A stretch of 63,400 bases of DNA, filler included, from Anaerolineae bacterium (GTDB lineage: Bacteria > Chloroflexota > Anaerolineae > Epilineales > Epilineaceae), in the NCBI GenBank assembly GCA_029262755.1. It is 9 parts of 9 records of this genome, joined end to end, with 100 filler letters (N's around TTAATTAATTAA, not from the genome) between each part and the next. Parts side by side here need not be neighbours in the genome. Positions count along the whole stretch, not along the records: positions 44,944 to 47,996 come from JAJCYU010000213.1; 8 more parts are not named here. One strand, written 5' to 3'. Made by a program: the position numbers and the translations under genes. Under the pieces are notes generated by a model that saw only the letters and a program-made list of their open reading frames with translations, had not been told where the DNA came from and ran no database searches. This document shows positions 1 through 63,400 of this stretch, one piece after another (within the stretch, counting starts at the first letter, position 1; each line of letters starts with the position of its first letter).

Positions 1-2928
1 TCAGGCAATTCCCCGTACATCGTGGGTTCGCCTTCCACCGCGGAGCAGGCACTCACGGTTTCCAACACGCACGCGCGCAACACCTTGGGCGGCACGGTCA
101 ACGCTAGCTGGGAGAATGCGGACGGCCCCGGCGAGCTCGTCGACGAGTTGGCCACGACGGACACCGGCTGGGCCGCGGACTTGGAAGCGATGGGTCCGCT
201 GACCGGCGAGCTCGCATGGTACGGCATGGGCTGCAACGGACTGGACGGCGAGCCGGTCCAGGATGTCACAGAGAAGATTGCTCTTGTCGAGCGCGGCAAC
301 TGCAACTTCACGGAGAAGGTCATCAACGCGGAGACCAACGGCGCGGTGGCCGTACTGATGTTCTCCGACCCCGCACGCCCCAAGGGCGGCATGGGCGGCA
401 CGTGCGAAGATTGTCCGACCATCCCTGTCTTGATGGTCGACCGGTCTACGGGCTTGATGCTACGCGGCTTGGTCTCACCCGACGAGGGTGACCCGACCAC
501 CGTCACGGTGACGATGGAGAAAGGGCCGGTCGACTTCCTTACCGATACGATCGCCGGTTCGAGCAGTCGCGGACCCGCGCGATTCTCCGGCCTCATGAAG
601 CCCAACATTTCGGCCCCCGGCCAGGAGACCTCCTCGGTCAATTCCGGGACCGGTACGCAGGCGCACAACCTGTCCGGCACCTCCATGTCCGGGCCCGCCG
701 TTGCCGGCGTCGCCGCGTTGATGTGGCAGCGCAGCCGCGAGCAGTCGCTCAGCCTCGGCGCCGTCGAGATCAGCGCATTGCTGATGAATTACGCGCACGC
801 GGTCATTCACGAAGAGCGCAGTGACACGGGCCCGTTGCTTGGCGTGACGCGCCAGGGTTCCGGCTTGGCCGACGCATTCCGCAGTGGCACGGCGGGTACG
901 GTCGTTCAGTCCGACGTCGGCATCGCGGAGCTCAGCTTCGGTGACGTTCACGTCACCGACGACGTGCTCGAGGTGTCGCGCGTGCTCACGATGACCAACT
1001 TCACCGACAACGATAAGACCTTCGCCTTGGACTACTCGTTCCTGTTCCCGGACGAGGACGAGGGCATGGGTGTCACGTTCAGCCATCCGGATTCGGTCGA
1101 GGTTGGCGGCTGGGAGCGCGTCCCTGTGACGATCACGCTTGAGGTCGATCCGGAGGGCGTGCGCGAGTGGGCCGATGCACGCAGTGCCACCGTGATTACC
1201 GCGATGGCAGAGCCGCGCCTGCGCGAGCAGGAGATCGACGGCTTTATCCAGTTCTGGGAGATCGACGACGAGGGCAATGAGATCGCGGAGGGCGACAAGC
1301 CGCATGTTCCCTTCCTCCTCACCCCGCGCCGGCATACCTGTGTCGATCAGACGATCGACGATGACTTCGTGCTGAGCTCGATGGACGACATCGTCGAGAA
1401 CGCGTGGGTCAACGGCTGTTCCACGGAAGCACGCGTGCTTCCGCATTACTTGGGCGGCGTGGACAAGCTGGAATCCGAGACCAACCCGGATCACCCGGCG
1501 GAACTCGACCTCGGTGCCGTCGGCATCGATTACGGTATCGCCAATGTCACCCAGCAGGACGGCACCGTCCGGCAAGAGCCGATCATCGTGTTCTACGGTG
1601 CGACGGCCGGACCGCGCCGCACGATCTTCGACGGGTTGTTCGACTTCTACATCGATACCGACGCGGACGGCACGCTGGACCGCACGGTCCGCCAATGGCC
1701 CCTCAGCAACCTCGATCAGACGGCGCCGGGTGGCGTGTTCGTCGCGATCACCGCGCCGCTCGCCCCGGGCACGTTGCTTCCGATCATCTCCACGCAAACG
1801 ATCGGCGGCGGTTACTACGTGCCGTTCAACATCGACGAGTCGGTGACCGCTCTCGCCGTTCCGCTTGCGGCGTTGTCGCCGGATTGGAATCTCGACTCCG
1901 GTGAGCTTGCCTTCGACTTCGCCGTTGCGCTGCGCGACGGCATGAACGACTACGAGGTCACCGACACCTTCCTTGGCGAAGATATGGCGCCGGACGGCAT
2001 GGTCGATGGCGCGCGGTTCCGCTTCAGTCAGGCCGCGAACAGCTGCTTGATGGTCGAGGGACGTGCGCAGGACGGCAGTGCGGTCAACCTGATCGGCCAG
2101 GTTGCCGGTCCGCTTGCGCCGCAGCAACAGGGCAACGCGCCGATCAAGCTTTCCTGCGTTCCGGAAGGCGCGCATGAGGTGGGCGTGTTCACGGAGTATC
2201 GGGACAACATCCCGGACACCCGTGCTTGGGACGTGCGAGCGGGTGTCATCGGCGTTTCGGAGCCGGCTCCGATCTTCTTGCCCTACCTCAACCTCAACTT
2301 CGATCAGCGACCGCCGGAGCCGGCTGCACTGCGATTGCTCCACGCCTCGCCGGACGCACCGGCGGTCGACGTGTGGGTGGACGGCATCATGGCGGCCGAG
2401 AACGTTGGCTACCAGGACATCACCGAATACATCGAGCTGCCCTCGGGCAGCCGGGAGATCATGATCGTGGCAGCCGGCACTACGGAGCCGGCAGTCCTAA
2501 CCGCGACCGTTGATCTCGCGCCGGAGACGCACACGACGGTTGCGGCCGTCGGACCGTTGGCGATGATCGAGGCCGTTGCCATCGGCGACAGCATGAGCTT
2601 GCCGGACGAGGATCAGTCCAACGTGCGCTTCGTGCACTTTGCTTCGGACGGACCTGCGGTCGATGTGGCCGTGGCCGGAGGCGAGGTCTTGTTCTCGAAC
2701 GTAGCGTTCAAGGACGGCACCGCCTACATGCCCGTGGATGCCGGCAGCTACGACCTCGAGGTCCGCGTGTCGGGCTCCGAAGAGGTCGCGCTGCTCATTC
2801 CGGCGGTCTCGCTGGAAAGCGATACGATCTACACCGTGTTCGCGACCGGACTTGTCGGCGGCGAGCCGGGCCTGGACGCCGTGATCGCGGTGGACGGCAT
2901 GGCGGCCGCGATGCCTTTGGCGCGGTAA
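1..2928 (+). CDS. Subtilisin-like S8 serine peptidase with PA domain and C-terminal DUF4397-like domains (5' truncated)
   Basis: PA domain IALVERGNCNFTEKV; SSRGP..KPNISAPG; catalytic Ser motif SGTSMSGP; C-terminal LRLLHASPDAPAVDV / VRFVHFASDGPAVDV repeats. Confidence 0.9.
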   Translation, partial: SGNSPYIVGSPSTAEQALTVSNTHARNTLGGTVNASWENADGPGELVDELATTDTGWAADLEAMGPLTGELAWYGMGCNGLDGEPVQDVTEKIALVERGNCNFTEKVINAETNGAVAVLMFSDPARPKGGMGGTCEDCPTIPVLMVDRSTGLMLRGLVSPDEGDPTTVTVTMEKGPVDFLTDTIAGSSSRGPARFSGLMKPNISAPGQETSSVNSGTGTQAHNLSGTSMSGPAVAGVAALMWQRSREQSLSLGAVEISALLMNYAHAVIHEERSDTGPLLGVTRQGSGLADAFRSGTAGTVVQSDVGIAELSFGDVHVTDDVLEVSRVLTMTNFTDNDKTFALDYSFLFPDEDEGMGVTFSHPDSVEVGGWERVPVTITLEVDPEGVREWADARSATVITAMAEPRLREQEIDGFIQFWEIDDEGNEIAEGDKPHVPFLLTPRRHTCVDQTIDDDFVLSSMDDIVENAWVNGCSTEARVLPHYLGGVDKLESETNPDHPAELDLGAVGIDYGIANVTQQDGTVRQEPIIVFYGATAGPRRTIFDGLFDFYIDTDADGTLDRTVRQWPLSNLDQTAPGGVFVAITAPLAPGTLLPIISTQTIGGGYYVPFNIDESVTALAVPLAALSPDWNLDSGELAFDFAVALRDGMNDYEVTDTFLGEDMAPDGMVDGARFRFSQAANSCLMVEGRAQDGSAVNLIGQVAGPLAPQQQGNAPIKLSCVPEGAHEVGVFTEYRDNIPDTRAWDVRAGVIGVSEPAPIFLPYLNLNFDQRPPEPAALRLLHASPDAPAVDVWVDGIMAAENVGYQDITEYIELPSGSREIMIVAAGTTEPAVLTATVDLAPETHTTVAAVGPLAMIEAVAIGDSMSLPDEDQSNVRFVHFASDGPAVDVAVAGGEVLFSNVAFKDGTAYMPVDAGSYDLEVRVSGSEEVALLIPAVSLESDTIYTVFATGLVGGEPGLDAVIAVDGMAAAMPLAR

Positions 2929-2974
2929 GTCTCGCGACGCGCTTGAAGAAGAGCGCGAGGAACGTTGCAATGGA

Positions 2975-3012
2975 ACCGGGGGGCCGCTTGCAAGCGGCCC
3001 CCCGGTCTCTTT
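2975..3012 (+). terminator. Rho-independent terminator-like hairpin
   Basis: Perfect 32-bp palindrome ACCGGGGGGCCGCTTG|CAAGCGGCCCCCCGGT followed by CTCTTT, ~45 nt after the S8 stop. Confidence 0.7.
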
Positions 3013-3247
3013 CCAGGAACCACCCGTATTGACGACGGTGCGGCCGCGCCGAGGCGCTATCCACAGTCGCGGATCGCCCCCGCGCTGCGGCGAGATCGCG
3101 GGAAGAGCCGACTGGCGCGGAAGCGTGGCCCCGTCGAATTTGTGCCACCTGCAGGCCCACCCTACCATCCCGCCTTCCCCAGCCTCGTTGGCCGCCCTTC
3201 GTATCGCAGGTGCCTACGAGCAGAGCCCGCAGGGCGGAGTTTTTCTC

Positions 3248-3770
3248 ATGGTCGACCCAACACAGCCCTCGGTCCCCGAAGACGTGTCGACAAGCGACAC
3301 GGCAGCCACACAGGCCGACCAACCCCAGGAATCGGATCTGGAGGCGGGCGGCACGCGCCAACTCCTCGCTGCGCGAAGGGCTCGCCTGGAGGCCTTGCGC
3401 GCCGCGGGCGTGGACCCCTTCCCCGTCCGCAGCCGGCGCAACCACTCCGCTGCGGACGCCGTGCGGGCCTTCGAGCGCATGGAAACCGAGAACGCAGATC
3501 ACGAAGAGGGGCCCGAAGACGTCGTCTTATGCGGACGCCTCGTCGGTGCGCTGCGTGACATGGGCGGATCGGTGTTCGTCCATTTGGCGGACGGCAGCGG
3601 TCGTGTCCAATTGCATCTACGCCGGGCGCGAATGGGACGCGAGGACCACGACTTTTTCAAGGCGACCGTCGACGCCGGGGACCTCGTGGAGGCCCGCGGT
3701 GCCATGTTTCGCACCCGCAAGGGCGAAGTCAGCCTCGCCGCCGACTCGGTGCGCGTGGTGGCAAAGAGCC
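3248..3770 (+). CDS. lysS: Lysine--tRNA ligase (class II), N-terminal part (3' truncated)
   Basis: RRARLEALRAAGVDPFP, GRL..LRDMGGSVFVHLADGSGRVQL, GDLVEARG.MFRTRKGEVSL: LysRS anticodon-binding OB fold. Confidence 0.9.
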
Positions 3771-3870
3771 NNNNNNNNNNNNNNNNNNNNNNNNNNNNNN
3801 NNNNNNNNNNNNNNTTAATTAATTAANNNNNNNNNNNNNNNNNNNNNNNNNNNNNNNNNNNNNNNNNNNN
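3771..3870. other. Artificial contig spacer
   Basis: N-run + TTAATTAATTAA + N-run. Identical spacers at 9139-9238, 33994-34093, 44844-44943, 47997-48096, 52910-53009, 55760-55859, 58952-59051. Confidence 0.98.
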
Positions 3871-3871
3871 G

Positions 3872-4624
3872 GGCTCGGCCATCATCTCGGCCTGGTTCTG
3901 GGAGCATGACGTCTTCGACGACCGGGGTGGCTTCTTGCGCAACCTGGTCGGCTTGGGCGCAGTGGCGGTGGAGCGCAAGGGCACGCGCCTGGGCGAGGAT
4001 GTCCCGGGTGATGAGGCAGCCGGCGCACGCGGTATCCCCTTCCGCCAGTTCGCGACCGAGGACGACGAGTTCGCCTTCTGCTTCATGGGCTATCCGCCGC
4101 TGTGCCCGGGCTTCCCGGATCTTCGCTTCGGCGAAGGCGACGAGGACAACTGCCGCCGCTACCCCGGTGGTGTGATCGAAGGTACCGTCGGTTCCGGTGC
4201 TTCGACACCTGGTGTCTTCTCGATCAGCGGCGTCCAAGGCGGCAACCGCCTGGGTCGCTTCCTCGACAACGGCCAGTGCCCGGACGGCAACGTGTGCCCG
4301 GGTACGTTCGCAGCACCCACCACTGTCAACTACGACGCCATCTTCTTCGACAACTGCGAAGGCGGCGACGCGTGTGTGACAATCTCCTTCAACTGGACGG
4401 GTGCAAACGCCGTTGCTGGTCAGGCGGCGTTCTACCTGAACAACTATGACCCCAACACGGATATCTGCCTGAATCACCTTGCGGATAACGGCTCGACGCC
4501 CGCGGCTCAGATGTTCGGCGCCGTCGTTCCGGCCGGGCAGACGCTGGTCGTCGTGGTCGCGGAGATCTTCGCTCCAGGTGTTGGCGGTACATACAACTTC
4601 ACGCTTACGGGCGACCTGCCGTAA
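3872..4624 (+). CDS. Extracellular hypothetical protein, C-terminal fragment (Cys-containing, beta-rich C-terminal domain)
   Basis: Open frame from the contig edge, coding-like codon usage, followed by terminator hairpins. Confidence 0.7.
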   Translation, partial: GSAIISAWFWEHDVFDDRGGFLRNLVGLGAVAVERKGTRLGEDVPGDEAAGARGIPFRQFATEDDEFAFCFMGYPPLCPGFPDLRFGEGDEDNCRRYPGGVIEGTVGSGASTPGVFSISGVQGGNRLGRFLDNGQCPDGNVCPGTFAAPTTVNYDAIFFDNCEGGDACVTISFNWTGANAVAGQAAFYLNNYDPNTDICLNHLADNGSTPAAQMFGAVVPAGQTLVVVVAEIFAPGVGGTYNFTLTGDLP

Positions 4625-4678
4625 GCAGTTAGCTGAAGCTTCGATCCAACCCGCGTAGCGGGTTGCGATCTACAAACC

Positions 4679-4721
4679 CGAACCGCCCCCTTGCCTTGCG
4701 CAAGGGGGCGGTTCGCTTGTT
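4679..4721 (+). terminator. Rho-independent terminator-like hairpin
   Basis: 16-bp stem CGAACCGCCCCCTTGC / GCAAGGGGGCGGTTCG followed by CTTGTT; smaller hairpin CAACCCGC/GCGGGTTG at 4647-4665. Confidence 0.7.
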
Positions 4722-5142
4722 GGGGCGTTTGCGGCCCGGTGGCGGTCTCCGCTGCGTCGCACGGTGCCATCCTGATCAGACCAACCTCGAGCATCGCTGC
4801 ATCCGCTCCAGGGTCGCAACGTGCTGGCCTCGCCGGGGTCTACACACCGAATACATTCACTTGGCGCATCGAAGGACTCCGCCGAGCGGTTGCTGCCCTT
4901 CCATTGCCAGTTCCATGGAACGCTCGCCGCGACGACCGTGTCGTAGCAGGGCAGAGTTGACGTGTTTGCATCGGGTAGCGCTACGCACAAATCCCCGCGA
5001 CGCGTGGTTCTTCAAGGGCCGTGATACCATGGGCGGCCTGTCTGCGTGCTAGCGACCGATCGCGAGTAGAACGGTGGCGGCGGCCGACGCGCACGGCAAC
5101 GGCCGACCTTTCGCAGGGCGGACCGCAACATGGAGGCGCAAC

Positions 5143-7296
5143 GTGAGTCCATCGAATCGCAACCAGGTGTCGATCGCCTCCCTGCCCTTCATGGCCGCCC
5201 GACCCATGCTCGTACTCGTCCTAGTTCTGGCTCCGGTCCTGTTGCTGGCGGGATGGTGGCGTTGGCACGGGACGAGCGAGTTGTCCTTAGGTGGCGCTTA
5301 TACCGCGGAGCTACATGCTTCCGCGCCGGCCCCCGACAGTCTCGGCCCGATCGGGCAGCTCGGCGGTTCGGCCGCGGCGGTCGCCGTCGGAAGCGACGGG
5401 CAGCGCGCATACCTCGGCGTAGGACGGCGCTTGGTCATCGTGGACGTGGCGGGCTCGACCACCCGCGAGCGCGGGCAGGGACCGGATTTATCCGATGCCA
5501 TCCGCGCGGTAGCGGTTCACGACGATGTGGCGTGGCTCGCCGCCGGCACGGCCGGCCTTGTCTCGGTCGACGTCAGCGAACCGAGCAAGCCTCGCCTGCT
5601 CGGGACGCTCGAGACCCGGTGGATCGCGCAAGACGTCGCGCTGAGCACGGATGGGCGGTTGGCCTACCTCGCCGATGGCGCGCGCGGCCTCCGCGTGATC
5701 GACACGACCGATCCGCGCCTTCCGGTCGAGCTCGGCCGCGCCGACGTAGCCGGCGAGGCTCACGGCGTCGCGGTACGCGAAGGTCTCGCCTTTGTGGCGT
5801 CCTGGGGCACGGGGCTGGATATCATCGATGTACGCGACGTCGCCGCTCCCAGGCGCATCGCGTCGGTGCCCCTTGCCGAGGCCTCCGATGTGGCCCTGCT
5901 CGACGGACACGTCTTGGTCGCGGACCGCGCGCGCGGATTGATCGTCGTGGATGCTACCGATCCGATGCGCCCCATGGTGATCGCGGAACACGCGGTTGCG
6001 GGCTCCGCCGAGCGAGTAGCCGTCGATTCGACATCTAAGCGGGCCTGGGTGGCGGCGCGGGACGGCGGCGTCCAACGCATCGACCTGGCTCATCCGGCCC
6101 AACCGCGCGCGGTGGGCTCGTTCTCCACATCGACCATCGCGTGGGATGTTGCGTTGTCTCCGGGCGGCCTGCACGCCTTCGTCGCGGACGTTGGCGCGTA
6201 TTCGCCGGCGCAGCCGGGCATCGGCGGCGAGACGTGGCGCTCTACCCATCTTTGGGGTGTTGAGGCGCAGGCGCCCGAGGCGCGTGGATTCTCCGGTTTG
6301 CGCGTATTGGAAGCGAACTCGGAGAGCGACATCGTCGAGCGGGCGTTGCACCTCAGCCCGGGATTCGTCGAGGGCGTGACGGCGGTCGGAGATTCGTTGT
6401 TGTTGGCCGACGGCTACGCCGGCCTCGTCCTGGCGGACGGGCGCGACGCGGCGCACCCGGTCGTCGGCGCGAGCCTGGCCACGCGCGGCGCTGCCCATGC
6501 GGTGATTGTCGCTGAAGACGGCACTTCCGCCTACGTCGCCGATGGTCCCGCTGGCGTCGTGAGCGTCGATCTGGATGCGCTGCGTGGCGCCCAGCATGCG
6601 CTTGAGCCGGAGGCCGCTGTTCGGTGGCGGATCGACACGCCGGGGGAGGCGTTGGGCATCGCCCTCTACGCCGGCCTGCTCTACGTCGCGGACGGCGAGG
6701 GTGGTCTGCGCGTGATCGATCCCGCATCGCGCCGGGAAGTGGCGTCGCTCTCTCTTGCCGGCTACGCCTGGGATGTCACGGTTCGCGGCGGCATGGCCTG
6801 GGTCAGCGCGCGTCAGGGCGGCCTGCACGCCGTGTCGCTCGAAGATCCGCGATCGCCGCGTCTTGCGCATACGCTGCTGGCCGGCGACGGCGTGATCTTC
6901 CAAGTGGTCTTCGACGATGCACGGGCTTGGGTGGCGGCCGGTCCTTCCGGACTCGTCGCGCTCGACGTAGCGAGCAGCGGTGCGCCGAACGAGCTGGGAC
7001 GTGTCGATCTCAACGGTCCCGTCGTGGGCCTCGCGCTGGGGCCGGGCGCGACGCAGGCCGTGGTCGCGGCCGGCACCGGCGGCGTGGCGCTCGTCGATAT
7101 CGCCGACCCAAGCGCCCCGCGCCGCGAGCGGGCGTGGGCCTTACCCGGCGTCGCGGAGCGCGTTTCCCTGCGCGACGGCGTAGTCTACGTCGCCACGGAG
7201 CGCGGCGGCTTGCAGATAGTCCGCGTGGCTCCCGAACGCAGGCCCGCGACGCGGCTGACGCTGCCGTGGCTGGCGCACAACAAGGACCTCCGATGA
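5143..7296 (+). CDS. Secreted/membrane-anchored LVIVD-repeat (beta-propeller) protein
   Basis: GGAGG then GTG start; N-terminal hydrophobic segment; repeated AYLADG..GLRVID..DP..P units; C-terminal RLTLPWL. Confidence 0.85.
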   Translation: MSPSNRNQVSIASLPFMAARPMLVLVLVLAPVLLLAGWWRWHGTSELSLGGAYTAELHASAPAPDSLGPIGQLGGSAAAVAVGSDGQRAYLGVGRRLVIVDVAGSTTRERGQGPDLSDAIRAVAVHDDVAWLAAGTAGLVSVDVSEPSKPRLLGTLETRWIAQDVALSTDGRLAYLADGARGLRVIDTTDPRLPVELGRADVAGEAHGVAVREGLAFVASWGTGLDIIDVRDVAAPRRIASVPLAEASDVALLDGHVLVADRARGLIVVDATDPMRPMVIAEHAVAGSAERVAVDSTSKRAWVAARDGGVQRIDLAHPAQPRAVGSFSTSTIAWDVALSPGGLHAFVADVGAYSPAQPGIGGETWRSTHLWGVEAQAPEARGFSGLRVLEANSESDIVERALHLSPGFVEGVTAVGDSLLLADGYAGLVLADGRDAAHPVVGASLATRGAAHAVIVAEDGTSAYVADGPAGVVSVDLDALRGAQHALEPEAAVRWRIDTPGEALGIALYAGLLYVADGEGGLRVIDPASRREVASLSLAGYAWDVTVRGGMAWVSARQGGLHAVSLEDPRSPRLAHTLLAGDGVIFQVVFDDARAWVAAGPSGLVALDVASSGAPNELGRVDLNGPVVGLALGPGATQAVVAAGTGGVALVDIADPSAPRRERAWALPGVAERVSLRDGVVYVATERGGLQIVRVAPERRPATRLTLPWLAHNKDLR

Positions 7297-8411
7297 ACCC
7301 CGCGGACCAACGCAGCCCCCTCCGCCTCGTGCCCGGCACGAGCCCAATCACCCGCATTCGCCGCTTTGCGACGCGTGCATCCTATCCCGCGCGCTTCGCG
7401 ATCATGAGCCTGCTCATCGCCCTCGCGGGAATCACCGTAGCCTGTACGTCGGACGACCGGCCCGAGGTCGTGGTGTACACCTCGGTGGATCAGAACTTCG
7501 CAGAGCCGGTCCTGCAGGACTTCGAGCGTGAGACCGGCATCCGCATGCGCGCCGTGTACGACGTCGAGGCCGCAAAGACCACGGGGCTTGTGAACCGACT
7601 GCGCGCCGAGGCCGATCGTCCGCGCGCCGACGTGTGGTGGAACGGAGAGTTTGCGCAGACCGTGGCGTTGGCCGAGGAAGGGCTCCTAGAAGCCTACGCC
7701 TCGCCCAATGCCGCGGATCTCCCGGCTGGATTTCGGGACGCGTCGGATCGGTGGGCGGCCTTCGGCGGCCGCGCACGAGTCTGGATCCTCAACCGCGACG
7801 TCATGCCGGGCAACTGGTCGCCTGGCCCGCTCGAGGATCTCTTCGACGGCCCGGTGCCCGCGGAGCAAACGGCCGTGGCGCTGCCCCTGTTCGGTACGAC
7901 AGCCACGCACGTAGCCGCGCTCTACGCCACCCGCGGACCCGATGCGACGCAAGACCTGTTCGCGGCTATGCGCGACGCCGGCGTCGCCTTCGTGGACGGC
8001 AACGGCGCGGTGCGCGACCTCGTGGTGGATGGACGGATGGCCTTCGGCCTGACCGACACCGACGACGCCTGTGGTGCGCTCGCCCGGGATCCCGACGGGC
8101 CGTTGGAGGTCCACCTGCTCGATGCCGATGGGGAAGGGACGCTCGTGGTGCCCAACACCGTTGCGATGGTGTCCGGCGCCCCCCATCCCGACCAAGCGCA
8201 CGCGTTCATCGACTGGCTCTTACGTCCCGAGACCACGGCGCGGCTCGTGCGCGACGGGTGGTTCCAGGTTGCGGTCCGAGATATGGCGGAAGCGCCGCCC
8301 TCGCCCTGTGTCGATCTTGCAAACCTGCGCGTGCTCGACGTGGATCTGGCCTCCGTGGCGGCCCGAATGCCGGAGGCCTTGGCCGATATGGGCCGGATGT
8401 TCCTGGAATGA
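7293..8411 (+). CDS. Fe(III)-type ABC transporter substrate-binding lipoprotein
   Basis: Lipobox ITVAC; VVVYTSVDQ; DVEAAKTTGLVNRL; GLTDTDDA; PNTVAMV; ATGA overlap with upstream gene. Confidence 0.85.
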   Translation: MNPADQRSPLRLVPGTSPITRIRRFATRASYPARFAIMSLLIALAGITVACTSDDRPEVVVYTSVDQNFAEPVLQDFERETGIRMRAVYDVEAAKTTGLVNRLRAEADRPRADVWWNGEFAQTVALAEEGLLEAYASPNAADLPAGFRDASDRWAAFGGRARVWILNRDVMPGNWSPGPLEDLFDGPVPAEQTAVALPLFGTTATHVAALYATRGPDATQDLFAAMRDAGVAFVDGNGAVRDLVVDGRMAFGLTDTDDACGALARDPDGPLEVHLLDADGEGTLVVPNTVAMVSGAPHPDQAHAFIDWLLRPETTARLVRDGWFQVAVRDMAEAPPSPCVDLANLRVLDVDLASVAARMPEALADMGRMFLE

Positions 8412-9138
8412 GCGTGCCGAGTACCACCGCGAGCGACACAGCAGGCGACGCTGAAGGCGACCCCGCAAGCGACCCCGCAAGCGACCCCGCGAGCGACTTC
8501 CCATTCGGTGCTCCTGTCATCGCCTCGCAACGCGATCCAGCGGCAACGCCCGCACCAGGTGCAAATGTTCCTGGTGCAAATGTTCCGGGCGTCCCTATTC
8601 CAGGCTCCGATGCTCCGAGGCCCGATGCAGGGGCACGCGGTCGCCGGGAGCGGGATCTACCGGTGCATACCGGGTTCGCGAACGATCTGCCCGCACGCGA
8701 TCAACCGACGCACCTCACCTCCTGGCCGATCCTGCTGCGAAGGGCGGCGCCTTTGGCGGCGGTCGCGCTGTGGGTGCTCGTCGTCCTTGGCCCGGCGCTC
8801 GCGCTGGCGGGCGAGGTCATCGCGTCCCTCGCGGCCCAGGCACCGGCCGACCGGCTCGCGTGGCTTGCGCGCGCGTGGCCGGGCGCCGCACGTGGCCCGC
8901 TCCTTGGGCGCAGCGTGCTCTTGGCGGGCAGCGCGGCCCTCGGCGCCACGGTCGCCGGATTCTTCGCGGCCACGGTCCTGTGGACGACGCGCTGGCGGCG
9001 CGCCCGTTGGCTCTTGCTAGCACTCGCACCGATCCCGCCCTACGTCCACGCGCTCGCCTGGGCGACGGCGTGGGCGCGCTGGAGCGAATGGACGGGCGGC
9101 ACCTGGGCGCCGGGCACCAACGCGCTCGCGCACGGTGC
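8408..9138 (+). CDS. Fe(III)-type ABC transporter permease, N-terminal part (3' truncated)
   Basis: ATGA overlap with the SBP gene; TM segments; LAPIPPYVHALAW motif. Confidence 0.7.
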
Positions 9139-9238
9139 NNNNNNNNNNNNNNNNNNNNNNNNNNNNNNNNNNNNNNNNNNNNTTAATTAATTAANNNNNN
9201 NNNNNNNNNNNNNNNNNNNNNNNNNNNNNNNNNNNNNN

Positions 9239-9651
9239 TGGCCGAGCTCGACCCCCACGTCGTACAACCATAACGCACCCCACCTACCGACAACGCGACC
9301 ATCCCCGTGCACCAGGAGTATGGTCGCGCCTTCGTAGGACACCGGACGTCCGGTTGCTTCAAAGCCCCATGCCGAGCCGGCGTGCGTGGCGGTGGCGCGG
9401 TAGCGGACCCATACGCGCCGGCCGTTCACCGCTTGCTCCACGACCTCGTAGCGCAGGTCGGGGAACGCGCCGCGGAAGTAGCGCATCTCGTGGATGACCT
9501 GATCGGCACCTGTGGCGGGAATGCTTACCCAGCTCGGATCGTAGTCCGGGTGCACGAGAGAGCGCGCTAGATCCTCGTCCCCTTCGCTCCACATCTGCTC
9601 GTACCACTGCCGCGCGACATCGTCGGTCGGGCTCAGATTTCTTCCGTTCAT
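9239..9651 (-). CDS. SnoaL-like / ester cyclase family protein (3' truncated)
   Basis: FRGAFPDLRYEV; ATATHAG..WGFEATGRPV motifs. Confidence 0.85.
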
Positions 9652-10193
9652 CCCTGCTCCTCCTCCGTTTGATGGCGCAGCGAGACGAGCTCCGCATCGG
9701 GTAACGCGGCCAGCACGTCGGCGCCGCGCATCACGATCGCGACGCCTCGCACGCCGGATCCCAACGACACGTACTCAGTGGAGGCCACCTCGGGTTCGAC
9801 GAGGACCCGCACGTCGTCGCGCAGCGTGAACGGCGAAACCGCGCCGATCGGCGCACCGGTCACGGCGAGCACCTCGTCGGGCGTCGCCATCGAGATGCGC
9901 GAGCGGCCGAGGTAGCTGCGTAAGGCGCGCCACGGCACGTTGCCTGGGCCCGCGGTGGCCACCATGACCCACTCGCGCACCCCGTCGCGACCCAGCCGAA
10001 ACAGGATGCAGCGCACGACCTGCTCCGGACGCTGACCGCGCTCGGCCGCCGCCTGCTCCAGCGACCGCACCGGACCGGCATGGCGAAACACCTGGTACTC
10101 GATCCCGCGCTCCGTCAGGGCCACGCTGGCCGGTGGTGCTTCCCGTTCCGTCTCACTGATGTGCAGCATGTCTTTCAATCCTGGAGTGCTCAA
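9648..10193 (-). CDS. YbaK/EbsC family aminoacyl-tRNA editing protein
   Basis: SLEQAAAERG..PEQVVRCILF; TGAPIGAVSPF; SLGSGVRG. Start may be the ATG at 10169. Confidence 0.85.
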   Translation of the reverse strand: MSTPGLKDMLHISETEREAPPASVALTERGIEYQVFRHAGPVRSLEQAAAERGQRPEQVVRCILFRLGRDGVREWVMVATAGPGNVPWRALRSYLGRSRISMATPDEVLAVTGAPIGAVSPFTLRDDVRVLVEPEVASTEYVSLGSGVRGVAIVMRGADVLAALPDAELVSLRHQTEEEQG

Positions 10194-10339
10194 TCGGCGA
10201 CCAAGCCGCAGACCGCGTTCACGAGATCGCCCGCGGACGTCCCGTTGGGCCCGCGGGCCACGTCTGTAGCGATGAGGCCCACCCTATACTGAGGGCTGCC
10301 CTGACGATACCGTGCCCCGGCACTGGATTGGAGTTCTTC

Positions 10340-11689
10340 ATGCTCGCAACTCGATCGCGAAACGAGCCCACCAGCACGAGCTCGCCCCGGTCCGCCTGCC
10401 TACGCGCCAAGGCGCTGCCCTCCGCGCTGATCGTCGCACTTGCTCTCGTCACGCTGCCCCAGGCGCGCACCGCCCGGGCGATCCCGCACGCGCAGACGAC
10501 CCCCACGCCGACCCCCACGCCACGCGTTCTGCCGGATCCCGCGGCGCCGTGCGAGCTGGACGGCGAGCGGAGCGTGTGGCCGGACGTCGTCGAGGAGGGC
10601 CACCCGATCACGGTGACCGTGCGCATCCGCTACGACTGCACGGCGCAGGCCGCGCCTGCCACCAACCTGATCTTTGTGATCGAAGACACGACGGACTTGG
10701 TCGATCGGCAATTGCCCGCCGCCCAACGCGATGCGCAGCTTGCGATCATTCGCGACGCCTTCCTCGCCCTGCTGGAGCGCGGCGCCGGCAACCCTGCCTC
10801 GCGCATTGCGCTGATCGACGGCAGCAGCGGCGCGCCTTTCGGCCCCCTCGCCGCGGGCCCGGCCGCCTTCGCCACCGTGCGCGACGGGCTCGCCTCCTTG
10901 CGCGCAGATGGCGCTTGCCATCGGCGTTCGGCGTCCCTCGCGGCGGCGAAACGCCTCGTCGACGAAGCGGGTCTGTCGGAACCGGGGACCATGGTGGTGT
11001 ACATCGCAACCAGCGCGCCGCCCTGCGCGGACGGCGGCGTCGTCCCGCCGCCGACGACCGAGTCGTGCAGCGAGCTCGCCCGCAGCGCGACGATCGCGTG
11101 GATCGCGCACGACCGGCAAACGGCGCGCCCGTGTCCCGGCGTTGGGTGGTACTACCGCAGCAACGGCGACCCGGGCGCCATGCCGGAGATTGTCGATGAC
11201 ATCACCCGGCGCCTCTTCGACGAGGATCGGCCGACATCCCTGCACTATGACGACGCGTTCGACCAGTTCCACTTCGCCTACGAGATCGGCAGCGGCCGCC
11301 CCGAGCCCGATTCCCGCGGCCTGTGGCCGCTGGCAACGATCGGCATCCCTGCTGCCTCGCACACGATCCAGTTCCGCCTCATCGCGGAGCGCGCACCCGC
11401 GATCGGCCCCGTGTCCCTGCCGCCCGGCCCCGCGCTGGCGTGGACCATGGGCAGCACCAGCACCACCTGGCACCTCCCGAACCCGCGCGTCTGCATCCAC
11501 CGCCCCACCCGCCGTGCGCAGGACTGCCCCGACTGGCCGGAGCCGCCGCCCCAGCCGACGACGCCCCCGCGCGCCGCGACGATGACACCGGTCGCGACGA
11601 GCACCATGCTACCGCGGGTTCCGACGGCCACACGGGTCGTCGTTCCGGCGAACCACAGGGTGTACTTCCCTCTGTCCATCAGCCACTAA
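10340..11689 (+). CDS. Secreted protein with degenerate VWA-like domain, Pro/Thr linkers and C-terminal VYFP motif
   Basis: Signal-like LIVALALVTLP; TPTP linker; NLIFVIED strand resembling the first VWA strand; C-terminal PT-rich tail. Confidence 0.65.
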   Translation: MLATRSRNEPTSTSSPRSACLRAKALPSALIVALALVTLPQARTARAIPHAQTTPTPTPTPRVLPDPAAPCELDGERSVWPDVVEEGHPITVTVRIRYDCTAQAAPATNLIFVIEDTTDLVDRQLPAAQRDAQLAIIRDAFLALLERGAGNPASRIALIDGSSGAPFGPLAAGPAAFATVRDGLASLRADGACHRRSASLAAAKRLVDEAGLSEPGTMVVYIATSAPPCADGGVVPPPTTESCSELARSATIAWIAHDRQTARPCPGVGWYYRSNGDPGAMPEIVDDITRRLFDEDRPTSLHYDDAFDQFHFAYEIGSGRPEPDSRGLWPLATIGIPAASHTIQFRLIAERAPAIGPVSLPPGPALAWTMGSTSTTWHLPNPRVCIHRPTRRAQDCPDWPEPPPQPTTPPRAATMTPVATSTMLPRVPTATRVVVPANHRVYFPLSISH

Positions 11690-11751
11690 TACAGTGCGGC
11701 TCAAGTGGCGCCGATGTACTAGGGAATCTCGAAGTACGGCAGGCGCGCACC

Positions 11752-12669
11752 CTACGGCGCGGCCGCGCCCACGTTGGGGATCTGGATCAGCGGGGTAGCG
11801 CCGCCGGTGTAGAGCGGCAGCTTGCCGTCCCAGACCTGGAGCTGTTCGTATTGGATCAGCTCGGGTGTCAGGCTCTGGGCCAGGATGCGGTTGGCCTCGG
11901 CCTGGGCGATGGCGCGCAGCTTGATGGACTCCGACTCGCCGCGGGCGCGTTCGATCACGGAATCGGCCTGGCCCTTGGCTTCGTTGACGGCCTTGGTGGC
12001 CAGCTGTTCCGCCTGTTCGGCCTGGAAGCCGGCGGTTTTGACCTGCTCCTCGGCGATCTGCTGCTGCTCGATGGCCGCGATATAGTCCACGGCAAAGTCG
12101 ATCTCGCGGATCAAGAAGTCCCTGAGCTCCACGCCGCGGCGCTCGAACTTCTCGGCCAGGCGCGTCTCGATGTCGGACTGCGCGCCGTACACGTCGCCCG
12201 AGAAGAGCGTCTCCGCGCGGTAGGAGCGCAGCCCGTTGCGCACCTCGCTGCGGCTGATGGTCTCGACGACGCGGCGTGCGATCTCGGTCATGTCGCCGCC
12301 GACCTTACCGTATACCTCGCTGGCCTGGTCGGTCGGCACGCGAAAGATCACCGAGTAGGCCACGCTGATGGTCTGGCCGTCCTTGGTCTGCGTGTCCACC
12401 ACCGCGCCGCGGAAGTCCTGGTCGGAACGGGACGGCTCGCGCGAGGTCTCGTAGACCACCTCGCGCACGCTGTAGCAATGGAAGCGGTAGACGAGCGGGA
12501 CGCGCCAGTAGAGGCCGTTGCTCACCGGCGGCTGCAGCTCGCCCCAGCGCGTCACCGCGCAGGTTTCCGAGGCATCGACGATGTGGAAGCCGCTCACGGC
12601 GATAACCGCCGCCACGATCACCGCGACGCCGAGGCCGCCCAGACCGGCCAGCGATTGAATACGATTCAT
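11752..12669 (-). CDS. SPFH/prohibitin (band 7) family protein
   Basis: N-terminal TM; TKDGQ; AIEQQQIAEE; AEANRILAQSLTPELIQY..WDGKLP. Confidence 0.92.
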   Translation of the reverse strand: MNRIQSLAGLGGLGVAVIVAAVIAVSGFHIVDASETCAVTRWGELQPPVSNGLYWRVPLVYRFHCYSVREVVYETSREPSRSDQDFRGAVVDTQTKDGQTISVAYSVIFRVPTDQASEVYGKVGGDMTEIARRVVETISRSEVRNGLRSYRAETLFSGDVYGAQSDIETRLAEKFERRGVELRDFLIREIDFAVDYIAAIEQQQIAEEQVKTAGFQAEQAEQLATKAVNEAKGQADSVIERARGESESIKLRAIAQAEANRILAQSLTPELIQYEQLQVWDGKLPLYTGGATPLIQIPNVGAAAP

Positions 12670-13103
12670 GAAACGCTCCTCCTAGAAGACTTGAATTGCG
12701 TGCCGAAGCAGCCGGACGTCGTCGCGCCGCGAACACGGGACGCAATCAGCGTCCGCGGATGCAGGGCGGCGCCCGGCCACCGGCTCCCTGTACGCGTCGA
12801 AGCGCGCGGGGTCGCACGGGTTGTCGCGCAATCGTACGAAGCCTGAAGTTTCCGTGCGACACAGTACGATGGCCAACGTAGTCTGGTACGATTGTTGCCG
12901 CGGAGCGAGCCTCCGAGCGTGGCGAGCTCCCCCTATCGTCCGCAATCGATGCCATAGGACCGGAACGCGTCGCGCCCGTCGCGTCAAAAGGCGACCGGAA
13001 CCATCGCCCTCACTCTCCCCCCACAACCATGCGACGTTCCCGGCCCCACCGATCCCCCAGACGCGCATCCGCGTCTGCCGCTGTCGCACCCATCCCCGAA
13101 GAG

Positions 13104-14579
13104 ATGATCCCCATGCCAGTCGGCACTCCACGCTTCGCAACCCAAGGTCCGATCCTGCTCTTCGTCGCGCTTGCGGCGGCGATCGGTATCACGCTGTCCC
13201 TTCGGGAGCCCGCGCCGCCGACGACGCCCGCGACCTCCGCGCCGGCCGGCGGGCCCGTCCGCCAGGCGGACGATACGGGCGGCGACGATGCGTCTGCGTC
13301 CGATCCTGATGCGGCGCAGGATGCAGCCGAAACCGCCGACCCGGACGCCACGCCGGATCCGGATGCCACGGTTGATCCCAACGCCACGCCTGGTGCCGAA
13401 GCCACACCCGATCCGGACGCGACCCGCGAGATCGTGTCGATCGCCGAGACCTTCCCGCTCGCGCCCATGTTGCCCGACGGTGAGTTGGTATACGGGCCGA
13501 CCTTGTTCGGCTTTGATGCCGGGCGGATCGCCGCGGAGAAGGGCGGCTTGCTCGCCACCTACGGCGAGGATGTCGGCGGCGAGGTGATGGACGGACCGCG
13601 CATCGTCGAGCGTGTCGCGCGGGCGTACTCGATCAGCCCGCGGCTGCTGTTGACCCTGCTGGAACTGGAGAGCGGGTGGGTGACCCGGGCCGACGCCGAG
13701 CGCGTCGAGGATCCGCTCGGAGTGGGTGAGAGCGGCCTGTATGCCGGGCTTACCCGGACAGCGGAGGGCTTGCTCGCGCTCTACCACGAGCGTCGCGACG
13801 AGGGGCGACAGCGCATCGACTTGGCCGGCAACGAGGCCGTCAACGTAGCACCAGGCAATCCCGGCTCGTGGGCATTGCTGGCCTGGCTTTCACGCGATGT
13901 GACGGCGGAAGCGTGGCCGGCGCTGGAAGGCCCCAGCCGCTTCTGGGCGATTTGGCAGAACCTATACGCGGCGGACCCGCTCTTCTTCGGGTCGGTATCG
14001 GTGCGCGTCGCGCCGCCGCCGCCCGCGCTGGATCTGCCCTTTGCGCTCGGGCAGCGCTGGTACCTGTTGCCCGGGCCCGCGCCACTCGTCGGGGAAGCGG
14101 GGCCCGCCGCGGCCATCGCGTTTGCGCCGCCGCCAGCCGGAGCCACCGGATGCTTCGGCTCCGTGGAGTGGGTGACGGCGCCGCTGGGCGGCATCGTGCG
14201 CTGGGCGGATGGCGGCAGCCTCGTGCTGGACCCGAACGAGGACGGCGACGACTGGCCGGGCACCGGATGGAGCCTGGCCGTGCGGCACCTCTCGCCCGTG
14301 GACCGCGCGTCCGAGGGCGCCTTCGTTGGACGCGGGCAGCCGCTCGGGCATCCCTACTGCGCGGACGGCAGCGGCCAGACGCGCGTGGCATTCGCGTTGC
14401 GCTACGATGGGGCCTGGGTGCCCGCGCTACGGCCCGGTGCGCCGCTGACCTTGGGCGGCTGGACCCTCGAAGCCGGTGCGGGCGAGGGCGCGCTGCGCTT
14501 GACCCGCCCCGGGCTGGCCGCCCGCACGAGCGCGGCGACCAAGATCGACGGCCGCAACGACGTCGCCGCACTTCCGTAG
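13104..14579 (+). CDS. LasA/M23-like metallopeptidase homologue, apparently lacking Zn ligands
   Basis: N-terminal TM and acidic linker; SISPRLLLTLLELESGWV; LDLPF..GQRW; VLD..D...TGW...HL; V..GQPLGHP. Confidence 0.65.
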   Translation: MIPMPVGTPRFATQGPILLFVALAAAIGITLSLREPAPPTTPATSAPAGGPVRQADDTGGDDASASDPDAAQDAAETADPDATPDPDATVDPNATPGAEATPDPDATREIVSIAETFPLAPMLPDGELVYGPTLFGFDAGRIAAEKGGLLATYGEDVGGEVMDGPRIVERVARAYSISPRLLLTLLELESGWVTRADAERVEDPLGVGESGLYAGLTRTAEGLLALYHERRDEGRQRIDLAGNEAVNVAPGNPGSWALLAWLSRDVTAEAWPALEGPSRFWAIWQNLYAADPLFFGSVSVRVAPPPPALDLPFALGQRWYLLPGPAPLVGEAGPAAAIAFAPPPAGATGCFGSVEWVTAPLGGIVRWADGGSLVLDPNEDGDDWPGTGWSLAVRHLSPVDRASEGAFVGRGQPLGHPYCADGSGQTRVAFALRYDGAWVPALRPGAPLTLGGWTLEAGAGEGALRLTRPGLAARTSAATKIDGRNDVAALP

Positions 14580-14624
14580 CGCGCGCGACTCCGCTACCGT
14601 GCGCCGCCCCAGGAGCCGCCGACC

Positions 14625-15701
14625 ATGATCTTCCAGCGCCTATGGACCCGACTGCGCCGCGCCTGGCTGTTGATCATCATCGTCCTGACCGTGCTCGGCA
14701 TCACGCTGCGCCTCGGCGGCGACCGCCTCCGCGACCTGACGGCGGGCACCTGCGACGCAGCGCCCACCTTCGGCGCCGACGTGCCGCGCCGGCTGCAGGC
14801 GGAGCTGAACTACCTCTTCGATAACAAGCTGCTGTACTGCGAGGAGCCGCAACGCGCCTTCCTAGGGCTGAAAGGCCCGATCTACTGGGGCTCCGAGGGC
14901 ACGACGAGCATCCTGTTCTTCCAGGCCGAATCCCTGGACGGAGTCGGGGTGACGCGCTACGGCTTCGGTTCGCCGGGCGACCTGTTCCAGGTCACGCCGA
15001 TGGGCGGCGCGCCGCCGGCAGGCTACGGCGAGCTGCGCGCCGGAGCGCCCGTCATCCGCAACCAGGCCGAGGGCGATGCGCCCAATTACTTCGTGCATCG
15101 CGCGGGTCCGCCGCCGGAGGGCGATGTGATGGTCAGCGCCCGCGTGCGCGGCCCGTCCACGCCGGACACCCGCGTGATCGGCAACCGTGACGTCGTGAGC
15201 GACGTGACGCGATTGTGGGACCGGCTACGCGGCCGGCAACAGACCGATCCCACCGGTGGCGGATCCACGGTCAGCGAGGTCTTCTTCGCGATCTGGACCG
15301 GCCGCTGGGATATCGTCATCGGGCGCGACGTGAACCCCGAGCTCGACATCGGCGAAGAGGCCAGCCATGCCGCGGCGCTGCGCAAGGCCAACGAAGACGG
15401 TGTGCTCGATGGTCCGGCCTGGTACCAGACCGTGAGCGGCGAGTTGGCCAGCGCCGTCTGGGCGGCCGGCGTCCTGACCGAAACACGCCCGGCCATGCGG
15501 CTGCTGGACGCCGAAGGAAGCGAGGTGCCACCGATCGGCTCGGGCTTGTTCCAGAGCTCGGTGTCCGGCATCCCGCTTGCGATGTTCGGCTACGCCCCGC
15601 AGCCGACCGGCGTGCCCTTCGAGGCCGAACTATGGCTCGACGAACGCGCCCGCGCGGACGGCGCCGAACCGGACCTGCGCTTCCCCGTGACCTTCCCATG
15701 A
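14625..15701 (+). CDS. Membrane-anchored hypothetical protein
   Basis: AGGAG RBS; N-terminal TM (AWLLIIIVLTVLGITL); ATGA overlap with next gene. Confidence 0.75.
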   Translation: MIFQRLWTRLRRAWLLIIIVLTVLGITLRLGGDRLRDLTAGTCDAAPTFGADVPRRLQAELNYLFDNKLLYCEEPQRAFLGLKGPIYWGSEGTTSILFFQAESLDGVGVTRYGFGSPGDLFQVTPMGGAPPAGYGELRAGAPVIRNQAEGDAPNYFVHRAGPPPEGDVMVSARVRGPSTPDTRVIGNRDVVSDVTRLWDRLRGRQQTDPTGGGSTVSEVFFAIWTGRWDIVIGRDVNPELDIGEEASHAAALRKANEDGVLDGPAWYQTVSGELASAVWAAGVLTETRPAMRLLDAEGSEVPPIGSGLFQSSVSGIPLAMFGYAPQPTGVPFEAELWLDERARADGAEPDLRFPVTFP

Positions 15702-16921
15702 TCGCGGCCAGCGAGGGCGACACACCCGAATCGCACGGATCCGCGCGCCCGGAACCGGGGACGGCTCCGGTCGCGGGCAACGTCGCGGGCGACGTCGACA
15801 GCCACGTCGACGGCCACGTCGACGGCCACGTCGACGGCAACGTCGACAGCAACGTCGACAGCAACGTCGACGGCCACGTCGACGGCCACGTCGACGGCAA
15901 CGTCGACAGCAACGTCGACAGCAACGTCGACGGTAACGTCGACGGCAACGCTACTTCGCGCGGCGCCTCCGACCTCGACCTCGACCGCATGCTCGCCGTC
16001 GCCGCCGACGTGGCGCGCAGGGCGGGTGCGCTCGTCGCGGCGCGCTTCGATGCGCGCACGCCGGGGCGCACGACCATGAAGGGCCACGCGCACAACCTGG
16101 TCACCGAAACTGACGAGCTATCCGAGCGCCTGATCATCGCCACGCTCACGGCCGCCTTCCCCACGCACGGGCTGATCGCGGAAGAGGGCGGAGGACACGA
16201 CGCGGCCCCCGAGGCCGTGCGCTGGTACATCGATCCGCTCGACGGCACGAACAACTTCGCGCACGGCATCCCCATCTTCGCGGTGACGCTGGCCGCCGCG
16301 CAGGGCGATCGCCTGCTCGTCGGCGTGACCTACGACCCGCTCCGGGACGAGCTCTTCACGGCCGTCCGGGGACGCGGCGCCGCGCTCAACGGCCGTCCGC
16401 TTGCCGTCGGCACCGCGGGCAGCCTGGACGAGGCGGTGGTGGCCACGGGCTTCCCCTACGACAAGTCCTCCAACCCCGACAACAACCTGTGCGAGGTCAA
16501 CGCGCTGCTGCCCCGCGTGCGCGGCCTGCGCCGCGTCGGCGCCGCGGCCATCGATCTGGCCTGGCTCGCCGCCGGCCGTATGGACGCCTATTGGGAGGGC
16601 CACATGCATCCCTGGGACATCGCCGCCGGCATCTTGCTCGTCCGCGAGGCGGGCGGCCGCATCTCCGACTACGCCGGCCATCCGGCCATCCCCGAAACGA
16701 GCCACGTCGTCGCGGGCAACCCGGCGCTGCACGCTCTCCTTCGCGCCGGCGTGTGGGACGCGCGCACGGCCGCGGGGCTTCCGGATCCGGGGCGCGCGGC
16801 GGATGCGCATGCCGAAGGCAAGCGTGCCGCGGGATACCTTCGCTCGCACGAGGACTCGAATCGAACCGGCCCGGCAAGTCGAAGCGAGATTGCGGCTCCC
16901 TCCACAGAGCCGAGCGAATGA
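15698..16921 (+). CDS. suhB: Inositol monophosphatase family protein with repeat-expanded N-terminus
   Basis: NLVTETD; EE; WYIDPLDGTNNF; GAAAIDLAWLAAGRMD; WDIAAG. Confidence 0.9.
   Translation: MIAASEGDTPESHGSARPEPGTAPVAGNVAGDVDSHVDGHVDGHVDGNVDSNVDSNVDGHVDGHVDGNVDSNVDSNVDGNVDGNATSRGASDLDLDRMLAVAADVARRAGALVAARFDARTPGRTTMKGHAHNLVTETDELSERLIIATLTAAFPTHGLIAEEGGGHDAAPEAVRWYIDPLDGTNNFAHGIPIFAVTLAAAQGDRLLVGVTYDPLRDELFTAVRGRGAALNGRPLAVGTAGSLDEAVVATGFPYDKSSNPDNNLCEVNALLPRVRGLRRVGAAAIDLAWLAAGRMDAYWEGHMHPWDIAAGILLVREAGGRISDYAGHPAIPETSHVVAGNPALHALLRAGVWDARTAAGLPDPGRAADAHAEGKRAAGYLRSHEDSNRTGPASRSEIAAPSTEPSE
15770..15950 (+). repeat. 12-bp in-frame tandem repeat (VDGH/VDSN/VDGN)
   Basis: About 14 copies of (A/C)ACGTCGAC(A/G)GC-like units. 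Confidence 0.9.
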
Positions 16922-18123
16922 GCACCGACATCGCTCCGACCAACGAGGCGCTCTCCCCGCATGTCCTGCGCTTGCTCGCGATCATCAGCCGCGCACGCAG
17001 CTCCGCGATCATCGGCGGCACCCCGGGCGATGAGTGGCACGAAGCCCTGAGCGCCGCAGGCCTCACGGTGCGTACGCATGGTGGCCCGGTGGGCGCAGGT
17101 GACGGCGCAGGTGACGGTGCAGGTGACGGTAGCGCGAATGGCGACGGCGACGGCAGCATCGACGGTGCACTCGACGGTGACGGCGACGGCGACGGTGCAC
17201 TCGACGGCGGCGGCGACGGTGCCGGCCACATCGACGGTCCACTCGCCGGCGACGTTGAACGCGACGAGCGCCCTCCGATCGACGGGTCCCGCTTTGACAA
17301 CGTGGATCTGCTCTTCGTGGCGCCGGGCGCGCGGCTCGCGTCGCTGCCCGCGCGGGCGCTCGCAATCGCCGCCTATCCGGCGTCGCTCGCGGCGATCGCG
17401 CGATCGCAGAAAACCGAGGACACCGCAGCGACATCCGGCGCCGGCGGTGGCGCCAACAGTAGTTCCGACGACGAAGTCACCATCGCGCTCGTTCCGCGCG
17501 GGCCGTCGCTGGATGCGCCGGCCTTTGCGATGGCCATGCGTGGTGCGCTCGCCCCGGATGCACGTGCGCTGTTGGCGAGCATCCACGCCGACAGCCGTGC
17601 CGACAGGCCGACGGAGCCGCTGCCCGATGACGCGGGTCAAGTGCTGTGGCTGCTTGCGCGCTCGCGTCGGTCGCGCAAGGCGCTGGAGCTGGGCACCGGT
17701 GTAGGCGCCGCTGCGATCTGGCTGGCCTCTGGCCTACGCAAGCCCGGCGGGATGCTCGTCGGCATCGAGCGTGACGCGGCGCGCCAGCCGCGTGCGCGGC
17801 GCCATCTTGCGCGCCTCGGCCTGGCGAGCGTGGTGGATCTGCGGCTGGGCGAGACCCGCAAGCAGCTTTACAAGGTGCCGAACGGGCTCGACCTCGTGTT
17901 GCTCGATCACGATACGATGGACCGGGCCGGCGACCTCGAGGTCGTGCTAGAGCACTGTGCACCGGGCGCGCTGGTCGTCGCGCACGGCATGCACGCGGAC
18001 GGCTCCGGTCACGCGCGCTACCGGGCGATCGTCGCGAGCCACCCCGCGATCGCGGAGGAATTCACGCTGGCCGTGGGTGGGGGGCTGTCGCTCTCGTTGG
18101 TGGCACGAGGAAGCGAACGCTAG
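16918..18123 (+). CDS. Class I SAM-dependent O-methyltransferase-like protein with N-terminal extension
   Basis: C-terminal GQVLWLLA...ALELGTGVG..AIWLA; LDLVLLD; PGALVVAH; Gly/Asp repeat insertion at ~17094-17240. Confidence 0.75.
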   Translation: MSTDIAPTNEALSPHVLRLLAIISRARSSAIIGGTPGDEWHEALSAAGLTVRTHGGPVGAGDGAGDGAGDGSANGDGDGSIDGALDGDGDGDGALDGGGDGAGHIDGPLAGDVERDERPPIDGSRFDNVDLLFVAPGARLASLPARALAIAAYPASLAAIARSQKTEDTAATSGAGGGANSSSDDEVTIALVPRGPSLDAPAFAMAMRGALAPDARALLASIHADSRADRPTEPLPDDAGQVLWLLARSRRSRKALELGTGVGAAAIWLASGLRKPGGMLVGIERDAARQPRARRHLARLGLASVVDLRLGETRKQLYKVPNGLDLVLLDHDTMDRAGDLEVVLEHCAPGALVVAHGMHADGSGHARYRAIVASHPAIAEEFTLAVGGGLSLSLVARGSER

Positions 18124-18180
18124 ACGGCGAGCGCGGACCGAGCATCCACGGGCATCGGGGCACTGGACAATGGGGGACTG

Positions 18181-18270
18181 GGCTCTGGACACAGGAGCTC
18201 TGGACTCCGTGGCTCTGGACAAAGTGGCTCCGGACACAGTGGCTCTGAACTCGGTGGCTCTGGACACCTG
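18181..18270. repeat. 15-bp intergenic tandem repeat x6
   Basis: GGCTCTGGACACAGT-like units between two convergent genes. Confidence 0.85.
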
Positions 18271-18292
18271 GCCCCAGCGAATCCAACCAGCC

Positions 18293-18775
18293 CTAAACGC
18301 TCGCTTCGCGACGAGCCTCCGCCGCCTCCGCGGACGCCGCGGCCTCCTTGCGCGCGGCGCGCGTCTCCGCCACGAGCCGATCGTAGGCACCCTCCCATAG
18401 GGCGGAAGATCGGGTGAGCTTCACGACGTTGACGTCCGCGAAACGCGGCGCGAGCTGCGCCAGCGCGACGGGAACGCGCGACCAGTCGCCGGCCAGCAGC
18501 AAGTTCGTCATGCGCTCGGAGAAGCGGTCCGTCCAGTCCCACTCGGCCCGCAACCGATCGGCCTTGATGTAGTAGTGGCGCTTGTCCCACGCGCCGGCCG
18601 ACTTCTCGACGCCCTCCGCGATCTCCCGCAGCACGTACACGATCAGGGCCGCAAGGTCACGGGCCTCCTCGTCCAGCTCCGGTTTGGCCATGAGGCGCTT
18701 GAGCACCTCCGCGACGGTCCGGCGCAAACGCGCGCGTTGGGTACCGGTGCTATCGGTCTGGACGAGACGTCCCAT
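18293..18775 (-). CDS. Conserved hypothetical protein (Chloroflexota-like)
   Basis: AGGAG RBS; MGRLVQTDSTG..R.RLRRTVAE..; AWDKRHYYIKADRLRAEWDW; helical protein. Confidence 0.75.
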   Translation of the reverse strand: MGRLVQTDSTGTQRARLRRTVAEVLKRLMAKPELDEEARDLAALIVYVLREIAEGVEKSAGAWDKRHYYIKADRLRAEWDWTDRFSERMTNLLLAGDWSRVPVALAQLAPRFADVNVVKLTRSSALWEGAYDRLVAETRAARKEAAASAEAAEARREASV

Positions 18776-19090
18776 ACGGCGGTCTCCTGTGCACGTTGGT
18801 GGTGCGGGGGGTAGGGGCGGGTCGGTGGTGGTGGAGTGGTCTCGGGAATGCAAGCGTGGCTCGCGCTGGCCGTCGCGGCCATCCGTGCTCTGCTCGGCCC
18901 AATCGACGCCAAACACGTGGACGAATGCCGTCCGCAACCTGGCGGCGAACGTTGCGCACGACGCCGCCTTACGCCGTCCGACGCCGCGATGCGAACAGGC
19001 GTTCGAGAGTCTAGGAGGTGCGGCGCAAGCCGTCAAGCGGGTCGCGTTCACCGTTGTACCGTGCCGCTCCGCTCGACGCACCGACCACGC

Positions 19091-20053
19091 TCAGCCCGCG
19101 TCGGCAGCCGGGTCGGGCTCGTTGCGCAGGCGTTCGATGGCACTCACCCAGCGCTCCCACCAACGCGAGCCGCTGTGCAGCTCGCCGCGGTGGTGGTCGC
19201 GGATCACACCTTGTTTGTCGACCAGGTAGAGGGCCGGCCAGTAGTGGTTGTTGTAGCCGCGCCAAATCGCCCAGTCGTTGTCGATGGCCACCGGGAAGTC
19301 GAGGTTGAAGCGGTCGAGGGCGGCCTGCACCTTGGCGACGTCACGCTCGTGGTCGAACTCGGGTGTGTGGACGCTCACCAACTCGACGTTCGTTCCGGCG
19401 TAGGTGCTGTGGAGTTCCCGCAACGCGGGAAACGTGTTGATGCAGTTGATTCAGCCGAAGGTCCAGAAGTCGACCATCACCACCTTGCCGCGCAGGCCGG
19501 CCATCGTCAGCGGCTCGCTGTTGAGCCACGTCGTGCTGTAGAACTCCGGCGCGAGCGGGCCAGATTCGGAGGCGACCGCGTCGGTGGGCTGTGCGGTCTC
19601 CGCGGGCACCGGAGGCGCGGCGGCCGGAGGATTGGTCGTCGCCGCTGCGTCCGGCGGCGTATCGGATGTGTCCGTGTCGCGATCGACGTTGACGGCGTCT
19701 GCGTCGATCTCGTCGGTCGCCACGGGCGCGGGCGAGGCATCCGCCGGGAGCGTCGAAACCGCGGCAATCGCGGCACTCGTCGCATCCGACAGCTTTGCTT
19801 CGCCGGATACGTCGGAAGCCTCGGATCCGTTGGATGTACTCGTAGTGTCCCCGGTCAGCGCACCGTGCTCTTGGTCGAGCGTCGCGACGGCCATCGGGTC
19901 CGTGATGGACGGGGCACCAACCGCGTCCGGATCTCCGGTCGTACCATCCCGCGGCCCGCAAGCCGCAGCAGCAACGCAGAGCGCCGCGATCGCCACGGAG
20001 CGCGCCGAAAGGCGGGCTGTCCGTCGAGCGATTCGCGGCGCGCTGCATGCCAC
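19091..20053 (-). CDS. Selenocysteine-containing DipZ/TlpA-like thioredoxin lipoprotein (UxxC), in-frame TGA at 19451-19453
   Basis: ORFs 19451..20137 and 19091..19423 share a frame; readthrough gives WLNSEPL..LRGKVVMVDFWTFG-U-INCINTFPAL..VHTPEF..IDND..WRGYNNHYWPALYLVDKQG; lipobox AAAC. Start approximate. Confidence 0.85.
19414..19433 (-). promoter_or_regulatory. Candidate bacterial SECIS hairpin
   Basis: mRNA UUCCCGC-GUU-GCGGGAA: 7-bp stem starting 19 nt after UGA, apical loop begins with G. Confidence 0.65.
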
Positions 20054-20100
20054 GACGAGTCCGTGTTTGGGGTACTGGATGCTTGCCGCGGGGCGCACGC

Positions 20101-20442
20101 CTACTCCGGGGTGTGAAGGGCCTCTTGTTCCGCCCAATCGGTGGCATCTTCACGCAGATGGCTGAGATCGGCCGCAACGATGCTGGTGGCGATCGAAGGG
20201 CGGCTCATCGCGTCGAGCAGTTGCGCGCCGCCGTCGCAAGCCATCTTGCTGAGCATGGCGACGGAGCGGCCGCATGGTTCACGCCACCCTCGTTCCCATG
20301 CCACGATTAGCCAGGACGGTACGGCAAGTGCCGCCCCAAGCTCCTCGCGGCTCAACTCTAAACGTTCCCGAATGTGCAGGATTGCGCTTGCAACGTGTGG
20401 ATCGCCCGTCGGTCGCGCCGCGACGGTCCCCTGAGTACTCAT
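20101..20442 (-). CDS. XRE-family helix-turn-helix protein
   Basis: GGAGG RBS; ILHIRERLELSREELGAALAVP..LIVAWERGWREP. Confidence 0.7.
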   Translation of the reverse strand: MSTQGTVAARPTGDPHVASAILHIRERLELSREELGAALAVPSWLIVAWERGWREPCGRSVAMLSKMACDGGAQLLDAMSRPSIATSIVAADLSHLREDATDWAEQEALHTPE

Positions 20443-20687
20443 GCATGTCCTCCCTGCGTGCAGCGTGTTCGCGTTGGGCTGCGATGAATGGGCCAGTCTT
20501 TCCTGGTGGCTGAAACGGCGATGGCGCGAGCGACGGTCGGAGCACGTGGATCTCCATATTCCACCTTGAAGACCACCGGGCTTCCGTTCCCGTAAGGGTA
20601 GGTCCGGTTCCGGCGCGCCGCCCATTTCGGGGCTCCATGAGCCGCATGCCACAACCGGTAGTAGGGTACGCCGAATGGGCCCCAACT

Positions 20688-20730
20688 GCGTCCACCGGCC
20701 ATCCACGGGCTTGTCCCCAGGTTATCCACA
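20688..20730 (+). promoter_or_regulatory. DnaA-box-like cluster
   Basis: Perfect TTATCCACA at 20722-20730 preceded by TTGTCCCCA, CCATCCACG and GCGTCCACC at 11-12 bp spacing. Confidence 0.4.
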
Positions 20731-21131
20731 GGCATTCCTCATCGTGCGGGGCAGGGGCGAATTCGGGAGGGGGATGAGACCGCACCCACACCATCATTTG
20801 ACGGGGGTACCGACCGATTGGGAAGCTATTCGGGTCGGCAACCTTCTGGGACATGTAAGCACGGTGAAGCGATGGGACACGGAGCGGGGCGACGCGTCGT
20901 CGATCCCTAGAACACCATCGCGCCGCGACCGTTTGCTACGGCCTTCCCACGGTCGGGCCACGCTCATCCGACGTCGGAGAGGGAGACGTCGAAGGGTCGC
21001 GAAACGATGCGCGCGAGTCGCGCCGAACGATGTCGGTCGACCGCTGTAAGCCAAACGATGCCGGTCGATCTTTGAGACTGATCAGTCGGCAGGGCGAACC
21101 GTCTTCACCACACTTCCGCATGCTGCCTGCG

Positions 21132-23855
21132 TCAATCGCGGACCGTCATCAGCACGGCGCCTGCGCCGCGGCGTACGAACAGCGCCCCATTACGCACGGG
21201 GACCGGAATCACCCGCACGGCCTGCAGCGCGTTCTCCTCGTCCTGCGCGCCGGTGTGCGCGGCCAACGCGTCCACCGCCGCGGGCTGCGCCGACCACGTG
21301 CCGACGCTCGGCGATCGCGGTCGGTCTACGGGCAGGTGCGCCAGCCCGCCGGCAGCCGTCGCCCACCACGCGCTACGGCCGTCGAAGGCGAGGGCCGCGG
21401 CGGGCGCGAAGGGGCCGCGCAGCGGGTGGCGCGTGAGCACGCTCGGGCCGGCGGCCGCGCCCTCCGGGTGCACGTCGAGCAGGCCGGCGACGGTGTCCAG
21501 GCGCGGGGTCGATCCGCCGGCCAGCGTGACGACCCGTGAGCCCACCGCGGACGCCAAGACGCCCTCGCTGGGCACCGTCACCGTGCCCAACGCGACGGGC
21601 ATACCTGGATCGCGCGCATCGAAGAGGCGCAGCGCGCCGTCGCCGGTGGTCAGCCACAGACGGCCCTGCGCGGCGGCCAGGCGCGGGAACGGCGTGTCGG
21701 GCACGCGCAGGGGCGGGCCGAGGGGCGCGAGCCCGCCTTCGTCGTCGACATGCCAGGCCACGAGGCTGCCGCCGCCGGCCGTGAACAGCGTGCGCCCGTC
21801 CATCGCGGCCGTCACGCCGCCGGTAGCCGCGCGCGCCGTTTCGTGCGCGGCAGCCGGATCGCGGGCATCGACGATCACGGTGAGGCCGGCGCTCGTGACC
21901 GCCACAAAGCCCTCGCCGACGGCCATGTCGCCCAGCCAGCGATCGTTGTCGCGCGCCGCGAGCAACGCGGGCGCGAGCTCTTCGCTGACCCCGATGACCC
22001 GCGGCGGATCCGAAGCCGGATCGATGGTCCATAGCCGCGCGGCACCGACCTCCGCCACGCGCCAGAGCTCTAGCAGGTGCAAGAGCCCGTCGGCGCCAGC
22101 GGCCGGGTCAACCGCTGCCTCCACGAGCCACGCGCCGGGCGTCCGGTGGAGGCCGATCGCCGGCCATGGCGGAGCGGTCGTCGTATCCAGCACCCGCAGC
22201 GCGACGGCCGCGGAGGCCACCGCCGGGGCGGTCGGGTCGAGCGCCGGTAGCTGCGCGAACCACGCGCCGCCCTCGTCGCCCATGGCCGAGGCCACGGCGA
22301 GCCGCCCATCGCCGACGGCCAGCGCAAGCGGCCATGCGCCGGGAGGCAGGGACGATGCGGCGTCGGCGCCCAGCGCGGACGGAGCGAGCGGATCGCTCAG
22401 GTCAACCGCGCGCAAGCGGCCACCATGCCGGCTCCCGTCCTCCCCTGCATTCGATCCACTGTCCGCGAATCGTGCCGCGCCGGCCACCCAGCCCACCCGG
22501 GTGACGGGATCGACGACGAGCGCGGTGATCACCGTGTCGCCCGCGTCCGTGCCGACGTCGGGCTCCCCCCAGACGGGTCCAAACAGCGGCAGCCGGGCGG
22601 TCTCGCGCGGTCGCTCCGCTTCAGCCAGGTCGAAGGCCACAAGGGCGGGCGCTGCGTTAGACGCGGATTGGTCGAGCACGGCGAGCAGCGTGCGGCCGTC
22701 CGGGCCGGCCGCGAGCGCGGTGCACGCAACGCCCAAGAGCAGACCGGCGTCCCGGGAACGCTTCGGATCCCGCACATCGACCACCGCGAGCACGCCGGCT
22801 TCGGGATCGCAGACGTAGGCGTAGCCGCCCACGATGGTCATGGCACTCGCACCGGAGAGCGCATGCTCGGCCACGGGCACGGGCGCAGCACCGTCTGACA
22901 CGTCGAAGAGCGACAAACCGGCGACAGCGTCGGTACCCAGTGCATCGATGCGCAGAGCGTCAATTTCCATGGCGGCGGCGGCGACGGCGGCATCGATGTC
23001 CAGGTCGTCGATGTCCACGGCATCAATGTCCAGGTCGCCAATGTCCACGGCGGCGATGTCCACAGCATCGATGTCCACGGCATCAATGTCCAGCTCGTCG
23101 ATATCCACAGCGGTGTCGGCGAGGGCAGCAGCGCTCTGCTCACGCGTGACGTTCGCCGGAGCGTTCGTGACACCGAGTTGGATCGAACCCGGATCCCGTG
23201 CGCCATGCGCGACTACGAGCAGGTCGCCGTGGCGTGCGATCGAGCGCGCGTCCGGCACCGAACGCTGGGCGAGGATCGCCGGCGCGGACGGGTCGTTCGT
23301 CGACAGCGTCACGAGGGCGGCGTTCGGATCCGTCTCCGAAGTATCGGCACGGACGAGAACGTGCATCCGCTCGTGCGCCGCGTCGAGCGCGAGTGCCGTC
23401 ACGCTGCCCGGCAGGCCCGCGCTCACGCCGCGTACGTCCAGCGCGGGGTCACCCGGCGCCAAGGCGAGCACGTGTTGCCCGACGCCCGCCCAGAGTAGGT
23501 CGCCGTCATACACGAGCGCGCGGGCAGCGCCGCCCCAATGGCGACCCGTGACCAGCTCCGGCGTCCGCAACGCGCCCTTCGCCAGCCAGGGCAGGTGCAG
23601 GCGAACCGCGAGCGGCTGGTCCTGTGCGTGGACGCCGGCGGGAGACCAGGGCGCGGAGGGTCTGCGCGATTCGATCGATCGACTGGGGAGGCTGAGGCGC
23701 ATGGAGAGCTCGGCTGCGTGAGAGGCCGGCGCAAGGGGTGAAGCGACGCTGTACGCCGGACCTTGCGGCACCCGCGACGGGCCCGGGGCAATCCATACGA
23801 AGCCGCTGAGCACCGCGGCACAGACGGCGATGCTCCTACGTGTCACTGGTCTCAT
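21132..23855 (-). CDS. Secreted LVIVD-like beta-propeller protein
   Basis: Signal-like N-terminus; LHLPWL motif; LAVVDVRDP / LVAFDLAE / LRAVDLSDP / VIVDARDP repeats. Confidence 0.75.
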   Translation of the reverse strand: MRPVTRRSIAVCAAVLSGFVWIAPGPSRVPQGPAYSVASPLAPASHAAELSMRLSLPSRSIESRRPSAPWSPAGVHAQDQPLAVRLHLPWLAKGALRTPELVTGRHWGGAARALVYDGDLLWAGVGQHVLALAPGDPALDVRGVSAGLPGSVTALALDAAHERMHVLVRADTSETDPNAALVTLSTNDPSAPAILAQRSVPDARSIARHGDLLVVAHGARDPGSIQLGVTNAPANVTREQSAAALADTAVDIDELDIDAVDIDAVDIAAVDIGDLDIDAVDIDDLDIDAAVAAAAMEIDALRIDALGTDAVAGLSLFDVSDGAAPVPVAEHALSGASAMTIVGGYAYVCDPEAGVLAVVDVRDPKRSRDAGLLLGVACTALAAGPDGRTLLAVLDQSASNAAPALVAFDLAEAERPRETARLPLFGPVWGEPDVGTDAGDTVITALVVDPVTRVGWVAGAARFADSGSNAGEDGSRHGGRLRAVDLSDPLAPSALGADAASSLPPGAWPLALAVGDGRLAVASAMGDEGGAWFAQLPALDPTAPAVASAAVALRVLDTTTAPPWPAIGLHRTPGAWLVEAAVDPAAGADGLLHLLELWRVAEVGAARLWTIDPASDPPRVIGVSEELAPALLAARDNDRWLGDMAVGEGFVAVTSAGLTVIVDARDPAAAHETARAATGGVTAAMDGRTLFTAGGGSLVAWHVDDEGGLAPLGPPLRVPDTPFPRLAAAQGRLWLTTGDGALRLFDARDPGMPVALGTVTVPSEGVLASAVGSRVVTLAGGSTPRLDTVAGLLDVHPEGAAAGPSVLTRHPLRGPFAPAAALAFDGRSAWWATAAGGLAHLPVDRPRSPSVGTWSAQPAAVDALAAHTGAQDEENALQAVRVIPVPVRNGALFVRRGAGAVLMTVRD
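22990..23109 (-). repeat. 15-bp in-frame tandem repeat x8 (VDIDA/LDIDA)
   Basis: GCATCGATGTCCACG-like units. Confidence 0.85.
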
Positions 23856-24258
23856 CCCGCAATCCCTCGGTTGACGGGCGCAGCCAAAGCGCCACGTGGT
23901 CGCAGTCCGTCGGACGCGACAACTATCTTGATCCTTGTCCGGACCCTCGCCCTGGAATTCATGGTGCCCCGCCGGGTGTTGGGCGAACCGACCAGCCTTC
24001 GCGATCCGCCTCGATAGTACGCCGCCATCGTGCGGTCATGGCACGGTCACGGCGCCTTCGCGAAGCCGATTCATCGCCGTGACGCGCGATACCCAGCCGG
24101 CCCAATCACTCCAGCCAAACCGCCCCTACCGACCCCTGCCGGCTTCACCCTCGGCGGGCGGCGCCTATCATGGGAGGGAGTCGCGCGGGCGGCAAGGTGC
24201 TCGCGTTCGGAGGGCGGCCGCGTGACGGGCGCCCGCCCTTGTTGTGGGAGCGCCAGCC

Positions 24259-25131
24259 ATGACCGAAGCGCCGCGTGCGATCGGCCTGTTCTCCACTCTG
24301 ACCAGCACCGGTTCGCGATCGATCGTGCTGCGCATGCTGCACGAGATCGGCGCCGGGCACCTGGGGCCCGTGCGGGTCGCGTTCGTGTTCGTCAACCGCG
24401 AGGCCGGCGAGTCGGCCGTGACCGACCAGAGCGTTGCGCTCGTCGCGGAAACCGGCGTGCCGGTGATCCGCGCGTCGGCCGTCGGCTTCGAGCGCGACGA
24501 GAGGCGCGCGGCGCGAGAAGCCGCGCGAGAAGGCGATGACATGGCGCTATGGGCGTGGCGTGACCGCTTTCACGAGCATGTTCGCACGCGGATACCCGAC
24601 ACGGACCTGGACCTGCTGCTGGGCGATATGTGGATCTGGGGGCCTGCCCAATGCGCCGCGCGCCGGGGCGTCAACCTGCATCCATCGCTGCCTACGGGGC
24701 CATTGGGCACGATGTGGTACGACGTCGTCTGGGATCTGATCGCCCAAGGAGCGCCGGAGTCGGGCGTGATGCTGCACCGCGTGACGCCGGACGTGGATCG
24801 AGGGCCGGTGGCCAGCTGGTGCCGGTATTCTCTGCGCACGCCGGAACTCGATGCACTGTGGGCCACCCTGCCGGCCGATCCGGCCGAACGGTCGGCGCTC
24901 ATCGCAGAGCAACGGGCGCTGCGCCGGGACAGCGAGCATCCGCTCTTCCACGCCGTTCGCGCGGCCGGCTTCGCGCGCGAGACGCCGCTCATGCTCGAGA
25001 CCGTGCGCGCGGTGGCGGAGGGTCGATTGCGCCTGGCGGACGGCCGTGTGCTGGACGGCGGGGATCGACCCTTGGACGGCGGGCTCGACCTCAGCGGAGC
25101 GGTCGAAAGGGCGGTTGAGGCGGGGCCGTAG
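24259..25131 (+). CDS. purN: Atypical phosphoribosylglycinamide formyltransferase (PurN-like)
   Basis: VNLHPSLP; SGVMLHRVTPDVDRGP; upstream of purD. Confidence 0.7.
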   Translation: MTEAPRAIGLFSTLTSTGSRSIVLRMLHEIGAGHLGPVRVAFVFVNREAGESAVTDQSVALVAETGVPVIRASAVGFERDERRAAREAAREGDDMALWAWRDRFHEHVRTRIPDTDLDLLLGDMWIWGPAQCAARRGVNLHPSLPTGPLGTMWYDVVWDLIAQGAPESGVMLHRVTPDVDRGPVASWCRYSLRTPELDALWATLPADPAERSALIAEQRALRRDSEHPLFHAVRAAGFARETPLMLETVRAVAEGRLRLADGRVLDGGDRPLDGGLDLSGAVERAVEAGP

Positions 25132-25301
25132 ATTGCGTGCGTGGTCGATCTCAAGCCGGCGACACAGCCGACCGGAGTCTTGCCCTCGCCCGCTGGTGAG
25201 GCTCGGCGGCGCCATGTACAATCGCGGCTCGACTGCGTGGGCCGCAGAGCGGGGAGCAGCCGCTCGGTCCATCCCCCATCGTCCGCCCGCGGGAGAGCCG
25301 C

Positions 25302-26615
25302 ATGTCCGAAGCCCCAAAGCTGCGCGTCCTGGTCATCGGCCGTGGTGGTCGCGAGCACGCCCTTGCGTGGGCCATCGCGCGATCGCCGCAGGTCGAAACG
25401 GTGTACGTCGCACCGGGCAACGGTGGGACGGCCGGCGAAGACAAGGTGGAGAATGTCCCGCTGACCGAGAACGACCTGGAGGGTCTCGCGTCGTTCGCGA
25501 AGCAGCGCAAGGTCGGGCTGACGATCGTCGGGCCGGAGGATGCGCTGGCCAAGGGGGTCGTGGACCACTTCCACGCACATGACCTACCGGTCTTCGGTCC
25601 CACGCGCGACGCAGCGCGGCTCGAGACGAGCAAGATCTGGTCACGAGAATTCATGGCGCGCCACGGCATCCCGCATCCGGCCTTCGAGGTTTGTCACGAC
25701 GTGGAGGCGGCACGGGCGGCGGTCCTCGAGTTGGAGGGGCACTGTGTGGTGAAGTGTGACGGCCTCGCGGCCGGCAAAGGCGTCGCGGTTTGTGAAGAGG
25801 TCGAGGAGGCACTGACCGCTGTCGACGACATGATGGTCAAGCGCATCTTTGGCGACGCGGGATCCCAGTTGCTCGTCGAGGAGCGGCGCGACGGCGTGGA
25901 GCTTTCCGTGATGGCTCTATGTGACGGGACGGAGTACGTGTTGCTACCGCCGAGCCAGGACCACAAGCGGCTCCTGGAACGCGATCGCGGTCCGAACACC
26001 GGCGGGATGGGTGCCTACGCGCCGGCTCCGCTCGGCACGCCGAAAATGCTCGATGCGGTTCGCCAACAGGTGATCGAGCCGACCCTGGCCGGCATGCGCG
26101 CCGAGGGCACCCCCTTCGTCGGCTGCCTGTACGTCGGGTTGATGGTGGACGAACGCGGCATCACCGTCATCGAGTACAACGCGCGCTTCGGCGATCCAGA
26201 AACGCAGGTGCAGCTACCCCTCGTCGCATCCGATCTCGCCGCCGTGCTGCTCGCCGCGACCCAAGGGCGCGTGGCCACGCAGCCCATTTCGTTCATCGAG
26301 GACGCAACGGCCGTTTGCATCGTGCTCGCCGCGCGCGGCTACCCATTCAGCCCACAACGCGGCTTCGTCATCGACGGGTTGGCGACGGCGGAGTCGCGAC
26401 CGGGCATCAAGGTGTTCCATGCTGGAACGAAGCGCGACGACGTCCAGATCAAGAGCAGCGGTGGACGCGTGCTCAACGTCGTGTGCGTCCGTAACGGCTT
26501 GCAGCCGGCCGTCACCGGCGCGTACAGCGCGATCGGTGCGGCCGGCGTTCATTTCGAGGGCATGGCATACCGGACGGATATCGCCTTCCGTGCGCTTTCC
26601 GCCCCCACGCGCTAG
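25302..26615 (+). CDS. purD: Phosphoribosylamine--glycine ligase
   Basis: GGREHALAW; PGNGG; DGLAAGKGV; QDHKR; GPNTGGMGAY; EYNARFGDPETQ. Confidence 0.97.
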   Translation: MSEAPKLRVLVIGRGGREHALAWAIARSPQVETVYVAPGNGGTAGEDKVENVPLTENDLEGLASFAKQRKVGLTIVGPEDALAKGVVDHFHAHDLPVFGPTRDAARLETSKIWSREFMARHGIPHPAFEVCHDVEAARAAVLELEGHCVVKCDGLAAGKGVAVCEEVEEALTAVDDMMVKRIFGDAGSQLLVEERRDGVELSVMALCDGTEYVLLPPSQDHKRLLERDRGPNTGGMGAYAPAPLGTPKMLDAVRQQVIEPTLAGMRAEGTPFVGCLYVGLMVDERGITVIEYNARFGDPETQVQLPLVASDLAAVLLAATQGRVATQPISFIEDATAVCIVLAARGYPFSPQRGFVIDGLATAESRPGIKVFHAGTKRDDVQIKSSGGRVLNVVCVRNGLQPAVTGAYSAIGAAGVHFEGMAYRTDIAFRALSAPTR

Positions 26616-26626
26616 GTAGATCGATC

Positions 26627-27697
26627 ATGTCCCGGAAGCCCATCGTTGCGACCCTCGGCAGTCACTCGGCGCTGCAGATTCTAAAAGGCGCTGCCGACGA
26701 GGGTCTGTCCAACACCGTGATCGCGACGCGCGGCCGCGACGCACTCTACCGCCGCTACCCCTTCGTCGACGAGGTCATGGCCATCGACGGCTACGACCGC
26801 TTCGGCGCGCTCGAGCCGGAGCTGAAAGCACGCGGCGCGGTGCTCGTGCCACACGGATCCTTCGTGGCCTACCTCGGCGAGACGCTCAACCAGACCATGG
26901 ACGTCGGCTACTACGGCAGCCGCAACGTGCTGCGTTGGGAGGCCGATCGCGCCTTGCAGCGCGAGTGGCTGGAAGCCGCAGACATCCCGATGCCGGCCGA
27001 GTACGCGGGGCCGGATTCGGTCGAGCACTGGCCGGTGTTGGTCAAGACCGACGGCGCGGCCGGCGGTAGCGGCTACTTCTTGGCCAACTCCCCCGATTCG
27101 TTGGCGCGCCAACTCGAAGCACTCGGCGACATCGGCTACACCATCCAACGCTACATCGTCGGGGTCACGCTCTACGTGCACTACTTCCAGTCGGTGCTGC
27201 ACGACCGGCTGGAGATCCTCAGCATGGACCGGCGCTACGAGACCAACGTCGACGCCATCGGACGGCTGCCGATCACCGCGCAACGCGAGCTGGAGCCGGA
27301 GCCGAGCTACGTGGTCGTGGGCAACTCGCCGCTGGTCCTGCGCGAATCCATGTTGGAGGAGGCCTACCGCATGGGCGAGCGCGTCGTGGCCACGGCCCGC
27401 GAGCGCATCGACCCCCGCGGCCTGTGGGGTCCGTTCTGCCTCGAGACGATCATCACACCGGACCTGAAATTCCACGTCATCGAGATCAGCTGCCGCATCG
27501 TGGCCGGCACGAACCTCTTCGTGCACGGCTCACCCTACGCGGCCATGTTCTTCGACGAGCCCATGAGCACCGGCCGGCGCATCGCGCGCGAGCTGCGCGA
27601 AGCAGCCGAGGCCGGGCGGCTGGACGAGATCGTCACCGGGCCCACCGCCATCGCGGGTGGCGCTGCCCCCCACGCGCTCACCGGAGACACGCCATGA
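26627..27697 (+). CDS. purP: PurP-like formate-dependent FAICAR synthetase, paralogue 1
   Basis: ATLGSHSALQILKGA..EG; VPHGSFVAY; GGSGYF; DRRYETN; LRESML; GPFCLE; RIVAGTN. Confidence 0.88.
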   Translation: MSRKPIVATLGSHSALQILKGAADEGLSNTVIATRGRDALYRRYPFVDEVMAIDGYDRFGALEPELKARGAVLVPHGSFVAYLGETLNQTMDVGYYGSRNVLRWEADRALQREWLEAADIPMPAEYAGPDSVEHWPVLVKTDGAAGGSGYFLANSPDSLARQLEALGDIGYTIQRYIVGVTLYVHYFQSVLHDRLEILSMDRRYETNVDAIGRLPITAQRELEPEPSYVVVGNSPLVLRESMLEEAYRMGERVVATARERIDPRGLWGPFCLETIITPDLKFHVIEISCRIVAGTNLFVHGSPYAAMFFDEPMSTGRRIARELREAAEAGRLDEIVTGPTAIAGGAAPHALTGDTP

Positions 27698-28824
27698 CCT
27701 GGTTGGAACAAGCCATCGAGCGCATGAACCCGGAGAAGCTGGCGGTCTCCGTCCTCGGCAGCCACTCCGCGCTTGAGGTCTGCCGCGGCGCCAAAGTGCA
27801 GGGGCTCCCGACCGTGGTAGTGGCCCAACGCGGCCGCCATCGCACCTACGCTGAGCACTTCGCCTACTCCCCCGCCACCGAGACCGGATGCGTCGACCGC
27901 ACCATCATCGTTGACCGCTTCCGGGACATCCTCGGCGAGGAGGTCCAGGCGGAGCTGAACGCCTTCGGCACCACCTTCGTGCCGCATCGCTCGTTCGAGG
28001 TCTATCTCGACAGCGACTACGAGGCCATCGAGCGCGACTTCAAGGTGCCGATGTTCGGCAACCGGCACCTGCTCAAGATCGAGGAGCGGGAGCGTACGCC
28101 CAACCAATACGACCTATTGGACGCAGCCGAGATCCGCCACCCGCATCTCTTCGCCGACCCGAAGGACATCGACCGCCCGGTGCTGGTCAAGGTGCTCGAA
28201 GCCGAACGCGGCTTTGAGCGCGCCTTCTTCGTCGCGCGCACGCCGGACGAGTATGAGCGCATCGTGGACGCACGCCTCGCCGCCGGCGTGTTCACGGAAA
28301 AGGCCATCGCGGAGGCCACCATCGAGGAGTACGTCCTCGGTGCGCTCGTGAACTTCAACTTCTTCTATTCGCCGCTGGCCGACCGCCTCGAGCTGCTCGG
28401 CACCGACACCCGCCGCCAGACCAACGTCAGCGGCTTGGCCAACATTCCGGCCGCGCTGCAGGCCGAGGTGCTCGACGCGATCCCGCTCAAATTCGAAGAG
28501 GCGGGCCACGTGGCGGTCACGATTCTGGAGAGCATGCTCGAGATGGTCTTCGAGGCCGGCGAGCGCTTCGTGGCCGCATCGCGCGAACATTACGCGCCCG
28601 GCGTCATCGGCCCCTTCGCGCTGCAGTCGATCATCACGCCCGGCCCGCCCAAGAAAGATATGGTCGTGGTCGACGTGAGCCCGCGCGTGCCCGGCTCGCC
28701 CGGCATCACGTCCACGCCCTACACCAGCTACCTGCACGGCCGCCCGGTCTCCGTCGGCGAGCGTATCGCGATGGAGCTACGTTCGGCCGCCTATTCAGAC
28801 CGCCTGCACGAGATCCTCACCTAG
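27694..28824 (+). CDS. purP: PurP-like protein, paralogue 2
   Basis: LGSHSALEVC.GAK; VPHRSF; FGNR.LL..EER; DTRRQTN; IGPFALQ; DVSPRVPGSPG; ATGA overlap with paralogue 1. Confidence 0.85.
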   Translation: MTWLEQAIERMNPEKLAVSVLGSHSALEVCRGAKVQGLPTVVVAQRGRHRTYAEHFAYSPATETGCVDRTIIVDRFRDILGEEVQAELNAFGTTFVPHRSFEVYLDSDYEAIERDFKVPMFGNRHLLKIEERERTPNQYDLLDAAEIRHPHLFADPKDIDRPVLVKVLEAERGFERAFFVARTPDEYERIVDARLAAGVFTEKAIAEATIEEYVLGALVNFNFFYSPLADRLELLGTDTRRQTNVSGLANIPAALQAEVLDAIPLKFEEAGHVAVTILESMLEMVFEAGERFVAASREHYAPGVIGPFALQSIITPGPPKKDMVVVDVSPRVPGSPGITSTPYTSYLHGRPVSVGERIAMELRSAAYSDRLHEILT

Positions 28825-28834
28825 GAGCCTATTC

Positions 28835-29362
28835 ATGCCGACTCCCCGCGTAGCCATCCTCATGGGCAGCGACAGCGACCTGCCCACGATGCGCGGCGCC
28901 GCCAACGTCCTGATCAGCTACGGCGTAGCCCACGAGGTCAAGGTGCTCTCCGCCCACCGCAGCCCGGCGCGCACGGTGGCCTACGTGGAAGCCGCGCCCG
29001 ACCGTGGCGTGCAGGTCTTCATCTGCGCCGCGGGCATGGCGGCTCACCTGGCCGGCGTCGTGGCCGCGCACACGTCGCTGCCCGTCATCGGCGTTCCGCT
29101 CCAGTCCTCCGCCGGTCTCGCCGGCGCGGACGCGCTCTACAGCACGGTCATGATGCCGCCCGGCATCCCCGTGGCCACCGTCGGTATCGGCGGCGCGAAG
29201 AACGCGGCGCACCTCGCCGTGCGCATCCTCGCGCTGGCCGACGCCGAGCTCGCGGCCCGCATCGCGGAGCACCGCGTGGACATGGACGCGGGCGTCGCCG
29301 CCAAGAACGAGCGCCTCGACACCCTCGGCGTCGACGGCTACCTCGCAGAGAAGGAAGGCTGA
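28835..29362 (+). CDS. purE: N5-CAIR mutase / AIR carboxylase PurE
   Basis: ILMGSDSD; SAHR; AGMAAHLAG; PVIGVP; MPPGIPVATV. Confidence 0.97.
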   Translation: MPTPRVAILMGSDSDLPTMRGAANVLISYGVAHEVKVLSAHRSPARTVAYVEAAPDRGVQVFICAAGMAAHLAGVVAAHTSLPVIGVPLQSSAGLAGADALYSTVMMPPGIPVATVGIGGAKNAAHLAVRILALADAELAARIAEHRVDMDAGVAAKNERLDTLGVDGYLAEKEG

Positions 29363-29367
29363 ATCCC

Positions 29368-30330
29368 ATGAAGCCCTTCACCCCCGCCCCGCCGACCGAC
29401 CTGGACACTGTGGAGCTGCCGCTGCCGGGCAAGTTCCAAGGCAAGGTGCGCGACATGTGGCCGCTGGACGACGGCCGTCGCCTGATCGTCACCACCGATC
29501 GCCAGAGCGCCTTCGATGTCGTCCTGGCCACCATCCCCTTCAAGGGCCAGGTGCTCACCCGCCTCACCAAATGGTGGTTCGACCACACCGACGACATCGT
29601 GCCCAACCACGTCCTGTCGATGCCCGACCCCAACGTGATCGTGGCCCGCGACGCGAAGGTCTGGCCGGTAGAGATGGTCATCCGCGGCTACATCACCGGC
29701 GTCACCAAGACCGCCCTCTGGTACAACTACGACCAGGGTCAGCGCAACATCTACGGCATGGACTTCCCCGACGGCCTGCGCAAGAACCAGGCGCTGCCCG
29801 TGCCGGTCATCACCCCGACGACCAAGGCGGAAGCCGGCGGCCACGACGAGAAGCTGACGCGCGACGAGATCCTCGAACGCGAGATCGTACCGCGCGACGT
29901 ATACCTCGCGATGGAAGATGCCACGCGCGCCCTCTTCGCCCGCGGCCAGGCCGTGGCCGCCGAGCGCGGCCTCATCCTGGTCGACACCAAGTACGAGTTC
30001 GGCGACGTCGACGGCCAGCTGACGCTCATCGACGAGATCCACACCACGGACTCCTCGCGTTGGTGGCTGGCCGACACCTACCCGGACCGCTTCGCCGCCG
30101 GCGAAAGCCCGGACACCTTCGACAAAGAATTCCTGCGCCAGTGGTACGCCGACCAAGGCTACCGCGGCGACGGCGACCCGCCCCTGCTCCCCCGCGAGCT
30201 CGCCGAGCGCATGAGCCGCATGTACATCGACGCCTACCAGCGAATCACGGGCGATACCTTCGTGCCCGATGAAGCGCCGCCGGCCGAGCGGATCACGGGA
30301 CGGCTCCGGGGCGCGGGGATCATCGAATGA
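29368..30330 (+). CDS. purC: SAICAR synthase
   Basis: GKVRD; TDRQSAFD; IPFKGQVL; TPTTK; LVDTKYEFG; DEIHTTDSSR; DKEFLR. Confidence 0.97.
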   Translation: MKPFTPAPPTDLDTVELPLPGKFQGKVRDMWPLDDGRRLIVTTDRQSAFDVVLATIPFKGQVLTRLTKWWFDHTDDIVPNHVLSMPDPNVIVARDAKVWPVEMVIRGYITGVTKTALWYNYDQGQRNIYGMDFPDGLRKNQALPVPVITPTTKAEAGGHDEKLTRDEILEREIVPRDVYLAMEDATRALFARGQAVAAERGLILVDTKYEFGDVDGQLTLIDEIHTTDSSRWWLADTYPDRFAAGESPDTFDKEFLRQWYADQGYRGDGDPPLLPRELAERMSRMYIDAYQRITGDTFVPDEAPPAERITGRLRGAGIIE

Positions 30331-30545
30331 GACGACTAGACACCGCGCGGATCCAGGTTCACCTCAGCGTGTGGTGGGGGCTTTCGCTCTTCATGACGGG
30401 CTGTGCGATTGGGATCCTGCTCGCCGGTACATTTCCACAGAGCACGGGCCTGCTCTTCTTCGGGCTCATGCTCGGATCCGTGCTCTTGATGGCATTCCAC
30501 GTGCGCGCCCGCATGCTCGCCGAAGACGGAGTCACCGGTGAGTGA
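30327..30545 (+). CDS. Small two-TM membrane protein within the pur operon
   Basis: ATGA overlap with purC and overlap with purM start; two hydrophobic helices. Confidence 0.6.
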   Translation: MRRLDTARIQVHLSVWWGLSLFMTGCAIGILLAGTFPQSTGLLFFGLMLGSVLLMAFHVRARMLAEDGVTGE

Positions 30546-31671
30546 GTCCGCGCTGCGTTCCGACCCCGCCGACACCGGCCTCACCTACGCCGACACTGGT
30601 GTCGACTACGACGCGATCGACCCGGCCAAGATCATGGCGCAGAAGGCCGCCGCGCTCACCGCCGGCCAACTGTCGCGCTTCGGCCTGCACGAGGTGCCCG
30701 CCAGCCGCGGCGAGAGCGCCTACGTGTGGGAAGAGCGCGACGCCTACCGCGCTTTCGTGGTCGAGGGTCTTGGCACCAAGAGCCTCGTTGCCGACGCCTC
30801 GCGCGCATTCACGGGCCGCTCGCACTACGACGCCCTCGCCCAAGACACGGTCGCGATGATCGTCAACGACGTGATCGTCGTCGGCGCCGCACCGCAGGTC
30901 GTCAACGCCTACTGGGCCGTGGGCGATTCCCATTGGTTCGACGACCGCGAACGCGCCCGCGACCTCGTCGACGGCTGGGCGGCCGCATGCGAGCTGGCCG
31001 GCGCCACGTGGGGCGGCGGCGAGACCCCCGCTCTCAAGGGCATCATCGAACCGGGCACCATCGACCTTGGCGGCGCCTGCGTCGGCGTCGTGGACCCCAA
31101 AGAACGGCTGGTCCTCGGCGACCGCCTCGTTGCGGGCGACCACATCGTCCTGATCGAAGCCAGCGGCATCCACGCCAACGGCCTCACCCTCGCCCGCCAC
31201 CTCGCCGATCAACTGCCCAAGGGCTACGCCACCGACATCGGCAACGGCACGAGCTACGGCGAAGCCCTGCTCGCTCCGACCCCAATCTACGCCTCAATCC
31301 TGGCCGAAGTCCTCGACACGGGCGCCGACGTCCACTACCTGGTCAACGTCACCGGCCACGGCTGGCGCAAGCTCATGCGCGCCCACCGCGCCCTACGCTA
31401 CCGCATGCACAGCGCCGTCCCCGTCCCCCCTGTGCTCGACTTCATCGTCCGCCAAGGCGACATGAGCCCCGACGAAGCCTACGCCACGCTCAACATGGGC
31501 GCCGGCTTCGCCTTCTACGTCCCCGAAGTCCACGTCGACACCGTTATCTCCGCCGCCCAGCGCAAGGGCCTAGGCGCCTGGAGCGCGGGCGTCGTCGAAG
31601 AGGGCGAGCGCGAGGTGGTGGTGGAACCGCTGGGCCTGCGGTATGCGGGCGAGCGGTTGGGGGTGCGGTAG
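30538..31671 (+). CDS. purM: AIR synthase (divergent type)
   Basis: TYADTGVD; EGLGTK; AMIVND; GGETP; SGIHANG; NVTGHG; TLNMGAG. Confidence 0.92.
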   Translation: MSESALRSDPADTGLTYADTGVDYDAIDPAKIMAQKAAALTAGQLSRFGLHEVPASRGESAYVWEERDAYRAFVVEGLGTKSLVADASRAFTGRSHYDALAQDTVAMIVNDVIVVGAAPQVVNAYWAVGDSHWFDDRERARDLVDGWAAACELAGATWGGGETPALKGIIEPGTIDLGGACVGVVDPKERLVLGDRLVAGDHIVLIEASGIHANGLTLARHLADQLPKGYATDIGNGTSYGEALLAPTPIYASILAEVLDTGADVHYLVNVTGHGWRKLMRAHRALRYRMHSAVPVPPVLDFIVRQGDMSPDEAYATLNMGAGFAFYVPEVHVDTVISAAQRKGLGAWSAGVVEEGEREVVVEPLGLRYAGERLGVR

Positions 31672-31733
31672 GGCTGCAGACTCGCTCCGGAACTTCGATA
31701 GCCTCAATTTGGGTGGCTGTGTATGCTCCCGGA

Positions 31734-31940
31734 ATGAGAATATTCACGCAACGCGTCCGCGGCTTCACACGGTCCCTCGCCGACTTCTCCCGCAACTTGC
31801 TTCCCGGTCGCCTTCTGCGTACCACGTCGCAGCGCTCCGTCCGTAAGCAGCTCAACCGCACCTACGCGACCCTCGACTCGACGTTGGACGATGGCTTCAC
31901 GCGGGCCCAAGCCGAAGCCTTGCAAGACGAGAGCTGGTAG
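31734..31940 (+). CDS. Small ORF resembling the C-terminal half of ChpI/MazE6-like antitoxins
   Basis: ..VRKQLNRTYATLDSTLDDGFTRAQAEALQDESW*; resemblance from recall only. Confidence 0.4.
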   Translation: MRIFTQRVRGFTRSLADFSRNLLPGRLLRTTSQRSVRKQLNRTYATLDSTLDDGFTRAQAEALQDESW

Positions 31941-31953
31941 TCCCTAGCGATCC

Positions 31954-33822
31954 CTACTCCCCACGCACCGCACGCGGCAAGTAGATCGCGAGTTCCACGG
32001 GCACTGCCGTCGCTGTCGCCACCACCGTCGCAACCACCGTCACAGTCGCGCTCGGCGTACCGGTCGCCCCCACCGTCGGCGTCGCCTCGCTAGTCGACGT
32101 CGCCGTCACCGCCCGCGTCGGCGCCACCGTAGGCGTCACTGCCGTGCTCGTCGCGGTCGCCGTGCTGGTTGGCGTCGCCGTCCGCGTGGGTCGCGGCGTC
32201 GGTGGCGCCGGCGGGTCGTAGAGGCCGGCCGTCACGAGCGCGGCGAAGATCTGTTGCCGGTGCTGCGGGTTGTCGCCGAGGTCGCTCGTCGCGGGCCAGA
32301 AGGGCACGTCGGCCTCGCGCGTCGAGGCGATGCCGATGTAGTCGCCGATGAAGCCCGTCACGAAACCTTGGCCGTCCGTGCTCACGATCGGCATGTTGAC
32401 CGACCAGTCGAAGGCCGCTCCGCCTACCCGCAGGTTGTTCGTCCACGTCGCGCCCACGTCGTAGCTACGGCTCATGTAGGCCTCCAGGCAGAAGTTCTCC
32501 CGCCCCACGTTCGCGTCGTCCACCCACTCCGCATCCGGGCACGCCAATCTCCGATCCAGCCACACGAGCGCGACGCGGCCTCCGGGCGCCACCGAAAGCT
32601 GCGGCTGAAGCTGATCGACCCCGTTACTCACCGGATCGTCGTTCATGCGCCGCGGCTCGGACCATGTCGCGCCGCCGTCGCCCGATTGGCTCAAGTAGAT
32701 GTCGCTATCGCCGTTGCGCAGATCGGCCCACGCGGCATAGAGCGTCCCGTCCAACGGGCTCGCGACGAAGGCGGGCAAGCTGGCCGGCGCGCGGAAGTTC
32801 CGATCGTCCAACCCATTCGGCAGGAAGAAGGGGATCGGCCGGATCGCGGCGACCGTCGTCGGGGCGCCGAAACTCGCACCGCCGTCGTCCGAGCGAGCCA
32901 TCCGCAGCGAGCCCTGCGGACCGCCGAAGATGTCGCGGGCATAGATCACGTAGACCGTGCCATCCGGCCCCACCGCCGGGATCGAACCCTGCACGGCGCC
33001 GCCATCGATGCGCACCGGCGGGCTCCACGTGACGTTGCCGTCAACAGACCGGGCAACCACGATGCCTTCCCCGACATCCGTCCAGCTCATATAGACGTTG
33101 CCCGCGTGCGGGCTGCGCTCGAGCGGATCCTGGTCGGCGATGATCCACTGCTTGTCGGTAAAGGTCGAGTCGTCCACCGTGACCGGCGCACCCCACCCCT
33201 CGCCCCGCCGCTTCTTGAGCATATCGAGCCCGCGATAGGGCCCCGGATTGCGCGTCAGCAACGTGAAGTAGGCGTTGCCCATCCCGTCGAAGGCATTGAC
33301 CGGATCGGAGGTCAGCGAGTAGTCCTCGATCCCGGGCGGCTGCTCCTGCGTCCACGTGAGCCCGCCATCAAAGGACTCGAACACACCCGTGTAGAAGCCG
33401 TAGCGCGCCGGGGTGTGAAAGAACTTCGAGCCGCCCATCAGATGCTGATCATCGCTCGGATCCGCCGCGAGCATCACCTCGCTAAAGTCCGTCACCGGCC
33501 GCGCCGCCCCCTCCGTGCGCCCGCTCCGACTCGCCTGCACGACCACGGGCCGCTCCCCACCCTGCGCTGCGACCCGCGTCCGCTGCGCAACAGTCGCCGC
33601 CCAAGCCCCCGCCCGCGGCGCCGCCACCGCTACCCGCTCCAGCTCCACGCCCCGGAAGTCCGCCCCAACCGGCGGCGCCACCGCCCGCCAAGCCACAGGC
33701 GCCGGCGGCCCCATCTCCTCACCGCCCTCCGCCACGCCCTGCGCGAAAACACCCGAGCCGCCGAAGACGCATATGCCAATCACAAGCCCGCCCCGCACCA
33801 CGCCCGTCGCCCGATCGCTCAC
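31954..33822 (-). CDS. Secreted BNR/Asp-box (sialidase-like fold) protein with Pro/Thr tail and IYLP motif
   Basis: Asp-boxes SFDGGLTW, SVDGNVTW, SDDGGASF, SGDGGATW, SYDVGATW; FIGDY; start approximate. Confidence 0.85.
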   Translation of the reverse strand: MSDRATGVVRGGLVIGICVFGGSGVFAQGVAEGGEEMGPPAPVAWRAVAPPVGADFRGVELERVAVAAPRAGAWAATVAQRTRVAAQGGERPVVVQASRSGRTEGAARPVTDFSEVMLAADPSDDQHLMGGSKFFHTPARYGFYTGVFESFDGGLTWTQEQPPGIEDYSLTSDPVNAFDGMGNAYFTLLTRNPGPYRGLDMLKKRRGEGWGAPVTVDDSTFTDKQWIIADQDPLERSPHAGNVYMSWTDVGEGIVVARSVDGNVTWSPPVRIDGGAVQGSIPAVGPDGTVYVIYARDIFGGPQGSLRMARSDDGGASFGAPTTVAAIRPIPFFLPNGLDDRNFRAPASLPAFVASPLDGTLYAAWADLRNGDSDIYLSQSGDGGATWSEPRRMNDDPVSNGVDQLQPQLSVAPGGRVALVWLDRRLACPDAEWVDDANVGRENFCLEAYMSRSYDVGATWTNNLRVGGAAFDWSVNMPIVSTDGQGFVTGFIGDYIGIASTREADVPFWPATSDLGDNPQHRQQIFAALVTAGLYDPPAPPTPRPTRTATPTSTATATSTAVTPTVAPTRAVTATSTSEATPTVGATGTPSATVTVVATVVATATAVPVELAIYLPRAVRGE

Positions 33823-34271
33823 ACCCCACCCCTCTCCCAAGTTCGCGATCCGCCCAACGCCGGACCCGATGCAGCATTCCCGCCCCCCACACACGCCCCC
33901 AACGCACGCCCTTCACCCTCACCAACCAAGGGCGGTGGGTGGCGGGTGCCTGGAGAAAATTGTCACTACGCAGCAATCCACGCCATGCACCAGNNNNNNN
34001 NNNNNNNNNNNNNNNNNNNNNNNNNNNNNNNNNNNNNTTAATTAATTAANNNNNNNNNNNNNNNNNNNNNNNNNNNNNNNNNNNNNNNNNNNNGAAGCCG
34101 CCTTTCTCTACGCGCTCAATCTCCCGACTGCCCGCGGTATGGCGAACGCGCGCTTCACGCGCGCTGCACGGGACACGGTGCGACGACGGAGCAACCTTGG
34201 ATGGGTAAGCTCGCGGACCCTTGGAAGCGACATCAGAGGGCAATCCGGGTTCCGGCTCCGCTCCAGCGCCA

Positions 34272-34874
34272 CTATCTCGCGCCCGCGGACCCGTCCCCGC
34301 GCAGCCGCCAGGCTACGATGGCATAGTCGATCGCGGCGAGCATGCTGACCAAGGACGTGACGGTCAGCGCGATCGGGAGCACGCGGGTCGCGGTCGGCCA
34401 ATGCGGCTCGACGACGAGCAGCACAAACAGGGCGAAGAGGGCCGCGGTGGTCCACTTGCCGAAGCGGCGTGCGGGGATGCGGCGAAACACCGTCCAGCGC
34501 CGTGCCAGCACGGCCCCGAGGGCCATCAATGCGACCACCATATCGCGCGGCAGCAGTAGCGCGAGCTCGGCGCCGCTCAGCCGCCCTTCGGCCAGCGCCG
34601 TGAACAGCACGATCAGCACGAAGGCCTTGTCGGCGGCCGCGTCCAGCAGCCCGCCGATCCAGCTCGTGCCGCGGAAGCGACGTGCGATCCAGCCGTCGAG
34701 CCCGTCGCTGGCGGCGGCCAACAGCACGATGGGCAGCCGCCAACGGGGCGGGATCAGCGGGAAGGTGATCGCGAGGCCGAATCGCAGACCGGTGAGCACG
34801 TTGGGGAGCACGACCGCCCAAACGGGGCCGTCCGGCCAATCGTCGCGCGTCGCGTGGTTGCCCGAGTTCTTCAT
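34272..34874 (-). CDS. CDP-alcohol phosphatidyltransferase family protein
   Basis: LPNVLTGLR; SDGLDGWIARR...G..LDAAADK signature. Confidence 0.9.
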   Translation of the reverse strand: MKNSGNHATRDDWPDGPVWAVVLPNVLTGLRFGLAITFPLIPPRWRLPIVLLAAASDGLDGWIARRFRGTSWIGGLLDAAADKAFVLIVLFTALAEGRLSGAELALLLPRDMVVALMALGAVLARRWTVFRRIPARRFGKWTTAALFALFVLLVVEPHWPTATRVLPIALTVTSLVSMLAAIDYAIVAWRLRGDGSAGAR

Positions 34875-35269
34875 GGTGCGCTCTGCCTCCACCACTTCGT
34901 CCACGACGGAATGCGAAGGAGCAATCCCGAGGCGTGACGCGGCATGCTACCTCGACGGGGTGGGGCCAACAAGCCCTTCCAACGGACCTCACCGGAAAGG
35001 GGATGATGCAGGAGCGGAAACGGGGACGATGCAAGAGGCCGCTGCAATCGAGGGTCAATGCTCCGGCCCGCACTCCAGACCCGTTGGTGGACCCGTCCTA
35101 CCTTGGACGCCCGCGAAGCGTTTGGTACCGTGCGGGATGCAACCGCGAATCGTTTGTACCTGTACGACAATGACGTAAGGGTTGAGCATCGCTATGCCAT
35201 CCCATTGCGCGCACGCACTTCCCCCCTAGCCCCCCGCGATCCCCAGCGAACCTCCTCGGAGCCCGTGCC

Positions 35270-37084
35270 ATGATCCGTGCTCGCCGTTTCACCCCGCTCG
35301 CATCCCTCGTGCTCGCACTCCTGGTCGTGGCCGGCATCGCCGGCATGCGGGCGCGCACGAACGTAGGCGCATCGATGGATCCTTGGCGCACAGGCGTGCC
35401 CGCGTACGCAGATCCCGGGACCGATCTCGCACCGGCCGGCATCATGCACATGCCGGGCTTCAGCGCCGCGGGTACGGCACGGCAGGCTTCCGCTGCTCGC
35501 CGTGACCAAGCGCTCGACCACGTGCTCGGCGAGCTGCCGCGCGCCATCGCACACGCCGCCGCGCAGGACGGCGTAGCGGCCGCGTGCGGTGATCCGGCAC
35601 CCGCACCAGCGCTGGTCGCCGTCGCCGGCGACGCACACGCAGTCGCACCGGCATCGGCCGCGCTCGCAGCGGCCGCGTCCCTCGCGCAAGGCGACGATGG
35701 TCGCCGGATCGCGCTGCCGATGACGATGGCGGACGCGCGTCTCGACGTGCTGCCGCACCCGCAACCCGTCGCCCCGCGTCCGACCGAACCGCCCCCGCCG
35801 CCGACCACGGTGCCCGCTCCCACGAACGTGCCGCGCCCGACCGACGCGCCGCTACCGACGGCCGAGCCGACGCCCGGCGTTTCGGGGCCGACGTGGTGGC
35901 GCGACGTCTACCCGATCGTCAAGACCGAGTGCACGACCTGCCACTACGTAGGCGGCATCGGCCCCTTCCCGCTGGAGACCTTCGCCCAGGCCAAGGACAT
36001 GGCGCCGGCAATCAACCTCGTCGTGGCCGATCACGTCATGCCGCCGCTGCCCGCGGTTCCGGACGGTGAGACGCCGCTCGACGACCCGCGGATCATGACC
36101 GACGCCGATCGCGAGACCGTGCTCGCCTGGATCGATGCCGGGGCACCGGAAGGCGATCCGGCGGACACCCCCGACATCGAGCCCCAGACGGATCCCTTCG
36201 GCCCACCGGATCTGAGCTTCGACATCGGCGTCGACTTCACGCCGCCCGCGGACCAGGTGGACGAGTATCGCTGCTTCGTGATCGATCCGGGCTTCACGGA
36301 GGACACCGAGGTGCGCATGGTCGATTTGGAGCAGACCAACGCAGCTATCTTCCACCACGGCATCCTCTATCTCGGTACGGACGGCGACCGCGGCACCGTC
36401 TCGCGCCTCGAGCGCGACGATCCGGAGCCGGGATACCAATGCTTCGGCGGCCCTGGCTTCAACTCGCAGGAGTGGGTCATCGCGGAGGCCGTCGGATCGC
36501 AGCGCGGTCCCTACCCCGCCGGCACGGCCAAGGTGCTTCCCGCGGGCTCGTTCCTCGTGTTGCAGTTGCACTACAACACCTTGAACGGCATCGGCGCGGA
36601 TCGGACGAAGGTGCACTTTTGGTTGCCCGAGGCACCCGTACGCGCTGCGCCGGTGGATGTTCGCATGGCCAACTTCTGGTTCCGCATGCCGGCGGGCGAC
36701 TCCGACTATGTCGCCACGACCTCGACCACCATCCGCAACGGCGGCGGCCTCCTCGGTGGCGCACCCCCCGGTGATATCTACCAGGTCTGGGGACACATGC
36801 ACTTGCTCGGCGCAAAGATCAGCCTCGATCTCAAACGGGCGGACGGCGGAACCCAGCGCCTGCTGGACATCCCTCGTTGGGACTTCAACTGGCAGGGCGT
36901 CTACGACCTTGCCGAGCCCGTTCGCGTGAAGACGGGCGACGAGATCCTGATGACGTGCACGTGGGACAACTCCGCCGAGAACCAGCCCTTCGTCGATGGA
37001 CGGCAGGTCACACCACGTCCGGTCTCCTGGGGCGAGGGCACGTTGGACGAGATGTGCCTCGGCGGGTTCACTGTCGTGCGCTAA
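35270..37084 (+). CDS. Secreted type II copper monooxygenase-like (PHM/DbH fold) protein with c-type heme motif
   Basis: Signal peptide; CTTCH; DEYRCF; IFHHG; LQLHY; GHMHLLG; WDFNWQ; DEMC. Confidence 0.82.
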   Translation: MIRARRFTPLASLVLALLVVAGIAGMRARTNVGASMDPWRTGVPAYADPGTDLAPAGIMHMPGFSAAGTARQASAARRDQALDHVLGELPRAIAHAAAQDGVAAACGDPAPAPALVAVAGDAHAVAPASAALAAAASLAQGDDGRRIALPMTMADARLDVLPHPQPVAPRPTEPPPPPTTVPAPTNVPRPTDAPLPTAEPTPGVSGPTWWRDVYPIVKTECTTCHYVGGIGPFPLETFAQAKDMAPAINLVVADHVMPPLPAVPDGETPLDDPRIMTDADRETVLAWIDAGAPEGDPADTPDIEPQTDPFGPPDLSFDIGVDFTPPADQVDEYRCFVIDPGFTEDTEVRMVDLEQTNAAIFHHGILYLGTDGDRGTVSRLERDDPEPGYQCFGGPGFNSQEWVIAEAVGSQRGPYPAGTAKVLPAGSFLVLQLHYNTLNGIGADRTKVHFWLPEAPVRAAPVDVRMANFWFRMPAGDSDYVATTSTTIRNGGGLLGGAPPGDIYQVWGHMHLLGAKISLDLKRADGGTQRLLDIPRWDFNWQGVYDLAEPVRVKTGDEILMTCTWDNSAENQPFVDGRQVTPRPVSWGEGTLDEMCLGGFTVVR

Positions 37085-37554
37085 GGGCGCGTCCGTCAAC
37101 AATCTCACCAATTCGGCCGTCGCTGCATCCGCTGTGCCGCCCCGCTGTTCCTCAGCAATAGCGCTGCTATTCCTTCGTCTCAGCGAACCAGCACAGCGGC
37201 GCAGCAACGCCCTCGGTTGGCGACCTTGTTAACGGACGAGCCCTAAGGACGAGCCCTAACGCGAAGAGGTAGCTACCGGCGCGCCCCAACACAAGGCACG
37301 GAGGCGTAGCGGCGCGGCGTCAACGGCGAACAGTACCGTCGGCGAACCGTAACTCCGGCGGCCGGCGTCGTCGGCGAACGATCACGCGGGCGGACGGCGT
37401 CGGCGGCGAACCATGTCGTCGGCCTACGACCCCCGATTGCGACCTTGGGCGCATGTGGGCTGGCGGTAGAGGACGTAGGGTGCGGTATCGCCCATCTCGT
37501 CGCCGCTCTGGGTGGAGCCTTCGCTCCTCCCGGGCCCGACCGTCCGGAGGTCTC

Positions 37555-38586
37555 ATGACGCAGCCCGTACGCCCGCACGCTTGCCCGCCGGAGCTGTTTC
37601 GCGACCGCGCAGCCGATCCGTCCGAGGCCGTGGCTCCCGCCCGCGACCGTAGCGCCCACTCCTTGCGCACCGGTTCTCTAGGCTACTTCTTCTTTGCGAT
37701 GTTCGTCGCCCTCCTCGTGTTCGCGTCCAGCGCGCGCGACGGCGCGCTCGGCATCGGAACGATTTCGGTGGGGCATGCGCAGTCTGCGCCCGCCCAGGAA
37801 CCCGCCGCGCGCATCCTGCTGCCGATGACCTTGGCCAACCAATCGCTCGCCGCGCTGCCGGACGTATCGACGGCCCCGCCGCGCACCGCCACGTCCGCGC
37901 CACCGCCCACGAACGTGCCGCGGCCGTCGCCCGTGCCGAGTGAACCGCCGCCCGCCACCCCGACCGAAGCCCCGCCGCCCACCCTCGTCCCGACCGAGCC
38001 GCCAACCGCTCCCCCGACGGCGACGGCCACCGCGACGCCCGAGGCCAGCCCGACGCCGGCCTTGGCATGCGAGAACATCGTCAAGAACGGCGACTTCGAA
38101 TCCGGGGCGCGCGATTGGACGCTTGTTGTCACCACCCAAGAACAGCCGCTCAACCTGGCTATCGTGCGGCGTGCCGAGGGCCCGATCCCACCGCAGGAAG
38201 GCGACATCTACGCCTACCTCGGCGGTCTCAACGACACGAGCTTCTGGCTGACATCCCGCCGCCTCCCCCGCTTCGACACCGAAGGCATCGAGCGTGCGAC
38301 GCTCAGCGTCTGGGCGGCGTTGATCTCGGAAGAACAGCCCGACCGCCGCCCCGGGGACCGTTTGCGCGCCTTCGTCGACACGGGACGACGGACGTACATC
38401 GACGAGCTGACGCGTAGCGAGGAAGACCTGCAGCCCCAACGCACGTGGCAACAACTGACGGCCGATGTCACGCCCTACTTGGACCGCGGCGCGAACTACG
38501 TGGGGGTGGAGGTCATCAACGATCGCGGTCGCAACTCCTGGTTCTATCTCGACGACGTCCGCCTGGAGCTCTGCAGGCTGCCGTGA
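37555..38586 (+). CDS. Secreted protein with Pro/Thr linker and C-terminal carbohydrate-binding-like jelly-roll domain
   Basis: GGAGG RBS; TM; ILLPMT motif; PT linker; CENIVKNGDFESG..W...FYLDDVRLELC. Confidence 0.75.
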   Translation: MTQPVRPHACPPELFRDRAADPSEAVAPARDRSAHSLRTGSLGYFFFAMFVALLVFASSARDGALGIGTISVGHAQSAPAQEPAARILLPMTLANQSLAALPDVSTAPPRTATSAPPPTNVPRPSPVPSEPPPATPTEAPPPTLVPTEPPTAPPTATATATPEASPTPALACENIVKNGDFESGARDWTLVVTTQEQPLNLAIVRRAEGPIPPQEGDIYAYLGGLNDTSFWLTSRRLPRFDTEGIERATLSVWAALISEEQPDRRPGDRLRAFVDTGRRTYIDELTRSEEDLQPQRTWQQLTADVTPYLDRGANYVGVEVINDRGRNSWFYLDDVRLELCRLP

Positions 38587-38819
38587 TCGTGCTTCCCTCC
38601 GCTTGTCCGGTGGTGCAACCGCTTCGCCTTCGACCCGTGCCGCACGCCGCGGCGCGGCGGGAACCGGTGGCGCCGAGCCGGTCCCCCGTCCACGGCCCTC
38701 CTCCCCTCGGGCCGTGGACGGGGGACCGCACACGGGCCATGGCGCGATCCGTGGTCCAAGCGGGACCCGATGGCGTGCGCCCTGGAACCCGCGCCCGTCC
38801 GATGCTACCGTCGCGGACC

Positions 38820-41800
38820 ATGCCACCGACCGAGGTCGCACCCGCGCCGCACGAGGATTCGCCGCACGACGGGCGCGCCGACGCCCCACGCGCCGCGAAT
38901 GTGCCACGCGCAGCCGACGCCCCACGCGCCGCCGACGCGCCCTTGCTCGCGACGCGCCTCTCGCCGCCGCCGACGCGCGAGGACGCCGTCGCGCGGCCCG
39001 CGCTTGTCGCGCGCCTTGCGGAAGCCGCCGCTCGCGGCGTGCTCGTGCTGTCCGCGCCGGCGGGGGCCGGTAAGACGACGCTGCTCTCGGCCTGGGCCGA
39101 AACGGAGGAGCATCCGGTGGCCTGGCTATCGATGGCGGCGGCCGACGCGGATCCCGCCCGCCTGCTGGCCTACATCGTGGCCGCCCTGCGACGCGCCACG
39201 GACGAGCCGGTCCTCGGCTCCGAGGCTCTAGCCGCCATGGCTGCACGAAGGCAGTCCCCCCCGCGCGCGGAGTACGAAGGTGCGGAGCAAGCGCCCGAGC
39301 CGACCCGCGGCGCCGTGGTGCTGCTCATCAACGAGCTGGAGCGGCGCGATCGGCCGATTCGCCTCGTGCTCGACGACCACCATCTGCTCGACGGCGCCGA
39401 GGCGTGGGCGCTCCTGCGACGACTCATCGAGCGCAGGCCTGCGTCCTTGTCGGTGATCCTATCCGGGCGCAGCGACCCGCCGCTGCCCCTGGCCAAGCTC
39501 CGCCTGGCAGGCGGCCTCGCGGAACTGCGCGCCGATGCTCTGCGCTTCGACGACACCGAGGCCATGGCCCTCTTCGCCGCCGCGGGACTACAGCCCGAGG
39601 GCGGCGCGGTGCGCGATCTCGTCGCCCGTACGGACGGCTGGGCCGCCGGATTGCAGGCCGCGTCTCTCGCGCTGCGCCAACGACGCGCGGGCGAAGATCC
39701 CGCCGCGCTGCTGGCCGGCTTTCGCGGCAGCCACCCCTTCGTTCTCGACTATCTCGTGGACGAGGTGTTCGACCGGCAGCCCGCGCAGATCCGCACATTT
39801 CTCCTGGCCACGTGCATCTTGGACCGCTTGAGCGCGCCCCTGTGCGCCGCGCTGCTCGCGGCCCCGGACGTCGGCGTAGCCTTTCACGACGCACCGGGCG
39901 AGGAAGGCCGTGCGCACGAGAACGCACCGCACGGGAACGCACCGCACGAGCACGAACCCGAAAATCTCGAACCGCACGGCATTGAATCTCACGATGTAGC
40001 ACCGCGTGATGTAGCACCCCACGATGTCGAATCCCGCGACGTCGCACCCCACGACGTCGCACCGCACGACATCGCCACCGCCGCCTCGATGTTGCACCGT
40101 TTGGAACGCGACAACCTGTTCCTGCTCGCCCTCGACAGCGAGCGATCGTGGTACCGCTACCATGCCCTCTTCGCCGACCTGCTCCGCCATCGGCTTCGGC
40201 GCAGCGATCCGGACGCGCCCGCGCGCCTCCATCGAAGGGCGATGGCCTGGTACGACGCGTGCGGCGACGCCGCGGCCGCGGTGGAGCATGCGCTGGCTGC
40301 GCGGGATCGCGAGGCAGCGGCGTCGCGGATCGAGGCCGCGGCCACCCACCTCGCGTTGTTGACCGAATCGCGCACACTGCGCCGATGGCTGGAGGACTTG
40401 CCGCCCGAATGGCTGCCCGCTCGCCCGCGCCTTGCGCTGGCACGCGCCTGGGTGGCCTTGCAGACCGAGTCCGTCGCGGAGGCCGAGCGCTGGCTGGCTC
40501 GCGCGGACGCGGCGCACCGACCGCCCCACGACGAGCCCGCTGCGCAGTCCGCGCATCCGCGGGCGAGAGACGGCCACTCGGACCAGCGGAGCACGGAGGT
40601 GGAAGGAGCGGGCTCGGTCCGGGCTCCAGAACCGGCACCGGCTCCAGATCCAGATCCAGAACCCGCGGACGTCATCCGCGATCCCGTCGCCGGCGAGATC
40701 GCCGCTCTTCGTGCGCGGATCGCAGGCACCCGGGGCGACGTGGCCGCCACGCTGCGCCTCGGAAGCCGCGCACTACGGCTGCTCGGCGACGACACAAGCA
40801 CGTTGGCGCTGCGCATCGTCGTCGGCAACGCGCGGGCGGCGGCGCTGAGCATGGCGGGCGAAATCGGCCGATCGGCGCAGAGCTACGACGAGGCCGCACG
40901 GGTGGCACGGGGCGCTTCCGACCCCTCCATGGCGGTCGGTACCCTGTGCGTGCTCGCCGAGATCCGTCGCCTCGCGGGCGGCCTGCGCGCTGCAGAGGGC
41001 GCGGCGCGGGAGGCCATCGAGCGGGCCTACGTTCCGGGGGGCCGTGCGCTGCCGGCGGCGGGTCGCGCGCACCTCGTGCTGGCTGCGATCGCGCGCGAGC
41101 ACGGCGATGCCGCGGAAGCAGCGCGGCAGGCCGATCGGGGGCGCGAGCTGGCGGCGATCGGAGGCAACCGCACGAGCGAGGTGATCGCCTCCTTGCAGCA
41201 GGCGCTCAACCTGGACGCTGGCGGAGCGTCGGACGAGGCCCGTACGCTGCTGCGGACGGCACGCGAAGGGGCCGCCGCCGCGGGGGCGACGCCCGCCATC
41301 CTGCGTAACTTCGCTGTGACCGACGCCTGGTTCCAACGATCGGCCGGTCGCACCGACGCGGTGCGCGCTTGGGCGGATGAGGTGATCGGTCGACGGGACC
41401 GTGAAATCCCGCCCGCAGACGCGTCGCCGGACGCTTCGGATCTCTTGCTCGCACGGCTCGCCATCGACGAGGGACGCCCCGCGGACGCAGAGGCCCTCCT
41501 CTCCCCCTTGAGCGAACAAGCCCTGCGACGCGGTTCGCTCGACCTTTGGCTTCGGGCGCAGGTGGCGCGGGCCGTCGGGGCGATCACCCTCGGCGAGCCC
41601 GAGCGCGCGGCCGATCTCCTGGCCCCCGCGATCGAGCACGGTGCGCGCGAGGGCTACCACGCCTCGTTCACGCGCGAGGGCGGGACGCTGACACCCGTCC
41701 TCCGGATCCTCGCCGCACGTGGCGGCCCCACGACGTACTTGGGCAGCTTGCTCGACGCGATCAGCGGCGCGGACGATGCCTCGGACACGCGGAAGGATCC

Positions 41801-42074
41801 GACCGGCCGGCAGGAGGAAGCGGATGAACCACCCTTGGCTGAAGCGCTCTCTCCCCGCGAGCTGGAGGTCCTTCGGCTCGTCGCGGCGGGTCTGTCCAAC
41901 GCAGAGGTGGCGGAGACGCTGACGATCGCGCTTGCCACAGTGAAGCGCCACCTCACCACCGTGTACGCCAAGCTGGCGGTCGACAGCCGCACTCGCGCCG
42001 TGGCCCGCGCACACCGCCTCGGCCTCGTCGACCGGAACGAACGAAACGGAGGGGCACACGGCAGAGCAGGGTGA
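38820..42074 (+). CDS. MalT-like LuxR-family STAND transcriptional regulator
   Basis: Walker A APAGAGKTTLL; LVLDDHH; TDGWAAGL; DYLVDEV; WYRYHALF; C-terminal LSPRELEVL..GLSN..TVKRH HTH. Confidence 0.93.
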   Translation: MPPTEVAPAPHEDSPHDGRADAPRAANVPRAADAPRAADAPLLATRLSPPPTREDAVARPALVARLAEAAARGVLVLSAPAGAGKTTLLSAWAETEEHPVAWLSMAAADADPARLLAYIVAALRRATDEPVLGSEALAAMAARRQSPPRAEYEGAEQAPEPTRGAVVLLINELERRDRPIRLVLDDHHLLDGAEAWALLRRLIERRPASLSVILSGRSDPPLPLAKLRLAGGLAELRADALRFDDTEAMALFAAAGLQPEGGAVRDLVARTDGWAAGLQAASLALRQRRAGEDPAALLAGFRGSHPFVLDYLVDEVFDRQPAQIRTFLLATCILDRLSAPLCAALLAAPDVGVAFHDAPGEEGRAHENAPHGNAPHEHEPENLEPHGIESHDVAPRDVAPHDVESRDVAPHDVAPHDIATAASMLHRLERDNLFLLALDSERSWYRYHALFADLLRHRLRRSDPDAPARLHRRAMAWYDACGDAAAAVEHALAARDREAAASRIEAAATHLALLTESRTLRRWLEDLPPEWLPARPRLALARAWVALQTESVAEAERWLARADAAHRPPHDEPAAQSAHPRARDGHSDQRSTEVEGAGSVRAPEPAPAPDPDPEPADVIRDPVAGEIAALRARIAGTRGDVAATLRLGSRALRLLGDDTSTLALRIVVGNARAAALSMAGEIGRSAQSYDEAARVARGASDPSMAVGTLCVLAEIRRLAGGLRAAEGAAREAIERAYVPGGRALPAAGRAHLVLAAIAREHGDAAEAARQADRGRELAAIGGNRTSEVIASLQQALNLDAGGASDEARTLLRTAREGAAAAGATPAILRNFAVTDAWFQRSAGRTDAVRAWADEVIGRRDREIPPADASPDASDLLLARLAIDEGRPADAEALLSPLSEQALRRGSLDLWLRAQVARAVGAITLGEPERAADLLAPAIEHGAREGYHASFTREGGTLTPVLRILAARGGPTTYLGSLLDAISGADDASDTRKDPTGRQEEADEPPLAEALSPRELEVLRLVAAGLSNAEVAETLTIALATVKRHLTTVYAKLAVDSRTRAVARAHRLGLVDRNERNGGAHGRAG

Positions 42075-42224
42075 CGCGACCACGCCGACATTGTTCGGCG
42101 TTCACCACGCGCCGCATCAAGTGCCGGGCGATCCGGCTCGCGGAGCACGCGCCGAACGGTCGTCGGACAGCATCCGGCCAGATGGGCCCCGAACGATACC
42201 GGGTCACCGTGCGGCACCCGAGTT

Positions 42225-42395
42225 GCCGCACGAAACCGAGTCGCCGCACGACATCGAGTAGCGGCACGACATCGAGTAGCCGCACGACATCGAGTAGCCG
42301 CACGACATCGAGTAGCCGCACGACATCGAGTAGCCGCACGAAACCGAGTCGCCGCACGACATCGAGTAGCCGCACGACACCGAGTCGCCGCACGA
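42225..42395. repeat. 18-bp tandem repeat x9.5
   Basis: GCCGCACGACATCGAGTA / GCCGCACGAAACCGAGTC variants, contiguous, no spacers. Confidence 0.95.
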
Positions 42396-42444
42396 GTCCG
42401 ATCCGTTCGCACCACACCATCCCAGGCCGAGTAGGAGCAGCAAC

Positions 42445-42783
42445 GTGACCACACACGGATCGCAGCACAACGCCCGACATGCCGGCGACGTCCTGCCGGG
42501 TCCCGCGACGAAGGCGTGGAGCTCCCGCTATGCGCCGGTCACATGGCGCATTCGGATTCGCGGGCACATGGGCGCGGACTGGGCGGACTGGTTCGGTGGC
42601 CTCGACCTCGCATGGGACAACGAGCGCGAGCACACGGTTCTGCATGGCCCTCTGCCGGACCAAGCCGCGCTCTACGGCGTGCTGCTACGCGTACGCGATC
42701 TCGGCCTCGAGCTGGTCGCGGTGTCCAGCGAGGCCGCGTTCGCGCCGTCGAGCCGAGACGAGGACGCGACACGGTCGGCCTGA
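42445..42783 (+). CDS. Small conserved hypothetical protein typical downstream of MalT-like regulators
   Basis: AGGAG RBS; WRIRIRGH..DWADWFGGL...TVLHGPLPDQAALYGVL.RVRDLGLELV. Confidence 0.8.
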   Translation: MTTHGSQHNARHAGDVLPGPATKAWSSRYAPVTWRIRIRGHMGADWADWFGGLDLAWDNEREHTVLHGPLPDQAALYGVLLRVRDLGLELVAVSSEAAFAPSSRDEDATRSA

Positions 42784-43567
42784 AGCGCTGCAAGGCAACA
42801 ACAACCCGGGGGGGGCGATCCGACAAATCCTTCGGAGCATGGGTGGGCGACCAATGCGCTCCTTCCGCTGCCGACCGCTCGCGCTACGACCGAATGTGCC
42901 CCCGACCGCCCGCGTCCCGATTGCGCGCGTCTGGACCGATTCGCCTGCCGTCCGGTCGCATTCCGACCGTTTTCGTAGCCAATAGAGTCGCACTCCGGCC
43001 CATTTCTCTGCGCCTCGGACTCGTTGCCGGCTCGCCGCTGACGCTCTTGGCCGACCACCATCGACCGACATGGAGAGGGGCCAAACGCGTAGCGTTCGGC
43101 CCCGACTCCGGTGTGAGGAGGAGTGCCCCGGTCGGCCCTGCTCGAACGACCGGATGCGTGCCTAGCATACGTGCCGCGCCGCCCCGTAGGGCGTCGCTTC
43201 CCGTGCGCCTTCCCAACGCTCACCCCACGCCTTCCCGCCGGGCGCACCGACCGTGTGCGATACCAGCGATCAGATTACCTTGGCCGGCGAGGGGGGATCG
43301 CGACGCACCGCCACAGCGACCCGCCCGGACCTACGTCGCGCCACCATTCGATGCACGTCGCGGCACCCAGGTCGCGGCGCGGTCCGACGCACGTGGCGGC
43401 ACGCGACGCGCGCTGCGGATCCACACCCAAGCGCCGCCCCAAGCGCCGCGCGGCCCCGACCTCCAAGCGCGGTCGTCCGCCTCGCCAACAACCCACACCG
43501 TGCGGCACGACGCTTCCCTCTGCGCTCTTTACGCCCACTGCACCCACTACGCCCACTACGCCGCCCG

Positions 43568-44843
43568 CTACGCGCTCGTGTCCTGCTCCTGCGTCGTCGC
43601 GGGGCCCGCGTCGTGGGGCAAGCTGCCGTAGGGGGCGCGGAAATAGGCGAAGGGTGTGGCGCGGCCGAAGTTGGACACCCGGCTGGTGTAAAGGTCGGCG
43701 TGCTGCTCGACGTGGCGTGCGAGCGCGCTCTTGTCCTTGCCGGTACGCAAGATCGGCCCCCACCGCGGGTTGCCCAAAGCATTGGCCGCCGTGGCAAGCG
43801 GCGCGATGCGCGCGTCGAGCGCACGTAGATCCGCGCGGAGCGCGGCCATGCGTCGGGCGGATGCGTCCCGGCCTTCAAGATCTCGGCCATCATGCTCGTC
43901 CGGCTCGGCCCGGTTCGTGTCCCCACGCCCTCCGTCCAGTACACCGCCATCGATCTCGTCTGCCGCGTCCGATCCCTTCGCGCAGCCGCCGACCGTCGCG
44001 TCGTGTGCGCCGACAGCGGGGTCGCCTTCCACCCCCGCGCTCCGCTGCGCGTTCGAACGCTGCACCGCGAGGCGCTCGCGCGAAAGCAACCGCTCGAGCT
44101 GTTCCTTGCGGGCCATGAGCGCCGCCAGCTCGTCTTGTTTGGGCGCAAAGCCTTCCAACGCAGTGATCTCGTCCTCCAGCTCGCGCAGGATGAGCGCGGT
44201 GCGCCAGCGGCGCAGACCCTTCGAGGGGCGGACATCGCCGTACATATGGTCGCCGACGTAGAGGACCTCGCTTCCGTCTACGCCGAAGAGGCGCTCAACC
44301 ATGGAAGCGTTACCGCCCAGCCATACGCCGGGCTGGTCGATGCCGGCGTGGCTGGCGCGGAGTAGGCCCTCGCCTTCTTCGCGGTCCACGGCGAAGGCGG
44401 GCAGACGCTCGGACTCGAAGAAGTCCGGCTTGCGCGACGAGACCACGACCAGATCGAAGAGCTCGCGCCAGGTCATGTCGCCAGGCAGGTACGGGTCGAT
44501 GGCGTGGCCGAGCATGAACCGGGTATAGGACCATTCCGAGTTGGTGATCACCGCCAACTTGAGCCCCGCGTCGCGCTGATCGAGCAGGGTCGTGGCGACC
44601 GCGGGCTCGGACTCCACGAAGCGCGTTGGGTCGGCCATGATCTCGGCCTTCAACCGACCTTCCATGTGGGCTTCGTCCAGGGCGCCGCGCACGGTCTCGT
44701 ACAGCTCGCGGTAGCCGAAGCCACCCTCTACGGGCAACTGACCCTCGTCCAGTCGGTCGACGAGCATCGCGAACATCGTGGCTTCCGAGAGCGAGAAGAG
44801 GGTGTTGAGCGACGCGAATCGCGGCGCGTCGCCATCGACCACC
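43568..44843 (-). CDS. HAD-IG family 5'-nucleotidase (cN-II-like), 5' truncated
   Basis: LNTLFSLSE; ITNSEWSYT; SSRKPDFF; LYVGDHMYGDV; WRTALILRELE; ADLYTSRVSNF. Confidence 0.9.
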
Positions 44844-44944
44844 NNNNNNNNNNNNNNNNNNNNNNNNNNNNNNNNNNNNNNNNNNNNTTAATTAATTAAN
44901 NNNNNNNNNNNNNNNNNNNNNNNNNNNNNNNNNNNNNNNNNNNC

Positions 44945-46288
44945 CCGCGTTCGTTCACGGCACGCGACGGAGCGCTGACGTTCACGGCTTCGGGCGATGT
45001 GTTCGAGGTGACGGGTCTGCAGACGGACGACGTGGTGGTGCTGCGGCACCGGCACGGGGACGTGGTGGAGCTGACGGGCGCCGAACTGCGCGCGGGCGAC
45101 GAGGCTGGAACGTTCACGGCGCGCTTCGCGGGCCTGGCGGACGCGGCGACGTACACGGTGGCCGAGCGGAGCACGCTCGCTGCGCCGGCATCGATCGCGG
45201 CGTCGCGACGGGTGACGCAGGCGCAACTGCTCGCGGACGAGGCCGATTACGTGGCGATCGCGCACGGCTCGTTCGTGGACGGACTGGACGAGCTGGTGGC
45301 GGCGCGTGAGGCGGAAGGCCTGCGCGTGAAGGTGGTGGATGTAGCGGATGTGTACGGCGCGTACGGGCACGGGCAGTTCGGCGCGGAGCCGATCCGGGCG
45401 TACGTGGCGGCGGCGCACGAGCAGCTGGGCACGCAGTACGTGCTGCTGGTGGGCGGCGACACCTATGACTACCGCGACCGGTTGGCGCTCGGCTCGATGA
45501 GCTTCGTCCCATCGCCGTACGCGGCGACGGGCGAGTTGATCCGGCACGCGCCGGTGGACCCGCTGTACGGCGACGTGGACGGGGACGGAGCACCGGAGGT
45601 GGCTGTCGGTCGCTTCCCGGTGCGCACGACCGTGGAACTGGCGAACGTGGTAGCGAAGACGCTGGCCTACGGGCGGAAGGACTACGGACGTACGGCCGTG
45701 TTCGCGGCGGATGCGGTGGACCGAGGCGTGAGCTACGCGCAGGAGGCGGAAGGGTTCGCGGCGGAGCTGCCGGGCGATTGGACGGTGGCGCGGGCGTACC
45801 TGGACGAGGAAGGCGGCGTGGCGAGCGCACGGGCGACGTTGCTGCGGTCGATCGAAGAGGGCGTGGCGTTGGTGAGCTACGCGGGCCACTCGCAAGCAGA
45901 CGCGTGGGGCTTCCAGGGCCTGTTCGACGGCGGAGACGCAGCGGCGCTGAACAACGCGGGCCGGCCGACGGTGGTGAGCCAGTGGGGTTGTTGGAACACG
46001 TACCACGTGGCGCCGCGCTACGACACGATGGGGCACCAGCTGCTGCTCTCGGACGACCGAGGCGCCGCCGCGGTGCTCGGCTCGGCGACGTTGTCGCGCT
46101 CGGACGCCAACGTCCGTTTGGGCGAGATCGTGACGCCGCGGCTGACCGAGTCCGGCACGACGCTTGGCGCGGCGGTGGTGTCCGCCAAGCGAGACTTGGC
46201 GGCGACCCATCCAGGCGACCTTGACGTAATCCTCGGCTGGACGCTCTTGGGCGACCCGGCCCTGACGATCGATCGAGAGACCCGCTGA
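44945..46288 (+). CDS. C25 family (gingipain-like) cysteine peptidase, 5' truncated
   Basis: YVLLVGG; D..YGD.DGDG.PEVAVGRFP; catalytic His in SYAGHS and Cys in QWGCWN; C-terminal WTLLGDPAL. Confidence 0.9.
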   Translation, partial: PRSFTARDGALTFTASGDVFEVTGLQTDDVVVLRHRHGDVVELTGAELRAGDEAGTFTARFAGLADAATYTVAERSTLAAPASIAASRRVTQAQLLADEADYVAIAHGSFVDGLDELVAAREAEGLRVKVVDVADVYGAYGHGQFGAEPIRAYVAAAHEQLGTQYVLLVGGDTYDYRDRLALGSMSFVPSPYAATGELIRHAPVDPLYGDVDGDGAPEVAVGRFPVRTTVELANVVAKTLAYGRKDYGRTAVFAADAVDRGVSYAQEAEGFAAELPGDWTVARAYLDEEGGVASARATLLRSIEEGVALVSYAGHSQADAWGFQGLFDGGDAAALNNAGRPTVVSQWGCWNTYHVAPRYDTMGHQLLLSDDRGAAAVLGSATLSRSDANVRLGEIVTPRLTESGTTLGAAVVSAKRDLAATHPGDLDVILGWTLLGDPALTIDRETR

Positions 46289-46431
46289 TGTCCATCCAAC
46301 AATCCGGTGTCGGAACAACGAACGACCACGATCCACAAACACGACGACGCGGCGCCGAGGACGCCGTACGATCCACCATCCAGCGCTCCGCCGTGAGCAT
46401 GGACAAGATGCGAGGGGGAGGTCTACACGGG

Positions 46432-46605
46432 ATGGTGGATCGAGCGGCGTCCTCGGGCCGCAGAGACTACGCCGCACCGAAGCTGCGCAGTCTTGGCGAT
46501 ATCCGCGACGTCACGTTGGGTGGTTCGCCCGGAATGGGCGACACGCAGAATCCGATGACCGAGGGCAACATACCGTTCTACGGAGACTACATCGTCATGC
46601 CCTGA
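46432..46605 (+). CDS. Lasso peptide precursor (57 aa: 29-aa leader, 28-aa core)
   Basis: GGAGG RBS; leader ..YAAPKLRSLGDIRDVTL; core GGSPGMGD-TQNPMTEGNIPFYGDYIVMP; adjacent to cyclase. Alternative start at 46288. Confidence 0.85.
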   Translation: MVDRAASSGRRDYAAPKLRSLGDIRDVTLGGSPGMGDTQNPMTEGNIPFYGDYIVMP

Positions 46606-46767
46606 GCAGTGGCCGCACCTGGATACGTCTAACGTGCGCGGTCTAGAGGGCTATCCTCTCCCCGTGACCGCGCCGCCCTCTCCCTGCAGCCGATCGGTTC
46701 ATCCACGTCTTCGCGACGGGATGGGCCGGTCGGCCCATTGTATGGGCAACGACCGCGGCGACGTCGT

Positions 46768-47996
46768 ATGACCGGTATCGTGGCCATGTTGCCGTGTGGG
46801 GGCTCGCCCGCGACGGAGGTGGAGCTCAGGCCCATGGTGGCTGCGCTAGGACACCTGGGCGCCGGCGATCCGGTGATGCGCTGTGGGGCGGGCGCTGCGG
46901 TGGGCGTCGTACCGTTTCCCGCCGACGATTCCACGCAGCAGGCAGGACCGCCGCTGGCCGCCGACGTGCACGGCACGCTGATCCTGGCCTTCGACGGGCG
47001 CCTGGATGATCGGCCGGGGCTGTGGTCATCGCTGAGCCTGACCGAACGCGAGCGTGCAGGGTCCCTCCTAGCGGAAATCGGTCGCTCCGCAGAGCGAAGG
47101 GCAAACTCGGACGCGGCGCTCGTGCATGCCCTGTGGCGTACGCTTGGCGCCGAAGAGACCCTCCGGAGGCTACGCGGCCCGTTTGCGCTGCTCGCGTTCG
47201 AGCTTCAGGCGCGGCGTGTCGTGTTGGCCCGCGATCCGATGGGAACGCGCGGCTTGTCCTTCGGTGTGCACGCCCATCGATTGGTCGTGGCCAGCGACGC
47301 CTCGGCGGTTGCAGCGGCCGAGGGGGTTGAGGGCCGGTTGGACGAGCGCACCATGGCCCATTTCTTTGCGCTCCGGGTACCGGAGGACGGTGCGACCTTT
47401 TTCCGGGGCGTGCGGGACGTGCGGCCGGGCGAGGTGCTTTCCATGGCGCTCGACAGGACGGTTGATGTGACGTCATTCGCTCCGCTTTGCGTCCTTGATT
47501 CCGTGTCGGGCGGCACGTTCAACGAGCCGCGTTCGCCCCAGGAAGACCATATGCTGCACCAGCTGCTACGAGAGCGGTTGCGCGAGGCTGTGCGCGTGCG
47601 GCTCGCGGGCACGGGTGGCGACGCCGTGGCCGTCGAAGGGCGGCATCCGGAGTTCCGCAGCCGCACGGGGGTCACCCTGAGCGGTGGTTTGGACTCGAGC
47701 GCCGTCGCGGCCCTCGCCGTGGATCTTGTGTGGCCTTCCGCGGTGGAGGCCTTCTCGTACGTGTTCGACGAGCTGGTGTCGGCCGACGAGCGACCGTGGA
47801 TGGACGCCCTCATCGCGCGCCTCGGAATCCAGGCGACGCGCGTACCGGCCGATGGGCTGTGGCCATTGCGTGACCGAACAGATTGGGGTGGGTACAGGGG
47901 GGGACCGGAGCGATCGCCCTACCAGGCGCCTATGGACGCGGTTTATGCGGCGGCGGTGTCGGCTGGCATACCCGTGATGTTGGCCGGGGCGTTCGG
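46768..47996 (+). CDS. Lasso cyclase (asparagine synthetase-like), 3' truncated
   Basis: MTGI instead of MCGI; FDGRLD; SDA.LV; GPFA; LARDPMG; LSGGLDSS; next to lasso precursor. Confidence 0.85.
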
Positions 47997-48096
47997 NNNN
48001 NNNNNNNNNNNNNNNNNNNNNNNNNNNNNNNNNNNNNNNNTTAATTAATTAANNNNNNNNNNNNNNNNNNNNNNNNNNNNNNNNNNNNNNNNNNNN

Positions 48097-48238
48097 AGAT
48101 CGTCGTGCCGAAGGGCCAGAAGCGCTCGGCGGTGCGGCTGGTGGTCGCCGACGACGCAGCAGCGTGGGCGGAGCCGGGTGATTGCGCGGGCGAGATCGCG
48201 CTCTCGCTCGCGCCCGTCGCGGGCGTCGCCGCGCTCAT
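48097..48238 (-). CDS. 5' fragment of a gene coupled to thiD
   Basis: ATGA overlap with thiD stop; runs into the spacer. Confidence 0.4.
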
Positions 48239-49149
48239 GCGGACGGCTCCGCGAGCGGCGCGCCGTTGCGGCCGGGCGGAGCGCCCGCGGTGGGCTCGAT
48301 GTCCGCCTCCGGATCGCTGATCTCCAGCGTGTCGCGCAAGGCCCACGCGTGGTCGACGGGGCCGTGGCCGGCGCCCAGGTGCATTGAGGCCGCGGCGCGG
48401 ATCGCGCCGTCCAAGTAGCGCTTCGCGCGGTCGACGGCGTGCGGCAGGTCCGCGCCCTTCGCGAGTTCCGCGGCGATCGCGGAGGCAAAGGTGCAGCCCG
48501 TCCCGTGGGTATTGCCCGTGGTGACCCGACGCGCGCGGAAATCGTAGTAGCCCTCGCCGTCGAAGAGCACGTCGACGGCATCTTCGTCTTCGTCCAGATG
48601 CCCGCCCTTGATCACCGCCGCGGCCGCGCCGAGCGCCACGAAGGCGCGTGCGGCCACGCGCATATCGTCCAACGTGCGCACCGGGCGCCCGAGCAGCGCG
48701 GAGGCCTCGTGCAGGTTGGGCGTCACCACGCGGGCCAGCGGGATCATCCGCTCGCGCATCGCGTCGCGCGCGTCATCGGCCAAGAGCAGGTCGCCGCTCT
48801 TGGCGATCATTACGGGGTCGACGACGAGGTTCGTCACGCCGTGAGCCTCGAGCCCGTCCGCCACGGCATGGATGGTGGCCGCGTCGACGAGCATGCCCGT
48901 CTTCACCGCGTCGAAGCCGATGTCCTCGAACACGCTGTCGAGCTGGCGTCGGATGAACTCCGGCGCGATGGGCAGCACGCCCTGCACGCCGACGGTGTTC
49001 TGCGCGGTCAGCGCCGTCAGCACGCTCGCGCCGTACACACCGCGCGCCTGGAAGGTCTTGAGGTCGGCCTGGATACCCGCGCCACCGCCGGAATCGGAGC
49101 CGGCGATCGTCAGCGCGGTCGGGGTCAACACGGTCGGGTCGGAGATCAC
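48235..49149 (-). CDS. thiD: Hydroxymethylpyrimidine/phosphomethylpyrimidine kinase
   Basis: [49 protein letters not shown]. Confidence 0.97.
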
Positions 49150-49211
49150 GTTCCCATCCTGGTCGGGTCGCGGGGCGGCGGGGGGGGGTGAGGCAGAGGG
49201 TGTGGATCAGA

Positions 49212-50141
49212 TCAGAGGGTGGTCGATGAATGGTTGGTCGAGTCCGGCGTTTGGATCGACGTTGCCGTCGAAGTCGAGCCTGCCGATGCATACGGCGCGG
49301 GGCCGGTCGAAGCCGCGACGGCCATCGTGGCCGTCGCATTCGTCACCCCCGCCTCCCCGCGCGCCCCGATCGCCGCATCCACCGCCGCGCGCAACGCGCG
49401 GGCCGCGGCGGCCGGGTCGGGGGCGCCGGTGATCGCGGAGACGACGGCGACGCCCGAGGCACCCGCGGCGATCGCGTCGGGCGCGTTGCTTTCGTTCACG
49501 CCGCCGATGGCCACGATCGGCAGTGCGGTCGCCCGCGCGACCGCGGCCAGGCCGTGCAAGCCGATCGGGGCGTCGGCGTCGGGCTTCGTGCGCGTGCCGA
49601 AGACGTCGCCCGTGCCGAGATAGCTGGCCCCGCGACGCGCAGCCGGCGCGGCCTCTGCCGGGCTGCCGGCCGAGTAGCCGATGATCGCGCTGGGTCCGAG
49701 CAAGGTGCGCGCGGCCTCGACGGCCAGGTCGCCGGGACCGAGGTGTACGCCGTCCGCGCCGACCGCGGCGGCCACGTCGGCGCGGTCGTTGATCAGCAGC
49801 GGGACGCCCGCCGGGCGCGTGATCGGCAGCAGGGCGCGCGCGAAGGCGACGAGATCGCGCGTGGGGCGATCCTTCGCCCGTAGCTGCAGCATCGTCGCCC
49901 CGCCTTCGATTGCGGCGCGTGCGAGGCTGACGAGCGCGGCCACCTCGTCACGCGGCGGCTCGGGGCCGAATTCGTCGAGTGACGTTGCGGGCTCCGCAGC
50001 AGGCTGCGCTGCAGGCGGCGCAGCTTGCGGCGGGCCAACGAGCACGTAGAGGCGCAGGTCGAAGTGGATCGAATCGGACACGCGAGGATCGACGTTGGAT
50101 CCCGCCCCGGATCCCTCCGCCGCATCCGCGCGCTCAGCCAT
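49212..50141 (-). CDS. thiE: Thiamine-phosphate synthase
   Basis: [34 protein letters not shown]. Confidence 0.95.
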
Positions 50142-51147
50142 GGTCGGCGTGTTCGCGAGCGTGCTTGCCGCGTGAGGCGTCCTCGACGCCCCAGCGATCG
50201 CGGACCAGGTAGAGCGGGCGGCCCTTGACCTCGCGGTAGATGCGGCCCAGGTATTCGCCCAGGACGCCGAGGCTGATCAGCTGGACGCCGCCGAGGAAGA
50301 GTACCGCAACCATGAGCGATGCATAGCCCGGCGCATCGGGGTCGGTGCCGCGGATGACCAGCACCATGGCCAGGGCGAGGGCCACCAGCGAAACCACCAC
50401 GCCGACGTAGCTCCAAATGCGCAGCGGCACGGTCGAGAAGGAGGTGATGCCCTCCAACGCGAAGTTCCACAGGCGCCAGTAATTCCAGGTCGTGTTGCCG
50501 TGCAGGCGGGGATCGCGGTCGTAGGAGACCTCGGCCTGTCGGAAGCCGACCCACGCGAAGAGGCCTTTCATGAAGCGGTTGCGCTCGGGCAGGTCCTTCA
50601 GCGCCTCGACGACGCGTCGGTCCATGAGGCGGAAGTCCCCCGTGTCGCGCGGGATCGGCACCTCGCTCACGCGATCGATAACGCGGTAGAACACGTTGGC
50701 CGTGGCGCGCTTCACCCAGCTCTCGCCCTGGCGCGAGCGCCGGCGGGCGTACACCACGTCGTAGCCCTCCCGCCAACGCGTGACGAGCTCGCCGATGACC
50801 TCCGGTGGGTCCTGCAGATCGGCGTCGATCGGCACGACGGCGTCGCCACGCGCGTGATCGATGCCGGCCGTCAGCGCGACCTCCTTGCCGAAGTTACGCG
50901 CCAAGCCGACCACCACGATGGCCGGGTTGCGATGATGATGCGCCTCGAGATCGGCGAGCGTGTTATCCCGGCTGCCGTCATCGACACACACGATCTCGTA
51001 GGTCTCGCCCAGAGCGTCGAGCGCCGTCTCGAGACGCGAGAAGAGGATGTCGAGGTTGCTCGACTCGTTGTAGCAGGGCACCACGACGGAGAGGACGGGC
51101 ACCGGACCGGTGACCCCGTGGCCCGCGTGGGTCCCCTTCTCGCTCAT
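50134..51147 (-). CDS. GT2 polyprenyl-phosphate glycosyltransferase (GtrB/ArnC-like)
   Basis: SVVVPCYNE; DDGSRD; RNFGKE.ALTAG; DADLQDPP; GDFRL; two C-terminal TMs; GEYLGRIY.EVK.RP. Confidence 0.93.
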   Translation of the reverse strand: MSEKGTHAGHGVTGPVPVLSVVVPCYNESSNLDILFSRLETALDALGETYEIVCVDDGSRDNTLADLEAHHHRNPAIVVVGLARNFGKEVALTAGIDHARGDAVVPIDADLQDPPEVIGELVTRWREGYDVVYARRRSRQGESWVKRATANVFYRVIDRVSEVPIPRDTGDFRLMDRRVVEALKDLPERNRFMKGLFAWVGFRQAEVSYDRDPRLHGNTTWNYWRLWNFALEGITSFSTVPLRIWSYVGVVVSLVALALAMVLVIRGTDPDAPGYASLMVAVLFLGGVQLISLGVLGEYLGRIYREVKGRPLYLVRDRWGVEDASRGKHAREHADHG

Positions 51148-51163
51148 CGGCACGTCCTCCGCG

Positions 51164-52645
51164 TCAACCACCGGCCTGGCGCAGGAGGTAGGGCAGGTTG
51201 AGGTTCCACTCCGTGGGATCGGGCTCCGCCGTAGGCGGCTGGGTGGCGGTGGGCGGCGCTTCGGTTGGCGGCCAGCTGGTTGGCGGCTCGCTGGTCGGCG
51301 TCGCCTCGTCCGGCATCGACGTCGCGGTCGGCACGGGGCCGCCCGGCGTCGGCTCGACGGGCTCAACGCCCTCCTGGATCACCCGGTACAAACTCGGGTC
51401 CCGCCCGCCGTCCATCGCGATGTACATCTCGCCGTCCTCGCCGTAGCCGAAGCCGGCCGGTAGGACGTTGAACTTGCCGATCTCCGCGTTGCGCCATTCG
51501 CCTTCCCCGTCACGCGAAAGGCCCCAGAAGCGACCCGTCGCGTAGTCGGCGTAGATGTAGAGGCCGTCCATGCCGGGATAGCGACTACCGCGGTAGACCA
51601 GACCGCCGGTCACCGACTTGTCGTTGTTGCGATGCGGGTACTCCGCCACGGGGTCGATCAAGCCCGGCTTGCGGCAGCCGTTGCCGGGGTTGTAGCAGCG
51701 CGTGCCCTCCATCAGCCGCCAGCCGTAGTTCTCGCCGCCGGGGCTGTCGGCGGACTGGTAGTCGATTTCCTCGAGAGCGCCCTGGCCGACATCGCCGATG
51801 TACAGGTCGCCCGTGGCCGGGTCGAAGCCGTAGCGCCACGGGTTGCGCAGGCCGAGCGCCCAGATCTCGTCGCGCGTGTCCGGATCCTCGATGAAAGGGT
51901 TGCTATCGGGGATCGCGTAGGGCGGCCCTTCTTCCGGCACATCCACGTCGATGCGCAGCATCTTCCCGAGCAACACGCCGGTCGTCTGGGCATTGTCCCA
52001 CGGATCCCCGGCGCGACCGCCGTCGCCCGTGCCGATGTAGAGGTAGCCGTCCGGCCCGAAGGCAAGGTGTCCACCGTTGTGATTGGACGCGGGCTGGTCG
52101 ATGGTCAGGATCACCTTCTCGCTGTCCGGATCCGCGCGTTCGACATCGTCGGCGCTCACCGAATAGCGCGCCACAATGGTGCGCCCGTTGCCTCGCCCGG
52201 CCGTGTAGTTGAGAAAGAAGTAGCCGTTCTCTGCGTAGTTGGGATGGAACGCGAGCCCGAGCAGGCCCTTCTCGTTGCTGTCGTCCGCGACACGCGTCTG
52301 GATGTCCAAGAACGGACGCGAAACCTGCACCTCGTCGCGATAGATGCGCACCGTGCCCCGCTTCTCGAGCACGAAGAGCCGGCCGGAGCCGTCGCCTGCG
52401 TTCGTGACGGATACGGAGCGGTTCAGCTGACCCGGAATGCCCTCGAGGCCGAGCTCGATTCCGGTCGGATCGGGCCCACCGGATTGCGCGACCGCTGGAC
52501 GCGCATCGCGGTCCTGCATCAGCGCGAAGATCCCGGCCGGCAGCAGCACGGCCAGGGCGATGAGGAGCAGTGAACGGTGGGAGCGGGACCGAACGAAGAG
52601 CCGCCGGTCGGGCCCGGGAATCGAGCGGGAGGGGCTGCGGCGCAT
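51164..52645 (-). CDS. PQQ-dependent sugar (glucose/sorbosone) dehydrogenase family protein, secreted
   Basis: GLLGLAFHP; NHNGG.LAFGPDG.LY..GDGG; GLRNPWR; NYGW; PT tail ending LNLPYLLR. Confidence 0.92.
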   Translation of the reverse strand: MRRSPSRSIPGPDRRLFVRSRSHRSLLLIALAVLLPAGIFALMQDRDARPAVAQSGGPDPTGIELGLEGIPGQLNRSVSVTNAGDGSGRLFVLEKRGTVRIYRDEVQVSRPFLDIQTRVADDSNEKGLLGLAFHPNYAENGYFFLNYTAGRGNGRTIVARYSVSADDVERADPDSEKVILTIDQPASNHNGGHLAFGPDGYLYIGTGDGGRAGDPWDNAQTTGVLLGKMLRIDVDVPEEGPPYAIPDSNPFIEDPDTRDEIWALGLRNPWRYGFDPATGDLYIGDVGQGALEEIDYQSADSPGGENYGWRLMEGTRCYNPGNGCRKPGLIDPVAEYPHRNNDKSVTGGLVYRGSRYPGMDGLYIYADYATGRFWGLSRDGEGEWRNAEIGKFNVLPAGFGYGEDGEMYIAMDGGRDPSLYRVIQEGVEPVEPTPGGPVPTATSMPDEATPTSEPPTSWPPTEAPPTATQPPTAEPDPTEWNLNLPYLLRQAGG

Positions 52646-53010
52646 CGCGATCTCCAAGGGGTGCGCACGATCGAGGTGGGGGTAGTAGGGATCGCGCGGA
52701 TGGGGCGTATTGTAGCAGGGTGCCGGGCGACGCTTTCGGCCGTTGGGTGCCTCTCTTGTGCCACGAGAGGCGGCGGATCGTGTCCACCGTCGTGACGTGC
52801 GCGCCCGCTCGCACCATTAACGGTCTCGAGTGAGGCTTGGCGCCCAGCGCAGCCCGGCACAAGCCGTCGAGCTCCGCAGCGAGCGGCGCGACGTGCGTGA
52901 CGTGGTGCGNNNNNNNNNNNNNNNNNNNNNNNNNNNNNNNNNNNNNNNNNNNNTTAATTAATTAANNNNNNNNNNNNNNNNNNNNNNNNNNNNNNNNNNN
53001 NNNNNNNNNC

Positions 53011-54915
53011 GACGGCGCCGGCGGCTTCGGCTTCGGCCGCCAGGGCGACGCGCTGGCCCTCTTCACGTGGAGCGTGGGCGACTTTGAGTTCCGCAACGCC
53101 TTCGTGAGCGCCCCCGGCCTTCTACGGGCGGGCGCGTGGCAGCACGTGGCCGTGCACCGCGATACCGGCGGCACCGCGCGCTTCTACCGCAACGGACGCC
53201 TACGCGACACCCTCAGCGACGTCCAGGAGAGCTCGGGCTCGCGTCTCGGCCGTCTGCTGATCGGCGCCAACCGCACGGACCCGGCGTTGATCGAGCTCGA
53301 GGCCTTCCGCGGCGGTATCGACGAGGTGCTGGTCAGCCGCGGCGATGTCCCCACAGCCACCGAGTGGGACGTACTGCTCGGCCTCGGCCCGACACTCCAC
53401 CTGCCCTTCGACGAGCCCAGCATCCTGCCGAGCATGATGCTGCACGACGCCGGCGGGCTCGGCGCCTTCGCCAGCTACTTCACGAACTACCGCGATCCCG
53501 ACGACGGGGACCACGCCACGCTCGGCATCGTCGGCCCCGGCGCGCTCGAGCTCACCCCCGGCTCCTTCGCCGTCGCCGCCCTGGGCCCGCCCGAGGCGAT
53601 GCCCAGCGACCTCGACGACTTTACGATCGCCTTCTGGGCCAAGGACCTGGGCGCCGGGGAGCTGCGCTACGGCCAACACACGCTGGACACCGGCGGTCCG
53701 GGGCTCGTCCACCACTTCGGCGGCCGAACCGTGCCCGTGACCCTGCCGCCCGCGCGCGACGCAGACAACGGCTGGCAGCACGTGGCCTTTAGCTGGGACG
53801 CTGGGTCCGCCATGCTTCGGACCTTCGCCGACGGCGCCCTCGTCCACGAGACGACCGTGCCCGGCGGGCCGGACATCGGCCCCGATCCCGACCTGCAGTG
53901 GACCCACGATCAACCCGACGGCGGCACCTACGCCCTAGACGACCTGCGCGTCTACCGTCGCGCGCTGAGCACGCTGGAGCTTGGCTCGCTGGTCGCCGGC
54001 CGCCACCGCCCCGCCACGGTGACCGAACAGACGGTGGAGATCGCCCATTGGGAGGCCCGCGTGCCGGAAGGCCTGGAAGGCTACTACGACCTTCGCGGCC
54101 GCGGCGTGGACGGTTTCGGCAACCGTGATACGAGCCCCGAGTCCTTGTGGCGCGGCGTCGTGGACACGCTGGATCCGCGCATCCTCCGCTTCGAGTCCGT
54201 GGCCCAGCCGCCAGGCATCCGCCACGTATTCGAGGTCGAGGACTTCGGCCTGGATCCGTCCTCCCTCCGCCTGCCGGCCGCCTGCGCCGGCGACGCTGCC
54301 ACGATTCAAACGCAGCCCTTCCGCGGCCCCTGGCACCACGCCCTGCTGGCCGCGGTACCCGCCGGCGGCGCCGCTGCGGACGCCGTGACCACCGCCCGCG
54401 CCCAGCCCTACACCCTCACCGTGACCTGCGAGAGCGCCTCGGCCCGCCGCGGCGACACCTTCCTGATCTGCGACCACGGCGACCGCTGCGTGGCCTCGGT
54501 CTACCTCGGCGCGGACATCGGCCCGGACCCCGCACCCGCTCCCGCAACGCCCACGCCCCGCCCCACCACCGTCCCTGGCGGCGGCGCGACCCCGCCGCCG
54601 ACCATCACACCGCGCCCCACCGCCACCACCTGGCCCACGCCCACCGCCACCCGCCCGCCGGCCACCCCCACCCCCTTCGCCACGCGCACGCCGACGGCCC
54701 GCCCGGATGCCCCGCGCCCCACCGCCCTACCCTCGGTCACGCGCACCCCCACCCCCGGCGGCGAGATCCCGCCGGCCACCGCCACCGCCTGGGCGCGCCT
54801 GACGGCCACGGCCCGCGCCAACGCCACGGCCGGCACGCCCTTCGCATCGGCCACGCCGGACGAGGGGGGCGGCGGCGAGGGGAGAACGATCTGGTTGCCG
54901 AGCGTGCGGCGGTAG
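53011..54915 (+). CDS. LamG/concanavalin-like domain surface protein with Pro/Thr tail (5' truncated)
   Basis: WQHVAV..FYRNG; F.G.IDEV; WQHVAF; LDDLRVYRRALS; C-terminal IWLPSVRR. Confidence 0.82.
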   Translation, partial: DGAGGFGFGRQGDALALFTWSVGDFEFRNAFVSAPGLLRAGAWQHVAVHRDTGGTARFYRNGRLRDTLSDVQESSGSRLGRLLIGANRTDPALIELEAFRGGIDEVLVSRGDVPTATEWDVLLGLGPTLHLPFDEPSILPSMMLHDAGGLGAFASYFTNYRDPDDGDHATLGIVGPGALELTPGSFAVAALGPPEAMPSDLDDFTIAFWAKDLGAGELRYGQHTLDTGGPGLVHHFGGRTVPVTLPPARDADNGWQHVAFSWDAGSAMLRTFADGALVHETTVPGGPDIGPDPDLQWTHDQPDGGTYALDDLRVYRRALSTLELGSLVAGRHRPATVTEQTVEIAHWEARVPEGLEGYYDLRGRGVDGFGNRDTSPESLWRGVVDTLDPRILRFESVAQPPGIRHVFEVEDFGLDPSSLRLPAACAGDAATIQTQPFRGPWHHALLAAVPAGGAAADAVTTARAQPYTLTVTCESASARRGDTFLICDHGDRCVASVYLGADIGPDPAPAPATPTPRPTTVPGGGATPPPTITPRPTATTWPTPTATRPPATPTPFATRTPTARPDAPRPTALPSVTRTPTPGGEIPPATATAWARLTATARANATAGTPFASATPDEGGGGEGRTIWLPSVRR

Positions 54916-54950
54916 GCGACCCACCGGTAACCACGGTCGAGCTGCGTCCG

Positions 54951-55759
54951 CTACTGCGTTGGGTCGGCCACCTTCCCCACGAAGAGCGGCACTCCGCTCA
55001 GCTCATCGACAAGCGCAAACACGAACTCGCGATCGCAGATGAGCTCCGGCGGGCGACCCTCCGGTGCCGATCCCGTATCCATCACAACGACGGTGGCCCC
55101 GGCGGCTTCGGTTCCGAGCTCGTCGACGGTGATCGCGGAAGTGTGGCTTAGGTTCCCAATCCAAACAGGCGCCGTTGCGGAGATCTCGTCGAACTCGGCC
55201 GCGCCCGGATCGAAGGCCAAGGGCATGCCGAGATCGACAAGAACGTCCGAGAGTTCGAGTCTTGCCTGTATATCGAGTTTCGGGAGACCCACGACGATTT
55301 CCGTAGCCTCCGCTGTAGCCAACGCCTCCCGCAAGCGACCGAATTCCCCGTCCATGAGACCTCTCACCACGTCTCCTGCGTCAACGCCGCGCCGCGGCAA
55401 CAGGATGTAGAACGCCGTCCGTTCGCCTGCATAGGACAGCTTGGCCGCCTGATACGTTTCCGTCTCCTCGTACGCTACGTCACGGCGCGTAAACATCATG
55501 TCCACCTCAACGCTCGTGCTATCCGGTCGGCCGAACGTCGCTTGCTCCGTCGATTCAGCCTGGAACGGCTCCGCCCAATCTCCATCAAAGTAGACGGCGT
55601 TTGCCAAGACGAGGATCGCTTCTTGAGGAACGTCGTCGATGATCTGCTCGATCTTCTCTTCGGTCGCATCCAAGACCCACGTGTTGATTTCACGTGCGAT
55701 GTCTACCCGCCCAAAGTCGAGTTCGGCAACCTGTGCGCCATAGCCTGCGGCGAGTCCGT
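54951..55759 (-). CDS. Serpin family protein (5' truncated)
   Basis: INTWV..T..KI; LANAVYF.G.W..PF; LPK; VDELGTEAAGAT hinge; DREFVF; LFVGKV.DP. Confidence 0.93.
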
Positions 55760-55859
55760 NNNNNNNNNNNNNNNNNNNNNNNNNNNNNNNNNNNNNNNNN
55801 NNNTTAATTAATTAANNNNNNNNNNNNNNNNNNNNNNNNNNNNNNNNNNNNNNNNNNNN

Positions 55860-56853
55860 TAAGGGCATTAACAAATTCTTTCTTTGCACTTGCCGTCACT
55901 CCTTTTTCTTCGTAGCAACACCCCAGATAGTAGTGTGCTTTTACATTAGAGGTATTAGCGCTTATGACCGTTTTGAACTCGGTAATTGCTTTATCAATTA
56001 ACCCTTTTTTCCTATAAAGGATTCCAAGATGAAAAGTCGCATCGATATGTTTTGGATTCCGTTCAATTGCTTTATTATAGGTATTAATTGCTTCATCTGT
56101 CTCGCCATGATGATCATAAGATAAACCAAGGTTGTAGTAAATGGCTTCGTCATTGGGATCAAGTGATAAGGCTTTTTTGAATTCAGGGATAGCAGATGCA
56201 AAATTCTGTTTTTTGTTATAAGCAAGCCCAAGACAATAATACGAAGTGTGGTCTTTAGGATTGTTAATTACAACTGTGCTTAATATTGAAATAGCTTCGT
56301 CATACCTCTCGGTCTTGTAATAAGCGATTCCCAGATTATGATTGGTGTTTCTATTGTTTTTATCCAACTCTATTACTGTTTCCCATTGTTTGATTGCTTC
56401 CTCAATCCGGTCATTGTAATAGGAAATCAGGCCAATTTCATAATACCCTTCCAGTGCGGTAGGGATACCTGCTTTTGTCAGTCTCTCTATCTTTGCCTTC
56501 AATTTATTAATTTTTATTCTAGATCTTTGAGATATATTTGGCTGGTTCCTGTCGAGTTGTATTAGGGATGGTATGTTTGCACCCATACGTTCCATTTTCA
56601 GCATCTCTTCGAGGTCTCTTTTCTGTTCCTTCAAAAGATTTCTTCCTTCTTCATACATATGGTTCACAATATTTAATTGTGCTTTCAGATCGTCTATTTG
56701 CTTGTCTTTTTGTTTTATTTTGGTCTCAAGAGTCTGTCTTTGGAAGAAATACCAGGAAAAAACCTCCTTTATGAAATTAATAGATTTCAGGAAGAAGTTT
56801 TCTCTTATCATTTGTGAAGAATTTTTATCTTTTTCGGTAAAAAGATTTCCCAT
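55860..56853 (-). CDS. Tetratricopeptide-repeat protein (3' truncated; AT-rich contig)
   Basis: Repeated HNLGIAY / YNLGLSY / YYLGCCY TPR units after a coiled coil. Confidence 0.9.
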
Positions 56854-58951
56854 CTATTGGTTTCCTTTTATTACTGCTTGAGCAGCTGATAAGCGTGCAA
56901 TTGGTACCCTGAAAGGAGAACAGCTAACATAGTCCATACCGTTCCTGTGGCAAAATTGGATTGAGGAAGGTTCACCTCCGTGTTCACCACAAATTCCTAC
57001 CTTGAGACCCGGCTTTGTTTTTCGTCCTTTTTTGATACCGGCTGTAACTAACTGTCCTACACCATCCTGGTCGAGGACTTGAAAAGGGTCTTTTTTCAAT
57101 ATTCCGAGTGCGGTAAACTGCGGTACAAAAGATCCGACATCGTCACGGCTATATCCATATGTCATCTGGGTTAAATCGTTAGTACCAAATGAGAAAAATT
57201 CAGCATATTTAGCGATGCGATCAGCGATTAAAGCCGCCCTTGGTATCTCTATCATCGTGCCGATCTTATAATTTATCTTTACGCCCTTTTTTGCTAATAC
57301 CTCGTTCGCTATCTTTTTAACATCTATTTTAAGGACATTCATTTCTTCATCCGTGCCTACAAGGGGAACCATTATTTCTGGCACCACTTTAATTCCCTTC
57401 TTTTTTACAGCACATGCTGCTTCCATTATTGCCTTTACCTGCATTTGATAAATGTCCGGGTAGATAATACCCAGACGGCACCCTCTTAATCCCAACATAG
57501 GGTTGGTTTCATGGAGACTGTCAACCCTGTCTTTGACTTCTTTAAGGATCATTCCCATTTTTTTTGCAAGTACAATTTGTAAATGTTTTTCCTTGGGCAG
57601 GAATTCATGTAATGGTGGATCCAGAAGTCGAATAGTTACGGGAAAGCCATTCATGACCGTAAAAATCTTCGCGAAATCACTTCTTTGCATGGGCAACAAC
57701 TTATTCAACGCGCCTTTATAAAGCCTCTCCGACTCTTTAAGTTTAACTTTAATATTCTTTGTTTTGTGAATCAATGAAGATTGTTTTTTCTTTGGCGCTT
57801 GGCCAAGATCTGATACCGCCTCATGAACAGCCGTTTTCATCCGGGTAACGTTTCCCGCCGTAAGTATCATCTGCCTGACGTAATCAATACGATGTTCACC
57901 GAAAAACATATGTTCTGTACGGCATAGTCCTATTCCCTCTGCGCCAAAATCCCTGGCCCTCTTCGCGTCTTCTGGTGTATCCGCGTTTGTCCTGATCTTA
58001 AGTCTGCGAATTTCATCCGCCCATTTCATAAGTTTGCTAAAATCCCTACTGAGTGTCGGTTCTACTGTGGGCACTTGTCCAAGTATGACTTCACCACGCG
58101 AGCCATCCAGAGAAATGTAATCACCTTTTTTTATGGTTTTTTCTCCTACCGTAAATTCCTCTTTCTCATAGTCTATCTGAATGCTGCCACATCCTGCCAC
58201 ACAGCATGTTCCCATCCCTCTGGCAACTACGGCTGCGTGTGAGGTCATGCCACCCTTGGTTGTAAGTATTCCCTCAGCGACATGCATGCCTCCAATATCT
58301 TCCGGTGATGTCTCTATTCGTACGAGTATGACCTTCTTATGCTTTGCCACTAACTTTTCTGCCTCATCGGCGTGGAATGTTATTTTGCCGGAAGCTGCGC
58401 CCGGTGAAGCCGGCAGACCGGTTGCAATAACATCTCTTTTCGCTTTTGGGTCAAATGTAGGATGCAGCAGTTGATCTAACTGGTCAGGGTCTATCCTGCT
58501 GATGGCCGTTCTTTTGTCGATAAGCTTTTCCTGTACCATATCGACTGCTATCTTAACGGCAGCCTGTGTGGTCCGCTTACCATTTCGTGTCTGGAGCATA
58601 AACAACTTTCCTTCTTGTATCGTAAACTCCATATCCTGTAAGTCTTTGTAGTGTTTCTCCAATTTGTTTTTTATGTTTACTAATTTTTTATATGCTGTGG
58701 GTAACTCTTTCGCCAAATCGCTTATTGGTTCTGGGGTTCGTATACCTGCGACAACGTCCTCACCCTGTGCGTTCAGCAGAAACTCTCCATAGAATTTGTT
58801 CTCGCCGGTAGATGGATTCCTGGTAAAGCACACACCTGTCGCGGAATTGTTACCGGTATTTCCATATACCATAGCCTGAATATTTACGGCTGTTCCCAAT
58901 AAACCACTGATATCGTATATTTTTCTATATTTTACCGCTCTTGGATTATTC
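56854..58951 (-). CDS. ppdK: Pyruvate, phosphate dikinase (5' truncated; AT-rich contig)
   Basis: [23 protein letters not shown] phospho-His motif; [25 protein letters not shown]. Confidence 0.97.
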
Positions 58952-59051
58952 NNNNNNNNNNNNNNNNNNNNNNNNNNNNNNNNNNNNNNNNNNNNTTAAT
59001 TAATTAANNNNNNNNNNNNNNNNNNNNNNNNNNNNNNNNNNNNNNNNNNNN

Positions 59052-60425
59052 ACCCCGACGCCGACCACCACGCCGCACTACGAGATCTACCTGCCCTACG
59101 GCGAGGACGAGTGCATCCCGGAGAAGCGCTTCGTCGATGTCGTGCTCGTGCTCGACCGCTCGACGTCCATGCTGCGTTCCGTCGTGCCCGGCGGCGTCCA
59201 GAAGAACGAGGCCGCTATCGCGGCGGCGCGCACATTCGTGGACACGCTTGCCCTAGAGCCGGACCCGAATGACCCGTACTTGCGCCACGATCAGGTCAGC
59301 ATCGTCGGCTTCAACGACGATGCGTGGATCGAGATCCCGCTCACCAACGACCGCGCCGCGGCCGAGAACGCGCTCGAGACGATCCGCACGAAGACCCAGG
59401 AGGGCACGCGCCTTGACCTGGCCGTCCTCGAGGGCCGCAAGCCGCTCGACGGGCCAGAGCGCGTGCTGGCCAACGAGGCGATCGTCGTGTTGCTGACGGA
59501 TGGGCTGCCCAACCGTGTGCCCTTCGACGCCGCGACCGGTGGCAGCCAGGAACAGACGGTCCAAGCCGCGGCCGACGCTGTGAAGGCCAAGGGCACAAAC
59601 CTCTACGCGATCGCGCTCGGTCGACCCAACGACATCCACCCGCTGCTGATGCTGCAGATCGTATCCGAGCGCTACCAGTACTACTACGCGCCGCGTCCGG
59701 AAGACCTGGCCGGCATCTACCAGATCATCCTCGATACCTTCACCTTCTGCGGCCGCAAGAACGTACCGCCGCCTACGCCGTGCGTGCCGCAGTACCAACA
59801 CGCCGATCTAATCCTCGTGCTCGACACCTCGACCTCCATGCAGCGCACGACCCGCGCCGGTCGCACCAAGCTCGCGGCCGCGCTCGAGGCCGCAGGAACG
59901 TTCGCCGATTCCTTGTCGCTCGAACGCGACGGCTACGGGCGCCAGGACCGTCTGGCCATCGTGGGCTTCAACAACACGGCCTGGACGGAGCTGACGCTCA
60001 GCGACGACCGGGCACGCATCGACCAGGCGCTCGACGCGCTGCCGGCCAAGAGCGCGGAGGGCACGCGCTTGGACCTGGCCTTCCAACAGGGCATCACCGC
60101 TTGGAACGACTCCTGGCGCTTGCCGGCGAATCGCCCGGTGCTCGTGCTGCTGACCGACGGCCTGCCCAACCGCGTGCCCTTCGGCCCGGGTTCGTCGAGC
60201 CCCGCCTGCCCGGACCAGGAGTGCACGGTCCTCGCCGCGGCGACGGCCGCCAAGCGCGCCGGTGCCCGCGTGTTCACGATCGGCCTCGGCTTGCCCGACG
60301 ACGTGCTGCGCCGCTTGCTCGAGGAGTCCGCGAGCAGCCCGCGCGACTACGCCTTCGCGCCCGACGCGGAAGACCTCGCAGCGATCTATCGGCAGATCGC
60401 TGGACGGGTGCGGGCGTGTCCGTAG
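59052..60425 (+). CDS. Tandem VWA-domain surface protein (5' truncated)
   Basis: Two MIDAS motifs (DRSTSM, DTSTSM), two LLTDGLPN; preceded by TPTP..IYLP. Confidence 0.9.
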   Translation, partial: TPTPTTTPHYEIYLPYGEDECIPEKRFVDVVLVLDRSTSMLRSVVPGGVQKNEAAIAAARTFVDTLALEPDPNDPYLRHDQVSIVGFNDDAWIEIPLTNDRAAAENALETIRTKTQEGTRLDLAVLEGRKPLDGPERVLANEAIVVLLTDGLPNRVPFDAATGGSQEQTVQAAADAVKAKGTNLYAIALGRPNDIHPLLMLQIVSERYQYYYAPRPEDLAGIYQIILDTFTFCGRKNVPPPTPCVPQYQHADLILVLDTSTSMQRTTRAGRTKLAAALEAAGTFADSLSLERDGYGRQDRLAIVGFNNTAWTELTLSDDRARIDQALDALPAKSAEGTRLDLAFQQGITAWNDSWRLPANRPVLVLLTDGLPNRVPFGPGSSSPACPDQECTVLAAATAAKRAGARVFTIGLGLPDDVLRRLLEESASSPRDYAFAPDAEDLAAIYRQIAGRVRACP

Positions 60426-60527
60426 CGGGTTCGTGACGTTGGCGCGGTAGGGGCGATCTGGTGTACTAATGAGACCAGCCGATTCCGCCTATACATCCGT
60501 TCAAACCCAACGAAAAGGACGCTCCCT

Positions 60528-60971
60528 ATGGAACTCCAGTTGGTTCCCGCCATCGCTGCCGGTATCGCCGGTACGTTGGCCATGACGGCGCTGATGACCG
60601 TCGCGCCGATGATGGGCCTGCCGAAGATGAACGTCGTCGGCATGTTGGGCTCGATGATCACACCCGACGAGAGCACGGCCCGGACCGCGGGAATTGCGAT
60701 GCACCTTGCGATGGGCGTGATCTTCGCGCTTGTGTACGCCTTCTTGTGGGGCCAAGGCCTGACCATCGGCGCGGGAAGCTGGGCGCTGAACGGCCTCGTC
60801 TATGGCCTGGTGCACGGTGTGATCGCAATCGTGACGATGCCCATGATGATGAGCATGCACCCGCGGCCGCCGGAGATGGCGAAAGGGCCGATGGCCATGG
60901 CCGGGATGCTCGCGGGGCATATCGTCTTCGGCCTCGTGGTGGCCGGGGTATATACGATGATGGCCGCCTGA
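60528..60971 (+). CDS. Met-rich four-TM membrane protein
   Basis: AAGGA RBS; AG.AGT.AMT; HLAMG..F..VY; GH..FG. Confidence 0.8.
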   Translation: MELQLVPAIAAGIAGTLAMTALMTVAPMMGLPKMNVVGMLGSMITPDESTARTAGIAMHLAMGVIFALVYAFLWGQGLTIGAGSWALNGLVYGLVHGVIAIVTMPMMMSMHPRPPEMAKGPMAMAGMLAGHIVFGLVVAGVYTMMAA

Positions 60972-61158
60972 GCCGAGCTGGACGACGCGTAGCACGATCA
61001 ATCAAACGGGGAGGCCACATCGCCGTCGCGCCCGCGACGAACCGATGGCCTCCCCGTGTTCGTCTGTGCCGCCGAATTCCGTTCGGATGGATTCCGAAGC
61101 GCGCTGCTTGCCGCCGGACCATGGGCCGAGTGACGAAGGGTGATGCGCCTGCGAACGC

Positions 61159-61677
61159 CTAGCCGGCGGCCGCGGCGGCCATGTCCTCGCGGAAATGGCA
61201 CTGCTTGTACTTCTTGCCGCTCCCGCAATGGCACGGGTCGTTGCGTCCGATCTTGGGCGCGTCGCGCGTCACCGGCTTTCCGCCGAGAATACGGCCGTCC
61301 GTGAAGTGCCAGCGCCCACCGAGCAGCCGGAACTCGCCGCGCTCGTGATGCTCGATCTCTTCCCCGTCCGCTGTATAGCGTGCGATGAACTCGACCGTGC
61401 CCTTGTCGTCGCCCGGCTGACCATCCTGCGTAGAGACGATCTCGAGACCCAGCCATTCCGACTCGCGGGCCCACTTGCCGAGGTCCTTTGCGTCGAAGTC
61501 CTTGCGCGCCCTCGGCGCGAGAGACTCTTTCAAGAACTCGATATCGCCCTTTACATACGCGCTGTAGCGCGCGCGCATGAGATCCTCGGCCGTCTTCGCA
61601 TCCTGTTTGCCCCGATGTACGGGCCCGCAGCACTCCTTGTAGTTGCTGCCCGAACCGCAGGGACAGGCTTCGGCCAT
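61159..61677 (-). CDS. ychJ: YchJ family protein with SEC-C motifs
   Basis: [51 protein letters not shown]. Confidence 0.92.
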
Positions 61678-61916
61678 GATGGCGCTCCTTGGGCGGTGCG
61701 TCGCGATCACGTGCGACACGGTGTGCGGCCAAGTATAGAGCAAGGGACCGAGGTTGCCGGGCCACGGGAAGGTAGCCTATCGTGCTCGTCGCTAGGCTGC
61801 GGCGGAGCCGGATGATCACGTAGGTATGGAAGAGCCCGTGTTCGAGTCTCAGCGGAGGCGCTGCGAATGGTGATGATCGGACAGTCGAACGCGCGCGGCG
61901 CATTCCGGCCTGAAGG

Positions 61917-62474
61917 ATGGAATCGATGACGGACCGTCAATTCGATGAACTGCCCTCGCTTCTCGAACGAGCACGCGTCAGGCTGCTCGACGTCGTGGAC
62001 GGCCTGCCGGACGATGCCTTGGCTTTCCGGCCGGCTCCGCAGGAGTGGAACGTGTTGGAGGTCCTCGAGCACGTGTGGCTCTCCGAGCGCTTGTACGCCA
62101 TGGCGGGCCGACGCCTGCTTGCGTCGCTGCCCGTCGGCAGGCCCACCTCGTACGACTCGGTGCCCGCAACCCGGGCCGCCGGTGTGACCAGCCCACGTAT
62201 CGCCGCGCCGAGCTTCGCGCTGCCCGCGGGCGAGCTCGACTTGCCGGCCTTGCAAACGCGCCTCGCTCGATCGCGCGGTCGCATCCTTGCACTGTGGGAA
62301 GCCCTTCGCGATCGAGACAGCGCGGCCGCGACAACGACGGTCCCCGAGGTCGGGTTCGTGTTCAACGCGGGTCAGCTTGTGCATATGGCCGGCCTCCACG
62401 ACCGGGTGCACACGAGACAGATTCGCGACAACCTGGCGGCCTGGCGCGCCACCGAGCACGCCGAGAGCGGATGA
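61917..62474 (+). CDS. DinB family protein
   Basis: RPAPQEWNVLEVLEHV..E; HDRVH..QI metal-binding His motif. Confidence 0.85.
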   Translation: MESMTDRQFDELPSLLERARVRLLDVVDGLPDDALAFRPAPQEWNVLEVLEHVWLSERLYAMAGRRLLASLPVGRPTSYDSVPATRAAGVTSPRIAAPSFALPAGELDLPALQTRLARSRGRILALWEALRDRDSAAATTTVPEVGFVFNAGQLVHMAGLHDRVHTRQIRDNLAAWRATEHAESG

Positions 62475-63217
62475 GCCGCGCGTCGGACGGGCTGCGCGTG
62501 AACCTCTGGTCGGGCCCGCGCAACGTCTCGACGGCGCTGATGTACGCCTTCGCACAACGGGCCGATACGCGCGTCATCGACGAGCCGCTCTACGCCCACT
62601 ACCTGCGCGAGTCGGGCGCGGATCATCCCGGCCGGGAAGACGTGCTCTCTGCGATGGATAGCGACGGAGCACGCGTCATCCGCAGGACCGTGCTCGGCCC
62701 CTCCGACCGGCCCGTGCTCTTCCTCAAGCAGATGGCCCACCACCTCGACGGCATCGAAGATCCCGAGCGCACCCGTTTGTGGGCCGAGTCGGCGCACGTA
62801 CTGCTCGTGCGCGATCCGCGTGAGATGCTGCCATCGCTCGTGCGCCAGATCCCGCACCCCACCTTGCGCGACACGGCGCTGGCCACCCAGACGGAGCTGC
62901 TCGACGAGCTGGCGCGCCACGGCCGCACACCGCCCGTGGTCGACGCCCGCCGCCTGCTGCTCGACCCGCCACGCGTGCTCGCCGCAGTCTGCGACCGCCT
63001 GGACATCCCGTGGGATCCTGCGATGCTCTCCTGGCCGGCCGGAGCACGGCCCGAGGACGGCGTATGGGCACCGCATTGGTACGAGGCCGTGCATCGTTCC
63101 ACGGGCTTTCGTCCCTACCGGCCCAAGGACGATCCCGTTCCCGACTCGCTTCTACCGTTGTTGGACGCATGCCGCCCCCACTACGATCGCCTGGCCTCTC
63201 TGGCCATCGAGCCCTGA
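62471..63217 (+). CDS. Sulfotransferase-like P-loop protein (BCAT-like-associated)
   Basis: WSGPRNVSTALMYAF; DEPLYAHYL; KQMAHH; DGVWAPHWY..V..STGF. Confidence 0.88.
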   Translation: MSRASDGLRVNLWSGPRNVSTALMYAFAQRADTRVIDEPLYAHYLRESGADHPGREDVLSAMDSDGARVIRRTVLGPSDRPVLFLKQMAHHLDGIEDPERTRLWAESAHVLLVRDPREMLPSLVRQIPHPTLRDTALATQTELLDELARHGRTPPVVDARRLLLDPPRVLAAVCDRLDIPWDPAMLSWPAGARPEDGVWAPHWYEAVHRSTGFRPYRPKDDPVPDSLLPLLDACRPHYDRLASLAIEP

Positions 63218-63230
63218 AAGCGAGACGCAC

Positions 63231-63400
63231 GTGACCGCACCGAGTCCCGATCGACCCCGCGCCTCCGACCTTCCCGACCTTCCCGACCCCCGCAACGCCG
63301 CGATCCTGATCCACGTCGGCGGTACGCTCCACCCGCGCGGCGAGGCCAAGATCTCGGTCTTCGACAGCGTCGTACAGGGTGGCGACGCCGTGTGGGAAGG
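63231..63400 (+). CDS. Class IV PLP aminotransferase (BCAT-like), N-terminal fragment
   Basis: PDPRN..I..GG.L.PR.EAKISVFDSVVQGGDAVWE. Confidence 0.85.
   Translation, partial: MTAPSPDRPRASDLPDLPDPRNAAILIHVGGTLHPRGEAKISVFDSVVQGGDAVWE

Follow-up and report, generated by a model that had tools for sequence, protein, structure and literature searches.

A probable class II lasso-peptide locus in an Anaerolineae genome, with a precursor-cyclase pair unlinked from the B2-B1 operon

The window (the whole stretch of DNA analysed, 63,400 nucleotides) consists of nine MAG contigs with N44-TTAATTAATTAA-N44 spacers between them. One of them, C213 (window 44944-47996, 3,053 bp), carries what is most probably (roughly 0.8) a real lasso-peptide locus of class II, where a precursor gene (A) and a cyclase gene (C) form a pair and a B2-B1-nucleotidyltransferase (NT) operon lies elsewhere in the genome. 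The locus is an uncharacterised, fairly ordinary member of a well-known natural-product class. Lasso peptides form stable scaffolds that act as antibiotics or enzyme inhibitors, and their B1 and B2 helper genes usually adjoin the precursor and cyclase genes. The genome assembly has 5.06 Mb in 428 contigs, and the MAG is 84% complete and 0.72% contaminated. The composition of C213, and of the contigs C94 and C279 considered below, is typical for the bin, with tetranucleotide distances at the 36th-46th percentile when compared with contigs of similar size. For this uncultured bacterium, named homologues of a tRNA ligase encoded on C279 indicate, to the extent that the binning holds, an Anaerolineae-like member of the Chloroflexota. 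The following features were located on C213 (window positions):

44944..46288, plus strand: gene (3' part) of a large surface-type protein with a Peptidase_C25 (PorU/gingipain-like) end, cut at the contig start
46414..46421, plus strand: Shine-Dalgarno-like run GGGGGAGG, containing GGAGG, 10 nt 5' of the precursor ATG (read from the sequence)
46432..46518, plus strand: leader peptide of the lasso precursor, 29 aa (NF033521 match)
46519..46605, plus strand: core peptide GGSPGMGDTQNPMTEGNIPFYGDYIVMP, 28 aa, plus TGA stop; predicted Gly1-Asp8 macrolactam
46689..46734, plus strand: long imperfect hairpin, within the 162 nt separating the precursor and cyclase genes (RNA fold)
46768..47996, plus strand: N-terminal 409 aa of the lasso cyclase (C), truncated at the contig end (best NCBIfam model NF033535)

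The precursor ORF (46432-46605) runs from the ATG at 46432 to the TGA at 46603-46605 and encodes 57 aa, and its earlier translation agrees letter for letter. In-frame starts are also present upstream at 46288, 46399 and 46408, and a longer precursor is possible; the run GGGGGAGG is a putative ribosome-binding site for the ATG at 46432. The leader contains the complete motif YxxPxLx3Gx5Tx, with Tyr(-17), Pro(-14), Leu(-12), Gly(-8) and Thr(-2), and residues 13-32 of the precursor score 23.2 bits (cut-off 19) with the NCBIfam model NF033521 (lasso_leader_L3). When all six frames of the complete assembly were searched with this model, there were four matches at E<=10, among which the precursor alone is above the cut-off, and none of 14 control genomes passed it. 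Seven positions (Y13, P16, L18, G22, T28, P33 and G34) are invariant in all nine aligned precursors. The leader model, these nine aligned homologues and the 150 best relatives described below all bear out the earlier identification of a lasso precursor with YxxPxL and Thr(-2).

The core GGSPGMGDTQNPMTEGNIPFYGDYIVMP has Gly1 and Asp8 and lacks Cys, so that it has no disulfides; the calculated monoisotopic mass of the dehydrated core is 2926.26 Da. In the metagenomic homologues P0002-P0005 the 28-aa core is kept except for D23E, V26I and M27V while the leader N-termini are unalignable, a comparison that points to selection acting on the core. The closest precursor homologues sit on contigs of 783-3,087 bp. 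Searching with a profile of the nine precursors gave, at E<=1e-3, representatives of 1,545 clusters (50% identity), and the rings of this family are mostly GGSPGxGD. Among the best 150 of the 1,545 representatives, the strict leader motif is present in 148. In the 148 cores parsed from these, Gly1 is found in 142, an Asp or Glu at position 8 is the sole acidic residue within positions 7-9 in 147, xxSPG is read in 120, and Pro is the C-terminal residue in 61. The predicted Gly1-Asp8 ring of a Cys-free class II core, proposed from sequence alone, thus gains support from the leader model, the nine homologues, the 150 best relatives and the cyclase tree presented below. The same reading had called the core long-tailed. 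A long tail is no rarity among these precursors: 48 of the 148 parsed cores (from the best 150 of 1,545) have at least 25 aa, a count that includes P0320, a multi-repeat protein for which parsing gave an artefactual "core" of 164 aa; 28-aa cores are common within the family, and tails reach about 46 aa. Relatives carry an aromatic pair at positions 19-21, which here is Phe20/Tyr21. In the literature searched, no characterised member of the GGSPGxGD precursor family and no paper on a lasso peptide from Anaerolineae was found, and among the papers listed for Chloroflexi and lasso peptides none describes a characterised one, going by title and abstract.

The cyclase gene begins with the ATG at 46768, and its frame is open to base 47996, which is the true contig end. 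The encoded protein has GATase_7, GATase_6 and Asn_synthase domains. Its best model is NF033535 (lasso isopeptide cyclase), with 103.9 bits over model positions 1-369 of 668 (TIGR01536, 87.1 bits); the score stays under the cut-off of 525 set for the full-length protein, since the contig carries no more than 409 aa of it. The N-terminus reads M-T-G-I, compared with M-C-G-I in the AsnB of the same genome, so that Thr replaces the Cys nucleophile, and the PP-loop SGGLDS is intact at residue 305. The gene following the precursor is therefore, as first described, an Asn-synthetase homologue without the N-terminal catalytic Cys. In the tree it falls within a 24-row clade (SH-aLRT 100; stem length, 1.66) containing all five precursor-adjacent cyclases, and the four AsnB-like rows lie outside. 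The Cys is missing in all eight clade members with an aligned N-terminus, and M-C-G-I is present in the three AsnB-like rows compared (3/3). The C213 cyclase has a long terminal branch (1.84), and identity to its best database homologue is no higher than 38-44%. The protein homologue search gave 70 matches at E<=1e-20 (top identity 38%), scans of genome contigs and of metagenome contigs found two and 11 cyclase loci, respectively, with only relatives at 28-33% identity, and a PDB sequence search with the cyclase fragment had no match at E<=1e-3. No precursor was found alongside the closest cyclase homologue, G002:C171.

A candidate for the end of the cyclase was found outside the window, on a contig of the same genome:

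C94 (G000:C94), 9685-10083, minus strand: cyclase C-terminal 133 aa, at the very end of C94 (homology)

This piece matches residues 631-724 of the cyclase of the relative G002 (E=9e-14) and residues 572-638 of that of G014 (E=9e-5), and homology together with its contig-end position suggests that it completes the C213 cyclase, with about 145 aa unassembled between the two contigs. The 70 matches at E<=1e-20 include no close full-length homologue that would bridge C213 and C94. Contigs from one DNA run of a biofilm metagenome, possibly the source, cover 46288-47857 only and have no loose ends extending C213. The 409 + 133 aa contain no stops or frameshifts.

The genes expected for leader recognition and removal were found mid-contig on C279, also outside the window:

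C279, 5160-5543, minus strand: B2 leader peptidase gene (PF13471, 71.3 bits; NF033537, lasso B2, 83.5 bits, cut-off 33)
C279, 4795-4995, minus strand: B1 PqqD/RRE gene (PF05402, 56.2 bits)
C279, 3545-4912, minus strand: NTP_transf_5 gene (PF14907, E=1.5e-41), directly after B1

The whole genome has one PF13471 match over the cut-off and one PF05402 match, and the two are adjacent here, in a B2-B1-NTP_transf_5 operon in which the B2 stop and the B1 start overlap as ATGA. The sequence-only reading had taken B1 and B2 to lie, probably, past the end of C213. This is not supported, because the only B2 and PqqD genes of the genome are those in the middle of C279; the cyclase C-terminus at the end of C94 is followed by RHH_8, YdjM, GGT and MutS-like genes. 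The lasso assignment itself, which that reading would have given up for a locus with no B1/B2 and a cyclase grouping with AsnB, stands, since both genes exist in the genome and the cyclase is distinct from true AsnB. The predicted complex of B1 with the precursor is weakly supported (score 0.53, best control 0.02), and its pass may reflect no more than a likeness to solved RRE-leader complexes, because such complexes have already been solved. At least 70% of contacts agree between runs, with a partner pLDDT of at least 51. The complex score passes the mark in 58 of 80 solved complexes and in two of 110 mismatched pairs, and passing scores of 0.60 or less come from only seven of the 80 solved complexes and from both passing mismatches. 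Co-binning in the MAG and this predicted binding hint, weakly, at a link between the A-C pair and the C279 operon. A second NTP_transf_5 gene, on C359, was rejected as a pathway member; its neighbours are Crp-like, glycosyltransferase, NUDIX and transglutaminase genes. No HprK-like kinase gene adjoining the lasso genes was found by tblastn and HMM searches with the kinases of relatives in this 84% complete genome, and the one candidate, on C251, is a P-loop protein of distant similarity (26.5 bits) that is flanked by GT4 glycosyltransferases.

In the pathway proposed here, the unlinked C279 operon would serve the precursor in trans. The B2 cysteine protease would cut after Thr(-2)-Leu(-1), and the ATP-dependent Asn-synthetase-like cyclase would adenylate the Asp8 side chain and couple it with the Gly1 amine as the tail becomes threaded. 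The predicted product has an 8-residue ring followed by a loop and tail of 20 residues, with Phe20/Tyr21 as possible plugs.

It is quite improbable that a dedicated B1/B2 pair lies in a stretch of the genome missing from the assembly and that the C279 operon serves another, unseen precursor. The state of the assembly (84% complete, 428 contigs), the low depth of the locus in one biofilm metagenome run (3.5-6.7) and the occurrence of several sets per genome, as in the relative G004 with two loci and two PqqD genes, are compatible with such a pair. However, both flanks of the A-C pair are filled, by the C25 gene upstream and by the RHH_8, YdjM, GGT and MutS-like genes downstream on C94, the assembly has no further lasso-leader match above the cut-off, and the single B2 gene is also unlinked in the more complete genomes of G004 (97%) and G008 (95%).

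Maturation without B proteins, the leader being removed by the neighbouring C25 protein or by a housekeeping protease, is very unlikely. The leader retains all the RRE/B2 recognition residues (Tyr-17, Pro-14, Leu-12, Gly-8 and Thr-2), a conservation that would be unexplained without B1 and B2, and the genome encodes an intact B2-B1 pair. A C25 gene does lie beside four of the five precursor-adjacent cyclase loci examined, but this adjacency could be synteny inherited within one bacterial family. Such a pathway would resemble those reported for pseudomycoidin, which psmCAD produces in the absence of B1/B2 (PMC6993621), and for triculamin-type clusters (PMC12070363). PMC6993621 also mentions a cyanobacterial cluster lacking B genes, and PMC12070363 reports that A, C and an acetyltransferase are all that triculamin production uses. 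The C213 locus is like the triculamin-type clusters in its precursor and macrocyclase at a locus without B genes, and differs from what PMC12070363 describes in that the RRE motif is kept, B1/B2 are present elsewhere in the genome and no acetyltransferase is involved. That the A-C pair is a decaying remnant, stranded by rearrangement and without a product, is equally hard to credit: the A-then-C order (C then A in relatives), the B genes elsewhere, the absent kinase and the long cyclase branch would fit it, but the 409 + 133 aa of the cyclase are free of stops and frameshifts, its PP-loop is intact, and the core is nearly invariant across five sequences with diverged leaders.

Microcin J25, from Enterobacteria, has a ring closed at Glu8, a fused B protein, 21 residues and a one-residue tail, and its plugs are a Phe and a Tyr, one on either side of the ring. 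The C213 core shares with it an 8-residue ring (here predicted) starting with Gly-Gly and a Phe-Tyr-Gly about 11-12 residues past the ring (here F20-Y21-G22), and differs from it in the Asp8 ring, the split B1/B2 and the length of 28 residues; beyond these short shared motifs no sequence relationship was detectable. A further parallel concerns the Bsf pathway of Bradymonas sediminis (BsfA/K/B1/B2/C/N/D), in which, as PMC10368454 reports, BsfK phosphorylates Ser3. Features in common with that description (PMC10368454) are YxxPxL at -17 to -12, the Gly1-Asp8 ring, predicted here, with a ring Ser3, split B1/B2 genes, an "N" nucleotidyltransferase gene and, in relatives though not here, an HprK-like kinase beside the precursor (G014, G008, G004:C76 and G002:C345). 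On the same source, our leader has Thr(-2) and the core ends in Pro, whereas Bsf has Ile(-2) and a terminal Asp, and here no kinase adjoins the lasso genes, which are spread over at least two loci. The conserved ring Ser3, at the position of the Bsf-type acceptor, is by analogy a candidate tailoring site. The paeninodin/pseudomycoidin clusters of Firmicutes (psmC-A-K-B1-B2-N-D) yield, according to PMC6993621 and PMC9266682, peptides phosphorylated on a C-terminal Ser, a residue on which pseudomycoidin is also glycosylated. The psm order C-A-K-B1-B2-N (PMC6993621) is reproduced exactly in the contiguous C-A-K-B1-B2-NT cluster of G014, and in position the C279 NTP_transf_5 gene, which follows B1, matches psmN. 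Compared with these systems (PMC6993621, PMC9266682), ours is from another phylum and has a longer core, and as this core ends in Pro28 the paeninodin-type acceptor site is absent.

Lasso genes are also scattered in relatives of the same bacterial family. In G004 and G008 the cyclase loci and the one B2 gene are unlinked, and G004 has two cyclase-precursor loci. Gene order varies, being A then C here and C then A in the relatives, and B2 then B1 on C279 and B1 then B2 in G014. In G014, G008 and G004:C98 an immediate neighbour of the cyclase and precursor genes encodes a giant SdrD_B/C25 protein. On C213 the Peptidase_C25 domain of the protein encoded upstream of the precursor-cyclase pair is nearly complete in its match (PF01364, E=2e-61, profile 1-373 of 374), and the match to NF033707 (T9SS sortase PorU) is 125.7 bits, below the cut-off of 420. 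One could speculate, at a low likelihood, that a stable split pathway exists in this Anaerolineae-like family, with a B2-B1-NT module acting in trans, A-C pairs tied to C25/SdrD giants, and GGSPGxGD peptides that act with or on these proteins. The peptides could then be, for example, inhibitors or regulators of surface proteases, and the precursor family would represent a distinct functional clade of lasso peptides.

The locus opens the way to a family of precursors (1,545 clusters) in which the GGSPGxGD ring hardly varies, and mining that demands adjacent B and C genes would miss or truncate such clusters. It also gives a testable core (2926.26 Da when dehydrated) and an enzyme set composed of the cyclase and the C279 B2-B1 pair, with the NT optional. 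Regarding noncoding elements, a sigma-70 promoter scan of 46250-46850 found none, and the terminator-like sites in this interval are on the minus strand only (46342-46357). The imperfect A-C hairpin was not reported by the repeat search and is known from the RNA fold alone. The fold of 46600-46775 has an MFE of -81.4 kcal/mol (z = -2.79), and one of 200 shuffles is as stable. No T-run follows the hairpin, so that its function is proposed from the fold: possible roles are attenuation or stabilisation of the transcript.

The window locus is a genuine lasso peptide locus. The sequence-only reading, which had seen a lasso precursor followed by a cyclase, was confirmed by the reading frame, the leader model, the cyclase model and the motifs. 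The locus lies on contig C213 (window 44944-47996, 3,053 bp) of the source genome, an assembly of 5.06 Mb in 428 contigs with a completeness of 84% and a contamination of 0.72%. The 63,400-base window is composed of nine separate MAG contigs, not of a single DNA stretch, with N44-TTAATTAATTAA-N44 spacers between them (16 runs of 44 N in all); base 47996 is a real contig end, because C213 stops there. The features of the pathway in this genome are as follows:

Ending 10 nt before the precursor ATG, plus strand: Shine-Dalgarno-like GGGGGAGG run
46432-46605, plus strand: precursor (29-aa leader, 28-aa core)
46689-46734: strong hairpin in the gap of 162 nt that separates the precursor from the cyclase (fold z = -2.79, matched by 1 of 200 shuffles)
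46768 (ATG) to 47996, plus strand, open at its end: first 409 aa of the cyclase, with GATase_7, GATase_6 and the start of Asn_synthase (Pfam)
Contig C279, minus strand, in this order: leader peptidase (B2), PqqD/RRE protein (B1) and NTP_transf_5 protein (E=1.5e-41)

The translation of the precursor frame agrees exactly with the peptide first read from the sequence. Pfam finds no domain in it, and the NCBIfam model NF033521 (lasso_leader_L3) matches residues 13-32 with 23.2 bits (curated cut-off 19). A six-frame search of the whole genome with this model gave four matches at E<=10, only the window precursor being above the cut-off, which was passed in none of 14 control genomes. The leader is one that existing PGAP-type models already recognise. 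The hairpin may adjust how much precursor transcript there is relative to enzyme transcript.

For the cyclase, the top NCBIfam model is NF033535, lasso isopeptide cyclase (103.9 bits, model positions 1-369 of 668), and asparagine synthase TIGR01536 scores 87.1 bits. The protein was rightly described as an Asn-synthetase homologue lacking the N-terminal catalytic Cys: it begins M-T-G-I, with Thr at that position, versus M-C-G-I in the true AsnB of the same genome (contig C384), and it retains the SGGLDS PP-loop. Grouping with true AsnB, which would speak against a lasso function, was examined in a tree of 28 proteins (the window fragment, four precursor-adjacent cyclases of related genomes, seven other genome hits including the AsnB of the source genome, and the 16 best database homologues) and was not found. 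A 24-row clade holds the window cyclase and all precursor-adjacent cyclases, separated from four AsnB-like rows by a branch of 1.66 (SH-aLRT 100); the Cys nucleophile is absent in all eight clade members with an aligned N-terminus and present in the three AsnB-like rows shown. The exact position of the window cyclase within the clade is unsure because its end branch is long (1.84). Its nearest row, G002:C171 of a relative, is 40% identical over aligned columns (44% in the genome search).

PF00733 occurs at two places only in the source genome, the complete AsnB and the C213 fragment. With the relatives' cyclases as tblastn queries, a third piece was found on contig C94, directly at its right-hand end, where a frame open to the contig end runs for 133 aa before its stop. 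It aligns with the G002 cyclase at residues 631-724 (E=9e-14) and with that of G014 at 572-638 (E=9e-5). We infer that the piece is the C-terminus of the window cyclase gene and that about 145 aa (~440 bp) lie unassembled between the two. Downstream on C94 are a convergent RHH_8 regulator, a YdjM-like membrane protein, a gamma-glutamyltranspeptidase and a MutS-like protein, with no lasso gene among them; the precursor itself is preceded by the 3' end of a Peptidase_C25 gene (domain match E=2e-61).

The expectation that B1 and B2 lay just past the contig end did not hold, as the only copies in the genome form a separate operon in the middle of C279 (13.2 kb). Exactly one PF13471 match is above cut-off (71.3 bits), identified as lasso B2 by NF033537 (83.5 bits versus a cut-off of 33), and there is exactly one PqqD match (56.2 bits). 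The stop codon of B2 and the start codon of B1 share the sequence ATGA. The operon has proline dehydrogenase on one side and, on its other side, a divergent S8 subtilase and ProRS. Because other genes flank the precursor-cyclase pair and the B genes are mid-contig, B1 and B2 are not directly beyond the contig end, and whichever way the contigs join, unrelated genes stand between operon and pair. The composition of C213, C94 and C279 is ordinary for the bin, and the best named relatives of the C279 ProRS (58-63% identical) are in Anaerolineales, Promineifilaceae, Anaerolineae and Chloroflexota MAGs, so that the organism probably belongs to Chloroflexota.

A search of 41 genomes (the source and 40 relatives) with the cyclase fragment gave matches in 11. 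G014 has a contiguous giant SdrD_B/C25 protein, cyclase, precursor, HprK-like kinase, PqqD, B2 and NTP_transf_5, the order from cyclase to nucleotidyltransferase being that of the psm cluster (PMC6993621). G008 has a giant C25 gene, cyclase, precursor, kinase, PqqD and nucleotidyltransferase, and its sole B2 directly follows an ABC transporter on a different contig. Its cyclase (G008:C5, 6899-9105, minus) is in two overlapping frames of 531 and 239 aa, both matching Asn_synthase, an apparent frameshift or assembly error. G004 has two loci, one with a giant C25 gene, cyclase, precursor and nothing else, the other with kinase, cyclase, precursor, a PqqD-containing ORF and an SdrD_B protein; a third contig carries its sole B2, close to an S8 subtilase. 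Overall, precursor-adjacent cyclase and B2 are together in one (G014) of the four genomes in which both were located (the source genome G000, G004, G008 and G014), and a giant C25 gene stands beside four of five precursor-adjacent cyclase loci examined. As the genomes are all of one family, shared ancestry may explain both patterns. Among the five loci, the precursor precedes the cyclase in the window alone. Large S8 subtilases also adjoin lasso genes in G002:C171 (with PPC, beside the cyclase), G004:C26 (with PPC, beside B2) and G000:C279 (with PA, beside B2), which may be coincidence or shared synteny.

Nine aligned precursors share invariant Y13, P16, L18, G22, T28, P33 and G34, corresponding to Tyr-17, Pro-14, Leu-12, Gly-8, Thr-2 and core Pro4-Gly5. 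The leader numbering (-17 to -12) and the ring assignment (Gly1-Asp8) are as in PMC10368454. Four metagenomic proteins (P0002-P0005) keep the window core except for D23E, V26I and M27V and have unrelated leader N-termini, the pattern expected of a functional core under selection. With a profile of the nine, precursor-like ORFs were found in 11 of 35 genomes of the order and, leaving out the source, 8 of 16 of the family. Against 1.84 billion cluster representatives it gave 1,545 matches at E<=1e-3 (35 at E<=1e-10). The strict YxxPxLx3Gx5Tx motif is present in 148 of the best 150 of these 1,545, and among the 148 cores so parsed 142 start with Gly, 147 carry Asp/Glu at position 8 and no other acidic residue within 7-9, 102 start with GGSPG and 61 have a C-terminal Pro. 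Their lengths form two groups, 100 of 17-23 aa and 48 of at least 25 aa (one a parsing artefact from the multi-repeat protein P0320), so a long tail is normal for the family. P0320 (199 aa) has four tandem lasso-leader-like units, YEPPxLxxLGxxxxLT then an acidic core, and may be a multi-core or fused precursor. Eight of the 148 are exactly 28 aa, with a recurring aromatic pair at 19-21, Asp23, an aromatic residue at 24 and Pro28; this supports the suggestion that F20/Y21 may act as plugs. Microcin J25 is similar to the predicted peptide: its ring also has 8 residues and starts Gly-Gly, and Phe-Tyr-Gly follows at a similar distance as a plug motif.

In maturation, B1 would likely bind the leader, B2 would then cleave after Thr-Leu, and the cyclase would close the Gly1-Asp8 ring around the threaded tail. 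A predicted complex of the C279 B1 with the precursor scored 0.53 (best control 0.02), with contacts agreeing in at least 70% across runs and a partner pLDDT of at least 51. Of 80 solved complexes 58 reach the mark used, as do 2 of 110 mismatched pairs, and scores <=0.60 with the mark reached include only 7 of the 80 solved and both passing mismatches; the model weakly suggests binding. RRE-leader complexes are known, so the score may come from likeness to them and not from the pairing of these two proteins. The conserved Ser3 of the core family deserves notice, since in another Gly1-Asp8 lasso precursor Ser3 is phosphorylated by BsfK (PMC10368454). PsmN attaches a hexose to phosphorylated pseudomycoidin (PMC6993621, PMC9266682). 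No kinase gene was found near any lasso gene in the source genome. Its only putative candidate for lasso tailoring is a distantly HprK-like protein (C251:2524-3897) with a GT4 glycosyltransferase gene on either side, which scores 43.5 bits with TIGR04352, far under the cut-off of 200.

In the literature searched, no description of the window core or of any Anaerolineae lasso peptide was found, and no characterised member of the GGSPGxGD precursor family. The points of interest are the unlinked B2-B1-nucleotidyltransferase operon, recurring in relatives, the giant C25 proteins repeatedly in the neighbourhood and the size of this family; all are within known lasso biochemistry. Elsewhere in the window, contig C219 (55860-58951; a TPR protein and a pyruvate-phosphate-dikinase-like fragment) has a G+C of 39-53% versus a bin mean of 66% and looks like a mis-binned contig of another organism. 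An ORF of 1,209 aa at 38445-42074 encodes a LuxR-type (MalT-like) regulator and is followed at 42200-42450 by a short region of ~15-nt tandem repeats encoding RCRAAT / TTSSSR peptide strings, repeated in several frames.
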